Source: Peribolospora baueri | Taxonomy: Eukaryota | DNA length: 64,000 nt | Direction: 5' to 3' | Assembly (NCBI GenBank): GCA_029717555.1 | Contig: JAMDHS010000003.1 | Coordinates: 124,001 to 188,000, forward strand | Part shown: piece by piece, positions 1 to 64,000 of the stretch | How positions within the stretch are numbered: position 1 is the first letter of the stretch | Layout: every line of letters begins with the position of its first letter | Notes under the pieces: generated by a model | The model's database searches: none | What the model was told of the DNA's origin: nothing | What the model saw: only the letters and a program-made list of their open reading frames with translations | Made by a program: the position numbers and the translations under genes

Positions 1-87
1 GCGAACACACGAGATGAGCAAGAACGACCCCGTCAACCCTCCTCTCCCTTCCCATCTCCTCAACCACCCGCCCTTTGTCCCTCCGAA

Positions 88-2688
88 ATGCTCGACCATT
101 TCTCCATATTCACCAGAGGCGGCATAGTCCTCTGGTCCCGCTCCTTCACCCCTTCGGCAGAGGTCAACAACCCCGTCAACGCCCTCGTTCGCCACGCGCT
201 CATAGAGGAGAAAGGGGCAGACGGCAGGCTCGACACGGAGGGATACGCGATTCGGTGGACTTTCGCTAACGAGCTCGAGCTCATCTTTGTTGTGAGTGCT
301 CCTTGGTCTTTCCGCCTCGTCCCAGTTTGGTCCGGGTGCCGCCAGTGCTAGCCCAGCGGGCTGGCCCGACTTGGAACCGTATTGCTGACGTGTTGTCCCC
401 CTCCCCCGTCTCCTCCATATGTCGCACTTTTCGTCCTAATGCAGGCGGTTTATCAACGCATCCTTCAACTGACATACATCCCCGATCTTCTCGCCTCGGT
501 CAAGGAGCTTTTCATAAACCTCTTCCAGCCATTCCTCACCACCCTTCTAGCATCCAGCTCCGGCAAGCTTCTACCCCATTCCTCAGCTGGAGGGGCGAAA
601 GATGGCGTAAGGGTAATGTTCAGTAAGGGCGAGTTTGCCCAGGCGCTCAAGAGCTGGGAGGGTTTGTTTGATGACCTTCTGCGCAAGCTCGAGGTCGCAA
701 GCGCTCAGATAAAGAAGAGGGGAAAGAGGCCTGTCGATGGAGTCAACGTGTCAGCTGGTCAGCCGCCTTATGCCGTCTCGTTGCCTACTCCTGGTGAGTG
801 GGGATCTGCTCTTCTGGGAATGTATGCTCTTGGTGCTTGCGTGAGCTAAAATACGCTCGTGCCGGTTCGTCTGACGACCATATCCGCTCCCCACGTTTCC
901 TTGACTTCTTGCCTTGATGGACCTTGCCTATTGTTACAAAGATCTTCCAGCTGCTCCAACGTCATCTTCCTCCGATGCCGCCGAAATAGCCCGAAACGTC
1001 GAGGCTCTCAAAAGCAGGCTTAAAGCCGGGGGTGGGCCTGGAGGGAGGAGGGGAAAGGGAGGGAAGGGAGCGGCGAGCGACGCGAGTCGTCCGGGAAGTG
1101 GTCATGGAAGCAGGTGAGTTCTGGTCTTTCGGGTCTCACCAGCAGAGGGTTTTACTCAGTCCCTGTTTCTCATGTCTTTGTCTTGAAAGCGGTTTGGATG
1201 GGGGGGGAAAGCGCAAGGCTGTTAAGGAGATGCGCAAGTGGGACGACTCGAAGGTGACGACGGCGGACATGGCCTCGCTTGACTTTAGCACCGGTGCCGG
1301 TTCGAGCAACGTCTCGACGCCTGAGGTGGAGAAGGAGGCGAGGGATCTGGAAGGGTTGGTTGACAAGCGAAGTTATGGTACTCGTTCGGGTAATGGTCTC
1401 TACGAGGTTGCCGACATAGAGGATGGAGGGGACGGTGATGACGACGACGACGACGGCGATACGGCCTCAACTGCACAGGGAGGTTTTCTTTCTCGCCTCA
1501 ACGGCGCTTCTTCTTCCAAGGCGACGCCCGCCAAATCGTCATCGGGAATCGGCGCCTTCTTGTCCCGCATCATGGGCTCCGCCACCACCCTCACAGCCGC
1601 GGACTTGGAACCAGCTTTGGCGGCGATGGAAGAGCACCTCATGCGCAAGAATGTGGCCAAGGACATTGCAGAAAAGATCTGCGACTCGGTGGCGAAGGGT
1701 CTCGTCGGCAGGGAGGTGTCTGGCTACGGGGCCACGAAGCGCGAAGTCCGCGCTGCGCTCGAGAAGAGCATAACGAGGATCCTCACTCCCAGGACGAGCA
1801 CCGATATCCTCCTCGAGATCGACCGCAAGCGCCGCTCCAGCGCGAACAAATCCGCTCTCGGGGCCACCGCTGACCCTTACACGATCGCGTTCGTAGGGGT
1901 CAACGGCGTGGGAAAGTCGACGAACCTGAGCAAGGTGTGCTTCTGGCTCCTCCAGAATGGCCACCGCGTGCTTATCGCCGCCTGCGACACCTTCCGCTCC
2001 GGCGCCGTGGAGCAGCTTCGGGTGCATGTGCGCAATCTCGGACAGCTGGAGCGGGAGATGGGCATGAAGGGCGGGGAAGGGCAGAGGATCGAGCTGTACG
2101 AGAGGGGCTACGGCAAGGACGCGGCTGGGATTTGCAAGGATGCAGTGGCGTACGGCAAGAGCAAGGGCTTTGACGTCGTATTGATAGACACGGCTGGGAG
2201 GATGCAGGACAACGAACCATTGATGAGGGCATTGGCCAAGGTGAGCCGCGGCAGCTAAAGGAGCATTCCAAAGGTTCTTTGACTCATTTCCATTTTTCTC
2301 AACCGAAGCTCGTCTCGGTCAACTCTCCAGACAAGATCATCTTCGTAGGCGAAGCGCTGGTCGGGAACGAAGCAGTAGACCAGCTTAGCAAGTTCGACAA
2401 GGCCTTGCGCGACTTTTCTGGCGTCAGCAAGCCGAGAGGCATCGATGGCATGCTGCTCACAAAGTGGGACACTATCGACGACAAGGTCGGCGCCGCGCTC
2501 AGCATGACCTATACCACGGGGCAGCCCATCTATTTTGTCGGCGTTGGTCAGGTGAGCGGTGTCCTTTGAGCCCGGAAAGGCGCGAGTCAATGCACTTACT
2601 CGGCTCCGGCATTGCCTCCTGCCAGACATATACCGACCTCCGCGCTCTCAAGGTCTCCCACGTCGTCAACGCTCTGCTTAGAGATTGA
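88..2688 (+). CDS. SRP101: Signal recognition particle receptor alpha subunit (SRP GTPase), about 6 exons
   Basis: N-terminal SRX/longin-like region ([20 protein letters not shown]...[24 protein letters not shown]). GTPase motifs [59 protein letters not shown] and GQ|TYTDLR. Approximate introns 292-443, 794-941, 1114-1189, 2241-2308 and 2552-2625. Confidence 0.96.
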
Positions 2689-2970
2689 GCACGCGCGCGC
2701 GCACGAACACAAGGCCCATATTTTATTGTACATGTTGCTTTGGCTATGTTTGTCGAAATGAAGACGCGAATGAAGACGTCGCAGACGTACGGTTCCCGGC
2801 GGGACGGTTTTCGAGAGACGTTCCACGGCTTTCGTTCCTGCCGCGCGTGTACTCGTTGCAAGGGCAAGGCGGTCGGTTGGTACAGTATGGTGAGGGTGGT
2901 TAGACGGGTTTGCGAGCAAAGAGAAACGCTAGGACAACATGGAAGCTTTAGACGGGTGCAACATGCACAT

Positions 2971-3075
2971 GGGACTGTGGTTTAGTGGTATAATGCGTTC
3001 TTAGGGTTGTCAGAAGCACTACGAGTGCGACGGTCAGTTTGGACGAGGTCCTGGGTTCGATTCCCAGCAGTCCCC
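2971..3075 (+). tRNA. tRNA-Pro(AGG) with a 33-nt intron (about 3007-3039)
   Basis: Acceptor stem GGGACTG/CAGTCCC, D-arm with TAGTGGTA (A box) and anticodon stem CGTTC/GGACG. The loop TT-AGG-G is interrupted after position 37. T-arm CTGGG-TTCGATT-CCCAG (B box). T-rich tracts follow as a likely Pol III terminator. Confidence 0.93.
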
Positions 3076-3361
3076 ACCTTTTCTTTCCCTTTTCTCGGAA
3101 ATTCTTGCTAATTTTTTTGCTCAGCATAAGCATAGGTTTCAGCAAGAGGTGCCCCGGCGATATTGCCTACGAATGCAGCAGGTGTGAATCTTACCTGGGA
3201 CTCCTTTTTGTCGCTCCAAGTGGGACGAACCGCCCGTAGGCAGAACGTGACGATCTGCCGCAGTGATTTCTTCTTGCGGTGATCGTGTCTCCTCAGGTCT
3301 GTCCTTCCCGACCGCCTGCTGTTTCCGTCGACGTCGATCCAACAGTCGTCGCTATACCAAG

Positions 3362-4459
3362 ATGTTATCGTCAACGTCCAGAGCTACCGTCTTCGCGCTC
3401 TCATTACGAGCTTCTCCCCTCGCCCAGCCGAGCAGGAACAGCGTCAGGAGGGCATTCGCGGCCGCCGATGGGCTGCAGACTGATGCTGGGGCGTCCCGGC
3501 GCCTCTTGAGGACCTCCGCCCCCGCCTTTGTCGCCCAGCCCTCGCCGCCTTCGCCCAGCGCTCCCGAGTCATCCAAACCCGACGGTCCCAAGGCGTCTCC
3601 CCCGCCGGCTGGGCGGAATTACTCACCCCTGACCGTCTCTGTCGTGCGCGGCATGGCGTTGCTGATGGGCTACAAATCGCGCACTTCGACGGCTATCCGT
3701 GTGACGAGCGATTTGTACGACAGGTGTGCGGAGAGGGCAGAGATGGAGGCACAGTTCTTCTACAAAGGTAAGCTGGCCGAGGGCCTTGACCAATCTCGAC
3801 GGACAGCTGATTTTTTTGCCCCATTTCTTCCAGAATGCGGCCTCCCCGAATCGTACCAGACTTGGTTCCAAATCACCAACCTGCACGTCTGGCTCCTCCT
3901 CGTCCGTTTCCGCTCCATGCCCAAGCCGCTGGCACGAGTGTACACGCAAGAGCTCGTCAACCACTTTTTCCTCGACGCCGAGCACAGGATGAGGCAAAAG
4001 TTTGGTGTTACGACCAGCAGGCTCGTCAAGGGATACATGAATGAAATGTTCGAGCAGCACAGAGGCGCCGTTGTTGCTCTCGACGAGGGGTTGGCCGCCG
4101 GTGACGCCGTGTTGGCCACCGCGCTGTGGAGGAATCTTTGGGGAGCTGGGTGGGGTACCGTCGGCGGAGTGAAGAGCAAGGCCAAGGGCGTGGACAGCGG
4201 CGATGGAGTGGGCGAGGCCGAGGTGACAACCGAGGACTCTCGCGCCGGTGAGGAGGCGGCGGAGGCGGCGTCACTGGGGCCTCAAGTCGACCCGTCCCTT
4301 CCTCCCGAGTTCGCCTTTCCCATCATACTCTCCCGGCTCGTCGAGTTCCTCCGCAAGGAGACGTACCGGCTTCAGGCCCTCAGCGACGACGACGTTAAAA
4401 TGGGGAGGCAGCCGACGCCGGCCGGGGACATGAACCTGGCGAGCTTCGGCAAGGTGTGA
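3362..4459 (+). CDS. CBP3: Mitochondrial ubiquinol-cytochrome c reductase assembly chaperone Cbp3
   Basis: Arg/Ser-rich presequence-like N-terminus. Motifs CGLPESYQTWFQITNLHVWLLLVRFR, LVNHFFLDAEHRM and DEGLAAGDAVLATALWRNL. In-frame 66-nt intron GTAAGC...TTCCAG at 3768-3833. Confidence 0.93.
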   Translation: MLSSTSRATVFALSLRASPLAQPSRNSVRRAFAAADGLQTDAGASRRLLRTSAPAFVAQPSPPSPSAPESSKPDGPKASPPPAGRNYSPLTVSVVRGMALLMGYKSRTSTAIRVTSDLYDRCAERAEMEAQFFYKGKLAEGLDQSRRTADFFAPFLPECGLPESYQTWFQITNLHVWLLLVRFRSMPKPLARVYTQELVNHFFLDAEHRMRQKFGVTTSRLVKGYMNEMFEQHRGAVVALDEGLAAGDAVLATALWRNLWGAGWGTVGGVKSKAKGVDSGDGVGEAEVTTEDSRAGEEAAEAASLGPQVDPSLPPEFAFPIILSRLVEFLRKETYRLQALSDDDVKMGRQPTPAGDMNLASFGKV

Positions 4460-4866
4460 ACGCGGTGGGCCAGCGGCTCGAACTGGAGTGCACGTGTTGA
4501 CTAGGGCCGATAGGAACGAAGGGAACACGATCCTCCAGGTCGCCACGCGACAAAACGGCGGACGCACAGCGAAACGATGGTCAATCATCGCCTAGCGGAA
4601 TCGTACAGGCAGGTGCTTTTAGTGTGAAGGGATCGACACGAGCAGATGCGAAGGGATGATGCGGGTGACAGGAGGGAGAAGAACGGGCAGAACGGAAAGA
4701 GAGGAGTAGACAGAAGAATGGAGGGCGCGAAAGAGAGCGAAAAACATGACTCCTCGGTACTGTCGCCCGCTAAAGCTGCAAACACCTCGTCCCGCGCCTA
4801 TTGAACCTCCCACCACCCCTCACCCGCCCTCAACTACCAGGGGCGGTAAAATTGAAACTCTTCCTC

Positions 4867-6406
4867 TCACGCAGCGAAACCGGCAGTGTCGCCACCGGCG
4901 GCGTTCGGGCAGTCGCGAGCGAGGTGGTCGCCCGACCCGCACGAGTAGCAGGAGCGCGAGGCAGGAAGAGAGCAGTCGCGGCTGATATGACCGCTCTGAA
5001 GTTGCGCGGAAGAGAAAAAAAGAGATCAGCTTCGCCCGCCCTTCCAAAGCGGTGGCGAACGACAACTGGCTTACCTGGCCGCAGTTGTAGCACTTGGGGC
5101 CGGCCGCGCCATTGGCGGAAACGCAGTCGCGGGCGAGGTGGCCGACACCGCCGCAGTTCTGTAGAATCCAGGCGAAGACAAACGTGGAGATGGGAGGTCA
5201 GGGAGCTGCTACGGACGCTCTCTGCAAAGGGCGGGGGTTATGAAGGCAACCCACGTAGCAAGTCTTGCCGCCGCCGCCGCCGCCGCCGCCGAAAGAGCCG
5301 CCGCCGAAGCCGCCACCGTAGCCGCCACCGCCACCGTAGCCGCCGCCGTAACCGCCGGCACTCTCAGGGCAAGCACGGGCAATGTGTCCGGGCTTGCCGC
5401 ACTTGTAGCATTCTCCGCCGCCACCGCCGAAGCCGCCGGCAGGAGCCTGCGGGCACTCACGGGACTGGGAGCCAAAGAGGGAAGCGGGCTTCATCAATAC
5501 GCCGAAGCAAGCGGAGGAGGATACAAATCGAACATACGATGTGACCCTCCTGACCGCATCGGTAGCACGCCTTGGGCTTGGCCTCGTTCGTGCACTGAGC
5601 GGAAATGTGCCCTTCGGAACCACAGTTGTAGCTGCCATGAGCAAGAATAAGCCAAATTAGACTCGATCGATACAAGTTTAGGGATATTTGGATAGCCTCC
5701 TTTAGGTAGGGAGGGCCTTTGGGTTCAAGCCGTCGTCACGGGCAACCCACCAGGTGGGCACGCCGGCCTTGGGGCACTGAGCGGCCTGATGGCCGACTGT
5801 TGGTGCCGTTTTACACGCGAGAACGACAGGCGAACGAGGGCACAGCGTGTGCGCGGGAGACGGCAAGAACGGGTGTCATGTTGGTATATTGAGGTATGAT
5901 GACGCGATGTGTATTGATATGTCCCCCGGTCATCAACGACGACGACGACGACCCCCGATAACGACGGCGACATGTAGGCAGGGAAAGCAATGATTTCGAC
6001 GATATAGACGCCCGTCAGCTCCAACAAACTCTCTCTCGCCCACGACTGCGCCACACTGAAGAACAATAAAGCATGAGGCGAGCGCACGGAAAGATTCGCG
6101 AAGCAAATCCGCCGGCTTAAATGCGTCGCTTCGACCAGTCATCGCGAGCTCACGCTCCGCGAAATGGAGTAAGGAAGAGGACCCGATCGCCGACACAAGG
6201 TCGACTCAAAGGTACGAAGAGGAAGGAGGAAAAGAAACGCCAACGATCAAGCTCAAAAACACTGACAGCCTCCACAGTTGTAGCATCCACGTCCGGCCAC
6301 TGTGAAAGAGAAGGAAAGACGAGCAAACGCTTGATGGTCAGGGCAGGAGCTCATCTGAGGACTCTGAGGACAAGGGTGGTCGTCGGCAGGCGGGGAATCA
6401 CTCACT
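4867..6406 (-). CDS. GIS2: CNBP/Gis2/Byr3-type RNA-binding protein with seven CCHC zinc knuckles and a Gly-rich linker, multi-exon
   Basis: Spliced product reads [40 protein letters not shown]...CYRCGQEGH...[14 protein letters not shown]...GGYGG...[14 protein letters not shown]...[14 protein letters not shown]...[27 protein letters not shown]. The ATG is split by intron 6300-6405. Confidence 0.93.
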
Positions 6407-6736
6407 TCTGATTTATGCTGTTCTGACAAAGGTAAAGAAGGGGGCTGTCTGTGTGAAGGGAAGATTTCAGCATGGAGCGGCTGTGAGAAAGGTACGCCTA
6501 CCCTACGTCTGTCCGGCCAAACAAAGCGAAAGGCACACACCTGCCTGTTTGGAGTGAACAGTCGGTCGAAGTGGTTGAATCGACCGGATGTGTACGAAGA
6601 CGGCGAGGCGAAAGTTTTTCGAGCCTGGGAATTTCGATGCGCCGCAGTCTGATCCTTCTCGTACGGCGGCTGCAGGCGTCTCAGGCGGATCTGGTCGAGC
6701 TTCACCGTGATCTCTACCCGCGCGGCGTCCGTGAAC

Positions 6737-8447
6737 ATGCCTCATAAACTCATCATCGAGTGCGTTGAAAGGGCTTGCCGATGCGAGACGGCCCTCTTGT
6801 TTGATTGTCTCTGAGGCTTACTTGACCATCTGACCTCTGTCGTCTTCTTCGCGCGCATGGACACCCCCCCTCTCTTCTTGCGCTTCGGGCGTCTGATGAT
6901 CCTCTTCTTCTTACTCTCTCGTCCATGTCCCTGACCCAAAGCTGCGATCCTGGTGTTGACGACACTCTTGCCATTCTGTTGGCCTTTGCATCTCCCGAAG
7001 TAGAGCTTGAGGTGATCCAACTCGTCTTTGCGAAATAACCCTCAGGACAGCGAAAGCTTAGACCCTATCGTCGTTTCTACAGGCCATCACTGCCGTCCAC
7101 GGCAACACCGATGTGGACGCCGGTTATGCGAATATTCTCCGCATCGCAAAGGTTCTAAGCGAGCATCTCGAACGCTCTTCTCCTTCAGAGCGAAAGCGTT
7201 TCGTAAACTTCGCGCAAGGCAAGAAGCCAGTGGTGGCCAGGGGCGCGGCTCAGCCGATCGGGGGAGATGCTTTCACAGCTTCCTATTTCGTGAGTCGATC
7301 AGGGTGACGAAGGTGGGCTAAACCTGACGGACAGCACCTTTCCCCTTTGACGCGACGTTCCAGCATGGCAAGGACGGCCTCTCTGGCGTCTCCGCTTTCG
7401 AGCCTTTCTCCCTCCCCGACCATCTTCGTACGTCATCGCCCCACCTCGACATCAGCCCGTTGCCCTCCCACCGAGTGATCTTGTCCATCCTCGCGTCCAA
7501 TCTTCCTGGAACAGTATCTATCGCCGCTATAGGCCCCCTCACGAACCTAGCTTTGGCACAACGCGAGGATCCGGCCATTTTCGCTCGCGTAGGCTCCATT
7601 TCCGTCATGGGCGGCGCACTCGACGTGCCGGGCAACACGACGGCCGTGGCCGAGTTCAACTGGTTCGCTGACCCTTTCGCAGCCAGGCAGCTATGCAACG
7701 TAAAACCGAGGCTGGCCATCGTTCTCGTCCCCCTCGACATCACCACATCTCACAGCGTGCCATTCCATAAACTCGTCGACACCAAATCGCCGTCGCCATC
7801 ACTTCTACGAGCCTTCGTGAGCTCATTCCTCCAATCTCCTCGCCAGTTCATGAAGAAGCACGGAGAGCCGGACGCATTCCAGTGCCACGATCCCTTGGCG
7901 GTCGCGTACGCCATCTTCAACCCTCCTCGCGCGACAATGATGGACGGAGAGGCAACGGTGAAGGATGGGAAGTTGGAGGGAGGTTGGAAGGTCAGGAGAC
8001 GTAAATTTGGCGTAGAAGCGTCTGGAGAGCTGACTAGGGGGATGTGTGTCGTAGAGTGAGCGACCCGGGACGGGATTGGACTGGCAAGGCGTGGTAGGCA
8101 GAAGACCGCCCGGTGGCGAAGCTGTCACTGATCCTCCTTGCTCCCTTCGTCCAATCACCAGCCGCCGATACCCAGTAGACTCCACTTCCGCAAGCCTCTC
8201 CTCCAAAGAAGGTATCAACTGCGCACACAAAGCCGCGCGGCTCTCAGCGGGACACGTACCACCCACCCAGGTCGCCGACGCCAATGCTGGGACTCTGCAT
8301 CTGACGAAAGCCAGCCAGGCCACACTGGAAGCAGAAGACGAGCGGCTGGAGTCATCGGAGGAAGATGCGGGCATGGAGGTGCTGGTAGAAACGCCAGGAG
8401 TCGGGGCGTTCGAGCAGCTTTTCTTGGAGAGTGTGTTTGGGGCGTAG
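6737..8447 (+). CDS. URH1: Inosine/uridine-preferring nucleoside hydrolase (Urh1-like), about 5 exons
   Basis: MPHKLII-D|CDPGVDD (DxDxxxDD motif formed across intron 1), AITAVHGN, HGKDGLSG, IAAIGPLTNLALA, VMGGALDVPGNTTAVAEFNWFADPFAA, VPLDIT, CHDPLAVA and TRGMCVV. Confidence 0.92.
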
Positions 8448-8805
8448 CATTTTCGAGAGGATTTTTCCGTGGAATAGCGAAAGGGACTCTGTACTTGAGA
8501 TATGTATGACACGCCCCGTTCACCACCGATGTATGCTTACGTGCTTCTTAGATACCAGAGATAAATAGGTAGGCCGGTACTTCGGCACATCTCTAGAACT
8601 ACGGAATCCACGCACCACTTTTCGGCCATCGGACAGGGACACAAGAAGAAATATCCAGATCGAATGAAGCGAGCAAGATACCTTTCATGGCCGCTAAACG
8701 AGCCAAAATTGGATGCCATGTATCCGGGGCTCTTACTACGCAACACTTTTCAACACGTTACGGATCGCTATCGGCGAAACTGCTAACCACACAGTCACGC
8801 CGAAA

Positions 8806-10702
8806 TCACAACTTGGCGCCCTCTTTGCGAACAAAGGTGGCGGCAATGTTCCTGCGCTGGATCTTGCCGGTGGCCGTCTTGGGGATCGCGTCTGTAATGA
8901 TGACGCGCTCGGGGATCTTGAACTGGATACGAGGGATGGCGAGGGCAGGAGAGCAAGTAAGACAGGTGGTTACAGGAACCTGGAAAGATTACTACCCACC
9001 TTGCTGATCTTTCCCTGCAATTCGTTCTTGATATCCTCTTCCTTGAGAGTTCCCTGCGCCTCCTTCTTGGGTACGACGACGGCCCACACCTTCTCGCCAT
9101 AAGTCTTGTCGGGCACGCCAAATGCCACCGCCTCCCCCACACCCTTCACGCTCAACAATGCGCTGTCCAGCTCGAGCGGGCTGATCTTCTCGCCGCCGCG
9201 GTTGATCAGCTCCTTGATTCGGCCCGTGAGGATCAGATATCCGTCCTTGTCGAGTTTGCCCTGATCACCTGTGCGGAAGAAACCATAGTTCTTCTCCACC
9301 TTGCTGTTCTTGGGACTCACGAACGAGCTCTCGTTCGCCGACGGATTGTTCAGGTAGCCAGGAGTGACGTTTGCCCCGCGAACGCAAACTTCTGCCTCTT
9401 CCGCGTCCTCTCCCTTTTCGTTGAGGATGCGCACCTCGACGCCTTGGCCGAGTCCAACCGTGCCGGGCTTACGAGCGGCGGGGGGAAGAGGGTTGGACGT
9501 CATCTGGTGAGCCGCCTCGGTCATAGCGTACGCTTCCAGGACAGGAGCTTTGAAGGCCTTCTCCAGGGCGTGGAAGGTCGTGGGAGAGAGGGAGGAGGAG
9601 CAGGATCGAATGAAGCGGAGCTTAGGGATGGGATTCGGGTGAGGCGTATTCAAGAGCATCTGGTGAATGGTGGGGACTGCGGGAATGAAAGCAAGAGGGA
9701 TGAGAGCACTGACTACCATGTTCTCAGATAGGGTTCGTGCGCCGCTCACCAGCCGTATACCAGTTCGCGCCGTGGTCCACAACGTCCTTCCAGAATCTGC
9801 TCGCACTGAACCTCGGGGGGATGACAGCAGAACCGCCACTCAACAGAGTTGCGAGCAAACCGCAGAGGAGACCGTGTACGTGGAACAAGGGCATGACGAG
9901 ATAGGTGCGGTCCTTCGGCGTAAGCTTGTAGGTGTTGACGATGTTGCGCATCGTCGTCGTCAGGTTTTTGTGCGTCAAAGGCACGCCTGCATGAAGCGGG
10001 GAATGTTCAACTCGCTGGGAGAAAGAGAGCGTGTGCAACTACAGTCCTGCTCACCCTTCGGGCGGCCAGTCGTCCCGCTGGTGTGCAGGAGCAGCGCGAC
10101 ATCGCTCTGCTCGGGGCTGCGCACTTTCTTGCCGGCGGAGGCAGCAATGCCGCCGCCCCTCCTCAGCTCGATTTTACCCTTGTCGGCATGCCAGATCACC
10201 TCGGCAATGGGAACTCCGAGTTCCTTGGCGGCCTTGACCGCGGCCGAAGCGGATTTTCCGGACAGACCTCCGGCGGGAACGAGGAGAAGCTTAGATGACG
10301 TGTCTTTGAGGTAGAACGACACTTCAGAGGCAGAGTATGCAGGGTTCAAAGGTGCGGCGATGTTCCTGGTTAGAAGAAGGACATCAAGTCCTGTGAGCCA
10401 AAGTAGAATACCAACGACCGAAGCCAGTCGTCGACGCACCTGTCCGCCCCGGTGGCGAGGAAAGCGATGACGAACTCGATGCCATTGATCAGACTGCTGG
10501 ACACGACGTCGCCGGTGTTGAGGCCGTACGAGGAGGCGAGCTGCACTTGGAAGGACTGAACGAGCTCGTGGAGGTGGGAATAAGTGATCGTGACCGCCTT
10601 CTGTCCTTGCTCGACTGAAGGGAGGATGATTGCCGGCGCCTTGGGGTCGAAGCCTTTGCGTCGGCAGAAGACTTCGGTGAGAGTGTACGGGGGGGTGGCC
10701 AT
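8806..10702 (-). CDS. PCS60: Peroxisomal acyl-CoA synthetase (Pcs60/oxalate-CoA ligase-like), multi-exon, C-terminal PTS1 AKL
   Basis: AAPLNPAY, LLLHTSGTTGRPK, LVMPLFHVHGL, LEAYAMTEAAHQMTSNPLPP, FFRTGDQG, GRIKELINRGGEKISPLELD and IPKTATGKIQRR. Ends in EGAKL*. Confidence 0.93.
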
Positions 10703-11148
10703 GATGATGCTGGGAGAGCACGGGCAAGACGACAGGAAAAACAACGGCGGCAGGTAGAGCAAGGAACGAGCAATAGAAGTACGAGCACGGCAATCTCTAT
10801 GGGAGACAGACGAAGAGATAATAATGCGGAGAGAGAAGAGGAGCTGTCGGCGGAGGTTGTCCCAATAGATCGCCGAGCCGAGCCGAGCCCCAACTTTGCT
10901 GATCATCATTACAATCTGTCCCGCGATCCGTTTATCGGACGCCGAATGCTGTCATGGTCACGAGCCAGTCCAGATTCGACCATTCCTCCAGACCACCCCC
11001 ACCCACACCATCCTTCTCGTCTAACATGCAGGGCAGCCAGCCAGTCTGGCACTGAGCTCCCACCCATGCGCACAACGTCAAGCCTTCGACAACCGAGCGA
11101 CGACCGAGCTCCGACCTACAGAGACGATCACGACCGCGACCCACGGCG

Positions 11149-14100
11149 ATGGCCGATTCGACCGATCGCCGACTCGTTCTCCCCGCCTCCGGAAGGCCCG
11201 GCACACGAGCGAGCGCCCTGCTCGACAGCCTCACATTGGGCAGCGAGGCGACATTCGAGCTCCAGGAGAGGGCAGTCTCTCTAAAGGGATACCAGCTGTA
11301 CGGCGTGGAGCAATGGTGAGCTGGCCGGAGGCGGGCACGGATCGTCGGTTCTGGCCTCACTGACGATAGTCGTCACTCATCACTTCTTCCATTCCCGCTT
11401 CGCTCAGGATTGTGGAGAGAGAGCGCAAGGTCCTCACCGTTACCGTCTTCACGGGAGACGAACGAAACGAGGTGAGTGTGAACGTCAGCTTCATCGTCCT
11501 TACCAAGGGCTACGTCGTGCGTTTATAGTAGCTGGGTCACGAACGACACCGTTGCCTACTCAGATCTCTGTCGACATCCTACGACCCCGATCCACTCTGT
11601 CAAGCGAAGAGGCGGCGCAAGTGTTTTCCAGTACGGTCAACTTGTTGCGCGGAGACGGAGCGAGGCCGAAACAGGCAAGTGTCGCTTGCCTCGAGATTCT
11701 TCGAACCAATTTCCTCTTGGTACTGCAATCGAGCTAATCGTCACTCTGTACCACTGCACCAGACGGTCAATGGAACACTCCTCGTAACGTCGCTAGGCTA
11801 CTTTCGCTCCGACCTGAACATCGTCCTGATTCCTGGAGGTTCTCTTCCCGAAACCTTAGACGACCTTTATGTCAACATCGATCTCCGTCGCATAGGGTGC
11901 TCGGGAAGGTCTAGCCTGTCGCTCGCCAAGCCGAGGTGAGTTTTTTTTTTTTTCGGATGGATCGTTCGTTCCTTTGGGCTTGTTCGCACATTCAAAATGT
12001 CCCCTTCTCCAGCGAAGCGCAGCGTGACAGGTTCTTCGCCACCTACCACATCCTTCCGCCTTCTGTCAGCTCCACCCACTCTTCCAACCCAACAGGGACG
12101 GCGACGAAAGAGCATGGACTGGTTAAAGACCCTACACCCAACTTCGACGGGCCTGTCGTCCAGGCCACACTCTCTTCCACGTCTCAGCGCGACTCAGCCA
12201 TCGCACCGCCGGCTCCGTCCGCCAGCGAGGCAGTAGCCGAGCCTCGTGACGGCCTCTCCCACTGTGTCCTCGAGCTGATCCGACTCATCCAGCTCTCGCT
12301 CTCCGTATTCGGCGTTTTCCGTGAGAGCAACGCCGATGGGCTCTTGTGCGATGCTACTGTCGATGCCATCGGGCGATGGACGGCAGAGATTGGCGAAGAA
12401 GTGTTCGATATGGAGGTGAGCAAATCGTTCCGACCGTCGTTTTTGTCTGCTCACGTCTCCTTGACGATGTACCCTGATCCCGCCGCACTCGCTCGGTTCT
12501 CCTCAGCCCGCCGACATGCTCCTCGACCCTGCCACGGTCGCCTCCCTGCTCTCGCTGGTCTGTGGTCTGCGACTGCGACTAGCCGTCTTGGGCTTCCAAC
12601 AATCTTCAAAGGACGTGACCATCGAGCCAAAGTCATTCTTTTCCGCCATCGCCGCCTTCCAAAAAGCACAACACGCCGGAACAGGCGTTCGCACTCTTTC
12701 CTTTACCTCCCCGCCCTCCAGCGCGGGCACCTCCGCCGCAGGCGGAACTCTCGACCAACGCTTTGACCTCAACCTCGTCCAGCGCGTCTTCGAGGCCTAT
12801 GCTGCCCGACAAGGCGGTCGGTTGGCGCTGGTAGACAACCTGAAAATCCACCGCGTGCTCCTTTCCAAGATCGACGACCTCTCCGCCACCGGCCGAGCCA
12901 ACATCAACCTGCGCTCCGATCCCAACGCGGGCTTCAACCTGCACGGCCTGCCCGGATCGCATCACCACCACGGCAAGGACGTCGAGCTGGAGACGATAAG
13001 CATCGAGGCGTTCGCCAAGATGGCCCAGAGCGGTACGGTTCATGCCATGCCTGAAGCGATTCGAGCGCTCTGGACGGGAAAATTGCGCAAGGACGCCGAG
13101 GGAAGGCATATTCTCGAAGCAGCGGGCATGAGGGAGAGCGATCGCACGAGGCTGAGGTTGGAGCGCGAGAGGGAGGGCATCGCACCCGGCGCGGGAAATC
13201 AGGGTGGTGAGGGGGCGGGTGTCGAGCCGAGAGAGGGGGGAGGGTTGGGAAAGCAGGGGCGACACTTTCTTAAAGGGGTCGGAGAGAGGACGACGAGGAC
13301 GAGGAGGGCCGTCAAGGAGGGCGTCACCGGGTGGGTACACTTTCCCGACTTTCCTAATGAGCAGGGAATAGAGAGATGGGCGGCTCGTCGATCCTGACTC
13401 CTTTTCCACTCGCACCGTCACATAGGCTCATACGGAGAGCTCAGGATAGTAGCAGCGACTCGGAGGAGCATTCAGACGATGACGTGCCGCGGCAACCTCC
13501 GAAGAACGTCCCTAGTCTTTTGCTCTCTTCAGCGGACGCCGCCGACGATGAGGGGGCGCATGGCGAGCGTGAGCACGACTCCGGGAAGAACCTTCTTGGG
13601 TTTGATATCAATTCGGCTGACCCATTCCAATCCCTCATCACCTTTTTACTCATCTATAGCAACGCCGCGACTATCCCGACACGGCTCTCCCGTCCCGTCT
13701 GCGCAATCCAGCACGACCAACCTAGCCGGTTCGACCCCTACGCCAACACGAGAGCGCTTTCTGCCCTTTTTCATGACCCGCACGGGCGCAGGTCCCATCT
13801 CTAACTCGCTCAGCGCGGGCGGCGTCGGCTCAGCGGTGGGAGCCATGTTCAAGCCTCTCCTGAACGCCGGCGGTGAGCTCATCTCTCGGCCCGGTAGCAC
13901 GGGTCCTTACCCCGGGCCGACGGCGGGGGCGGGGGCGGGGGGCGAGGACAAGGCTAGCGGAGGGTTGATGGGCGGTCTGATGGCGTACCGCCGACCAGAC
14001 CTGCGCCGGGTGGTGAGCGACAACGGCATGCCCGTATCGCACCATCCAGCTCCCTCTCATGAGCCCGTCGACGGCCTCGATCCTCTCGGAGGCTCGAACG

Positions 14101-15350
14101 CGCTCGGCATCGCCAGGCCTGCTAGCACCGCGCCTCCCGAGAAGGAGTCATTCTTGGCTGACGGTGAGGATGGACTGCATGACGTAGGTCGACGGTCGCT
14201 GACGAGAATGAGACGGAGGTGGAGCTTCTCCACTTGCGACGAGATGAGGGAGGTTGTCAAAGTGGCAGACAGGTACGTGCTTTTCTTGTGCAGCGGAGCG
14301 ACGTGGCCCTGGGGGAACAGGAGCTCTGGACGAATCGATCGAAGAGAGCTTGACTCTGGCTTGCCTCTGCGACAGGCGCAAGATGCAAGCGGATATCGAG
14401 CTGCACATGACTTATCTCGAGCTACTCAAACGGGAGAAACGATTGCAGCAGAACGCGGCCGACCTCGAGGTGTGTATCGGTCGGCCTCTGTCCAGGGGCG
14501 AGTCGAGTCGTTGCGTGCTGACCATTCTTATCTTCGTCGGTGCCTATATACTCGCGTGCAGTCGCTCTCCGACTCGTGGTCGGAAGCCTTTCGTTCGCTG
14601 GTGCAAGCCTTCCTGAACCGGCGCTCCGAGGTGTTCCGCCTGGAAGCAGAGGTGAACGAGTTGAGCCGAGCGGCGGCGCTGATCGTGGGAGCGGACGAGG
14701 AGGTAGAGGACGGGGGATCGCCGGCGAATGCGATGCCTTCCTCGTCCGAGGCGCTCAGTCACCCAGTCTCCCGTCCTCGCTCTGCGTCTGTCTCTCGAAC
14801 GATGCGCAACAGTACTGCTGGGGGGATCGGGTGGGAAGGCCCGGTCTCTCGGTCGAGGAGCAACTCGCAAGCGAGGAACGACGGGAACGCGGGAGAGGGC
14901 GGCGTCCCGGAGAAAGGGCGAGAGCAAGACGACAAGTTCACCCTCCGAGCGCTCGATACGGGCTCGGCGCGCCTACGGTATGGCCTAGTAGTGCTCGAGG
15001 ACAAGCTAAGGGACGTAGACGATTTCGTGCGCGGGGTGCAGAGCCGATTAGAGAGTTTCGGGCTGCACGTCGATGGGGAGCCGGACCCGGATGTTGAGAG
15101 CGGGGCTTCGGAGTGGCATGGCAAGGCGGAGACGGGGAAGGCTGAGGGCGAACGGGAAGGGGGAGGGGGAGGGGGAGGGGGAGGGATGCGTGCGTTGGAC
15201 GGGCGGGAGACGAAGCGGATGGTGAGGGAAATGGTGAGGGAGGGGAGCAGTGTGTTCGACAAGCCAGGCGCGAGACCGCAGGGAAGCGGAGGCGGCTCGA
15301 AGCTGACGGGCTGGGTGGACGGGTTGAGGCGGTGGTTGGCAGGGTGGTGA
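11149..15350 (+). CDS. Stb6-like (Sin3-binding protein, STB6 N-terminal domain) protein, multi-exon
   Basis: Exon 1 MADSTDRRLVLP...LKGYQLYGVEQW, then GTLLVTSLGYFRSDLNIVLIPGG, LYVNIDLRRIGCSGRSSLSL, VLELIRLIQLSLSVFG and DGLLCDATVDAI, which match STB6_N-type segments. Long low-complexity and coiled-coil C-terminus. Internal exon limits are uncertain. Confidence 0.8.
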
Positions 15351-15830
15351 TTGGGATGAAGGGATGGGGATAACTTGGTGATATTGGTGGTGACGGTGGT
15401 GGTGACGGCGATGGTGACGGTGGTGGGGTCGACGATGATGCTTGGACGAGCGTCAGTCCTCATGGAAGAACGATCTGCGGCGGCGCCTCTTCTTCTGTCT
15501 GTTCCTCCATCTCCGTCTCCATCTCCATCTCCTCCTCTTCTCTCTCCTGTATGTATCCCGAGTCCGAGCGCAAACCATCAACGAAACGTCAGATCGTCCG
15601 GCTTCTTTTCGCACCTTCCGCCCCCAATCCGCCTCCGCCGCTCGCCCAAGCACGAGACTCAGGGCGGCCGACGTCGTCCTCGTTCGTCGTTCCACAACGT
15701 CCGTCGATCGACCACCACCTCCGTCGCCCCCCTTTCCTCACCCTTACTCCGCCACATCCTCGCCTCGCCCCTTTCGTCCTCCTCCCTACCGGTCCCATCG
15801 ACAGGCCACGCCACACCGTCCATCTTGAGA

Positions 15831-17876
15831 ATGCCTCCTCGGTCCATCAAGATCTTCTCCTACGTCCCCTCCGGCGACGGCGCCCCCGGCGCCCCCGGCT
15901 CAGGCGAGCGCGACCACTCGCCCACCCTCAGCGATATCTCCACCTCAGAAGATGACGAGGGTGAGCCCGCCACGCCGTCCACCCTCCCCGCTCACACCTC
16001 TCCCGCTCTCGGCGGAGACGCCCAGCTGCCTCAGGATGCCGCGGCGCCGGGGGATGGAGACGGGGAGACGGTACAGTGTCTCTGGGAGGATTGCGGAGAG
16101 ACGTTCAGCGATCTGCAACCTTTTATCGCACATTTGCACACTCGTGAGTGACCCCCTCTGTTCGTTCATCTGTCCGCCTCGTAGTGCAACGCAACGCAGC
16201 GCTTCGCACGCATCCTGTCTCCTTCGGGTAGCTTCGGATGAGATGAGCGTCATGCGCGCTCTCAAGAGGTGGGACGTCTTTCTGTTGCATGGAACCTCTC
16301 GTCGCTGACGCCGGTCCCTCCTCTTTCCTTTGCCGCCCTTTTCTTCTCCCGCCGTTATTCGCAGTGCACATTGGCATCCATAAGTCCAAATACACCTGCG
16401 AATGGACGGACTGTCCTCGCAAGGGTAAAGCTCAGACATCCAGGTTCGCTTTGCTTAGCCACCTTCGCAGTCACACTGGCGAAAAGCCTTTCACCTGTCC
16501 GAGACCTGGTGAGCGGCAACCTCCGCCCCTTTGCTTTCGTAGTCTTCCATTTTTTGCCCTACCTGGCGGGCATTAGCTGACTCGCCGAATTAACGTCGTC
16601 CGCCCTTTCTACTCCCATCACAGAATGCGACAAATCCTTCACCCGTTCTGACGCCTTGGCGAAGCACATGCGAATTCAGCATAACATCAATCCTGCCCCT
16701 TCCCGACGTCGAGGCGGCGCGCTGGAAAAAGTCACCATCGATGGCGACGAGGGTGGCGTCGGTGGCGCCGGAGATGCCGGCGCTGGCGGTGCAGCAGGCG
16801 GCGCGGATGGCACATTGGACGAGGAGCTTCTCGAGATGGCCGAGGGTGCCGGCGCAGCGGACGAAACCGGCGGCGGCGGCGGACCGCCGATGGGAACGGG
16901 CACCGGCATCTTCACGGAGCGTGTCAAGCACGAGCCGCTAGACAGCGACGACGAGGACCTGGAGCGCATCCTCCTCTCCCTCGGACCGAGCACCTCGTCC
17001 AGCTTGCACACCTGGCGGAGCAGCCCGCCTCCGACCATCGGCACGGACTCGGTCTTGGGCAACGGCGGTGGTCCTACGCCACACGAGAACGGCTCGAGGC
17101 CGAACGGCAAGGACAAAGAAAAGGGCAAGGGCAAGGGTAAAGGCAAAGTGCGAGATCGTTCGTCCGCCGATCTCGACGTGCAATCTTCAGGGGAAGAAAG
17201 CGATAGCAGCTTCTCGATCTCCGGCCATGGGCCAGGGGAGCAAGAGCAGCAGCGAAAGCGGGCGCGTCGGGAGTCGGCGGATGGAGGAGCTGGCGGGAGC
17301 GGTGCGACCGTCAACGGCCATGGGCTTGCGAGCCAAGGGCAAGGGCAAGGACAAGGACAAGGACAAGGGCAAGGGCAAGGGCAAGGGCAAGGGCAAGGGC
17401 AAGGGCAAGGGCAAGGGCAAGGGCAAGGGCAAGGGCAAGGGCAAGGGCAAGGGCAAGGGCAAGGGCAAGGGCAAGGGCAAGGGCAAGGGCAAGGACAAGG
17501 ACAAGACCAAGGACAAGGACAAGGGCCAGGGGAAGAGCAATCAGGGTTGGGTGGGTCGAGGACAGAGGAGTTGTCGCAGATCCGGGCTCAATACCTGGTG
17601 ATGAAGGCGAAGCACCGGTACCTCGCTAGGGAGCAGGAAATGCTTGTCGACGAGCTAAGGAGGCTCAAAACGGAGGAAGAGGAAGAGAGTCTGGCGACAA
17701 AGGCGTGGCTGAGGGCGGTGGTGGCGAGGGAGCTGGGAGAAGAGGCGATGCTGGACGGGGTGCTCTGGAGCAGGGAGAGTAGTCCTGAGGCAGCGGGCTT
17801 GAAGGTGCAGGCGCACCAAGTGCACAGGGGTGCGAAGAGGATCTCTGGCGTGAGGGCCGTCGCCGCTGGCAAGTAG
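15831..17876 (+). CDS. GLI/Zic-like C2H2 zinc-finger protein, Iec1 (INO80 complex subunit 1)-like, 3 exons
   Basis: CLWEDCGETF...HLH|..HIGIHKSKYTCEWTDCPRKGKAQTSRFALLSHLRSHTGEKPFTCPRP|ECDKSFTRSDALAKHMRIQH. C-terminal helix YLVMKAKHRYL. Contains a (QG)n tract. Confidence 0.82.
17334..17525 (+). repeat. Coding hexanucleotide microsatellite (CAAGGG/CAAGGA)n, about 31-32 units, encoding poly-(Gln-Gly)
   Basis: Directly visible GGGCAA array flanked by GGACAA variants, in frame within the zinc-finger gene. Confidence 0.97.
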
Positions 17877-18292
17877 CTAGCTACCGCCGTTTGACCCCTT
17901 ATGGGCGCATCCTCTTCCTTGATCACTGGCTCCATTCGTCCTCCCTTCGTCACGCTCTCGCAAATGTTCTGTTTAGTCCACTTCTCTCATCCGCTCTTCG
18001 GTTCTGTATTGTACGGCCGTGTCCCAGATTGTGATTGTGAGGGCCTCAAGTAGGGACGATGAACGTACCAATCTCCCTCATTTCACTCAGATGGCCTCGA
18101 CACGACATGCTCGCGACACCAACTCCTGACCGGCGAGAGTCGCGCGTCCGACTGGGAAGGTGCCAAGGTCGCCGCAGCGTGGGCCCGCGTGCGCGAGCGG
18201 TCTCTGCCACGCAACGCCGCTCCGTCCCTCTCCGCGATCACCGCCCAGTCTTCCCACTCGGAACACCAACTCTCACCTCATCCCTTCTCGCC

Positions 18293-18794
18293 ATGTCTCT
18301 TCTCCGCCGCCCGGCCACGACGCTGGCCAAGCGTCTCTACAGCACCAAGGCCAACCTCCCCGTCCCTCCGAAGATTGCCTCTCCCGAGGCGCTCTCCAAG
18401 TCCTCCGGCTCGCAGCGCATGGCCCAGGTCGTGGACTTCTACTCCAAGCTCCCCAAAGGTGCGCTTCCCAAGAAGGCTGGCGGCGGCATCAAGGCGCGCT
18501 TCTTCGATGGCGAGAACGCATCCGGTACTCCTCTTGTCGCTACGATCGGTGCTTTGCTGTTGATCGGTTACACCATCGATTACAACATGCACTTGAGTGA
18601 GTCGTCCATCCCGCTCGTGGCGTCATGTGCCTGCGGGCCGATACCGACTGTCGGCATGACTGTTTGCTTGCCCTAGAGGACGTCTACGTATTGGTCCTCA
18701 TGTTCTCTTGTCACGATCGATCACTCACTGATTCATTTCCGATTCGCGCGTGTCTCGCCTCCTCTTAGAGCACCACAAGAACCACCACCACTGA
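18293..18794 (+). CDS. ATP17: Mitochondrial F1Fo ATP synthase subunit f
   Basis: VPPKIAS...RMAQVVDFYSKLPKG...KARFFDGENASGTPLV...LIGYTIDYNMHL|KHHKNHHH*. Intron 18597-18768. Confidence 0.95.
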
Positions 18795-19521
18795 GCGTGG
18801 CAGCCTTGGCGTTGCCGGACGGACAAGAAGGCCTGCCGTCGGTGAGCACCTGCGTCCTTCCAGTGTGACTGTTGCTCTCCGGCAACGGTCCGAGCCGCGC
18901 CTAAATCTGGTTTCTTTCCTTTCTTGTCCTCCTTTCCACGCCCGAAAACGCTTCGCTTACTTTTTACCCTTCTGGTTCGCCTTCTTCCTGCCTTCATTCT
19001 TCCCCCCATCCGACATGTTGTCCCCGACGCCCCTAGATCCACACTAGATCCTCGTTGCACGCAGAACAGACTATTCTACTCCCTTGTCAAAGTCGAGTAG
19101 ATCCTGTCGACGTGCACTGCAAGGGAAAGATCATCAGGACTTGAACCAGAAGATGGCATCAATCTCGTGAGATTCTGGAGATTTGGATACAGATATCGAG
19201 ATAGGCGTGCCGTGGCAAAGGCACGACGGAAAGGGAGAGAAGAACAAAAAGTGCCGCAGAGCATGATAGATAAAGTCACAACGGTCTCCTCGGGAATAAA
19301 CGAACAGACAAGCGAAAACAGGAGGGATACGACGAAGACGAGAGAAAAATACAGTGAGCGGTCAAATCGGTTGGTTGTATCGAGGAAAAGTAAGGGATAA
19401 GATGCGAAGGGCAATGGAGAAAGGGTCTTGGGAAAGAGGAATGAGTCGAGAAGAAGATGCTAGGCGTAGTGCTTCATCGGCGGTGATATGCATGTCGAAG
19501 GCGAGGTCTACCAGGTTGTCG

Positions 19522-22500
19522 CTAGACCGGCAACTGTTCCTCCCCCGTCATAAACTAGAAATTGGACGAAAGACGTGGAATGCAGAAGCATCAAATCAAC
19601 TGGTCAGCCGAAATAGGTCTGCTTTAAGATGAAACGGACGACCGCGCTGCTCCCTCTCCAAATCGCCGAGCGCACAAGAAAGACAACGTCCACATGGCAA
19701 AGGAGAACTCACGGCTTCCTTCGCTTTGGGGAAGTGATCCTGCTCCGTTGCTCGGTCGATGGCGAAGCAGATGTAGAGCGTGTCCACTCTGAGAAGGAGA
19801 CGGCGGCAGAAAGCGAGGGAGAGGAATGTATGAGCCTGGGACAAAATGTGCGAGCTTTGGATGCAGAATAACATAGATAGGACACCCACGCATTTGCCAA
19901 CAAGTCGCCGCAGAAGCGGAGGATCCAGAAAGGTACGACAGCGCAGAGAAGGGCGAGCAGCGGGGCGTCTACGGGGTCAGAGAGGGAGTGCGCCGCGTAG
20001 AGGAAACCGCCGATGCCAGCAAGCAAGGCGAGTGAGACGGAGGCGACTCGGAGGAGGAGGTTGACGAGCATGCCTGTAGGCCGGACAAGGTGGTCGAGTG
20101 CGCAAGTCGATCTGGTGAGACGGGGGCGGTAGTACTGGAGACAGGAGCGGGCAATGGATAAAGACTGCCAGATACTCACCCTCTACCAGTCCCTTGATCC
20201 CCCTCGTATTCGTGAAAGTGACGACCTTTCTAGCGCTCTGCCAGAACGGATCTCCAGTGATGCCGACGTAAATAAGTGCGTACCGACTGAAGGAATCCAT
20301 GGCACCATGAACGAACGCGAAGAAGGCACTGAGATGGGATATGGGCGACAACAAGTCCGGCAATCGGGAGGAGCGGGAGATACGGCGCGCTTGCGAGGCC
20401 GCTAGGGAGGCGGTTTGGGTGAGAGAGAGAATCAAGCCCGCTTGGCAGGATGAGCCAAGGGAGGGACCGGTCGCACGGGCGAAAGCGGCACGGACTACTT
20501 GATCTGGTGACGGAGCGTCAGGACCGTCACTGCACGAGCCAGAGAGGTAAAGAATCGGAACACGATCAGAAGCTAATCAAAATGCTGGTTACGAGGACGA
20601 AGGGGCGTGACTTACCGGTGAAAGTAGTACTGGCTGACAACGCCAGCGACGGTAACCCTCATGACGCCTCTCACGACGGCCCACGTCCAAAGCCACACGC
20701 AAAATGTGGCAAAGGCGAGCCATCCAGCACGAGCTTCGATATGCCACGACCATCCCCCCCGTTCCGTAGTCTTCGAGAAGTGTCCAATGAGGAAGAGGCG
20801 AATAAATATGGTAAGGAAGGGTATACTGACGGAAGCGAAGGCAATGATGCAGAGGACTGAGAGGCCGAGGAGAGCAGGATGACCAACGAGGATGCCGGTC
20901 GCAACCTGGGTTCCGATAGGTAAGAGTCACCGAAAGGAATTCGACAGGTGAGTTTTTGCCGAGACCTGACATGCGGCGTGTACAATCGCTCACCTCTACC
21001 ACCCGCATTGTTCTCTCCACCCTCGCCCGCCTAGCCCAGACCATCTTTGCGAACACGACGGCGACGACGACGGGTACGAGGCTGAACAACCGCAGCCCGG
21101 TCGTGGTCCACCAGCTATTCCTCCATTGCTCCTCCTCGTAAAAGAAGCTACCGGCGAAGGCCCAAAAGCTGCTGATGACTAGCACGCTGGGGACGCCGAG
21201 AAGGGCCGCCTTGCAGACCGCTCGAGCCAAAGGAGATGAGGAAAGAGAGGCGAAACGAGGAAAGACAAAGGCGAAAGCGGCCACGAGGTAGAAAGAGGCG
21301 GCACTCAGCAAGCACAGCAGAGGTATTGAGCGCGTGAGAGTGCTGTACGGAGACGGCAGCTTGGCATCGGGAGAGCCTGGCGGCTTGGATTTGGACGGCT
21401 TCCAGCAAACAGAAGTCACCAGGGTGAAGACGGTCGGTCAGAAGGAAAGCCAAAACGGTCCATACGAAACGATGTCTTCTTCACCAAGCAGATAAAAGCA
21501 CTCACCTCAACTCCCCAGACAGCGATGCCTCCCACAATCGCCGTTGCAATCAAGCTTCCCAGCCAAGCCGCCAACCAAGGGGCATCTTCGTACTTGCCCA
21601 TACCCACTCTACTCGCCCATGGGCCCCAGCCTTCTCTCGCCGGAGGAGCGGGGTACACGAACAGCGTCGTCACATCATCCTCTTCGGTCGCCGAAGCGAA
21701 TGGGTCGTTTGGATCTCGACGAGGACTTCGTCCCCCGCCCGGGCGAGAAGGACCGAGGAGCGGATGCCGGAGGTAAGACGGAGGCGAAGAGGGACGAGGA
21801 AGGTGGACGCTTGCTTGGGCCTGGTTCGCAGCGTAGTGGCCTCCGCGCATGCCGCGGCCTTTGGGCGGTGAGGACAGGAAGTCAGGGGGCACCAGGTCGT
21901 CTTCCTCGTCTCCCTCCCCAGCCTCGTCATGATACGGTTCCCGGGGACTAGAGTTGCTTTCGAAGGACCGAGCGCTTCCGCCCGGATCGTAGCGATAAAT
22001 GTCCGCCGGAACTCTTCGCGAGGGCTGTGTGCTTGTGTGGGGGCTTAAATTCGCCTGCGTCAAAGAGGACGAAGGCAGGACGCTTTGATGCGCAAGCCAG
22101 CCTTTGCCCCGGTAGCCGCCTGAGCCTGGGGCGGGGCCCGCACCGCCGAACATCTTCGACAGGGCACCTCCTTGCCAACGTTGGGACCCGGGTAACGCCT
22201 GACGAGGGTGACGTCCATCCACGGCACGAAGCCCCTGCCCGCCTCCATCCTTACCGTCGGCATCGGCGTCAAAGAGCAGGCTGTCGCGCTCCTCCGCCTC
22301 GTCTCCCCTCAAGTCATAAGGATCGATAGACGCATGCTTCCCGGTATCATGGTGGAAGGAAGAAGGAGTATCCAGGGCGGCGATCTGCGCGTCCAAGTCC
22401 TCTTCGTCGACGAAGGGATCGTCAGCCGCCTTGAGCGTCTTCCCTTTCGACCCTTTCGTCTTTGTGGGGTTCATCATGACGGAGATGCCCCGTCCTTCCG

Positions 22501-22873
22501 CGTCCTCCTCTTCTCCCTCGTCCTCTCCCCCATCGTGTGTCCGTGTCGCCACCTGTGAACCAGTAGCAGAGTCGGCCGGAATGGTGGAAGCGGCATCAGA
22601 GCCCCAGAGATGAGGGTCTTGCTCGTCATCGATCTCCCTGACTTCGCCTCCAGGACCCGCGCTGGTGGCACCCATCCCGGAACCGGACGAGTCCTGGCGA
22701 CCTAGTTCGCTGCTAGCCTCGCTTTCTTGAGCGCCGCTACCAAGCTCGAAGCCTGAGGCGGTGGAATAGAAGAGGGGGTTGGGCTCGTCTGCAGATGATG
22801 GCGCTACGGACGAAGGAGCGAGGTGGGAAGACTGGGATAAGAAGCGGGAGGCGTAGGCGGAGAAGGAAGTCAT
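19522..22873 (-). CDS. CTL (choline transporter-like, SLC44/Ctl1) family multi-pass membrane protein, multi-exon
   Basis: N-terminus MTSFSAYASRFLSQS, long disordered cytosolic region, several hydrophobic helices. CTL-type motifs SRYALIYVGITGDPFWQSARKV and |VDTLYICFAID. Probable last exon FMTGEEQLPV*. Confidence 0.82.
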
Positions 22874-23719
22874 GGCCACAGCCGACGTTATGACCGAATG
22901 CGCTCTGCTCTGACTCGAGTGGTCCTTTCCGGAAGCGGCGAGTGGACTGAGATCAATGGGCGCACAGACCGGCCAGCGATCGCGCGGCGAGCGATAGATA
23001 TGGACGACGCTTCCCTGGCGTCGTCAGCCAGTCAAGTCGATCGATCGATCGGTTGGTCGCTGCAAGCCAACTGTCGAAGACGTGGAGCAGAGGCCACCGG
23101 CGTCAATAAAGGAGAAAAAATAAGGTGTAGAGGAGAAGCGGGTGGAGCACCGAGGACGAAGCAGGACAGGGGCACTGGTTGCAGATGGTGGTTGGTCGAC
23201 TGGCCGCTCCTCCCCATCCGAGCGCCGATAATCGAGCGGACTCAACAGGGGCCACCACGTGACGGATAGCACGTGATACGCACAACTTGGATGATGCAAG
23301 ATATGCATCATTTGGTTCCTGTCCAGGCGAGCGGTGAGCTTTTTTGGGAGCACTATATATAACTTACACGAACGGGCGAATTGCAGGGCATGCACACTGG
23401 GGAGAGAAGGAAGGGCGAAAACGTAGAGCAAAGCCACGCGACGGGACGGGGATCAACAGACACGGTACGAGAATTTTACTAGTGTAGAGTAGGTCGATGA
23501 GCAGTGAGGAACGTTTGCGACGACGAACTGGAAAAAGCGCATATGGAATCGTCGTCTGCTGGCATGGTCTGAAAAGCAGGCGTGATAATCCAAGCAAGAA
23601 GCTAGATCTCCCCTTGGGAGAAAACGCGAGGACGAAGAGGATGCCGAGATCCACCGCTACCCACCCAACGGGCCCAACGGCAGATGGAAAGAGAAAATGT
23701 GAGTTTGGGTCGCGCGGCT

Positions 23720-26700
23720 TCACCCGCACCGTTCCTCCTCCTCCTCCTCTGGCAAGTCATCGGTCGCGTACCGCCGAGCTTCAACAGAGCTCCTCTTGCT
23801 GCCATTATCGACCGGCGACCTCAATCGGTTGAGCGCGTCTTTGCTGCGTGCCCGTGATCTCCTCGCACCGCCGGTCACGTCTTCCTCCTCCTTATCACCA
23901 CCACAACCAAACTCCGCTTGAGCGTGAACTTGAGTATAATCAAGAGCAGTGGTGGGAGTGCCCTGCGACGGAGGGTAGATGCCCTTGATGTCAAAGGGCG
24001 AGAAGCCAGTACCCCCGCCTCTGGCGGGGGAGGCAGCCGCGCGCCTCCCGCGACTTGGACTGCGACGCGTCCGAAGCGCGCCAGCGCTTTCGAAAGTCAA
24101 GTCCGAGGGTGAGCAGTAATACCGAGGGAGGCCAGGGAGGAGAATCCTGCCTGTCGAGTCGGTGGATCGCGAGCGCGCAAACACAGGGCTGAGCGACTCG
24201 GACGCTGCGGATGCGGATCCGGACGGGGCCCGGAGCACGCCTCTGCCACGTCCCGCGGCGCCGCGCAAGCGCGACAAGGAGTGCTCCGCGCCGGATGAGG
24301 AAGACGCATCGCTACTGCTGGTACGGCCACTTTGGTCGTCGAAGTACTGACCGTGAGTTTCGTCTCCAGCGCGCTGGGATGACGAGTCTCTACATCGGAG
24401 ACCTGCCCGGTACGCCTCGGCCCGGTCGCGCTGCAGACGAGTGTAGGCAGATATGGGGGGAACGGAGCGGTTACGACCGCCAGCTCTGTCCCTGCTCGTC
24501 CGTTCCACTGGGACTGGGCAGGAGAACATGGAGGCGAATTGGTCGTCCTCTTCGTCGGGCACGTAGTCCTCAATCAGCGGCCGGACCCACGCCGAGCGGA
24601 CGACGTCAATGATCGTCCAGCGTCGTTCGGGCTCCGGCTCGAGCATGCCTCTGAGCACCTCCCTGGCCTGAGCGCGCTCCTCGTCAGCGCCCGCCCAACG
24701 GTCCAGAATCGGATCGCCCGTCTCCGTCAGCGCCTCCACCAACCGATCCGGCATTTTCCACTGCGCCCTGACGATCTTCATCATCAACCTCGGTTCGAAG
24801 CTGTCCATGAACGGCAGTTTCCCGGATAACAGCGCGTACAGGACGCACCCGGCCGCCCAAATGTCCACGGCCGGCGAGAGAGACAGATCGGCCATGTTCC
24901 CGATCGACGCGGTGGTGCTCGCGCCCGCGTGCCCACCGGAAGTGGCCTTATCAGCACCTGCAGGGCTCGAAGTACGCGGAGGCCCCAAGTTGCGGAAGCG
25001 CAAAAGCTCCGGGGCCGTGTAGGGAAGGCTGCCACCAGGCATGATTGCGGCCGGTGTGTCCCCCTGTACGTCCGGGCTCTCTGCGTCCATCGCGCTCATG
25101 CTCGTTCTCTGCCTAGTGCGACGAGAGCCGCGGCTGTCTTCCCGTGGCTGAATACGGCGAGACGAAGAGGGCGCCAAGCTGGCTCCGCGTTGGGGGAGGG
25201 TGGCTGCTGAAGCCGGAGAAAAGGCCGACGGAGGCGGCCGGCCTGACACCGACGGGGCGCCCGGAGAAAGCGCTGGAACGGCCGTGAAACGTTCGGAGAG
25301 CTCGCTGAAGCCACCGTGGGCCAGCTGGGCCTTGGCCATGTCCCCCGGGCTCCGGCCCCTGGCGGCGCCAGGCTCACTGCCAAGGGAGAGGAAGGGGTAC
25401 GCCTCCTCTACGGAAGCGAATGCGCGAGTGTGACCACCTTGAATATTTTGTAGCCCCAGTCGTCCGTCGCCGAACCAAACATGACGAGAGGGGGAAGGCA
25501 GCGGCCGATGATGTCTTCCGGGACGGTCACGAGACGGATGATGGTAAGCGTAGTGGAAGTCGTGCATCAAAAGGTCCGGCATCCACGCCCGGGCGCGCGA
25601 ACTGGCCACCTTGTATGCCCGAGCGGTCTGCTGCTCGGACGGGCTGGACGGGATGACCTCAGCAAGGCCGAAGTCGGCCAGACGCCACGATCCGGCGCGC
25701 CACGCCTCGTCTTCCGGCTCTTCTTGACTATCAGCGGCGGTCGACGCTGCGCTCGACCCGGTCCCTTCCACTCTCCCACCGGTGGCTTCCTCATCCTCGA
25801 GGTCTCTGAGGATATTCTCGAGTTTAACGTCCCGATGCACTACGCCCATCTCCTCGTGCAAAAAGTAGAGCGCGCTGACCAACTTGGCGAATATGCGCTG
25901 TGCGACGCCGAGATCGAGACCCCGTCGCTCCACACCCTGTGAAGGCCCGGCGGAGGACACGGAGAGCGCTGAGGAACGGGACAGAGTGGACGAGGCGCTC
26001 CGGCGAGCACTGCTCAAGATGGGAGAAAAAGCCGAAGTCGGGCCGTGATTGACGCTGGCGCTCCTTCCCACGTTCGACCTGTTCGCTCCGCTGCTGCTTC
26101 GCCGCCTGCGTGCGCGATCGTCCTCGCGGGCGTGATTCCTAAGAAAGTCAAGCAGGTTGCCCCCTTCGCATCGCTTCATCACGATCCAATGAGCAAAGTC
26201 GGTCTCGATGATCTCCACCAATGGTAGGATGTGAGGGTGCGGCGGGAGGTTGCTCCAGATGTACAGCTCGTTCTCCAGCGCATCCTCCCGATCCGCTTCC
26301 TCGGCCTCGACCTCCGAGCCCTCCACTCGACGAGCCAAATCACGGGGCGGCAAATAGCCAGACGAGGTGAGAGGCGCCAGCTCAGCTTGGGATGGCGTTA
26401 GAGGCGTCTTGTAAACCACTTTGACGGCCAGACGCGCCGTCCGACGGAGGTGACGGCGCTCGCGAGATCGACTCCTAACAGGCGCGCTGCCCGTTGAACC
26501 TGGGCCGTTTTCCGAAGCGGCCACCGCCGTCCTGCTGGATCGCCCACGACCGCGCTCTGGTTCGGCCTCCGACCCTCTTTCGCCCCAGCCGCGGCCCCTG
26601 CTGTCCACCTCGAGCGCCTCCGCCTCTGCGCCCGCCCAGAAGGCCTCCTTGACGACGCTGAAACCGCCAAAGCCGAGGGGTCTGCCAATCATGTAGTCAC

Positions 26701-27334
26701 CAACGCTCTGCCCTTCGTCGTCCGGTTGCGTCGAGCGCGTCCCCTGCTCATCAGGCACGGCGTCCCACAGCATCGCGCGGCGGACATCGTCGGACAGAGG
26801 CGGCACCTGATCGGTCTCTGTTGTAGTGGACGCGAAAGCGGAGAGTGGGGAGGACACGGGAACGCTGTTGCGCAGGCTGAACGAGCTCAAGAAGTCGGCA
26901 GCAGGAGAGCGGATGATAGCGCTGTCACCGGCGCCACCCGCGTACGCGTCGTAAGACGAGAAAGAGGGCCTAGGTTGGCGAACGCGAGCTCGGTCTCGCG
27001 GATGGGTATCGTCTTCGCACGGTGGCGGGTGGCCAGCGGAGGTGCCGTGGATCGCGGGGCTGGATGGCGTCGCTGTCATCGTCGTCGTCGCCGCCGCCGA
27101 TGGGCCGGGTAAGGGAGTGCGGACGGAGGAAGGCGAGAAGACGCCCCTGGTGGCGAGGAGGCTCTGGGGAGGGCCGGCAGCGCTGGAGAGGTCGAGAGCG
27201 GCGGGAGCGCTAAGACCAAAGGGGTCGTAAAGGGGAGAAGAGACTTCGTCATCTTCGTCATCTTGTCTATGGAAGGGGATCTCCAAAGGATGGAGATGAG
27301 GAGACGCGGTCCGGGAAGCCCCTGGGGGGGACAT
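23720..27334 (-). CDS. Ser/Thr protein kinase (CAMK-like group, Nnk1-like), single exon with large insertions
   Basis: PDDEGQSVGDYMIGRPLGFGGFSVVKEA, LAVKVV, ENELYIW, HPHILPL, VHRDVKLENIL, LADFGLA, GSLPYTAPE and VDIWAAGCVLYALLSGKLPF. The first ATG (MSPPGASR) is at 27334, although the open frame extends to 27511. Confidence 0.9.
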   Translation of the reverse strand: MSPPGASRTASPHLHPLEIPFHRQDDEDDEVSSPLYDPFGLSAPAALDLSSAAGPPQSLLATRGVFSPSSVRTPLPGPSAAATTTMTATPSSPAIHGTSAGHPPPCEDDTHPRDRARVRQPRPSFSSYDAYAGGAGDSAIIRSPAADFLSSFSLRNSVPVSSPLSAFASTTTETDQVPPLSDDVRRAMLWDAVPDEQGTRSTQPDDEGQSVGDYMIGRPLGFGGFSVVKEAFWAGAEAEALEVDSRGRGWGERGSEAEPERGRGRSSRTAVAASENGPGSTGSAPVRSRSRERRHLRRTARLAVKVVYKTPLTPSQAELAPLTSSGYLPPRDLARRVEGSEVEAEEADREDALENELYIWSNLPPHPHILPLVEIIETDFAHWIVMKRCEGGNLLDFLRNHAREDDRARRRRSSSGANRSNVGRSASVNHGPTSAFSPILSSARRSASSTLSRSSALSVSSAGPSQGVERRGLDLGVAQRIFAKLVSALYFLHEEMGVVHRDVKLENILRDLEDEEATGGRVEGTGSSAASTAADSQEEPEDEAWRAGSWRLADFGLAEVIPSSPSEQQTARAYKVASSRARAWMPDLLMHDFHYAYHHPSRDRPGRHHRPLPSPSRHVWFGDGRLGLQNIQGGHTRAFASVEEAYPFLSLGSEPGAARGRSPGDMAKAQLAHGGFSELSERFTAVPALSPGAPSVSGRPPPSAFSPASAATLPQRGASLAPSSSRRIQPREDSRGSRRTRQRTSMSAMDAESPDVQGDTPAAIMPGGSLPYTAPELLRFRNLGPPRTSSPAGADKATSGGHAGASTTASIGNMADLSLSPAVDIWAAGCVLYALLSGKLPFMDSFEPRLMMKIVRAQWKMPDRLVEALTETGDPILDRWAGADEERAQAREVLRGMLEPEPERRWTIIDVVRSAWVRPLIEDYVPDEEDDQFASMFSCPVPVERTSRDRAGGRNRSVPPISAYTRLQRDRAEAYRAGLRCRDSSSQRAGDETHGQYFDDQSGRTSSSDASSSSGAEHSLSRLRGAAGRGRGVLRAPSGSASAASESLSPVFARSRSTDSTGRILLPGLPRYYCSPSDLTFESAGALRTRRSPSRGRRAAASPARGGGTGFSPFDIKGIYPPSQGTPTTALDYTQVHAQAEFGCGGDKEEEDVTGGARRSRARSKDALNRLRSPVDNGSKRSSVEARRYATDDLPEEEEEERCG

Positions 27335-27875
27335 GCAATGCCGCTGGAAAACGGAGTGGGTGCGCGAAGGCGTGCGAGAGGGGTTCAGTAAGGTAAGAAG
27401 GAAAAAGGGCGTGTGTTGCGGGCGGGTTTGAGAGGTGCGTAGAGAAGAGAATGGAAGTTTGAGCGACGACGACGGCGAGAAGGAGGAGGGTGGGGGAAGA
27501 AGATAAATCAATGCGGGGAGAGGGTGACGAGAGGAGACGAGGTGAGCTTGGCAGGCACGCTTAATATGGTATTCCGATCCAAATGAAATGTCTATTTCAA
27601 ATCCACGTGCGACTCCACTTCAAACGGACGCGTCGCCCGAGATAAGATCGCGGAGCGGACGGATCAGGGGAACGGCTGGCACGTGCCAAGCATGGCTCGT
27701 GCTTCTTGGATTGGACGGCGACGAACACGGAACGAAGATCAAAGGTGAGCGGGTAGGTACAGGTATAGGTAGGCCCACCGGGCCAGACGAGCGCAGGGTC
27801 GTCAACGAAGGCAATGTCGAGAAAAAAAATAAGAGAAGGTCCGACTGGGGAAAAAGAGCGCAGAAAACGAGGCCG

Positions 27876-30800
27876 TCACAGCGAGATCTTGGGCGGTCGA
27901 GGCGGAGCGGGGCCGCTCGGCAGCTCCTCTCGCAGCTCCTCCTCTTCCTCCTCCATCGGGTCCTGTTCCGCCCATTCATAGGCGGATGGCCTCCAGGGAT
28001 CTTTGATCGGCCCTCCACTTCCACCGCCGCCTCCACCGCTACCCGCCGCCACACCCCCCCGCGCCAGCCCGAAGGACATCGGCGCTGAGTTGAGCGAGCT
28101 CTGAGAGTCGGAACGGACCGCGCGTCGCTTGCCGGCCGACACCGCCGGGTCGCGAGGGAACAGGACTGGCGACGACATATTGCTGTTTCCGTCCCCTGCC
28201 CCCATCCCCGCCTGCATGGACTCGTACGTCGTCGGCAGGGGCGTCATTGGGGAGGAAGCGCTAAAGCTCGCGCGCTCCGTCAACGTCGACATTATCGAGC
28301 CTGCGGACAAGTCACGCGACATGGCTTGTCGAGAGTTGTGGTCGCGGCTGCTTGATTCACCTCTGTGGAAGGCTTCCACTTGGTTTATCGCGGCGTAGTA
28401 GCGCGCCATTTGCTCCTTCTCCGTGGCAGCGGATGGAAAACTCGTCGGCGATGCTGCTACGGGCGTTGAGCTGATTGAAGGACCGGGAGTGGGCAGAGTG
28501 CGTTTCGTGGACGCAGACGAGAGCCTCCGCTCGTTGGCCAATGCAGGGGCGCCCGGATCGCGGGCATGCTTTGTCGGTGCCGAGCCACTGGAGTCGCTGG
28601 AGACGGGCTGGTTTTGCCGAACGGCCTCCTGAGCGACGTAGGACCGCCGCATCTGCTCCTGTTCGAGCGCGGAGGCAGACTGATCTTTCGAAGAAGACGA
28701 AGCGCTGGCGACGTTCATACCGAATGTGGGAGTGACATCACCTGCCGAGAAGAGCCTGCTCTCCGAGCCCGTGGGGGACGAAAGACCGCGCTGGTACTCG
28801 GAGGTCTGCTCGCGTGCCGCGTAATATCGACGGAGCTGCTCTTTCTCAGACTCGGCTGAAATGGACGGCTGCGACCTGGCGGGATCTATGGACTTCGGCT
28901 TGACTGACTGCTGGTGTCCAGGCAAAGGGCTCTGTTCAAGCGGTAGCGACGATGAGACTGCAGGGGCGAGGTTTTCTCCGGACGTGGAGGATGTCCAGCC
29001 CACTTCCATCTGATATGACGGGATCGGTACCGTTTGATATGGCTGCCCTCCTTCCACCCTCGCGTATCCTTGCGCTTCCTCCTTGGCTTCGAGGTATCGC
29101 TGCAGCTGCAACTTCTCGTCCGCGGCCGAGGGCGCGGCCGAAGTCCCTGACCGCCCCAAAGAGGCCGGATGGGTCGAGTCTGGTGCTCGTGACGGGGTGG
29201 CGCTGGCTGAAGAATGGGACACGTGACTGCCCGACAGGCGATTCGGAACGACGCCGGTGCTCGCAGTGGAGTCGACGGTGGGTGGTTGCAAGTTGGCGAG
29301 TACGCTCTTCCGATGCTCCGCTTGAACTGTGCGAGCTTGGGCTTTGGTAAGCATGTACAACCGTTGCTTCTCCTCTGCCGCCGAGATGTAGGACAAACGA
29401 GGGGAGGACATGGCGGTGCCGTTCGATAGCGAAGACGTGCTCCCTTCAGGAGGTCGAAGACTTGCAGACGAGTCGTTGACCGGCGATTTTTGCAACGGGG
29501 ACGACCCTCGACTTGAATTCGAGGCTGAGGGGATGGCAATCATAGACGCTCTCCGGTCCACGTCCGTGTGCAGTGGAGGAGGCGGCGGCGATTGAACGTA
29601 CTCCGCCGCGCCGATCCGCCCAGCCACAGCCTCGGCAGCCTTGCTTTGCAAGCGTTCTGCCTGCGCCCGGGCCCGCTCGTACAGTTGCACCTTCTCAGCC
29701 TCTGCGGTCATGGCCCCTTCGCCAGCAAGATAGGGTTGGCTATAACTTTGCCCACGGATGCCATGATGTTGTAGCGCTTTCCGCGCCACTGCTGCCTCCT
29801 GCGAATCCGCCGGCGACGGCGGATTGGTAAGGACGGCCGATGGTGGCCGCGAATTTTCACGCTTGTTGAAGAAAAAGCTAGGGTTGCTGGCGCCGCCACA
29901 CTCGGGGTGTAGAGACTGGAGGCCGTGTGAAAGTCCGATGCCGGCCATGCCCGGAGTGACCACCTTCGTTACCCCTGCCGGCGACGCCGCCGACGAGGAG
30001 ATGCTGCCTTTGCTTTGTGCTCGAGAAAGTACCCGTTGTTCGTTCGACGACGACGACGACGAAGGCGCTTGTGGAGGCGTGTATAGTTGCGGACACAGGC
30101 TAGCCACGTAACCTATGCGCTCGACCATAGCGGCGGAGGTCTCCTTAGAAAAGTTGGTGATAGTCATCGGTATGTGATCGAGGATGATATCTTGAGTGCC
30201 ATCCATACCGGCTCGCACCCGCAAACTGAGAGGGACGAAGTATAGCGCGAGATCAGTTATATCTGGCGTCATGATAACATGGCTCGGTAAGGAAACTGCC
30301 GCTCACTGATACGAGACATCCAGGTGTTTGGCCGTCCGAATGCTCGTCAGCTGATGACCATCAGGAACCGTACAGGTGATGTCGTACGCCTTGACGTCTC
30401 CTTTGTACAACTTCTCATTCATACTTCTGTTCTTGGTGACGACTTCGTCAGAGCGCTGAGCGGCAGCTTTCTTGCACGAACTCGTGCTGGTGCCTCCTCG
30501 GAACGTGATTGTCTGTTTGAGCGAGATGGCGATCGCTTTGAGCTTGATTGGAGAGATCCGGTCGGACCGGACGATGACTCTGACAGAGATCTGATCTCCG
30601 GGTCCGGCGCAGTTCGACGATCCTGTGTGTCGACCAGGCCCACACGCGCGGTTAGACAAGGAACTTGAGCCGGAGAGCACTAAAAATGAAACTCACGAAG
30701 CAACTTGACCGTGACATCTTCGACCGAATTTTCTCGCTCTTCGGGGAAACTGGAAGGGGCGTTTGCCCGCCGCAGACACACACGAGCTTGGTCATTTTTC

Positions 30801-31723
30801 ACGCGCGCTCGAAGGAAGGAATTGGTGCCATGTCACTCACTGATAAAGGGGCCAAGCCGAGTGAAGCTCATGCTTGAACAACTCCAACGTGTGCGTGGTC
30901 TGCAGAACGGGCGTCGCCTCCTTGCGCAACAAACCTCTGAAACAGCAAAGACAAATCAGAGACATTTGATTTCGGAAGGCACCATGGGACGAACCAAGAC
31001 GCTTTGAGCTCACTTCTTGGATTTGACGCAGAGGCTGGCGACAAGCTCGTATTGGATACCGCAATTCCTGTCTACCTTGGCCATCGGCGGAAGGCCTTCC
31101 GGGATCATGATTTTGAAAGGGAAGTCGGCCTATACGTCGCAGCAGCGGAAATGGTCAAGTCAAGAAGCGCGGCGATAGGAACCACGGCCATTCAGTCCGA
31201 TGGGGAAGAACCCGTTATGGGCCGGGACACTCACAGTGCTAAGGACCTCCCACCCTCCATGAGCAGCCTCCCATACGTTGATCGGTCCGTTTCCGATGAG
31301 CTCCCCAAACGTCTCGCCGCCGTTTCCCGGCAGCGACTCGAGCTTGCGCAACTCAATCCTGAGCCAGGTGGCCTTGTAGCCGCGTGCGCCGAGGCGCACT
31401 TCTATCGTCCCGGCAATGTGAGCCGCGGGACGATCGGGGCCGGCGGGGATGCCGGGGTAGCCTGGCGAACGAAGAGGCCGCCGAAGGGACAGGAGCTTGA
31501 GCGTAAGGATGTCCGAACAAAACGCGCGGAGGCGACTGTTGGTCGCGGCGACGAAGACGGCATGCGCCTACACCTACCTCGGATGAAATCGACATGCGGA
31601 GGGGGCCGAAGTGTACTGGGAGCGATGAGGTGGTTTGGAGCAGGGAAGGAAGGATGGCTCTTTGAGCGAGGACCAGGACGTGGAGAGCCGTGAGTGCACC
31701 ACTCACAGCTTCGATTGAGTCAT
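27876..31723 (-). CDS. Arrestin-fold (immunoglobulin-like sandwich) protein with a long low-complexity, repeat-bearing C-terminal tail, multi-exon
   Basis: Spliced N-terminus MTQSKLTLRPPPHVDFIRGYPGIPAGPDRPAAHIAGTIEVRLGARGYKATWLRIELRKLE...DFPFKIMIPEGLPP...IQYELVASL, then GPGDQISVRVIVRS...LKQTITF. These beta-strand patterns resemble arrestin N/C domains. The last exon is the roughly 790-codon ORF ending PPRPPKISL*. Confidence 0.72.
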
Positions 31724-32035
31724 ACGGATCGCAATATTGAGCGCCTGATGGCCGAAAGCTCGCCTCGTGATGCAGTTCGACGATGGAAGGAGTCGAGCAA
31801 GATGCAACAGCGACCCTGTTCCGACCTTCGATCAGGGGGCACCTCATCGAACGCGGCTATGCTCGCCGCCGCCGCAGCACCCACGTGCAATCAGTCCCGT
31901 CGGGGGACCGTGCGCTGGATATCCCGAAGGCGGCGCCAGAGATTCGCATAAAAAAGGGCAGACACCGCATTCAACCACCACCAACTCCGGCTTCGCACAC
32001 ACCCGTCCCATCTTGCGTCTTCCACGCCCTCAACC

Positions 32036-32845
32036 ATGCGGCGCGGCGCAGGCCTAGCGGCGTTTGAGCGAGCCGCGCACAGCTCGGCCCAGTTCTCCTC
32101 TCTCGGCGACGAGCTGTCCACACAGCAGATCGACCACCTCCGCTCGCAGCTACAGACGTTCCAGTCGGCGCTGCGCACCTTTGCCGTGCGACATGCGCGG
32201 GATATTCGCAAGGATCCCGTATTCCGGATGAACTTTCAACGCATGTGCGCCAGCATCGGCGTCGACCCGCTCAGCGGCGGGCGGCCTGGAGGCGGGGGAG
32301 GAGGTGGCGGCGGCGCGGGGGGATTCTGGGCGGATCTGCTCGGCTTGGGGGATTTCCAGTACGAGCTGGCGATTCAGATCATCGACGTGTGCGTCTCGAC
32401 ACGCCATCTCAACGGCGGACTCATCGAGATGGACGAGCTGCTCCGACGGATAGCCAAGATGCGGGGCGCGGGCTCCGATGCCGACGCTGACGCTGGTGCA
32501 GGCGCGATCACAGCCGACGACGTGCTGCATTCCCTCAAGACGCTCGCTCCCCTCGGGTCGGGATACGAGGCGCTCACCATCGGCTCCAAGCGCATGGTCC
32601 GCTCCGTGCCCCGCGAGCTCGACACCGACCAGGGCGCCATCCTCCTCGTCGCGGAGCAGGACGGGCAGGGCTTCGCTACCGTCGACTCGCTGGTGACCCC
32701 CAGACCGCCGAGCAAGGGCGCATGGACCGGGGAGCGCGCCAGAGCGGCGCTGGACAATGCAGTGAGGGACGAGCTGTGTTGGGTGGACGAGCAGGCGCAT
32801 CCACCGAGATACTATGTCCTTAGTCTGACCGGCATCGACGACTGA
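32036..32845 (+). CDS. SNF8: ESCRT-II subunit Snf8/Vps22 (EAP30), single exon
   Basis: MRRGAGLAAF...FAVRHARDIRKDPVFRMNFQRMCASIGVDPL...LGLGDFQYELAIQIIDVCVSTRHLNGGLI...LGSGY...RSVPRELDTDQ...WVDEQ. Confidence 0.96.
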   Translation: MRRGAGLAAFERAAHSSAQFSSLGDELSTQQIDHLRSQLQTFQSALRTFAVRHARDIRKDPVFRMNFQRMCASIGVDPLSGGRPGGGGGGGGGAGGFWADLLGLGDFQYELAIQIIDVCVSTRHLNGGLIEMDELLRRIAKMRGAGSDADADAGAGAITADDVLHSLKTLAPLGSGYEALTIGSKRMVRSVPRELDTDQGAILLVAEQDGQGFATVDSLVTPRPPSKGAWTGERARAALDNAVRDELCWVDEQAHPPRYYVLSLTGIDD

Positions 32846-33670
32846 CCGGTATTCCTCCGCCGAGGAGAGCACCAACTATTGTTTCGGACCACAGTCAAAT
32901 GTATTTTTAGCCATATCCGCGGCCAGCTCAAGACGTCGAAAAAAACGTCTTCGAGAAGCCTTGGATTCAAATTCTTCATGATGGGTCGTCACGACAGAAC
33001 GGAAGAGAGAAGAAATGGAGAGCAAAGGGGAACGCGACAAGCTGAGACCTTTTTGGCATCTTTGCGGACCGGTTGGGGAGAAGCATGGAGAAAATGAGAT
33101 GTTAGGGGGAATCGTGGGGTCGGGAGGAGGCGCCGCCGGGAGAAGCGTGCGTGCGTGAGAACGGGGGTAGCGATGAAGAGGATGGGAGGACGAAGAGAAA
33201 TGGATGGGACGAGGACGGTGCGGCATAGACGGATCATCACGACGAAAGGGGCGTCCCGACAACTCTTAGACGGCGCGCCCATACCCGACGAAAACGAGAA
33301 CTTGAATGGCACAAGGCCGGGGGGGCGGGGGCCGGGGATGGAACTTGATGGCGGGCGGAAACATGCTAAACGGCCCAAGACAACCAAGGTGCTCGTGAAT
33401 GTTGAAGAGAAGCAGGGAACAGGGTGACGCGACGCGACGCGGATGGAGACCCAAGGGGGCAATCGCGGGAGCCTGGCAAGTGGGAACAGCCGAAGTCGAA
33501 GCCAACACCAAGCGACGGGGCCAACAGAAGGCGGACGGCGAGTGCAGTTGGAAGAGCAGATGAGGATACGGTCGATACATGGCTCAAACAAGGCGGACAT
33601 TAAAGGACCGGTCCTCCGTCGCAGCGCACGCTCGCACTTCGGAACCCTGGGAGCAGCGACGGGCCTTCAT

Positions 33671-36600
33671 CTACCCGTACAGCCTCACGATGCCGTCAGC
33701 GCCGGCGCTAGCGAAGAGCGACCCCGCGGAGTGGTACTTGACGTCCAAAACGCCTTCCTCCGCCTTCTTCCTGTGAGCCGTGATCTCCTGCACGCAGGCG
33801 CGGCTGGAGCTGATGTCCCAAAAGCGCACAGAGCAGTCGTGGCCGCCCGAGACGAGCGTCAGACCCGACGGGTCGATGTCTAACGACGTTACGGCGTCGA
33901 GGTGAGCGAGCATGGAGTGCGTGCAGGCGCCTGTAGATAAGTGCGCGGTGGACGGACGACGTCAGCCACCGACGAAGTGGAAAACGATCTGCATGGGCAC
34001 AGAGGCGCAACTCACCAGTCTCGAGATCGAACAACCGGATATACTTGTCCTCGTGAGCGGTGACCAAGAGCGGCATAGTTGGATGAGTGATGACCTTGTT
34101 GATCATCGTGGCGGGAGTCCCGTCTGTCCGTCACGGGAGGAGATCACGAAAGAAACGGAAGAGATGGTTAAGTCGCCGGCTCAAGCTCTATCTGTGCCCC
34201 CAAGGCCGCCAGGGTGATCCCTCTGCTCGCCATGCCATGAAACCGACCAGAAACCGTATGCCAAACGCTTGCAAACGCCAACTCACCATACGTCTCATCG
34301 CTCGCCATTTTCAACACCTCCCGTCCCGTCTGGACCTCGAAGAGCTTGACGACCGAGTTGTCGTACGCGACCGCGCACCGCTTCAGGTCGGAGTGACACG
34401 CGGTCACGGAGATGGGTACGGGCACCTTGCGATCCGCCTTTTCCATCTCCTCTTTCTCAGCGCTCATCTTCTCGTCCGATTCCGTGCCCCAATAGTCCCA
34501 GCTGAGCTTAAGCGAGCCGGCACCAGCGCTGGAAGCGCCAGCACCGGAGGAAGAGGAGCGACGGCCAAGACCGTTGGTGCACCACACCTTGACGGTCCCG
34601 TCCGCTGAGGCAGTCGCCAAGAGCACCTCTTCGTCCACCTTGAGAGGCAAGAGCGCCATGTCATAGATGGGCTGCGTATGGCCTACCAAAACGGCATGCT
34701 CCGCCTTTCGGTCGAAGGGAGGGTAGGTCTCGGTGTTGCGATCTGGAAGAGTCCAGACACGCACGGTCGCGTCCAAGCTGCCGCTGTAGATCCGCCGGTC
34801 GGACGAAGAGACAGCGAGGCAGGTCACGCCCGCGGAATGGCCTCGGTAGGTTACGATCGGATCCGTATCCGGCATCGCGCCGTTCCTGTCGCAAATACAC
34901 ACACCACATCAACAACTCTGTCCATCCCTCTAAGCTTGGCCTTCCAAATCAAAGACTCACAAAGTAGATCCGGAGTTAACCCCGGCCGCATCAAGCCTCC
35001 ACACTTTGATCGTGTTGTCGTCGCCGGCACTGACGAGGTAGTAATCCGTCTGCGAAAACACGACGGCCCTGACCGAGTCGAGATGACTGCGCAGAGAGTG
35101 CTTGGCCTTCCACATCTTGTGGTCCGATGTGCCCGTCTCGACCTGGAACTTTTCAGACGAGCCGGTGGACAGGCCTTCTTCGTTCAGCTGGAGGGCTAGG
35201 TTCGCCAACTCGTCGTCGTCCGGCTGGATGCGGTTGCCGTTGGCATCCTTCAGAAACCGGCGGTCCGGGGTATACCCGAGCTGGACATGACAAGAGAGGG
35301 CGCGAACGACCGAACGGAGAGCAGAATGAGGACGGTTCGTGGTTGAGCAGGCCGCGTCGGGCTCGGACGCGCGCCCGAGGAATCCATCGCAAGCCACTCA
35401 CCTCTTCCCTATCCCTCTTCTCCCTCTCCAGCCTCCTCTCCCTCCCCTTCTCTCCAAGCCCCCGCAGGGCCTTCCAAGCGGCTTCGTCCTTGCTACCTCG
35501 AAAAATCGCCGTCAGCTGCTCACCCTCTTCCGACGTGCTGTCCTCCAACGAGCGAGCCGAGGTCGAGGAAGACCATGAGCCAGAGTCGCGGTCGCCGCTG
35601 CTCTCGCTCCCGCTGGAGACCAGGGAACCATCCTCGCTCTCGGCGAGGTCCGTCACCTCCTCTGTCTTGTCAGACGCGTCCTCGCCTGCAGACGCGGAGG
35701 AGACAGCGGTAGCGGCAGCGACAGAGGCAAGAGAAGGCATGGGAGCATCGTCGTGAGTCAAGACGGCACCGTTGGGCCTGGGCGACGACGGCGCCACAGG
35801 CTCCTGTTGTAGTGCGGCCAGCTGTCCGAGCGAAGCCGAATCGGTCATGGCGGCGGAAGGCAGTTCGACTCCGTTTGGACGGCCTCTGTCCTCATCGCTC
35901 GAAGCGACGGACGATGCGCCATCGCTTCTTTCGGGAGCCTCTTCGAGGACGGTCTCGGTGGCGATGAGCGGGCTCCGACCCGATGTAAGCGTGTTGGAAC
36001 GAGCAGCCTTACCAAAAGTATTGGTGCTGGCCGGCGTCAGTGTGGGCTCCTTGGAGGGCACGGGCCGACGGAGGGTGGACCCGGCAGGGGAGGCAGTAAA
36101 GGCAGGAGCCGAGGTGGAAACCGGGTTATCGGAGAAGGAATGGCTGGGCATCGCTGGAGGAACGTTTTCGGGAAGCGTCTGGCGGGGCCGAGGAGGAAGG
36201 TTGAGAGAGCTGCCGATGAAGGTTGAATTGACCGTCGGTCGCTCGGCCAAAGGGTTTAGGGTGGACGTAGAGGTGAGATACGAGATTTCTTGCAGACACC
36301 TGATTTAGGCACAGGAAAGGTCTGGTCAATATGGACAGAGAAAGCGTGCTTGTCGAAGGTTTACTCACTGCTTCAAGTATTCTCTGCTCTTCGTCCTACT
36401 CTTGGGATCCCGACCGATGCTGGTGGGGTTCCTGCTTAACTGCGTGGCGCCATTGGTAAGGCTATTGTTCATGGAGCTCAGGCGGCTCATACCAGACAAA
36501 CTGTTCTGCGGGTCGATCGGACCCGAGATGGTCGGCCCGGACGTTTCGGGTAGGCCCAAATCTTCGGAGCGTGGCGAGCTATGGCCAGAGCCAGTCGAAC

Positions 36601-37489
36601 CTTTGTCCTGCAGTTGAGCGTGCTTGGTGGCGGGGACACCAGTAAGAGTGGTGGACAAGTACTTTGATCTGTGCGGGAGAAAAGCAGACAGACGAGGGGA
36701 AAGCGAATTTCGATGAGGGCGTCGGTGAGCGACAAGCGACAATCAGAAAGAGAGGTAAAAAGGAATCGCGTGCCATGGCCGCCGTGACTCTCACCGCTCC
36801 TGCCGGAGAGCATATTCGAGCATCTTGACTCGCTTCGAGAGGTCCGACTTGACGTTATCAGCCGCTCGCCGTTCCCCTTCGAGGAGAGCGATCCGGGCCT
36901 GCGAAGCCGTCAGGCGCAACGAGCGCGAAAGATGACAGATAAACGAAGGAAGACAGACGTCGTCGACATGAGATCGCAGTCCTCAGCAAGGTCGGACTTT
37001 ATTATCGCGGCGCCGTCCGCTTGGTGTCTCGCCTGACCCGCACGCCTCTCTAATCTGTCCCCTACACAAGTCCCTTCGCCAAGCACTCGCACTCGCACTC
37101 ACCCTCATCTCGGCCCGCTCAATCTCCCACTCGTTCCGATCTCTCTCATAGCGTCTCCATTCGGTCTGGAGGTAGTGGAGGATGCCGGCAAGCGTGTATT
37201 CGGGTTGGCCCGAGGCGCCTCCGTCCGATCCGCCAGCGCTCTGGCTCATGGTGGCAGCACCGTTGTTGGTATTCTGGTATTGGTTATTCCCGTTGGCGGG
37301 GTTTCCAGCAAAGTTGCCGTTGAGGAAGCCGCCAGGACCGGCGCCTGGGCCGGCGCCGAAAGGGGACTGCGCGCCAGAGCCGGAGCCAGGCGGTTGAGAG
37401 CCGACACCGGGGGAGTGTTGGAAGGATTGCGCCGCGCCGCCCCAGCCATCATGTTGGCCCGAGCTGAGGGCGCTTGGCGCGCCAAACAT
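33671..37489 (-). CDS. Striatin (Far8/Pro11/StrA; STRIPAK scaffold), N-terminal coiled coil plus C-terminal WD40 repeats, multi-exon
   Basis: [96 protein letters not shown] and [12 protein letters not shown]...[13 protein letters not shown]. Confidence 0.95.
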
Positions 37490-38255
37490 GAGGAACGACA
37501 GCTTGAAAACGTTGGTCGCCCTTGGGTTAGCAAGGGAGCTGGGCGTTGCAGGCTATGGCGTGGCAGGGAGGGAGGCAAAGGCGAGGTAGAGGTGGGTGCG
37601 GCGAGGGCAGTAACAAGGAGGAAAGAAAAGCAAGGACAACGGAAGATGATCGCCGGGTCGTCAGCGGGTGGTCGCGTGAGTCGACGAGGAAAAAGGAGCG
37701 AGAAGAGCGATGGATGGGCGCGAGGAGGCGACGAGCGACGCGGCGAGAATGGGCGGCTCCGCTGGGATTGACCTAGAGTCGCGCGTCGCCCCGAGCCGTG
37801 CCGTCGGTCGCAGCAAGCGGTGTGGGGGGTTATTGGTGAGCGAGGGGGGAGATGGCGGCGTCGTGGAGGTGCCGTTGGTTGGTTTTGAGTGCGAGGACGA
37901 AGGAGCGAGTCGGGCGAGACGACGATGATGGATGGGCCTTGGCTTAGCTTGGCTGGCCTGCTGCGAACGACGACGAGTGTGGGCGATCTCTGCCGCAGTC
38001 GAATACAACCAGCTTCAATTCCCTGGCAAGCTCGGCGAGCGTTTGCGACTGCGGACCGACTCGCACGTTGAAAGCCTGATTACAATCCCATTACAGCTTC
38101 CGGTCGCGTGCACACTCATGTCCCTCGCGCACGCGTGCCCTAGGCCTCTGCAGCCACCACCCCACGGCGACCCACAAGCGACAGGCGACCGCCGTCAGTC
38201 TGTGAATCATTTTGCTTCCGATGGCGACAGCGAATAGCGGTAGCCACACGGAGAG

Positions 38256-38300
38256 GGATAGATAGATAGGATAGGATAGGATAGGATAGGATAGGATAGG
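38256..38300. repeat. (GATA)/(GGATA)n microsatellite
   Basis: GATA units grading into about 6 GGATA units in the striatin-NHX1 divergent intergenic region. Confidence 0.9.
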
Positions 38301-39105
38301 CGAGCAGAGCATGTCGAAATCGTTCATGCGATATGACCGACAATGGCCCACACATGTTCGAGCGCCATCGCTGGTATTGCGTCTCCTGGTACCTACAATG
38401 CGAAAACAACGCCAGACCAGAAAGGGGGCGAACCCGAGCACATGAAGGAACGGCGAAAGCACGGTAAATGTCGAGAAGCAAAGGACCAGCGTTGCGACGT
38501 GCCTCCAAAACCCTTCGGAATATCGATATCGCCAGAGTGCTGGGAAACCTATTCACAAGCTCTCGAATCCGAGACGGCACCCGCCCCGCCCCCATAACGT
38601 CCCAGCGCTCCGCTTCGTCGCCCTCCGATGTGTGGTCGTCAGTCCAGAGGTATAGACGGGCCTCCCTCCGCCGTTCAGGGAAGACGAGCAAGCACGATGA
38701 CGATGAGGGGAAGCGAACATGGAAGTTTTGAGACAAGCGTCGGGTCGATCTACGCGAATCCCACCATCGACTTCAGCCGCAGCAACGCTCCGCCGACCCG
38801 ATGCAGGTTAAGGCACACCGGTCGTTGTTAGCTGCGATCCTTTGCTCGGCAGATCTCTACTCGTCTTCGCAAACCATCTCCTCTGCTCACCACCAACCAC
38901 AAACGCTCAAGACCGCGTCGCATTTTCCTCCTCGACTCTGCTGCTTCCGTCGTACCTGCGCGCCGCCGCCTCGATCTGACGACGACCACGACCACGACCA
39001 CGACGAGGAACGCCTGCCTGTTCCGACTCAGGCAGCACTTCTCTGCGGCACCACCCCCGGCCCGCCCTCGCTGTTCGCTAGATCTTCCCCTTTCACCCTT
39101 CCATC

Positions 39106-41893
39106 ATGGCCTCCTCGGCCAAAGACAAGGAGCTGGACCCAGAGGTGGAGGAGCGGTGGTCGTCGCTCGCGCTCCTTCTCGTCCTCGTTCTCCTCATCTT
39201 CTCCTTCTGGACGTCGTATTATCTCAAGGTCAGGAGGATAAAGTCGGTGCACGAGACCATCTTGGGCCTTTTTGCCGGTGAGCCCCAACGTTCTACCGCT
39301 CGGTCAGAAGGAAAGCAAATCGCCAGCGGCGCGGAAGGGAGCCGTCGAAGCGGGCGGGCATAGAGCTCATCGGAAATCGCTCCCCATTCTTTCCAATCGC
39401 CTTGGCATTCTGCCACTTGTGTTTTCTTCTCGCTCGCTGCTCGCATCCAGGCATGTTCGTCGGTTTCATCGTCCGGGTGGCTCCGGGCGTGGTGGTGCAG
39501 GACATGATCTCCTTCAGAAACACCATTATGCTCAACGTCCTCCTTCCGCCGATCATCCTCTCCTCCGGCTATGACCTTCGACAAGAGAACTTTTTTCGAA
39601 ACTTTGGTGTCATCCTCATATTTGCCTTTGTCGGCACGTTCATTTCTGCTATTGTTTTGGGGTAAGTTCATTTTGTCAGTCGGACCATAGGTGACGGAGG
39701 AAACGGTCGACACGCAGGCTGGCTGATCGTCGCGCCCTCCCTTCCCCTTCGTTAGCGTCCTTGTCTTCCTCTGGTCTCTCCTCAATCTCGAGGGCTTGTC
39801 CGTCACCCTCCTCGATTGTCTCATCTTTGGATCCACCCTCTCCGCAACCGATCCAGTTACCATCCTGGCCATCTTCAACACGTTCAAGGTCGACCCGAAG
39901 CTGTACTCGATCATCTTTGGCGAGAGCATCTTGAACGATGCCGTTGCCATTGTCATGTTCGAGTGAGTTCACGGAAGGTCCTACTCCTTCCGCTTCACTC
40001 TACGGGTCTTTGCTTTGCTGAACTGATACTCACGCGACGTGCGCTCATCCAACCCAGGACCCTCTCCCAATTTCACGGGAAAAAGATCTATCTCTCTTCC
40101 GTCTTCCACGGCATCGGCATCTTCTTCCTCGTATTTGGCTTCAGCATGGCCCTTGGCGTTGCCTTCGGCCTTGGCTGCTCGCTCATGCTCAAGCACAGCC
40201 AGTTGAACCGGTACCCCGGCATCGAAAGCTGCCTCGTCGCATTAATCGCCTACACGAGCTACTTCTTTAGCAACGGAGTGACCATGAGCGGTAGGTCCCA
40301 GATGATTTTCTTTTTCTCTCTAGGACGAGGACGAGGTTGATGTTGACTGGCGCCCGACCATATCCTATTCGGCTGGCATTCCGCTTCAGGCATCGTGTCG
40401 CTCCTCTTCTGCGGAATCACCCTCAAGCACTACGCCTACCACAACATGTCGCGCAAGACGCAGCGGACGACAAAATACATATTCAGCACCCTCGCTCAGC
40501 TGTCAGAAAACTTTATCTTTATCTATCTCGGGCTGAGCTTGTTCACATCGGATCAGTTGGTGTACAAGCCGCTGTTCATCTTGATTACATCGGTGAGAGC
40601 CTGCGTGCGAGGAAGAGCCGTCCGTGTCCACGCTGACGGTAGGAAACGTGTCGTTCCTTGGACCAGTTGGCGGTATGCGTGGCCCGATACTGTGCTGTCT
40701 TCCCCATCTCTTCCGCCGTCAATGCCGTCTTCCGCACCCGAGGTCGTCGCCAGGAGGAGCTGCCGCGGTCGTACCAGGTCATGCTCTTCTGGGCCGGTCT
40801 CCGCGGCGCGGTCGGCTTCGCCCTCGCGGCGGGCATTCAAGGCCATAATGCCCAAGCGCTTCAGACGACGGTGCTGGTCGTGGTCGTGATCACCGTCATC
40901 GTCTTCGGAGGCACGACGAGCCGTATGCTCGAGGTGCTCGGAATCCGAACCGGTGTCGAGGACGATGAAGTGTCGAGCGAGGAGGAGGACGAGCAAGGGG
41001 AGTACGTCATCGGCCCGAGCGGACCAGCAAGGCTCGAAACGGGTCGGTACGGGAGATTTGCGGGGAGGGAAGGAGAGAACGGCATGTTCAAGGACGGTAG
41101 CGAGGACGACACGTATTCGCTTAGCAGCACCGCACCCCTCCATGGAGGTACGCCGTACGGGAACGGTGAGCGGCGGCGCAGTCGAGTCGGCTCGGCGACG
41201 GTGCTTGTTGCTGGCTCGTCGCATCCACTAACCTCGTCCGCTTCTCCGGTCTGTCGCCGTACGCGCTTCGGATCGCGTTCGCCAGCCGGTCCGAGCAACT
41301 ACTCCCGACGGTCGCACTTCTCCCTCGTTGACTCCTCCTCGGATAGCGAGGCGGAGGCGGACGCGGACGACGACATCCTCCCGCCGGCCCTGCCGGGGGG
41401 CGAGGAGGGCGGAGGGGTGGGAGGAGAGGCGACGTCGGACGGGATGCCCATCCCATCTCGCGGCCCGAACGGCGAAGAGCTGTCGGCGTTCCAGCGGGCC
41501 AATCTGATCTTCCGAGACGGTCAATGGTGGACGAAACTGGATCAAGGATACCTGATCCCTCTGTTTTCCAAGTGAGTTCGGAGTCCATTGGAAGAGGAGC
41601 GGAGGAAGGCAAGGAAGGAGAACTGAATAAGCGCCCTCATCACCGTGTTTTTTTTTTTTTTTTTCCGCATCGGAATGGGCGGGCGACATAGTTCGGTGGC
41701 GTCGCGCAAACACAACCAGCGCAAGGAGGCCCTTCGACAGGCGCATTCGCACGGTGGCCGAAGAAGTCGGGACGCCTTGGCGGCGTTCGGGAGCGAAGAC
41801 GACATGCCGCGGGGCTCGTTCGAACTAGAGGCCGAGAGCGGGACGCCTGGTCGGACGGCGAGCCCGGCGTCGGGCGTTGGCGAGGGTGCATGA
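39106..41893 (+). CDS. NHX1: Endosomal/prevacuolar Na+(K+)/H+ exchanger (NHE family), multi-exon
   Basis: [56 protein letters not shown]...[52 protein letters not shown] and [14 protein letters not shown]. Confidence 0.96.
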
Positions 41894-42936
41894 AGACGCT
41901 GCCTTGTAGTACTTTACTGTTGTATCCGCTTCATCTGGTAGCCGTCGGTCTGGACCTGCAGAGAATCGACGCGCCGTTCTCGCCCGCCCCGCCTGCCTAT
42001 GCGATGGGTGCGTGCGTTCGTGCGTGCGTCCATCTTGTCTGTCCGAGGTATCACCGTGCGACATCCACCGGTGCACTCGAGGACGGACGAAGAGGTAGAT
42101 AGATGGACGACGATCCTTTCCTCGCCCCGAGACAGAACGGAGACCGAAACGGCGAAGGAGAAGGAGGAGGAGGAGGAGGAGGAGGAGGAGGGCGACTGGA
42201 CAAAGAGAAAGGAGACTCGTCCATCGCACCTCGTATCATGTTTCGCAGAGCCAATCCACCGCCGCATATCTTTCCTTTTTCCTTCTCTCCTTAACGCTAC
42301 ATTGCCAGAGTGACGAAGAAAAACGGACAACGACGAACGGTGGAAGGCAAGCAATGGTGTTGATTGTGCCATCGCCTGGGATGCGGCCTTGGGTTCTCTC
42401 CTTTCCCATCTCAACCGAGCCTATTCCGTACCCGTGATCCCCCGTGAATACTTCCGAGATCCAAACGCCACCAGAGGAAGAACGCTGAGCTGGCCGGAGG
42501 TCGAAAGGGAAGGAAATGAGTCCGCTTCGGTCGAGCATTTCTTGAATCTGCAGGACGGGGGAGAACGGTGACCAACAATAGCCCAGGGGAACGAGAGGGA
42601 CGAAGGAAGGAGAAAACCTGATAGATAGCGCATACGGAAGGAAAGGCGAAGGAGAGCTGCGAAACGGGCGATCGAAAGGAGCGAGAGGCTTTCGCTCGTT
42701 CCAGAGGTTCCTGCGTCTCGAGCTCTGCGTCCCATCCCATCCCATCCTATCCTATCCTGGCGCGCCTTGCCCTCCTCGCCCTCGCCCAACTCGGTATTCG
42801 ATAGGTCGGACCGATGGACCGATGGATCGGTCGGTCGATGGGTCGATGAGTCGATGGAGGCTTTGAATCAGACGGACGGGCTGGAAGCTAGCCTATCTCA
42901 TTCAGTCTGATTTTTATCCCCCGGTCCTGCCCCGGC

Positions 42937-42987
42937 CGTCTCGTCTCGTCTCGTCTCGTCCTGTCGCGTCGCGTCGCGTCGCGTCGC
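42937..42987. repeat. Compound pentanucleotide microsatellite (CGTCT)n-(GTCGC)n
   Basis: Directly visible. Neighbouring arrays are (CCCAT/CCTAT) at 42731-42757 and (CATT/CATA) at 43091-43128. Confidence 0.9.
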
Positions 42988-43547
42988 ATCCCGGGGACAA
43001 GAAGAGAGGAGAACAACGGTAAGGAGTCAGCCAGCGAAAGGAAAAGAGGCAGAGACAGACAGACAAGCGAGCGCTGGCAGATGTGTACATGCATTCATTC
43101 ATACATGCATACATACATACATACATACAGCGAAACAAAAAGGAAAACGACGCGGGCCCGTTCGTTCTAATAAGACCGCGTCGAAAGCCGGCATCAAAGT
43201 GTGCAAGTCGAGAGACAAAAACTTTGCGTGCTTACGAGCAGAAGGGGGCTGGTGGGTGGGGGGGGTCGTACGGCGGGCGGGGTGGTGGTCAGATGGGATG
43301 TGGGGATGGAGGGGACGCGCGCCGTTGGCGGAGCGAGAGCGGATGTTGCGATGCGAAGGAAGGGCGGAAGGGGGAATTAGAGAGGTTGGAAAGGAGAAAT
43401 GCGAGGAAGCGGAACGAGTAAGAAAAAGGGAATACAAGAAAGGGGGCGGAGCGGCGGTGTGGCACTTGGAGGAGGGGAAAACGAAGGAAGGAGCGAGCCG
43501 AGAAGGGGTCATGTCGAAGACGTTAGACGTGAAGCAAGGCGCGCTCG

Positions 43548-46500
43548 TCAGACGGCTATCGTCCCCTCGCGCCTCTCGCGCATGCCTTGGTCGCCGACAT
43601 CGTCGTCGTCGTCCAGGACGTAATGCTCGCCAGCCTCGAAGAGCGTCTCGTCCGCCTGCGCGTGAGCGGCATCGGCAGCGCCGGAACCGCGGGCGGAGGC
43701 GGAGGAGGCGCCGCGGACGGGCCGGTGGAGCGAAGCGGCACGATGACGGACGGCGGCGGCCTCCTCCTCGGCTTCGGCGCTCATGTGCGCCCGGCGGGTC
43801 ATGTAGCCCTTGATGGCGAGGAGGATGAAGATCCAGCAGAAGACGACGGAGACGACGGCGACGGTCACGTTGAGCGTGGCCATGAGGTCGTCTGAATTCG
43901 TAAAGCGAACAAGCGGAGAAAATGAGCGAGCGAACGCGTGCGGACGGCAGAGGATGACAGACACTCACCATATCCGCTGCGCATGGAGGCAAACGTGATC
44001 TGCTCCACGCTGAGCATGAACACGAGTCCGCCGCCGGTGAGACCAAACGCGGCAAGGACCTCGGTGGGCGGGCGAGAAGGAAGAACAGAAGTGGGGGGGC
44101 GGAGCCAGAGGAAGAAGTAGGTCATGCACCGGAAAACGCCAAAGCCGCCGAGGAGCATGCCCCAGAGCTTGTGAACCTCGACGGCGTATTGATAATCTTG
44201 GCTGGAGGGACGCGAGGGGAGGAAGGGACAGATATCAATAGGGGGCGCCCATGGCCGACGAGGACTACCAACACAGGACAACTCACTGATGCGCGCTCAT
44301 GGCGATGCCGGTGACGCCGACGACGATGGCAGGGAACGGGTTAAAGCTGCCAGAGTAGCTGGGCGGCTGCTTCTGGGCGTCGACGATGCCGCTCTGCTGC
44401 TCCGCCTCGGAGGCGGTCGACGGAAGCCGGCGAGCTGGCACGGCGCTCGGGTGGCGGAGGGCGACGGGCCAGGCGAGGAGGTTGCGGATGGCGCGCGTCT
44501 CGAGGAGGAGACCCATCAGGCCGGCCCACCAGAACATGACGGCGATGCTGATGTGCTGCACCTCTTTGACGGTGTACGCGCTGCCCGGCTGGGCGCCGAA
44601 GCGCTCCATCCACGTGTTCGTCGCGCCGTAGAGGAAGATGAAAAAGCACTCGACCCACTCTGCGCTGGGCGCCTGGGCGCGCCATCCGCCCTCGGTGTGC
44701 GATGGACGCTTGTTCCACGCCCATCCGAGCTCGGCCCAGCAGCCGAGGTAGCGGCCAAAGGTGAGGATTCCATAGCCGAAGAAGATGCCGCCCTTGATAC
44801 CGTGGGCGAGGCACGAGTTGGTCCAGCTGCCGCGGCAGAAGCCGGCGTAATCGCTGATGCCGGTCGCGGCGGCGACGAAGCCGAGGACGACGAGGAGGCG
44901 GGTGAGGAAGATGTGAGTGAACTTGAGCGTTGTCGAGACGCGCTTGTGGAGCGGCGATGCTGACTTTGTGCCAGCGCGAGGGTGGTGACGACGGAGGGGC
45001 GGCGAACGAGTGCGAGAGCCGGCACCGGCACCACCAAAGGCGGTCGTCGGCGTATGGACGAGCGTGGTGGCGGCGCTCAGCGGCGGGCTGTGCGTCGCCG
45101 CCGGGCTGCAGGTACCGGGGCTGGTGGAGATGCGAAGGGGGGTGCGATGATGACCGTCGGGGGAGAACGCGTTGCTGTCCTTCTTCGAGTGCCTCCACGC
45201 CTTGATGCGGGAGAAGCTGGATCGCGCGAGCGTCGCGTCGTCGTTCTCATGGAGGGTGTGGTCGGATCCGTCGGAACGATCGTGGGAGGGCGGGTCGGGC
45301 GAAAAATGGACGCTGTGCTCGCGGGTGTGAGGGCGACGACGCTGGGCGTCCGGGGCCGGGGCGCGGGTGGCAGAGGAGTCGGAGTAGGAAGCCGAGTCGA
45401 GGAGGTCCTCGACGCTGACGTGCGCGGGAGAGGGGTCGACGGCGTTGTCATGGGCATCGCGACGGGACGCGGGCGCGTCATCGACGACGAGCTTCTCGTC
45501 GTCAATCTCCTCGGCGTCGCCGGCGTCGGCCAAGAGCTCTTCCTCGTCCAAGCTGGCGTACGCGGACGCAGAGGCAGAGGCGTCGAGCCGGAGCGAGTCG
45601 CCGCGGAGACCTCGACGAAGGCGCTGCCAGACGGTCTCGCCCTGGCGGCCCTTGGTGGCCTTCCACCAGCGAAGGGTTCGGAGGACGGCCTGTAGAGCGT
45701 CGTAGCCGGTGCAGCCGAGGCCGAGCCAGAAGGTGAACCAGCCGAGTTTGGTGTGGAAGGCGCTGGGGTAAAGGTCCGGGGTGAGACCGCGGTAGGTGGC
45801 GGCGAGGAGGGAGGAGATGAAGGTGAGGGCGAGGAAGAGGAGGGAGCATGGGAGGGAGAGGGCGGAGTGGGCGATGCGAAGCATGATGCCTGGCAGGGAC
45901 GGTGGTGGGAAATGAATGGGTGAGCAAGCAAGACAATGGCCGTCGTCGTCGAATCCACGTCGTTCGCTCACCGAGGGGGAGGACGACAAAGTAGGCGAGC
46001 ATCATGCCGAGGACGTGGGCGACCATGAGGCCGGCATGGCCGCCGGTGGACCTGTGTCGGTCGATGAACTGAGCCCACTTCCACTCGTCGGTGCCTTCTT
46101 TGACGTCGCCTCCGTCGGCGGATTGGTAGACTTGCGGGAAGGAGGCGGGGAGGTCGGCGAGGCCGTAAGCAAAGTCGTACTCGAGGTAAGAGAGAGGCGT
46201 GGGTCCGTGCCAGTAGAGGATGCTGTCCTCGTCCAGCTCGAACTTGGGGGCCTCGTGAGAGTGGGAGTGGGAGTGGGAGTGTCCGCCGCCGCCGTGGCCT
46301 TGAGAAGCGGAGCTCTGGGTGTCGGGCGCTTTCGAGCTGGAGTTGTTGTCGTCGGCTTGGTCGACGATCATGTCGTGGTGGTCGTCGCCGTCGTGACCTT
46401 GATGCGAGTCGATGTGCTCCTCGGCCTGCTTCTGCCCGTCGATGTGCTCCTCCGCCTGCTCCTGCTCCTCGTCGCCGTGATCGCCATGCCGGACCGCGAT

Positions 46501-46623
46501 AGGGAGGGGCTGGCTTGCGGGCGAAGCGAAGCCGTCGATGGAGGAGAGGGACGAAGCGGCGACGGGCGCTGGGAGGCGGGCGGCGGAGGCGAGGAGGAGT
46601 GCGAGGAGGAGTGCGAAGCGCAT
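43548..46623 (-). CDS. YTP1/DUF2427 family integral membrane protein (YCR061W-like) with signal peptide and His-rich luminal N-terminus, about 4 exons
   Basis: MRFALLLALLLASAA signal peptide. Motifs HGPTPLSY, LMVAHVLGMMLAYFVVLPLG, TPDLYPSAFHTKLGW, CLAHGIKGGIFFGYGILTFGRYLG.WAELGWAWN, SAEWVECFFIFLYG, QHISIAVMF, SFNPFPAIVVGVTGIAMSAH, VHKLWG and PSRPPTE. Confidence 0.88.
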
Positions 46624-48135
46624 GGCGGACGTCGACGTTGAGGAAGGCGATGGGGGCCTAGTGCGGCGGTGAAAGCGAGCTGTGTGTATGCTCATGGACG
46701 GCGGTGGTGGTGGTAGTGGTGGTTGTCGTCGTCACCGTCAGGGATGTGGGTATGAGCTTGTGCGAGATAGATGATCGGCTGAGAAGGGGATGGAAGGAGA
46801 GAGAGGAGGCGGGACAGGAACGGAAGGGAAGGGATGGCCGGGGGTGGAGGGAAAAGGAAAAGAGAAAATGTCGCCGGCGGTCGGAATGAAGAGAGAGGGC
46901 GGGCGTGGAAGCGGAAGGGGCGTGCGGATAGCGAGAGAGAGAGAGAGAGAGCGAGTGTTGTGATGTGATGTGAGTATAGCGAGCGGCCAGTCGGGTCCGT
47001 CCGTCTCTATGTCTCGCTGACTGTCCGTCCCGTACACCTCCACCCGGCTGGCCTGGCCTGGCCTGGCCTGGCACCGTGAGAGCATGCATGTATGGAGAGC
47101 ATGATGTGTATATGTGTTCGTCCTCGTGCTCGCGTGTGCGTCCGACCCATGTCTCGTCCGCGCTGGCACAGATACATACATTCATACATTCATACATACA
47201 TTCGTGCTACCTGAGTACGTGTCTGACGTCGCGGTCCGTGCTGCGAATCAGATAGGACGACGACAACGAGTCGACATGGTGGTGGTCGTCGTCGCCGTCC
47301 CTCTCCCCACCTAGACGCAGGCACTCGCTTCTGTCGTCTCGCCAGGGCACACCAAGGGACGAGGACGAGGTGGACTACCAAGACCAAGGAAGGGAGCAAG
47401 ACCAAGACCAAGATCAAGACCAAGACCAAGACGGAAGACGAAAGACCGAGGCGGCTAATAAGAAAAGCGAAACCAATTGGGACCGTGCGCGCGTCGATCG
47501 CCTGCGAGCCAGGTTAAAAAAAGCCTCCGCCCGCGCGGCAGCCGTGAGCCGTGAGCCGAAGGGGAAGGGGAGGGGCACGGACTGACGGACTGGATGGACT
47601 ACGGCGTTTGAGTCATAACGGTGACGAGAGCGGTTACCGACGGCAAGGCGACGACGACACCGTCTGGACATTCGGCGCCGTCGCCGACGACGACGACTCA
47701 AGACGACTTACTCTACCGTCACTTACGTAAGTCAGTCGGTCGACGCGGACACCGCAGAGAACAGAACAGGCGCTTCGCTTCTTTCGCACTAATGGATGGT
47801 TTCTTTCTCCCTTTCCGTGTCTCTTCGTAGTTTTTTTCGATAACGGGAGAGCCAAAAAAACGGTCGCCCGCACGTTCCACCACTTGTCCTTCCCGTCCAC
47901 CGCCGAGCCTCCATCCACCCACCCACTCACCTATCCATACCTCCTCCCTCTTCCCGCCGGCGCGCACGGGCGCAATGCCGGATGCAGACCGACCGACGAC
48001 CCACGGCCCGGATTCGATCGGTCGATCGTCGATCGGATTCCGTCGGCCGAGACCGGCGAACGGGCGGGTCGGGTCGGCCGGAGGGTCGTCCAAGCGAGCG
48101 AGGGAGAATGAAAACATGCGTGTACACTCCACTAC

Positions 48136-48189
48136 CTACACTACACTACACTACACTACACTACACTACACTCCACTCCACTCCACTCC
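48136..48189. repeat. Compound pentanucleotide microsatellite (CTACA)n-(CTCCA)n
   Basis: Directly visible. The same intergenic region holds (GA)n at 46933-46951, (TGGCC)n at 47048-47072, (CATA/CATT)n at 47173-47201 and (ACCAAG)n at about 47388-47432. Confidence 0.92.
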
Positions 48190-48950
48190 TTCGTCCTTTC
48201 AGCCACGTCTAGATGGATGGCTGTTGGCTGTCCACCTCGCCGTCGCGCTCGTCTCGCTCGGCAACGCGCTGACCCATCCATCATCCATCTGTCCTCCCAC
48301 CTTTCCTCCCTCGGGGCGATCGATGTACCTGCATGGACGACGCCGGTACGGCGACGCGTCGTCGACCCGTAGCCGTAGCCGTAGCCTACCCGGTGCGACC
48401 GCTCTTTCTTTCTTCCACTCACCTTCCCTTCCTTTTTTTTCTTCCTTTTGTTTTCTTTTTTTGTTTTTCTTCCTTCCTCGCTCGCTCGCCATCCCATCGA
48501 TCGATCGATCGACGCGCCAAGCCAAGCCGACCCACCCACCCACCGACGGTACGCACCGCTTGCAATCGATGACCCATCACCGTCATCGTCATCGTCATCC
48601 GCCGGTCCGCTCCGCCGGTCCGCTCCGTCCGATCGGCGCTTCCTTTCTTCCTTCCTTCCGTCTTTCTTCCTCGTGCTCCCTACCTCCCTACCGAGACATG
48701 TGTACCCATACTTGCGTTCTACTCCAGCAGTACTGGGCATCGGATCGGGTATAGACACGCACACGAGACCAGACTACGCCGACCACAACCGATAACACCG
48801 CGCGCCATGTGGTATCGTTGCGAACGAGAGATATAGATAGATGATTGATGACGGCTTTCGGCTCGTTTAGCGACTTGGTTTCGTCGGACGGCGGCCAAAG
48901 TAGGCAGACCCAGCTCGACCGGCCAGCCAACTTGAAAATACAAAACCCTT

Positions 48951-51900
48951 TCAAGCATTCACTCCAAACGCACCAGGGCGGGCCATAAGACCCTTGCTAA
49001 ACGCGTTGGCTACCGTCTCGAAACCGTCTTCGCTCTCCGCCACCTCTTGGAGAAATAGGTCGTGCTGGTCTGCCAGCGCTTCGTTCGTTCGTCGGATTTC
49101 TCGGATGACGCCGTGCGCGCGAGCGCAATTTGGGCACTGTCCAGATTAAATAAAATAGCGACAAGGACGGGTTAGCTTTTTCGCCAGTCCACACCACACC
49201 CACACCCCTCTCTCTCCCCTCTGCGCACCTCCGTCTCACTGTCCGCCAAACAGCGCCGATGATAGCTGTGCCGACACATAAAGTGCACGCTCGGCAGGTC
49301 CAGCTGTCCGCCACACGCCGAGCACTTCGTGACTTGAAACACGCGCGGCGTGTTGGGATCTGACAGCTCTGCCACCTCCCGTAGCTTTTTTGCCGTCTCC
49401 GTGCGGTATGAGTCGATGAGGTGTCGATCCTGCGAACGAGGGGCGACGAAGCGAGTCGGGAATGAATGAAATGCAACCCGAAAGAACACGACCACCGACA
49501 ACCTACCCCTTCGATCTCTCTCTGCTCCCCTTCAATCTCCCGCCGCAGGTAATCGCGCACGAGCCCCACGCTCGCATAGCCCGACCGAGCGAGCATCTGG
49601 ACCACCTCGAGCGGGCTCATGATACCCTCCCGCTCGATCGTCGCCAGAATGTCCGCCATGTCCGTCGAGTGCGTCGAGAGCAGACTCGGCGATGATACGA
49701 GGTACGATAGCACCGTCCCGTACAGGTGCGGGTTCGCCGGCCCATACACCCGCAGCGCTGCCATCACACGCGCCGACCCTGGATGCCCTGGAGCGCTTTC
49801 TCGTGGCGCGCCGCCCTTCTTCTCGTCGGTGACGACGACGCCGACGTCGTCTCCGCCATCGCCTTGCTCGCCGCCCCATTCCATCCACAACCGTACCACG
49901 TCCTCGTACATGCCCAGTCGCTCGTAGAGATAGACCGTGCCGTCGACAAAGCCCTCCATGGAGCACAGCAAGAGCGCATGATGGACGTTATAAGGCAGCG
50001 TCTCGTGCTGTGTCAGCAGCCGGAACGCCTTGGATCGAAGCGCACTTCGACGTTCCGGAGCAGACGGATGAGGCCAAGTCGTCGACGACGACGAAGGCGA
50101 CGGCGGAGAAGGACGGGAGAGGAAAAGGTAGAGCTCCAATAGCGTGTTCCACACGCTTCGCTGATCCCCCTTCTCCGCGTCGTCGTAATCTTCTTCAAAC
50201 TGGCCGCCGCCCAGCTCGAGCTGCAGCTTCTCCATCTCCTCGTCCAACCCATCCGCAATTTCCGTGCTCGCTTTACGCATCGGCGGTCGCGTCGGCAAAG
50301 ACTCTTGCGCCACCGCTTGACCCCACCTCCGCCGAGCGATTTCCTCAAGGAAGCCCATCAACTGATGCGGGTGGTGGACAAAGTGGGCAAAAAAGATGCG
50401 AGGCGAAGGGATTCGGTAGGCAGGTTTCGCCTCCACGGCGGCCGAGTCGCCGAGACCGCCACCACGACCGTTCGTCTCCGTAGATCCTCCCCCGCTCATC
50501 ATCGTCGGGCTGCTTTCACCTTTCGACGTGCTTTGAACCGGTGGCTGACTTCGCTCCTTCCCTGTCCCAGAGCTGCTGCTCACCTCCATCTTCTCCCCCC
50601 CCGTGCCATCGCCTCCGGACAGCTGTGGCTTGCTAGGCTCGGCCTTGCTCGCCGTCGTCGCCTTGCCGTAGCCGCCCACCTGCAGGTAGCTGAGGTAGCC
50701 CGCAGACGGCAAGCGCGCGGCCTCTTGTTTCTTAGCCGCCGCCGCCGCTTCGCGCTCTTCAGGCGATGGCCACGGGACCGGAGAAAAGTTCCCTGAGCAC
50801 AGATCTATCAGCACGTTCGTCGTCTCCACTGGCAAGTGAGACAGGATCGCCTTTCCGTGCTTGAGCAGGATCCTTTCAGCCTGATTTCGCGACGAGCATC
50901 AAGGCGAACCCGGTCAGGGAGACAGGGAAGAAGAGAGAAAGCGAAGGGAAACAGCGACTCACCACCTCAGCATCCATACTCTTCACATAGCCAAGCGCGT
51001 CAGCCCAATCACCCACGTCCTCGACTTGTATCCTGACATACTCGTCATGCTCGCCATACCTCCTTGCGAGGTAGCTCGCGTGAGAATAGTAGCCGGATTG
51101 TCGGCAGACGCGCATTGCCGTCTCGAGGTCGAACGGGAGCTCTTCTTCCTCCTCCGTCGTCCCCGTCTCGTCCGCTCCCTCGGCCGACGCCTGACCGCCC
51201 TGCTTTCTGCGAACACCGTGGCCATCGGCCACTGCGGCTGATGCTGTGGACGGAGAGGCAGAAACCGCATGGGGAGTTTTGATGAAGCGATCCAAGCTTT
51301 GTACGTCTTTGAGCTTCGTGAAGCAATTGAGCAGGAGCGTCGTGTGGTCGCTATTGGCCATGCCGTGCGCGTGAAGGGCCTGGAGGTACGAGGTGAGGTT
51401 GTGAATGCGTTGGGCATCGAGGAACTACGGGAAAAAAAACGAAAGGTTGGGGGGAGGTCAGCTGATATAGATCAGCACTTCTGGGGGCAAGCGAAGACGC
51501 CAGCAGGTTCTTGCGGCTGCTCCGACCTTACGGATGACGTAGCTAGGCTCCGTCCCGCCTTTCGTGATCGTCCTCTCAAACTTATCCACAGCGCCCTCAT
51601 AGTCGCCCTTGAGGTAAAGATGGTCGCCGTACTTGCGATATACCTCAGCCATGGCAGGCGCGTCGGCTCCGTGGCTGCGCGCCAGGCTCACAGCGAGCTG
51701 GAAGAGGTTCTTGCGATAGAGCAGCTCCAGCTTTTGCGAGATAGGTTTTTCCGTCAGTCGAGTGAGCTGTCGTGACCGCAATACGTAGCGTAATCCTGAT
51801 GAGCACATTGAATCGCCGCATCATGATGGGAAGCTTTTCGTTTGTTCGCTCACCCCGCCGTCGTTCGTCCAAACGACCAACTCTCCCCTTCCCTCAGACC

Positions 51901-53561
51901 ACACCTCCTTTACTCCCTTCTCAAACGTGCCGCTATACGCGATCAACTTGTTGTCAAGGTCGAAAAGCGTAACCTTGCTGATATCATTCGATCCCCTGCT
52001 CCCTCCCCTCCCGGCGAAGGCGGAACCAGAATTCATGGGCGAGCCCTTCGTGGGACTACCAAACTTGGTCGGACTGCCAGCGCCAACCTTGGTTGGACTG
52101 CTACTCAAGCTAGAGGTGGAGGCGTTCGCGGCGGGAGCGCGTCCGCTCACGTAGTTTCGCACCGTAGCGCTGGCGCTAGCCGCGGACGGGAGGAAGGGAG
52201 GGCTGACGATGACGAGGTGAGCGGGAGCAGCGAGCGCTACGGAGCTCTTGGGGCCCTCGTAAGCGTAGCAAGCCTCGCGGCCCTCGGCGCCGTAGACGTA
52301 GATAGCCTCCGAGCGAGCTGCGACCATGCGAGGCGCGCCGATGTCGTGTGGCGAGGTGACTTTTTGGGCACCAACATCCTTCCCTGATGGCAGGTCCGGC
52401 GAGAGCATCGCCGCCGGAGGGGCCATGGTTGCGCAGCCAAGACCGCAGCCAACTTCGTCTACGACCTTCGCGGCAGAACCCGAGCCCTTTCCGGTGACGA
52501 TGTAAGAGAGTACCCGCGAAGTGGTAACGATGAGCAGCGTACAACCTGACGCGGCGGGGGTGCCCTGTGCTCCCCGACTTTTGTCACTTCCGCCAACTCC
52601 ACCTCCGCCCGCGTCCCCCTTTCGACCTCCTCCGGTCTTTCCCTTGCCGTCTAATGGCTCTCGAAATCCCAATCCGGTGATAGGTTCCCCCTCACCTCCC
52701 TCGTGTACGACCTTGAACTTGGGTAACGGCGTCGCGGGTGAGCTGCTAGCCGCTAGAGCCTGGTCGAGATGTCGTAAAATGAGGACGCTCCCGTCAGCAA
52801 GGCCGATGGCAAGGTGGGAGAGGGAAGGGGCAAGAGCGAGTGTTGTGATGGGATGGGGCCGATTGCTGCGCTGTATCTGGGACATGCGCAGAAGCAAAGG
52901 TGCCCCCGACTCGTCCTTGCGTCTGAGGTCCCAAATCTTCAGTATGGGGTAACGGGAGGCTTCCTCTTCCTGGAAAAGTAAATCAATGCAAGTCAAATTT
53001 CGTCCAGCCATCATGAGCGTGGAACAAAGCCGACCGTAAAGGGAAAGAAAGCCAACGGGTGATCGAACACTTACGCCAAGAGTGACGAGTGCCCTCCTGC
53101 GACCGATAGTCATGTGCGTCACACGCCCACCCTCATATGCCCTCCAAGAACTCTCAATCTCGTAGTCTTTGTTTATCCGATGAACATTGCCGTCGATGTC
53201 CGCGAGGAGCAACGTGGAGGAAGAGGGGTGCGAGGCAACGGCGAAAATCGAGTTGGGTGTCTACACGAAAGGAAGGGTGACGGAGACGTGAGTCGCGAAA
53301 GGCGACCAAAGTCGAACACGATTGTGCATCGTAAAGAAAACAAACGTACTCGGAAGACTTTGGGAGCGCTCCCAAAGTCATTGACATCCCGGATCGGCGA
53401 TGAGTCGAAAAACTGAAATTGTCTCCACTGGGGCGAAAAGCAGAGAAGGGGTTGAGCTATCGTCTCCCCAGTCATCTATCTGCCCAATCAGCCTTCGAAC
53501 GACTAGACGAAGTACTCACAGCAGCCCCCTCCTTCCAAATGCTCCCCGCCGGCGCCGCCAT
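48951..53561 (-). CDS. VPS11: Vps11/Pep5, class C core subunit of HOPS/CORVET with a C-terminal RING-H2, multi-exon
   Basis: [129 protein letters not shown] and [25 protein letters not shown]..|CPNC. Confidence 0.96.
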
Positions 53562-53820
53562 CTTTCTTTCTTGCCTTCGAGGACGTCGAGCAGGTCTCGC
53601 TAACGACAAGCAAATAGACGACGGCACGTCCCCCTCACGCCGGCTCGGCGTCCACAACCGCCCACCAGGTGGGATGATGATCGGCGCCCATCTCCGAAAC
53701 TCTCACGGCCCCGTCGGCACATCGCGTCTGACGCGACGACGCGTAAATGAAACCAGCTCAGGATAGCACACCACCACCGTGATTGAGATCGAGAGCAGGA
53801 GGAGAGACGCAAGAGCGATT

Positions 53821-55537
53821 ATGGCGCCCACATCCAAACCATCCTCCTCCTCCGCACCGTTCACCTCCCTCCCGCGCATCCAGTCGCTCTCCCTCACCCT
53901 CCTCCAAATCGTCCACCCGTCCACGCAGCCTCCCTCCCGTCTTCCCTCCCTCCCTCAACCTCTTCCTCACCTCCCCGCGCCGGTGCTCACACCTTTCGAG
54001 AAGAATATCCTATCTCGGCATGAGGAACGAGTCGCATCCGAGAGGGCAGAAAGGAGGGAGCGAAGGAAGGAGGTGCGGAAGTTGATGGGAGAGAAGGGAA
54101 AGAGCAGAGCTACGGATAGGGATCTGGAGAGATGGGAGAAGGACGAGTTGGAAAGGAGGAGGGAGGAGGTGGAGGAGGAGATCGCAAGGGTGAGGAGGGA
54201 TTTGGCGGTTAAGGAGGCGGCTGTAGAGAGGTGAGTAGGAGGGGCCGTTTCTCTTCCTTGTCAACTCTCATGTTCGGTCTCAATTTTTGACGCTCAAATC
54301 GGGCCTCCCTCTCGAGACACCCAATGGCGCATGAAAGTGGTGGACACGGAGTGATATCCTAATTTTCTTTCTCGCTGGAACAGTGCAAATATGTCGCACT
54401 CGGTTTTGCAGGCCCTGAATGACCCATCGAAGTGAGCTTGTCCCTGCTTTTCTTTCCGCCGTCACCTTCGTGCGCGCTCTTTTCGTCTCGCTGACGATTC
54501 AATCTCTTCAACTGGCCCTCTGTCTGTCTCCTTTCTCACTCTTTACATGCGTGGTTATTCTGCATTCTTCATCCCTTCCCACGATTTGCTTACCGGGCCA
54601 ACCTCCAGCCCGCTCCACCGACTCCTCCGAGAACGAGACGACCTGACATTCCGCTTCCTGCAACGACACAAAGAGCTCCAAAGTTTGCTCGACGAGCTGG
54701 ACAGCCTGAGGCGGAGCCTCACAAGTGAGTGAGAAGGAACAGCCTTTGTTCTGCAAGGCCATTTGGTGCTCTTTCTGCAGTGTGATTGCCAAAGCTTTTA
54801 GTAAGCGTGCTGTCGTCTAACCACCGTTGTGGCTCTTAACCTACCTCGCGCGTTCTCGATACTCCAAAACTAAGTCGCCCAAGCCCGTAACCGCACCCTC
54901 CTTCAGTCTGTTCGTTCCGCCTCCTCCGTTGCAGAAGCCAGCGTGCGAGAGGCGATGAATGACCAAGCTAAGGAAAATGTGGAGAGGTGAGCTTGTATCA
55001 CATGTATGGTGGCACTGGCACCGAGAGTGCACCCTGACCTGACTAGTTCCTCTTCATCGGTCGCCTCGTTTCTTTCCTCTGATTTCCTGCGCATGGTTTT
55101 TCGTCTTTGAATCGAATTCGACTTGGAATTTTGGTGGCACGCAGGCTCGAGTCGTCCATAGCGGAAACGAATGCGAAACGGGAGATGGTCCGGAACGTTT
55201 TGCAGGTGCGTTCGCACGCGAGGACGTCTGCTCGTCACCCTACCTTGGAGAGGCTTGGGCTGACATTCTTCCTTCTATTTTGTGCCCTCGTTTCGTTTTC
55301 GCCCCGTCTCCCTTTTACCGCCCGCGCCTGATATATTCAAACCACAACACCACCCGGCAATATTAGGGCCTTGTCCTAGCCTCAGGCGTAGCGTGGCGCG
55401 ACGACCCGGAGCTGCTGGAGCTGATGCTCCGACTAGGTGACGGAAGGGATGTGGATGAGGAGAAGTCAGATGAGGGGGAAGATTTGCGAGAGGACGTGAT
55501 GGAGGAGGTAGAGGAAGGAGGAGAAGAGGAAGGATGA
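53821..55537 (+). CDS. Coiled-coil protein with a CENP-H (Fta3/Mcm16)-like C-terminus, multi-exon
   Basis: Charged coiled-coil exons (LHRLLRERDDLT...; LESSIAETNAKREMVRNVLQ) spliced to GLVLASGVAWRDDPELLELML (exon from 55367). This resembles the CENP-H C-terminal SGVxWxxDP motif. Internal exons are uncertain. Confidence 0.65.
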
Positions 55538-56057
55538 TGATGGGGGATAGGGAGCGTGAGAGGATGCGAAGTTCAGGACGCGCGAGGTGGATGTCACTTT
55601 GTCTACATCATCCTCTTCGGCCGTTCCGCCGTTCATATTGTCAGATTGGCTAGTCTTTCGACCTGTCTAGACGAGCGCCGAGTCGCATTCTGAACCGTTT
55701 GCAGAATCGACGGGAGTTATTCATGAGCAGAACACACGACTGGAGAGACGAGTGAGCGACGGCATGCTACAGGCTGAACATCGGCCCGAATCTTTGGGAT
55801 TGAGCTTTTTTTATCCTTGGCCTTGCGAAGACATGCCTCACTCCTGGGACACGACACGCGCAGCGGCAAACCGGATGAAGCAGATATGTGATTCGGTGGC
55901 ACTCTACGAAGCCAGTTCATGTGACTACAAGCTGCTGCGAACAGATTCTATCCTTGCGCGACCAGTGTGTTTGAACTGCCTGTCCAGGCCGGTCGCTCCG
56001 CTGGACTTCGATTCGTAAGGGACGGAAAGAAGGCACGGAAGTCGTCCTTTCGGAAGT

Positions 56058-56631
56058 TTACGCCTTTGCCTTGGTAGAGTCCTTGGGCGGCTCGATCCAG
56101 GTCTGCCGCGATGAGGGGGCGGAGGATGGGTGGCCAAGGCAGTACGAAAGGACGATGTAAGGATCAGTAAGGTCAGGAGACAGAGTAGTCGCCTGCGTTC
56201 GAGACGACTAGAACTATGTGCGATTTTGAACAAAGCGAAGACCGTTTCTTCATACCGCCTGGCATCCTCTCTGCATGGTCGTTATTCCCTTATCCCCTCT
56301 TCCAACTCCCCTCCCCGGCCCGCAACGCAGACGAGACGATCCCACCAGTGGTTCGCTTCGGAAACTCACCTGTTCACCAGCCTGGCCATTCTGCCAGCGC
56401 TGGAACCTGAGAGCCATTTCGCCTCTGCGCTCGGCCCTGACGCGCTCCTCCTCCTTGAGCGCCGAGCGGGTCGCGCGGGCGGCAACGGAGACGTACTTGT
56501 TGTAGCTGTGGCATCGCAGAAGAGGTTTGCGAAGGGGGAGGATTAGACGGAAGTGCAAAAATACGTCGCTGAGGGGACCTGGGTCCCTGGGATACTCACG
56601 TGAAGAACTGGCGCCACGAAGCGGAGCTCAT
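56058..56631 (-). CDS. ATP15: Mitochondrial F1 ATP synthase epsilon subunit, 3 exons
   Basis: MSSASWRQFFT|YNKYVSVAARATRSALKEEERVRAERRGEMALRFQRWQNGQAGEQ|TWIEPPKDSTKAKA*. Introns about 56506-56599 and 56103-56369. Confidence 0.92.
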
Positions 56632-57139
56632 GATGATGAACGAAGGGAGTGGTGAGGGAAGGGAAGACAGACGGATTGCACCGGCGATCGCTGCCCGTGC
56701 GGGCGCCCGACGACGGCAGAAAGCGGTTCGGCAGGCTGGTTAGGGTTGCCCAACCAAATTCCCACGTACCACGTGACTCACTTCAAGTGCGAGAGGATTC
56801 GTGCCCGTGTTATTTCGTCGTGCAAAGATATTCAGAAGGAGGCAAGGGAAGAGACTGATGAACCGCAGGGAAGTGGGAAGGACAGCGAAAACAGACGAGA
56901 CGGAGGTAGCACTGAGGGAAGGGCAGTCCTCGTATTTCGTAGTCTTACAACAAATGAATCGAAATCCGAGCAAAACGAAAGGGCGGGGAGGAACTGACAA
57001 GGACGAGAGTAGTAATGCAAATGGGGAGAAGGAAGGGGGTCGACGCTGAAGAAGACGAGTGTTCGGGAGACGATCGCCCTGAAATCCTGCCTAGGCAACC
57101 AGTCACGACCCAAACTCATCCAAATCCATCCCGTTCATG

Positions 57140-60100
57140 TCACCGAGTCCCGCCCGTACTTCCCTCCCGAACCTTCTTGTTTGGCCTTACCCCTCCTCCC
57201 GCCATTGTCAGACTCGTTGTCGTAGCGTCCGTCATCACATTCACCCCAGCCTCTTCCGTCCCCGCCGTCACCCAGGGCGGATCTGCGCCGTTCACTCCAT
57301 CCGCTGTTCTTCTTGTCATCGCCCCTAGTCCCTTCACAGCCTCCGCTCCCGTCAAGAGGTCGCTCTCCTGCATGTCGCTCTTTCGTTTCCTGTGTCCAGC
57401 CCTTGTCGCTCCTGAAGGCGTCCTCACACCGGGATTTTCGCTCTCTGCCGAGACCGTTACGGGAGGAGCTCTAGTCTTTCCCTTCGCGGTCACGCTCGTC
57501 GTCCCTGCCGGAGACGCAAGGCCTGATGTGGCCTCAGACCGCGAAAGACTCTCCGCGGGACTATTCGCGGCAGCGGGCCTCCCTGAGCCCATGTACTGAT
57601 TGAGCGAGCTGTTCGGGGACGTGACGCTCGTCGGCTCGAGGATGGGCGTAGCGGTGACGAGAGGGTCCGGGCCGGAGCTGGTGGAGGCGAGGGCGGAAAG
57701 AGAAGACGGGCCGGCTAGAGAAGTGGACGAAATTCCGCTGGCGGTTTCGAAGGAGAAAGGGAAAGATGAAGCGGACGGGGAGGGCATGCTGAACAGGTTC
57801 TCCGGGGAAGAATGGGGAGTTTCAACTGTCGTTCGCCAATATGGCACATGAGTGAAATGGAGAACAAATATCATCAGCCACTTTCCATCTCCCTTCGACG
57901 CATTGCGCCGTTCGTTCCAGCCCGGGATGATCACTTACCGAACTGATTTAAGAACGAGTCCAGATCAAATTCCGGGGCGACCGCTCCATCAGCCTCCGAA
58001 AGCCCTGTTGACCCGGTGCCGCCTCCCACAAACGATGACGACGATGGGATCCCGGCCAATCCCGTCGCGGGCGCAGCTCCAGCGGCACTCGAAACGACGT
58101 TTGGCACATCTTCAACTCCCGCCCCTCCGACTCCACCGGCGTCAGCCACCGTTGTCCTCGCGCCGGGCGCGGATAGACCGACTGAAGTAGCGGCCGTGGC
58201 AGCATCATGTTGCCGGTCTAACGCCAATGCTGCGTCGGTAGCAACGCTCTCGGCTCTCGGGTTGATATTGAGGCTCTCCACTAGGGCGTTGATACTCTTC
58301 GACACGTTGTTCACGTCGGAGGTCGTCTTTTCAAGCCCTTTCGTGTTGTTGTAAAGGGTGGAGAAGGGTGAGAATGCCATGTCCTCGTTCCCTTCGCTTT
58401 GAACTTGGGCTTGCAACTGGCGCTGGAGATGGCCGGGCGTCAGGGTCGCTTCCTTCCGGTTGAGAGGGGACTTCGCGTCAATGCCTTGTGGAGCTCGAGA
58501 GGTAGAAGAGGGAGAGACGGCGGAGGAAGAAGGCCAAGAGAGCATTGGGGCGGAAGGTACGAGGACTTGGGAGAGGGCCTGCAACTGCGATCGTACCGCC
58601 GGATCCGTGAACTGGGGCGAAGCCTGTCGCAGCGCTTCGTGCGCCGCCGAATGTTCTGAAGCTGTGGAACCTCCAGACGGCAACCCATGGAGCCAGGCTG
58701 ATAGCGAAGCTTGGGGTGTGCCCATGGGCATCGGTCCATTGTCCCCACTTCCGCCGCTGTTGTTGGCTGTGGACGTGGAATAGGGGTAAGTGAACCGGTC
58801 CGAGTCGTCAACTGAGTCAAAGTTGAAGGTACCATTAGGCGAGGCAGCTTGGATGACCTGCGAGAGCGCATTCATTGCCGCTGGATCCAGCTTGAACCCC
58901 GTCGGATTAGAGGGGCTCGGAGACCCTCCTCCATTTCCTCCGCCTTGATTCGAGAACAGACTGGCAAAGAACTGCTGTCCACCCTCCGCTTGGGCCAGTG
59001 CTTGGAGCATGTTGGCGAACTGTTGTCCCTGAGTGCTACTCCCTCGCTTCACCCCTGAGCTAGTTCGACCGTCGAACTCGTTTTGTTGCGGAGGCGGGGA
59101 ATAGCCGAGCTGGCTGAAGCGAGTGGAGTCATCCGGCAAACCAGTTGGGGCTTTTTACAATAAAGAATGAAGATAAGTCTCCAGCTTATCTCGAAGATGT
59201 CGAGCCCGATAAGCCGTGGGACATTTTCCCGCCGCCACGTTCACTCACCCTTCGACGAAGATGCGTCTGCACCGTCATCCTGATCATCAAACGGCAATTC
59301 GATCTCCTCGAAATCATCCGAGTTCCCTACTCCGCCCGCGTCCGCGCCAAATACACCTCCGACTTTGCCATCGCCGATGAGCAGTCGGTTCTTCTTCTTC
59401 GGAACCACCGCCACCCTCCTGCCGCTCGCCGCTCCAGCCGCCCCAGCCTCCGTACCGAACACGCCAGCGAGGAAGCGCAGGATGCGATTGATGGTATCCT
59501 GCTGCCGCTTGCTTCGCTGGCGCGACTCGATCGCCTCTTTCCAGAGGTGTTGGTTGCTGTTCTGAAGATGCTTAAGATCCGCGAGAATGGTGTTCTGATT
59601 GCGCTTGATCGTTTGTATCGCCGTCAGTGCCGTCGACAGGTCCAGCGTGCCCGCCGAACCGCTCGAGCCGGAGCCCCCGGCGCTGGCGATAAGTTCGTCA
59701 GAGTGGTCATGCTCATTCGGCATCGGTCGCTTGCGCTGAACAAGCGAAAGCAGCTCCGGCCGACCGCGTTTAAAGTTTTGGTTGTTGAACTCCCAAAGCT
59801 CCATGGTCGAGTCCGAGTCGTGCTTGAGGACGCCTTGATGAAGATGAGGCACCTTATGGAATCCATACATGTTCAGTTGGCGCACGAACGAGGAGAAGTT
59901 GCGATGCTTGAAAAAGCGAGGCACAAGCTCTTCACCGAAGCGGACATGGTTGGGGACTAGTGACGGCCAACGGTCATCCATTATCAGTGAGATAAATTCA
60001 TGAGCTCATTTAGCAGGTCAGACGAGAGAAGACGGAGAGCAAACGCACCGATGAACGACTCGCCGCTAGGAGACCACCTGATCAATTCGTCCGTCGCAGG

Positions 60101-60354
60101 GTCATTCACCATCCTGAGACCGTATAAGGCGCATAAACCAACCCAACCCCCCCAAGGGACAATGGAAAACCAAGCCATACCAAGTCAGCAAAAACCCGTT
60201 GGAGCGGATCAAAGGTTCGACTGGGTGAGGAGGAAATGCAAACGCACGAGTATAGCTTGGAGACAAAAGGCGGCATAGCAGGCGGCCGAGGTACGCCGGA
60301 CTGGATCTGCTTAGCATCTTGACCGGAGTTGTTGGTGCTGCTCCCGCTTGCCAT
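57140..60354 (-). CDS. HSF1: Heat shock transcription factor (HSF DNA-binding domain plus HR-A/B coiled coil), multi-exon
   Basis: PPFVSKLY|.MVNDPATDELIRWSPSGESFI|VPNHVRFGEELVPRFFKHRNFSSFVRQLNMYGFHKVPHL...WEFNNQNFKRGRPELL, then IKRNQNTILADLKHLQNSNQHLWKEA...QQDTINRILRFLAGVF. Confidence 0.93.
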
Positions 60355-61235
60355 GATGAAGCAAGTAATAGCAGATGGAGTGATTTAACCAACGTTTGTA
60401 TGGTCGGGGGAACCGAAGAACGAGTAACGATGAGAGGTAGTCGGGTCCGGAGATGGGGCGACTTTCGATACTGCCCGTTGGCGACAAAAGGGAGTGGCGA
60501 CAAGGCAAACAGAAAGTTGATCCGGATAAGAAGTTAAAGAGCTAAGATGGTATGCCGTGCGCTTCGAGGTCGTCATTGACTCTGTCCTTCGTCTGGCGTC
60601 GTCTTCGTTCCTCGTCTTGACGCTGCTTCTTTCATCTCACTCTCGCACTGCTGGCCCGAATTTCGTGGTTACCGACCGATCGTAGATTTTCTGCACGTGA
60701 TCGCGATCATGTAGAATTCTAGTTTACCGGTCCGGTCATCTCCGCTTGTGTCCGCCTCCGTCCATAGAAGGACGCCAGAGCATTCCTCACTCCGTTAGCT
60801 CCCGACCACTTGCGCCTTCTCTGTCTCTTCCTGTCTCTTCTGCATTTGAGGGCTGAAGCCCTTATGAGTATATAAGTGGCGCTCCGGGAGCGCCCCCTAT
60901 GTAGCAACCTAAGTGATCCCTCCTCACGTAAGCGTCCGGGACGACGTGAGCTCTCAATCACCGCTTCGGACTAGGGTTACGTCCTTCCTCACCTTGGCGG
61001 AGAGCAGGCGAGTGAAGACGGAGAATGGATCGAACGAGTACGATAGATAGTAAAGAGTCGAGTCGCGCTCACGCAACATAGACATATCGCACACAGGAAG
61101 GAGAGAAGCTGGATGTCGTTGATTTCTTTCGCGCCAAAGAAACGCAAGGCATCACTAGCTCTGGGGTACCACTCATCCTGTCTGCTCGTCCCTCCCGGGC
61201 CTCCTCATAGAACTCGCCGTGCCAAGGTAGCCCCT

Positions 61236-62770
61236 TCATGCCCCCCTTGACTCGTTAGTGTTCTCGCCGCCCTCCTTCTTTCCCATATCTGCCTTTCCCT
61301 TCTCCTTCTCGTCCTCCTTCTTGTCCTTCTTGTCCTTCTCTTCTTCCACCGTCCCGTCCACCAATCCCAACTCTCCCCTCGCGTTTTCCAGCCGGTTGTC
61401 GATCAGCGAATGCAAAGATATAACGGCCCGGATGAGCGAAGAAAGGTAGACGACGAGAAGCTGGTCGTTGGTGGCGATGGAAAAGCCCTTGGAGAGTTCC
61501 GGGGCCTCGAGGTTAGGGAGGAGATTGAAGATATCCTGCAAGTTGTACACGATCTGATGGTTTACCGGCAGCTCGCCTCGGACGACGGCTTGGAGATAGT
61601 CGCGGATTTCCGTCAGACGGGACTGAAGACCTCGGAGCGAGGAGAGCTGCTGTCCGACGCGGGTCGACAGTGTCCCCACCGCCGCGTTGTCTCGCACGTC
61701 GCGCAAGAGGTGCTCTACGCCGATTTCTTCCGCCTCCTCGGCCTCGATCTCGGAAGGGACGTGCATGAACGTCTTTTGCGTTGCCGTTCCGTCCTGAAAA
61801 GAAAGAAATACCAAAGAGAATCGATCTCAATAATGCTGCTCCCTTCGTTTTACCTGCATACCCCTCCAAGTACCCGTCTATCCTCCTCGGATAGATCTGG
61901 AATCGACATCAACCCGGCCTTGGGACTCCAACTCACGTCCTTGATCTCCTCCACAGCAAAGTACGCGTCCGTAGGGATGCCCACGTCCCTCTGTCGCGGG
62001 TCGACGATGACCATGACGGGGCGCGGGATGATCCGTCTGAACAGCTCGTTGATCTCCAGATCCGACGCGCGCAGCTTTGGGCCGGTGTGATACCAGCCGA
62101 CTATCTTTTCTCGGGCTGGAGAGGTGAGGCCGGATTTGAGAGAAGACAGGGGCAAAATGGGGACGCCCAAGTTTTAAGCAAAAGGTCTCCTTCATAGTAG
62201 CCCGAACCACGGGCACACATCATCACGTCCTCAAAATAGTACGACCGAATCATACGCGCATTCTTCCCCGCCAAACGTCTACTCACCGTTCACCTTCTTA
62301 AACATTCCAATCATGCCCTCAATGAAATCATGGTCGAGAAACCAAGTCCTGGGGTCTTTCTCGTCTTCCTCGAAGGGAACGGCAAACGAGTTGGCCACGT
62401 TGATAGTTTTGCCGTTGTCCTGGCCTAGCAACACGCCGACAACGCGCTTTCGGGAACCTGAGCGGGCTGCGTGGTCGGCCTGTGAGAGGGAGAGGGAAAG
62501 ACGAAGGGTCGCGCAGGCTGGTGAGAAGAATTGGGTGATAGGAGAAGAAGCGCATAGGGGAGCCGTCCGAGGCACAGCACTCACAACAGATAGGAGAACG
62601 AGAGGGTGAACTATGACGGTTGTGCTCGAGAGAGCGATCGTCTGCACACAAACGGAGCGCGAAGGAAGCAGAGAGAGCATGAACGAGCGTCACAGAGACG
62701 AAGTCTGTCTGCCCGAGACGAAGCGCGGCAGCAGACGACGACCTACCTCCTCTGTTGTTGCGGCAGGCAT
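61236..62770 (-). CDS. RPN8: 26S proteasome regulatory lid subunit Rpn8 (MPN domain), multi-exon
   Basis: [97 protein letters not shown] and [21 protein letters not shown]. Confidence 0.97.
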
Positions 62771-63204
62771 GTCTATCAAAGCAGGTCTGCCTCCGTCAGC
62801 TGTCAGAAAAAAGGCAATTGAAGGGGCGAAGGGGCGAAGGAGACGAGCGCTGGATGCTGGAGGTCGATGATGAGCGATGGCAATCAAGCACTCTCCAAAG
62901 TGATCGATGCCGCGCGGCCTGTCCCTCCATCCATCTCCGCTTATCTCCCGCCTTCCCCGTCCAGACGGCCGCGTATGCTCTCCGATCACACCTCAGAGGT
63001 CGACCACACCTCTCATCACCCGTCTCCCTCCTTCCACCACCACTTTCCCTCCCCTTTCCTAATACCTGCCTTCGGCCGTGCTCCTTCACTCAGCGAGCAA
63101 GCACCGCAACCGAGTTGTAAACCCTTTTGTTTTGGCCGACAGGTTCGTTGCGCGACGATCATTTTGGCAGCAAGAGATCCAGAGAAGAGAAGAATTGATC
63201 AGCC
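62771..63204. promoter_or_regulatory. Putative bidirectional promoter shared by RPN8 and PRE6
   Basis: 434 bp between divergent start codons. The top strand is purine-rich on the RPN8 side and pyrimidine-rich on the PRE6 side. Confidence 0.6.
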
Positions 63205-64000
63205 ATGTCAAGGTCTTACGATCGCGGTACGTACTTTTTCCGCCTTTGCGCCCCCTCTTTCTTCGTTAAACGTGGAACAACCCGCGAGGGAGAGATTTGA
63301 GCTGATCAACGCCTTGATCTGCTCGTACTTACTCTCCGATCGCCAGCCCTCACGGTCTTCAGCCCTGACGGACACGTGAGTGAATTACGTCTCCCGTCCT
63401 TGTTAGAGGTGGGAGGTGACGAGTACGTCGAAGCATGGATGCGCTGACACACCTTATCCGTATGCGCGTACTTTCTCATTGCACTTATTGCGCGATCTTC
63501 GTCGTAACAGCTGTTCCAGGTACGTTTGCTTCTGAACGGCCTGTCTCGATTGGTCGGGCAGCGCGGCACTTGCGCTTGTGCTGAATGCATTTCTGACGTC
63601 GGTTCATTTTCTCCGTTGCCTTATAGGTTGAATATGCGCTGGAAGCCGTGAGGAGGGGCACTTGCGCTGTGAGTGGCTGTGTCCTGTCGCGCATCTGTTT
63701 TGGCCTCATAACTTACTTTTATTTTTTTTTGGCTTCCCTTTCATTCCCGGTCTTGCTCATGATCAGGTCGGTGTCAAGGGAAAAGACGTCGTGGTGCTGG
63801 GTGTAGAGAAGAAGAGCGCCCTGCAGCTGCAGGACCCTAGGACGGTGCGCAAAACGGCCATGCTCGACGACCACGTCTGCTTGGCTTTCGCTGGTCAGTA
63901 CATGGACGCGGTCAGCTCGCCCAAGATGCGACTGGGCTTCTGTTCCGCTGGTATCCCTCTCTTACCTTTTGCTCCCTTCGACTTGCTTGTTCTGTTTGCC
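63205..64000 (+). CDS. PRE6: 20S proteasome alpha-4 subunit (5' part; runs off the window end)
   Basis: [76 protein letters not shown]. Includes a 9-nt micro-exon at 63511-63519. Confidence 0.94.

What the first reader, a model, noticed from the sequence alone, without database searches (positions are those of the whole stretch)
28377..29711. Six dispersed copies of a short helical motif (S/T-A-x-x-E-K-x-Q-L/M...Y-x-A) in the tail of an arrestin-fold protein
Seen: the S/P-rich tail contains MTAEAEKVQLYERARAQA (~29658-29711), ISAAEEKQRLYMLTKAQA (~29334-29387), PSAADEKLQLQRYLEAKEEA (~29074-29133), ISAESEKEQLRRYYAAREQT (~28804-28863), ASALEQEQMRRSYVAQEAV (~28620-28677) and PSAATEKEQMARYYAAINQV (~28377-28436). 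The copies are separated by 40-90 aa disordered linkers and have diverged at DNA level, so this is an old protein-level repeat and not a microsatellite. The protein ends with an SH3-ligand-like PAPPRPPK. Established: fungal alpha-arrestins usually recruit Rsp5/Nedd4 through PPxY motifs, and I see no canonical PPxY in this tail. Inference: this is a multivalent docking array for an unknown partner (for example an ESCRT, MIT, Bro1 or coat component), which would make it an uncharacterised arrestin-like adaptor class. I know of no named family for the motif.
Basis: partly seen in the sequence, partly recalled or inferred. Interest (0 to 1): 0.72.

Follow-up and report, generated by a model that had tools for sequence, protein, structure and literature searches.

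The report
Helix-repeat tail of a fungal arrestin
A fungal arrestin-type adaptor protein carries six copies of a short, strongly conserved helix in its floppy tail, an array shared by relatives across the mushroom-and-smut phylum and not described before, whose binding partner is still unknown.

Summary
The minus-strand gene (8 exons, 31723-27876, 1070 aa) encodes an alpha-arrestin-type protein. Its disordered tail carries six copies of S/T-A-x-x-E-K-x-x-L/M...Y/F-x-x-A at the stated coordinates. A profile built only from 152 copies in other proteins finds the same six sites (34.6 to 7.2 bits). None of 500 shuffles exceeds 5.6 bits. AlphaFold2 predicts a helix at each copy and disorder elsewhere.

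The arrestin fold is supported. Pfam Arrestin_C matches exon 7. The core is 55% identical to a Sporisorium protein, whose model matches ARRD-6, visual arrestin and TXNIP.

A profile of the six copies retrieves 19 proteins. All named ones are Basidiomycota, from three subphyla, and 12 of the 19 carry arrestin Pfam domains. Copy number is 4-12. No Pfam family, solved structure or searched paper covers the motif. UIM, MIM1 and MyPhoNE patterns fit 0 of 158 copies.

But a conserved IPSY sits where relatives have VPxY, and 11 of 25 relatives have PPxY, so Rsp5 recruitment remains likely.

The docking-array idea is plausible but untested; the complex predictor was unavailable. Verdict: a new variant of a known kind.

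The parts
27876..31723 (-). Whole gene: 8 exons (31723-31707, 31615-31578, 31461-31235, 31129-31014, 30936-30841, 30749-30697, 30622-30307, 30225-27876 including the stop), 1070 codons
   Evidence: The exons were placed by tblastn of homologues P0019, P0008 and P0007 against the window and by reading the sequence. The spliced frame is open. All 7 introns are GT-AG and 74-116 nt long. No RNA evidence was available.
30084..31723 (-). Arrestin N+C core (about aa 1-335), spread over exons 1-8
   Evidence: Pfam Arrestin_C matches exon 7 at E 2.1e-7, 31.8 bits against a cut-off of 27.7. Residues 1-332 are 55% identical to P0019 at E 4e-135. The P0019 model is a two-lobed beta sandwich that matches ARRD-6, arrestin-1, TXNIP and Vps26.
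29604..29711 (-). Helix copy 1 (MTAEAEKVQLYERARAQAERLQ), short register (L-Y adjacent)
   Evidence: 21.4 bits against the profile built without window copies. Predicted helix at P0001 190-223, pLDDT about 87-91. 0.56 identity across 13 homologues.
29292..29387 (-). Helix copy 2 (ISAAEEKQRLYMLTKAQARTVQ), short register
   Evidence: 11.3 bits. Predicted helix at 298-327.
29046..29132 (-). Helix copy 3 (PSAADEKLQLQRYLEAKEEAQ), long register (two extra residues)
   Evidence: 20.6 bits. Predicted helix at 383-407.
29010..29039 (-). PY-like element Y-Q-T-V-P-I-P-S-Y
   Evidence: This is the only [PLVI]PxY in the protein. P0003, P0005, P0008 and P0009 have VPxY in the same context.
28776..28862 (-). 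Helix copy 4 (ISAESEKEQLRRYYAAREQT), long register
   Evidence: 31.1 bits. Predicted helix at 473-497.
28593..28676 (-). Helix copy 5 (ASALEQEQMRRSYVAQEAV), degenerate: no Lys and a displaced N-cap
   Evidence: 7.2 bits. Predicted helix at 534-553. 0.14 identity and 0.57 occupancy in homologues.
28350..28436 (-). Helix copy 6 (PSAATEKEQMARYYAAINQV), long register
   Evidence: 34.6 bits. Predicted helix at 616-639.
28119..28154 (-). Conserved element R-D-P-x-V-x-x-G-K-x-R-A
   Evidence: The pattern DP.[IVL]..GK.[RK] is found in 11 of 25 family proteins from Ustilaginomycotina-like, Tremellales-like and Rhizoctonia/Serendipita members.
27930..28001 (-). Trp-containing acidic stretch (DPWRPSAYEWAEQDPMEEEEEE)
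   Evidence: Read. Similar W...W/acidic stretches precede the C-terminus in P0005, P0008 and P0024. Not analysed further.
27888..27920 (-). C-terminal polyproline P-S-G-P-A-P-P-R-P-P-K (fits PxxPx[KR])
   Evidence: P790, P793, P794 and K795 are invariant in alignment A4. P..P.[KR] occurs in the last 80 aa of 21 of 25 family proteins.

Best explanation
The gene encodes a member of a Basidiomycota-wide subfamily of alpha-arrestin-type adaptors.

Shown:
- A two-lobed arrestin core (about aa 1-335) is followed by a tail of about 735 residues that is predicted disordered.
- The tail holds an array of isolated helices, 20-34 residues long and about 40% charged. Each begins with an S/T-A-x-x-E helix-capping box. 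Each shows conserved A, E-K, L/M, Y/F, A, V/A and Q.
- There are six copies here and 4-12 in relatives.

Inferred:
- The core engages cargo or membrane.
- The IPSY element (VPxY or PPxY in relatives) recruits the Rsp5/Nedd4-type ligase through its WW domains.
- The terminal PxxPxK binds an SH3 protein.
- The helices are multivalent 'stickers' on flexible spacers. Each docks one copy of the same conserved partner surface. The array therefore binds an oligomeric or lattice-forming partner by avidity, or clusters the adaptor with it.

The partner is not identified.
For: Gene model and arrestin identity.

Motif reality: a profile free of window sequence recovers all six sites, and 0 of 500 shuffles reach 15 bits.

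Helix prediction: helices fall at every copy, both in the window protein and in P0019, where the tail is otherwise below pLDDT 50.

Conservation:
- A profile of the six window copies finds 19 proteins at E<=1, 15 of them at E<=1e-3. All named ones are Basidiomycota, and 12 of the 19 have precomputed arrestin domains.
- The three subphyla were checked.
- An iterated profile gives 158 copies in 25 proteins, 4-12 each.
- Column frequencies are E 100%, K 99%, A 97% and 99%, Y/F 95%, L/M 94%.
- The motif windows are 0.36 identical across 13 homologues, against 0.17 for the rest of the tail and 0.34 for the end of the arrestin core.
- Individual copies align position for position across Ustilaginomycotina (invariant columns). 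Each copy has therefore been kept separately.

Anatomy of a sticker-and-spacer array: the spacers are 33-114 aa and S/T/P/G/A/N/Q-rich.

Other adaptor-type elements in the same tail: PY-like, PxxPxK.

Published context (passages read): basidiomycete arrestins are reported to act with Rsp5 in Ustilago maydis (PMC9704768) and Cryptococcus neoformans (PMC11481503).
Against: - No partner was identified and no binding test could be run.
- The spacing between the E-K element and the Y/F-x-x-A element varies. It is 3, 5 or 6 residues in 55, 47 and 31 of 158 copies; 16 copies have no Y/F-x-x-A. A single rigid interface that uses both halves is hard to reconcile with this.
- The helices are ER/K-like and might be stable on their own without a partner.
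- Canonical PPxY is absent in the window protein. The looser [PLVI]PxY is absent in 8 of 25 family proteins.
- The count of 158 copies uses a lenient per-domain threshold (i-E<=0.01) in a database of 25 proteins.
- The gene model has no RNA support.
Confidence: 0.5

Rival explanations
1. Homotypic stickers. The helices bind one another within or between molecules, so the tail drives self-clustering or condensation of the adaptor at membranes and no external partner is recruited.
For: The protein has multivalent helices on long flexible spacers. In the long register the conserved positions follow a heptad-like stripe. The only solved chain retrieved by a 12-copy relative is the algal pyrenoid linker CsLinker (8q05_Z), at E 8.6, which is not significant and is an analogy of architecture only.
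Against: The would-be core has only L, Y and V/A as apolar residues. Mean hydrophobicity is about 0 and the hydrophobic moment is at most 0.28, which is weak for helix-helix packing. CsLinker-type helices bind a client, not each other (PMC11570498, search listing only). No oligomer prediction could be run.
Confidence: 0.15
2. Intramolecular regulators. One helix at a time folds back onto the arrestin core and gates cargo or ligase binding, by analogy with the C-tail of visual and beta-arrestins.
For: The first copy is the best conserved (0.56 identity). It has the highest helix confidence (pLDDT about 84-91).
Against: A single docking site on the core does not explain why 4-12 separately conserved copies are kept. 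High pLDDT may simply reflect conservation of the alignment columns. Contacts in the model could not be inspected, and the core-plus-helix complex job was not available.
Confidence: 0.1
3. Modification cassettes. The near-invariant Lys (ubiquitin acceptor) and/or the N-cap Ser/Thr in an S/T-x-x-D/E context (casein-kinase-2-like site) are the functional points. The helix only presents them.
For: E-K is 100% and 99% conserved whatever its register relative to the rest of the helix. [ST]xx[DE] lies just upstream in 95 of 158 copies, and [ST]A..E-K in 111 of 158. Alpha-arrestins are regulated by phosphorylation and by ubiquitination of particular lysines; for Rim8 this was read in PMC12345238, section 10.
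Against: This does not explain the equally strict Ala, Tyr/Phe and Val/Ala positions downstream. Rsp5 is not known to need a helical acceptor context (my knowledge). No modification data exist for this protein.
Confidence: 0.1
4. Partner-less structural helices. They are ER/K-type single alpha-helices that set the dimensions or stiffness of the tail.
For: 41% charged residues and near-zero net charge. The helices are predicted as isolated.
Against: A spacer role does not require near-invariant A, Y/F, A and E-K across three subphyla.
Confidence: 0.07
5. Divergent copies of an already known helical motif: a ubiquitin-interacting motif (UIM), an MIT-interacting motif (MIM1), or the PP1-docking MyPhoNE helix.
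For: Long-register copies contain Q-L-R-R-Y, which fits the last five positions of MyPhoNE, RxxQ[VIL][KR]x[YW] (consensus read in PMC11728760). 12 of 158 copies fit that part.
Against: The full MyPhoNE pattern fits 0 of 158 copies, because its first Arg falls on the invariant Glu. No [KR][KR][VI]x[FW] lies in any tail. The UIM-like pattern fits 0 of 158, and the residues before the Y/F are basic where a UIM is acidic. MIM1 fits 0 of 158. Pfam finds nothing relevant on single copies, even at E<=10.
Confidence: 0.03

Closest known systems
Fungal alpha-arrestins / ART adaptors of Rsp5 (S. cerevisiae Art1-10, Bul1/2; U. maydis Art1-4, PMC9704768; C. neoformans Ali1-4, PMC6867901 and PMC11481503)
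   Same: An arrestin N+C core followed by a long disordered tail with PY-type motifs. The family occurs in the same phylum as Ali and Art proteins, and one hit is from Kwoniella, family Cryptococcaceae.
   Different: The passages I read in these papers describe no array of conserved helices. The Ali1 paper has 0 occurrences of repeat, helix, helical, coiled or disordered. Which Ali or Art protein is the orthologue could not be settled: no Cryptococcus or Ustilago maydis sequences were at hand, and S13 Fig of PMC9704768 is an image. The window protein has IPSY in place of PPxY.
Metazoan alpha-arrestins with solved structures (C. elegans ARRD-6, 7usy_J; human TXNIP, 4ll1_C)
   Same: Best structural matches of the homologue's core: E 9.6e-15 and 4.5e-13, with 308-332 aligned columns.
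   Different: Sequence identity is 14-17%. Their tails were not compared here.
Pyrenoid linker proteins (CsLinker, 8q05_Z; PMC11570498, search listing only)
   Same: The architecture is similar: short S-A-E-capped charged helices repeated on P/A/S-rich spacers, and multivalent.
   Different: No homology (E 8.6), a different kingdom, and a different client (Rubisco). This is an analogy for how such an array can work, not a relationship.
Rim8/PalF and its basidiomycete analogue Rra2 (PMC12345238)
   Same: An Rsp5-linked adaptor with PxY motifs. An ESCRT-II gene happens to lie next to this gene.
   Different: In C. neoformans the Rim8 role is reported for a non-arrestin membrane protein. A quadruple arrestin mutant grows at alkaline pH (sections 6 and 10 read). 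The window protein has no P[ST]AP motif; an SxP box was not looked for.

Membership tests
Alpha-arrestin (arrestin clan) | Two-lobed arrestin beta-sandwich (N and C domains) | tested here: met
   Pfam Arrestin_C matches window exon 7 above its gathering score. The spliced core is 55% identical over 332 aa to P0019. The AlphaFold2 model of P0019 (core pLDDT about 80-90) matches ARRD-6, arrestin-1, TXNIP, beta-arrestins and Vps26 over 300-350 columns at E about 1e-13. The window protein's own core was not folded, because it is spliced.
Alpha-arrestin (arrestin clan) | Pfam Arrestin_N/Arrestin_C matches in relatives | tested here: met
   Arrestin_C lies above its cut-off in 5 of 6 homologues scanned. 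Arrestin_N is above its cut-off in 1 of 6, and its best stretch overlaps the C-domain region. 12 of 19 motif-profile hits carry precomputed arrestin domains.
ART-type Rsp5/Nedd4 adaptor | PPxY or [LV]PxY motif(s) in the tail for WW domains | tested here: inconclusive
   The window protein has no PPxY and one IPSY in a conserved context. 17 of 25 family proteins have [PLVI]PxY and 11 of 25 have PPxY; in two of those 11 the PPxY, or one of them, lies within the core region. That VPxY is used by an Rsp5 adaptor is recalled, not checked here.
ART-type Rsp5/Nedd4 adaptor | Physical binding to the ligase and ligase-dependent cargo ubiquitination | not testable with these tools
   No ligase sequence or genome was available. 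The complex predictor was closed.
Ubiquitin-interacting motif (UIM) | Acidic run, hydrophobic residue, x-x-Ala-x-x-x-Ser-x-x-acidic (consensus recalled) | tested here: not met
   0 of 158 copies fit the pattern. The positions before the Y/F are Arg-rich, 71-76% R. Pfam gives no UIM hit at E<=10.
MIT-interacting motif 1 (MIM1) | [DE]xxLxxRLxxL[KR] (consensus recalled) | tested here: not met
   0 of 158 copies.
MyPhoNE PP1-docking helix | RxxQ[VIL][KR]x[YW], together with a primary RVxF site | tested here: not met
   The full pattern fits 0 of 158 copies and the last five positions fit 12 of 158. No [KR][KR][VI]x[FW] lies in any tail; the only three matches are at the core end of P0004, P0006 and P0007. 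The consensus was read in PMC11728760.
Any Pfam family covering the repeat | A profile match over the helix copies | tested here: not met
   No family was found on P0001 at E<=1. On six homologues at E<=0.1 only arrestin and MG2 appeared. On the six single copies at E<=10 there was only a chance TGT_C1 hit at E 0.036. ELM could not be searched.
Class II SH3 ligand | PxxPx[KR] (consensus recalled) | tested here: met
   PPRPPK at the C-terminus. The pattern occurs in the last 80 aa of 21 of 25 family proteins. This is a sequence fit only; binding was not tested.

The most novel reading that the evidence does not exclude
The S-A-x-x-E-K...Y/F-x-x-A helix is a previously undescribed docking module specific to Basidiomycota. 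Arrayed 4-12 times on flexible spacers, it lets an arrestin-Rsp5 adaptor grip or co-condense with an oligomeric partner, such as an endocytic coat, an eisosome-type lattice or an ESCRT polymer. This would be a sticker-and-spacer mechanism like that of pyrenoid linkers, but operating in membrane-protein turnover.
Probability: 0.3. Interest if true: 0.75.

Novelty: new variant of a known kind. Interest (0 to 1): 0.55.

Why it matters
Alpha-arrestins decide which membrane proteins a fungal cell removes. Their tails are usually described only as carriers of PY motifs and phosphosites.

Here a second element is kept in multiple copies across three subphyla, and it is as conserved as the fold itself. 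The family includes relatives in plant and human pathogen lineages: Ustilago, Sporisorium, Rhizoctonia and Cryptococcaceae.

This gives a concrete, mutable handle (E-K, Y/F, A) for finding what basidiomycete arrestins connect to besides Rsp5. It also allows a test of whether valency matters. If the partner is oligomeric, this would be an example of avidity-based or condensate-type organisation in ubiquitin-dependent sorting.

Tried and rejected
- **My first gene model.** It ran exon 1 directly into RLRAF..., and tblastn showed it to be wrong. I corrected it.
- **Plus-strand ORF 30941-31693.** This 250-aa ORF has no Pfam hit. It lies antisense to arrestin exons, so I treat it as spurious.
- **Word-indexed searches.** The whole exon-8 protein gave only one hit, because low-complexity words swamped the 8000 candidates. 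The exon-7 piece gave none.
- **ESM Atlas.** No usable hit for tail pieces of P0008 or of the window protein.
- **PDB sequence search.** The six-copy profile gave 0 hits at E<=10. P0001 gave only chance hits at E 0.18.
- **Known helical motifs.** UIM, MIM1 and MyPhoNE were rejected by pattern counts.
- **Membrane-inserting amphipathic helix.** Rejected: hydrophobic moment at most 0.28 and mean hydrophobicity about 0.
- **Rim8/PalF-like role.** I considered this because basidiomycetes lack Rim8 and an ESCRT-II gene is adjacent. I set it aside after reading PMC12345238, which reports a non-arrestin analogue and a quadruple arrestin mutant that grows at alkaline pH.
- **Whole-genome search.** No genome is held for this window.
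- **RNA evidence.** No RNA holder was listed.
- **Earlier scan notes.** Nothing relevant.
- **Orthology to Ali or Art proteins.** The primers printed in PMC6867901 imply that Ali1 starts MPSRWIPS. This is unlike the family's MS.P..L.LR.PPH start, so Ali1 is probably not the orthologue. This is weak evidence and orthology stays open.
Full report
**What is at the locus.** The finding lies in a large minus-strand open frame (27876-30272). This frame is the last exon of a spliced gene. tblastn of three full-length relatives against the window placed the upstream coding pieces. Reading the sequence then gave eight exons: 31723-31707, 31615-31578, 31461-31235, 31129-31014, 30936-30841, 30749-30697, 30622-30307 and 30225-27876. 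All seven introns are GT-AG and 74-116 nt long. The spliced frame is open for 1070 codons. My first hand model of exons 1-2 was wrong and was corrected. No RNA run was listed, so the model rests on homology and splice signals only.

**The arrestin fold.**
- Pfam Arrestin_C matches the exon-7 translation above its gathering score (E 2.1e-7, 31.8 bits against 27.7).
- The spliced core (aa 1-332) is 55% identical to a Sporisorium reilianum protein (P0019, E 4e-135) and 51% to Violaceomyces. It is 36% identical to Kwoniella and to Rhizoctonia, and 33% to Mixia.
- An AlphaFold2 model of P0019, built with a 14-sequence family alignment, gives a two-lobed beta sandwich over residues 1-333 with pLDDT mostly 80-90.
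- Foldseek against the PDB ranks the alpha-arrestin ARRD-6 first (7usy_J, E 9.6e-15). Visual arrestin, TXNIP, beta-arrestins and Vps26 follow, each over 300-350 columns.
- The window protein's own core could not be folded as one chain because it is spliced. Its fold is inferred from this homology.

**The repeat is real.**
- I built a profile from the six copies and iterated it over 25 family proteins, giving 158 copies. I then rebuilt it from the 152 copies that are not from the window.
- That window-free profile finds the same six sites, at 21.4, 11.3, 20.6, 31.1, 7.2 and 34.6 bits.
- In 500 shuffles of the tail the maximum was 5.6 bits. The best of 672 other ORF segments in the window scored 3.7 bits.
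- Copy 5 is degenerate: it has E-Q in place of E-K, the lowest score, and 0.14 identity to homologues.
- There is no DNA-level repeat.
- AlphaFold2 on the exon-8 protein predicts helices at all six copies. Their pLDDT block means are 62-91. Most of the rest of the tail is below 50. In P0019 the tail helices likewise coincide with the copies.

**Anatomy of the motif (158 copies).**
- Position 1 is M, L or P. Position 2 is S 77% or T 16%. Position 3 is A 97%.
- E is 100% and K 99% at positions 6-7. L or M is 94% at position 10.
- R-R occupies positions 11-12 where those positions are present.
- Y or F is 95% at position 13, A is 99% at 16, V or A is 88% at 20, and Q is 67% at 24.
- The S/T-x-x-E start is a helix-capping box (my knowledge).
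- The number of residues between K and the aromatic varies: 3 in 55 copies, 5 in 47, 6 in 31, other values in 9, and no Y/F-x-x-A in 16.
- The window has two short-register copies followed by four long-register ones.
- The helices are about 41% charged, near neutral, and have low hydrophobic moment. They are therefore not membrane-inserting helices.

**Distribution.**
- A profile of the six window copies, searched against longer proteins, gave 19 hits at E<=1, of which 15 were at E<=1e-3.
- Every named hit is a basidiomycete: Sporisorium, Ustilago tritici, Moesziomyces, Pseudozyma flocculosa, Violaceomyces, Kwoniella, a Tremellales species, Rhizoctonia solani, Serendipita and Mixia.
- 12 of the 19 carry precomputed arrestin domains. 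The seven without are N-terminally truncated or come from short contigs, apart from Kwoniella P0018, whose N-terminus aligns to the window core.
- The lineages span Ustilaginomycotina, Agaricomycotina and Pucciniomycotina. Meira miltonrushii also has a member.
- A phmmer scan of 1.84 billion representatives with the exon-8 protein gave only 8 hits at E<=1e-3, all of this family.
- The word-based search scored only the 8000 best candidates. Absence outside Basidiomycota is therefore not proven.
- Within Ustilaginomycotina, individual copies align in register across species, with invariant A, E, K columns for copies 1, 3, 4 and 6.
- The motif windows are twice as conserved as the rest of the tail: 0.36 against 0.17.

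**Other conserved tail elements.**
- **PY-like site.** The window protein has no PPxY. It has one IPSY in the context Y-Q-T-V-P-I-P-S-Y, where P0003, P0005, P0008 and P0009 have P-V-P-x-Y. 11 of 25 family proteins have PPxY and 17 of 25 have [PLVI]PxY. Several Ustilaginaceae have only Y-P-S-Y.
- **R-D-P-x-V-x-x-G-K-x-R-A.** This element occurs in 11 of 25 proteins.
- **C-terminal polyproline.** PxxPx[KR] occurs within the last 80 residues of 21 of 25 proteins.
- **Overall.** The tail therefore looks like that of an endocytic ubiquitin-ligase adaptor.

**What the helices are not.**
- Pfam has nothing for them.
- The PDB sequence search with the six-copy profile found nothing at E<=10.
- Pattern tests on all 158 copies gave 0 for a UIM-like pattern, 0 for MIM1 and 0 for the full MyPhoNE consensus. 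12 copies fit its last five positions, and no RVxF lies in any tail. The MyPhoNE consensus was read in PMC11728760.
- None of five motif strings occurs in the searched paper library.
- The Ali1 paper mentions no repeats or helices.
- ELM could not be queried.

**Mechanism.**
- *Shown:* an arrestin core; an array of separately conserved, predicted helices on disordered spacers; and PY-like and polyproline elements.
- *Inferred:* the core selects cargo or membrane, the PY-like site brings Rsp5, and the helices act as multivalent docking sites for a conserved partner. Avidity would favour an oligomeric or lattice-forming target.
- *Analogy:* the one solved chain that a 12-copy relative retrieved is the pyrenoid linker CsLinker, at a non-significant E of 8.6. 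It is useful only because it shows the same design, S-A-E-capped charged helices on P/A/S spacers, working as client-binding stickers (PMC11570498, listing only).
- *Against a single rigid interface:* the variable register between the E-K half and the Y/F-x-x-A half.
- *Rivals:* self-association, fold-back onto the core, modification cassettes built on the near-invariant Lys and a CK2-like Ser, or purely structural ER/K helices.
- None of these could be tested. No fungal partner sequences or genome were available, and the complex predictor was closed.

**Comparison with the literature.** U. maydis is reported to have four predicted alpha-arrestins, with Art3 acting with Rsp5 on the pheromone receptor (PMC9704768, passages read; S13 Fig is an image I could not see). 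C. neoformans has Ali1-4, with Ali2 binding Rsp5 (PMC6867901 and PMC11481503, passages read). The Rim8 role in Cryptococcus is assigned to a non-arrestin protein (PMC12345238, abstract and sections 6 and 10 read). Which of these genes, if any, is the orthologue of the present family remains open.

**Verdict.** This is a new variant of a known kind: an alpha-arrestin subfamily defined by an undescribed, phylum-wide helical repeat.

Noticed in passing
window 32036-32845 (+): The divergently transcribed neighbour is an EAP30-family protein, Snf8/Vps22-like ESCRT-II (Pfam E 1.6e-50). It starts about 310 bp from the arrestin gene's start codon. Whether this adjacency is conserved could not be checked.
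   Followed up: partly
window 23720-27334 (-): The downstream neighbour on the same strand is a 1204-aa S/P/R-rich protein. Its protein-kinase domain is matched in two separated stretches, which suggests large inserts in the kinase domain.
   Followed up: no
window 30941-31693 (+): A 250-aa stop-to-stop ORF lies antisense to arrestin exons 2-5. It has no Pfam hit and is best read as a chance frame in GC-rich DNA.
   Followed up: yes
window 49000-53260 (-): Two ORF pieces match Vps11/PEP5 N-terminal and clathrin-repeat domains, so a HOPS/CORVET subunit gene lies in the window. Other hits in the same call: SRP receptor alpha-like (990-2255), ubiquinol-cytochrome c chaperone (3251-4456), Ytp1-like (44286-46001).
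   Followed up: no
P0003 (aa 316-720) and P0020 (aa 400-950): In some relatives the copies are nearly identical to each other: eight TEKEQLRRFLEARDQVAQQQGGMAPPLP units in P0003, and about ten YMSAAEEKEMMRRRFEDA units in P0020. This points to recent expansion or homogenisation, in contrast to the old, individualised copies in the window protein.
   Followed up: partly
P0019 aa 981-1012; also P0008, P0021, P0022, P0024, P0027: The Ustilaginaceae-type relatives have an extra, divergent helix, Q-Q-S-A-E-E-K-E-R-[ML]-A-S-H-[YF]-A-R-K-A-A-[KR]-A-E-A. It is predicted helical in P0019. The window protein has no counterpart.
   Followed up: no
window 29775-29798 (-), P0001 aa 159-166: A short predicted helix (E-A-A-V-A-R-K-A-L-Q) falls in a region that is well conserved in relatives (L-A-P-E-E-x-R-A-L-F-H, after a G-P-G-M-A-G-R-G-V-P-G block) but much diverged in the window protein.
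   Followed up: no
P0020 vs PDB 8q05_Z: The only PDB sequence hit of a 12-copy relative is the algal pyrenoid linker CsLinker, whose L-S-A-E-Q-R-E-F-[LM]-E-R-K-A-R helices on P/A/S spacers look alike. E is 8.6, so this is convergence at most.
   Followed up: partly
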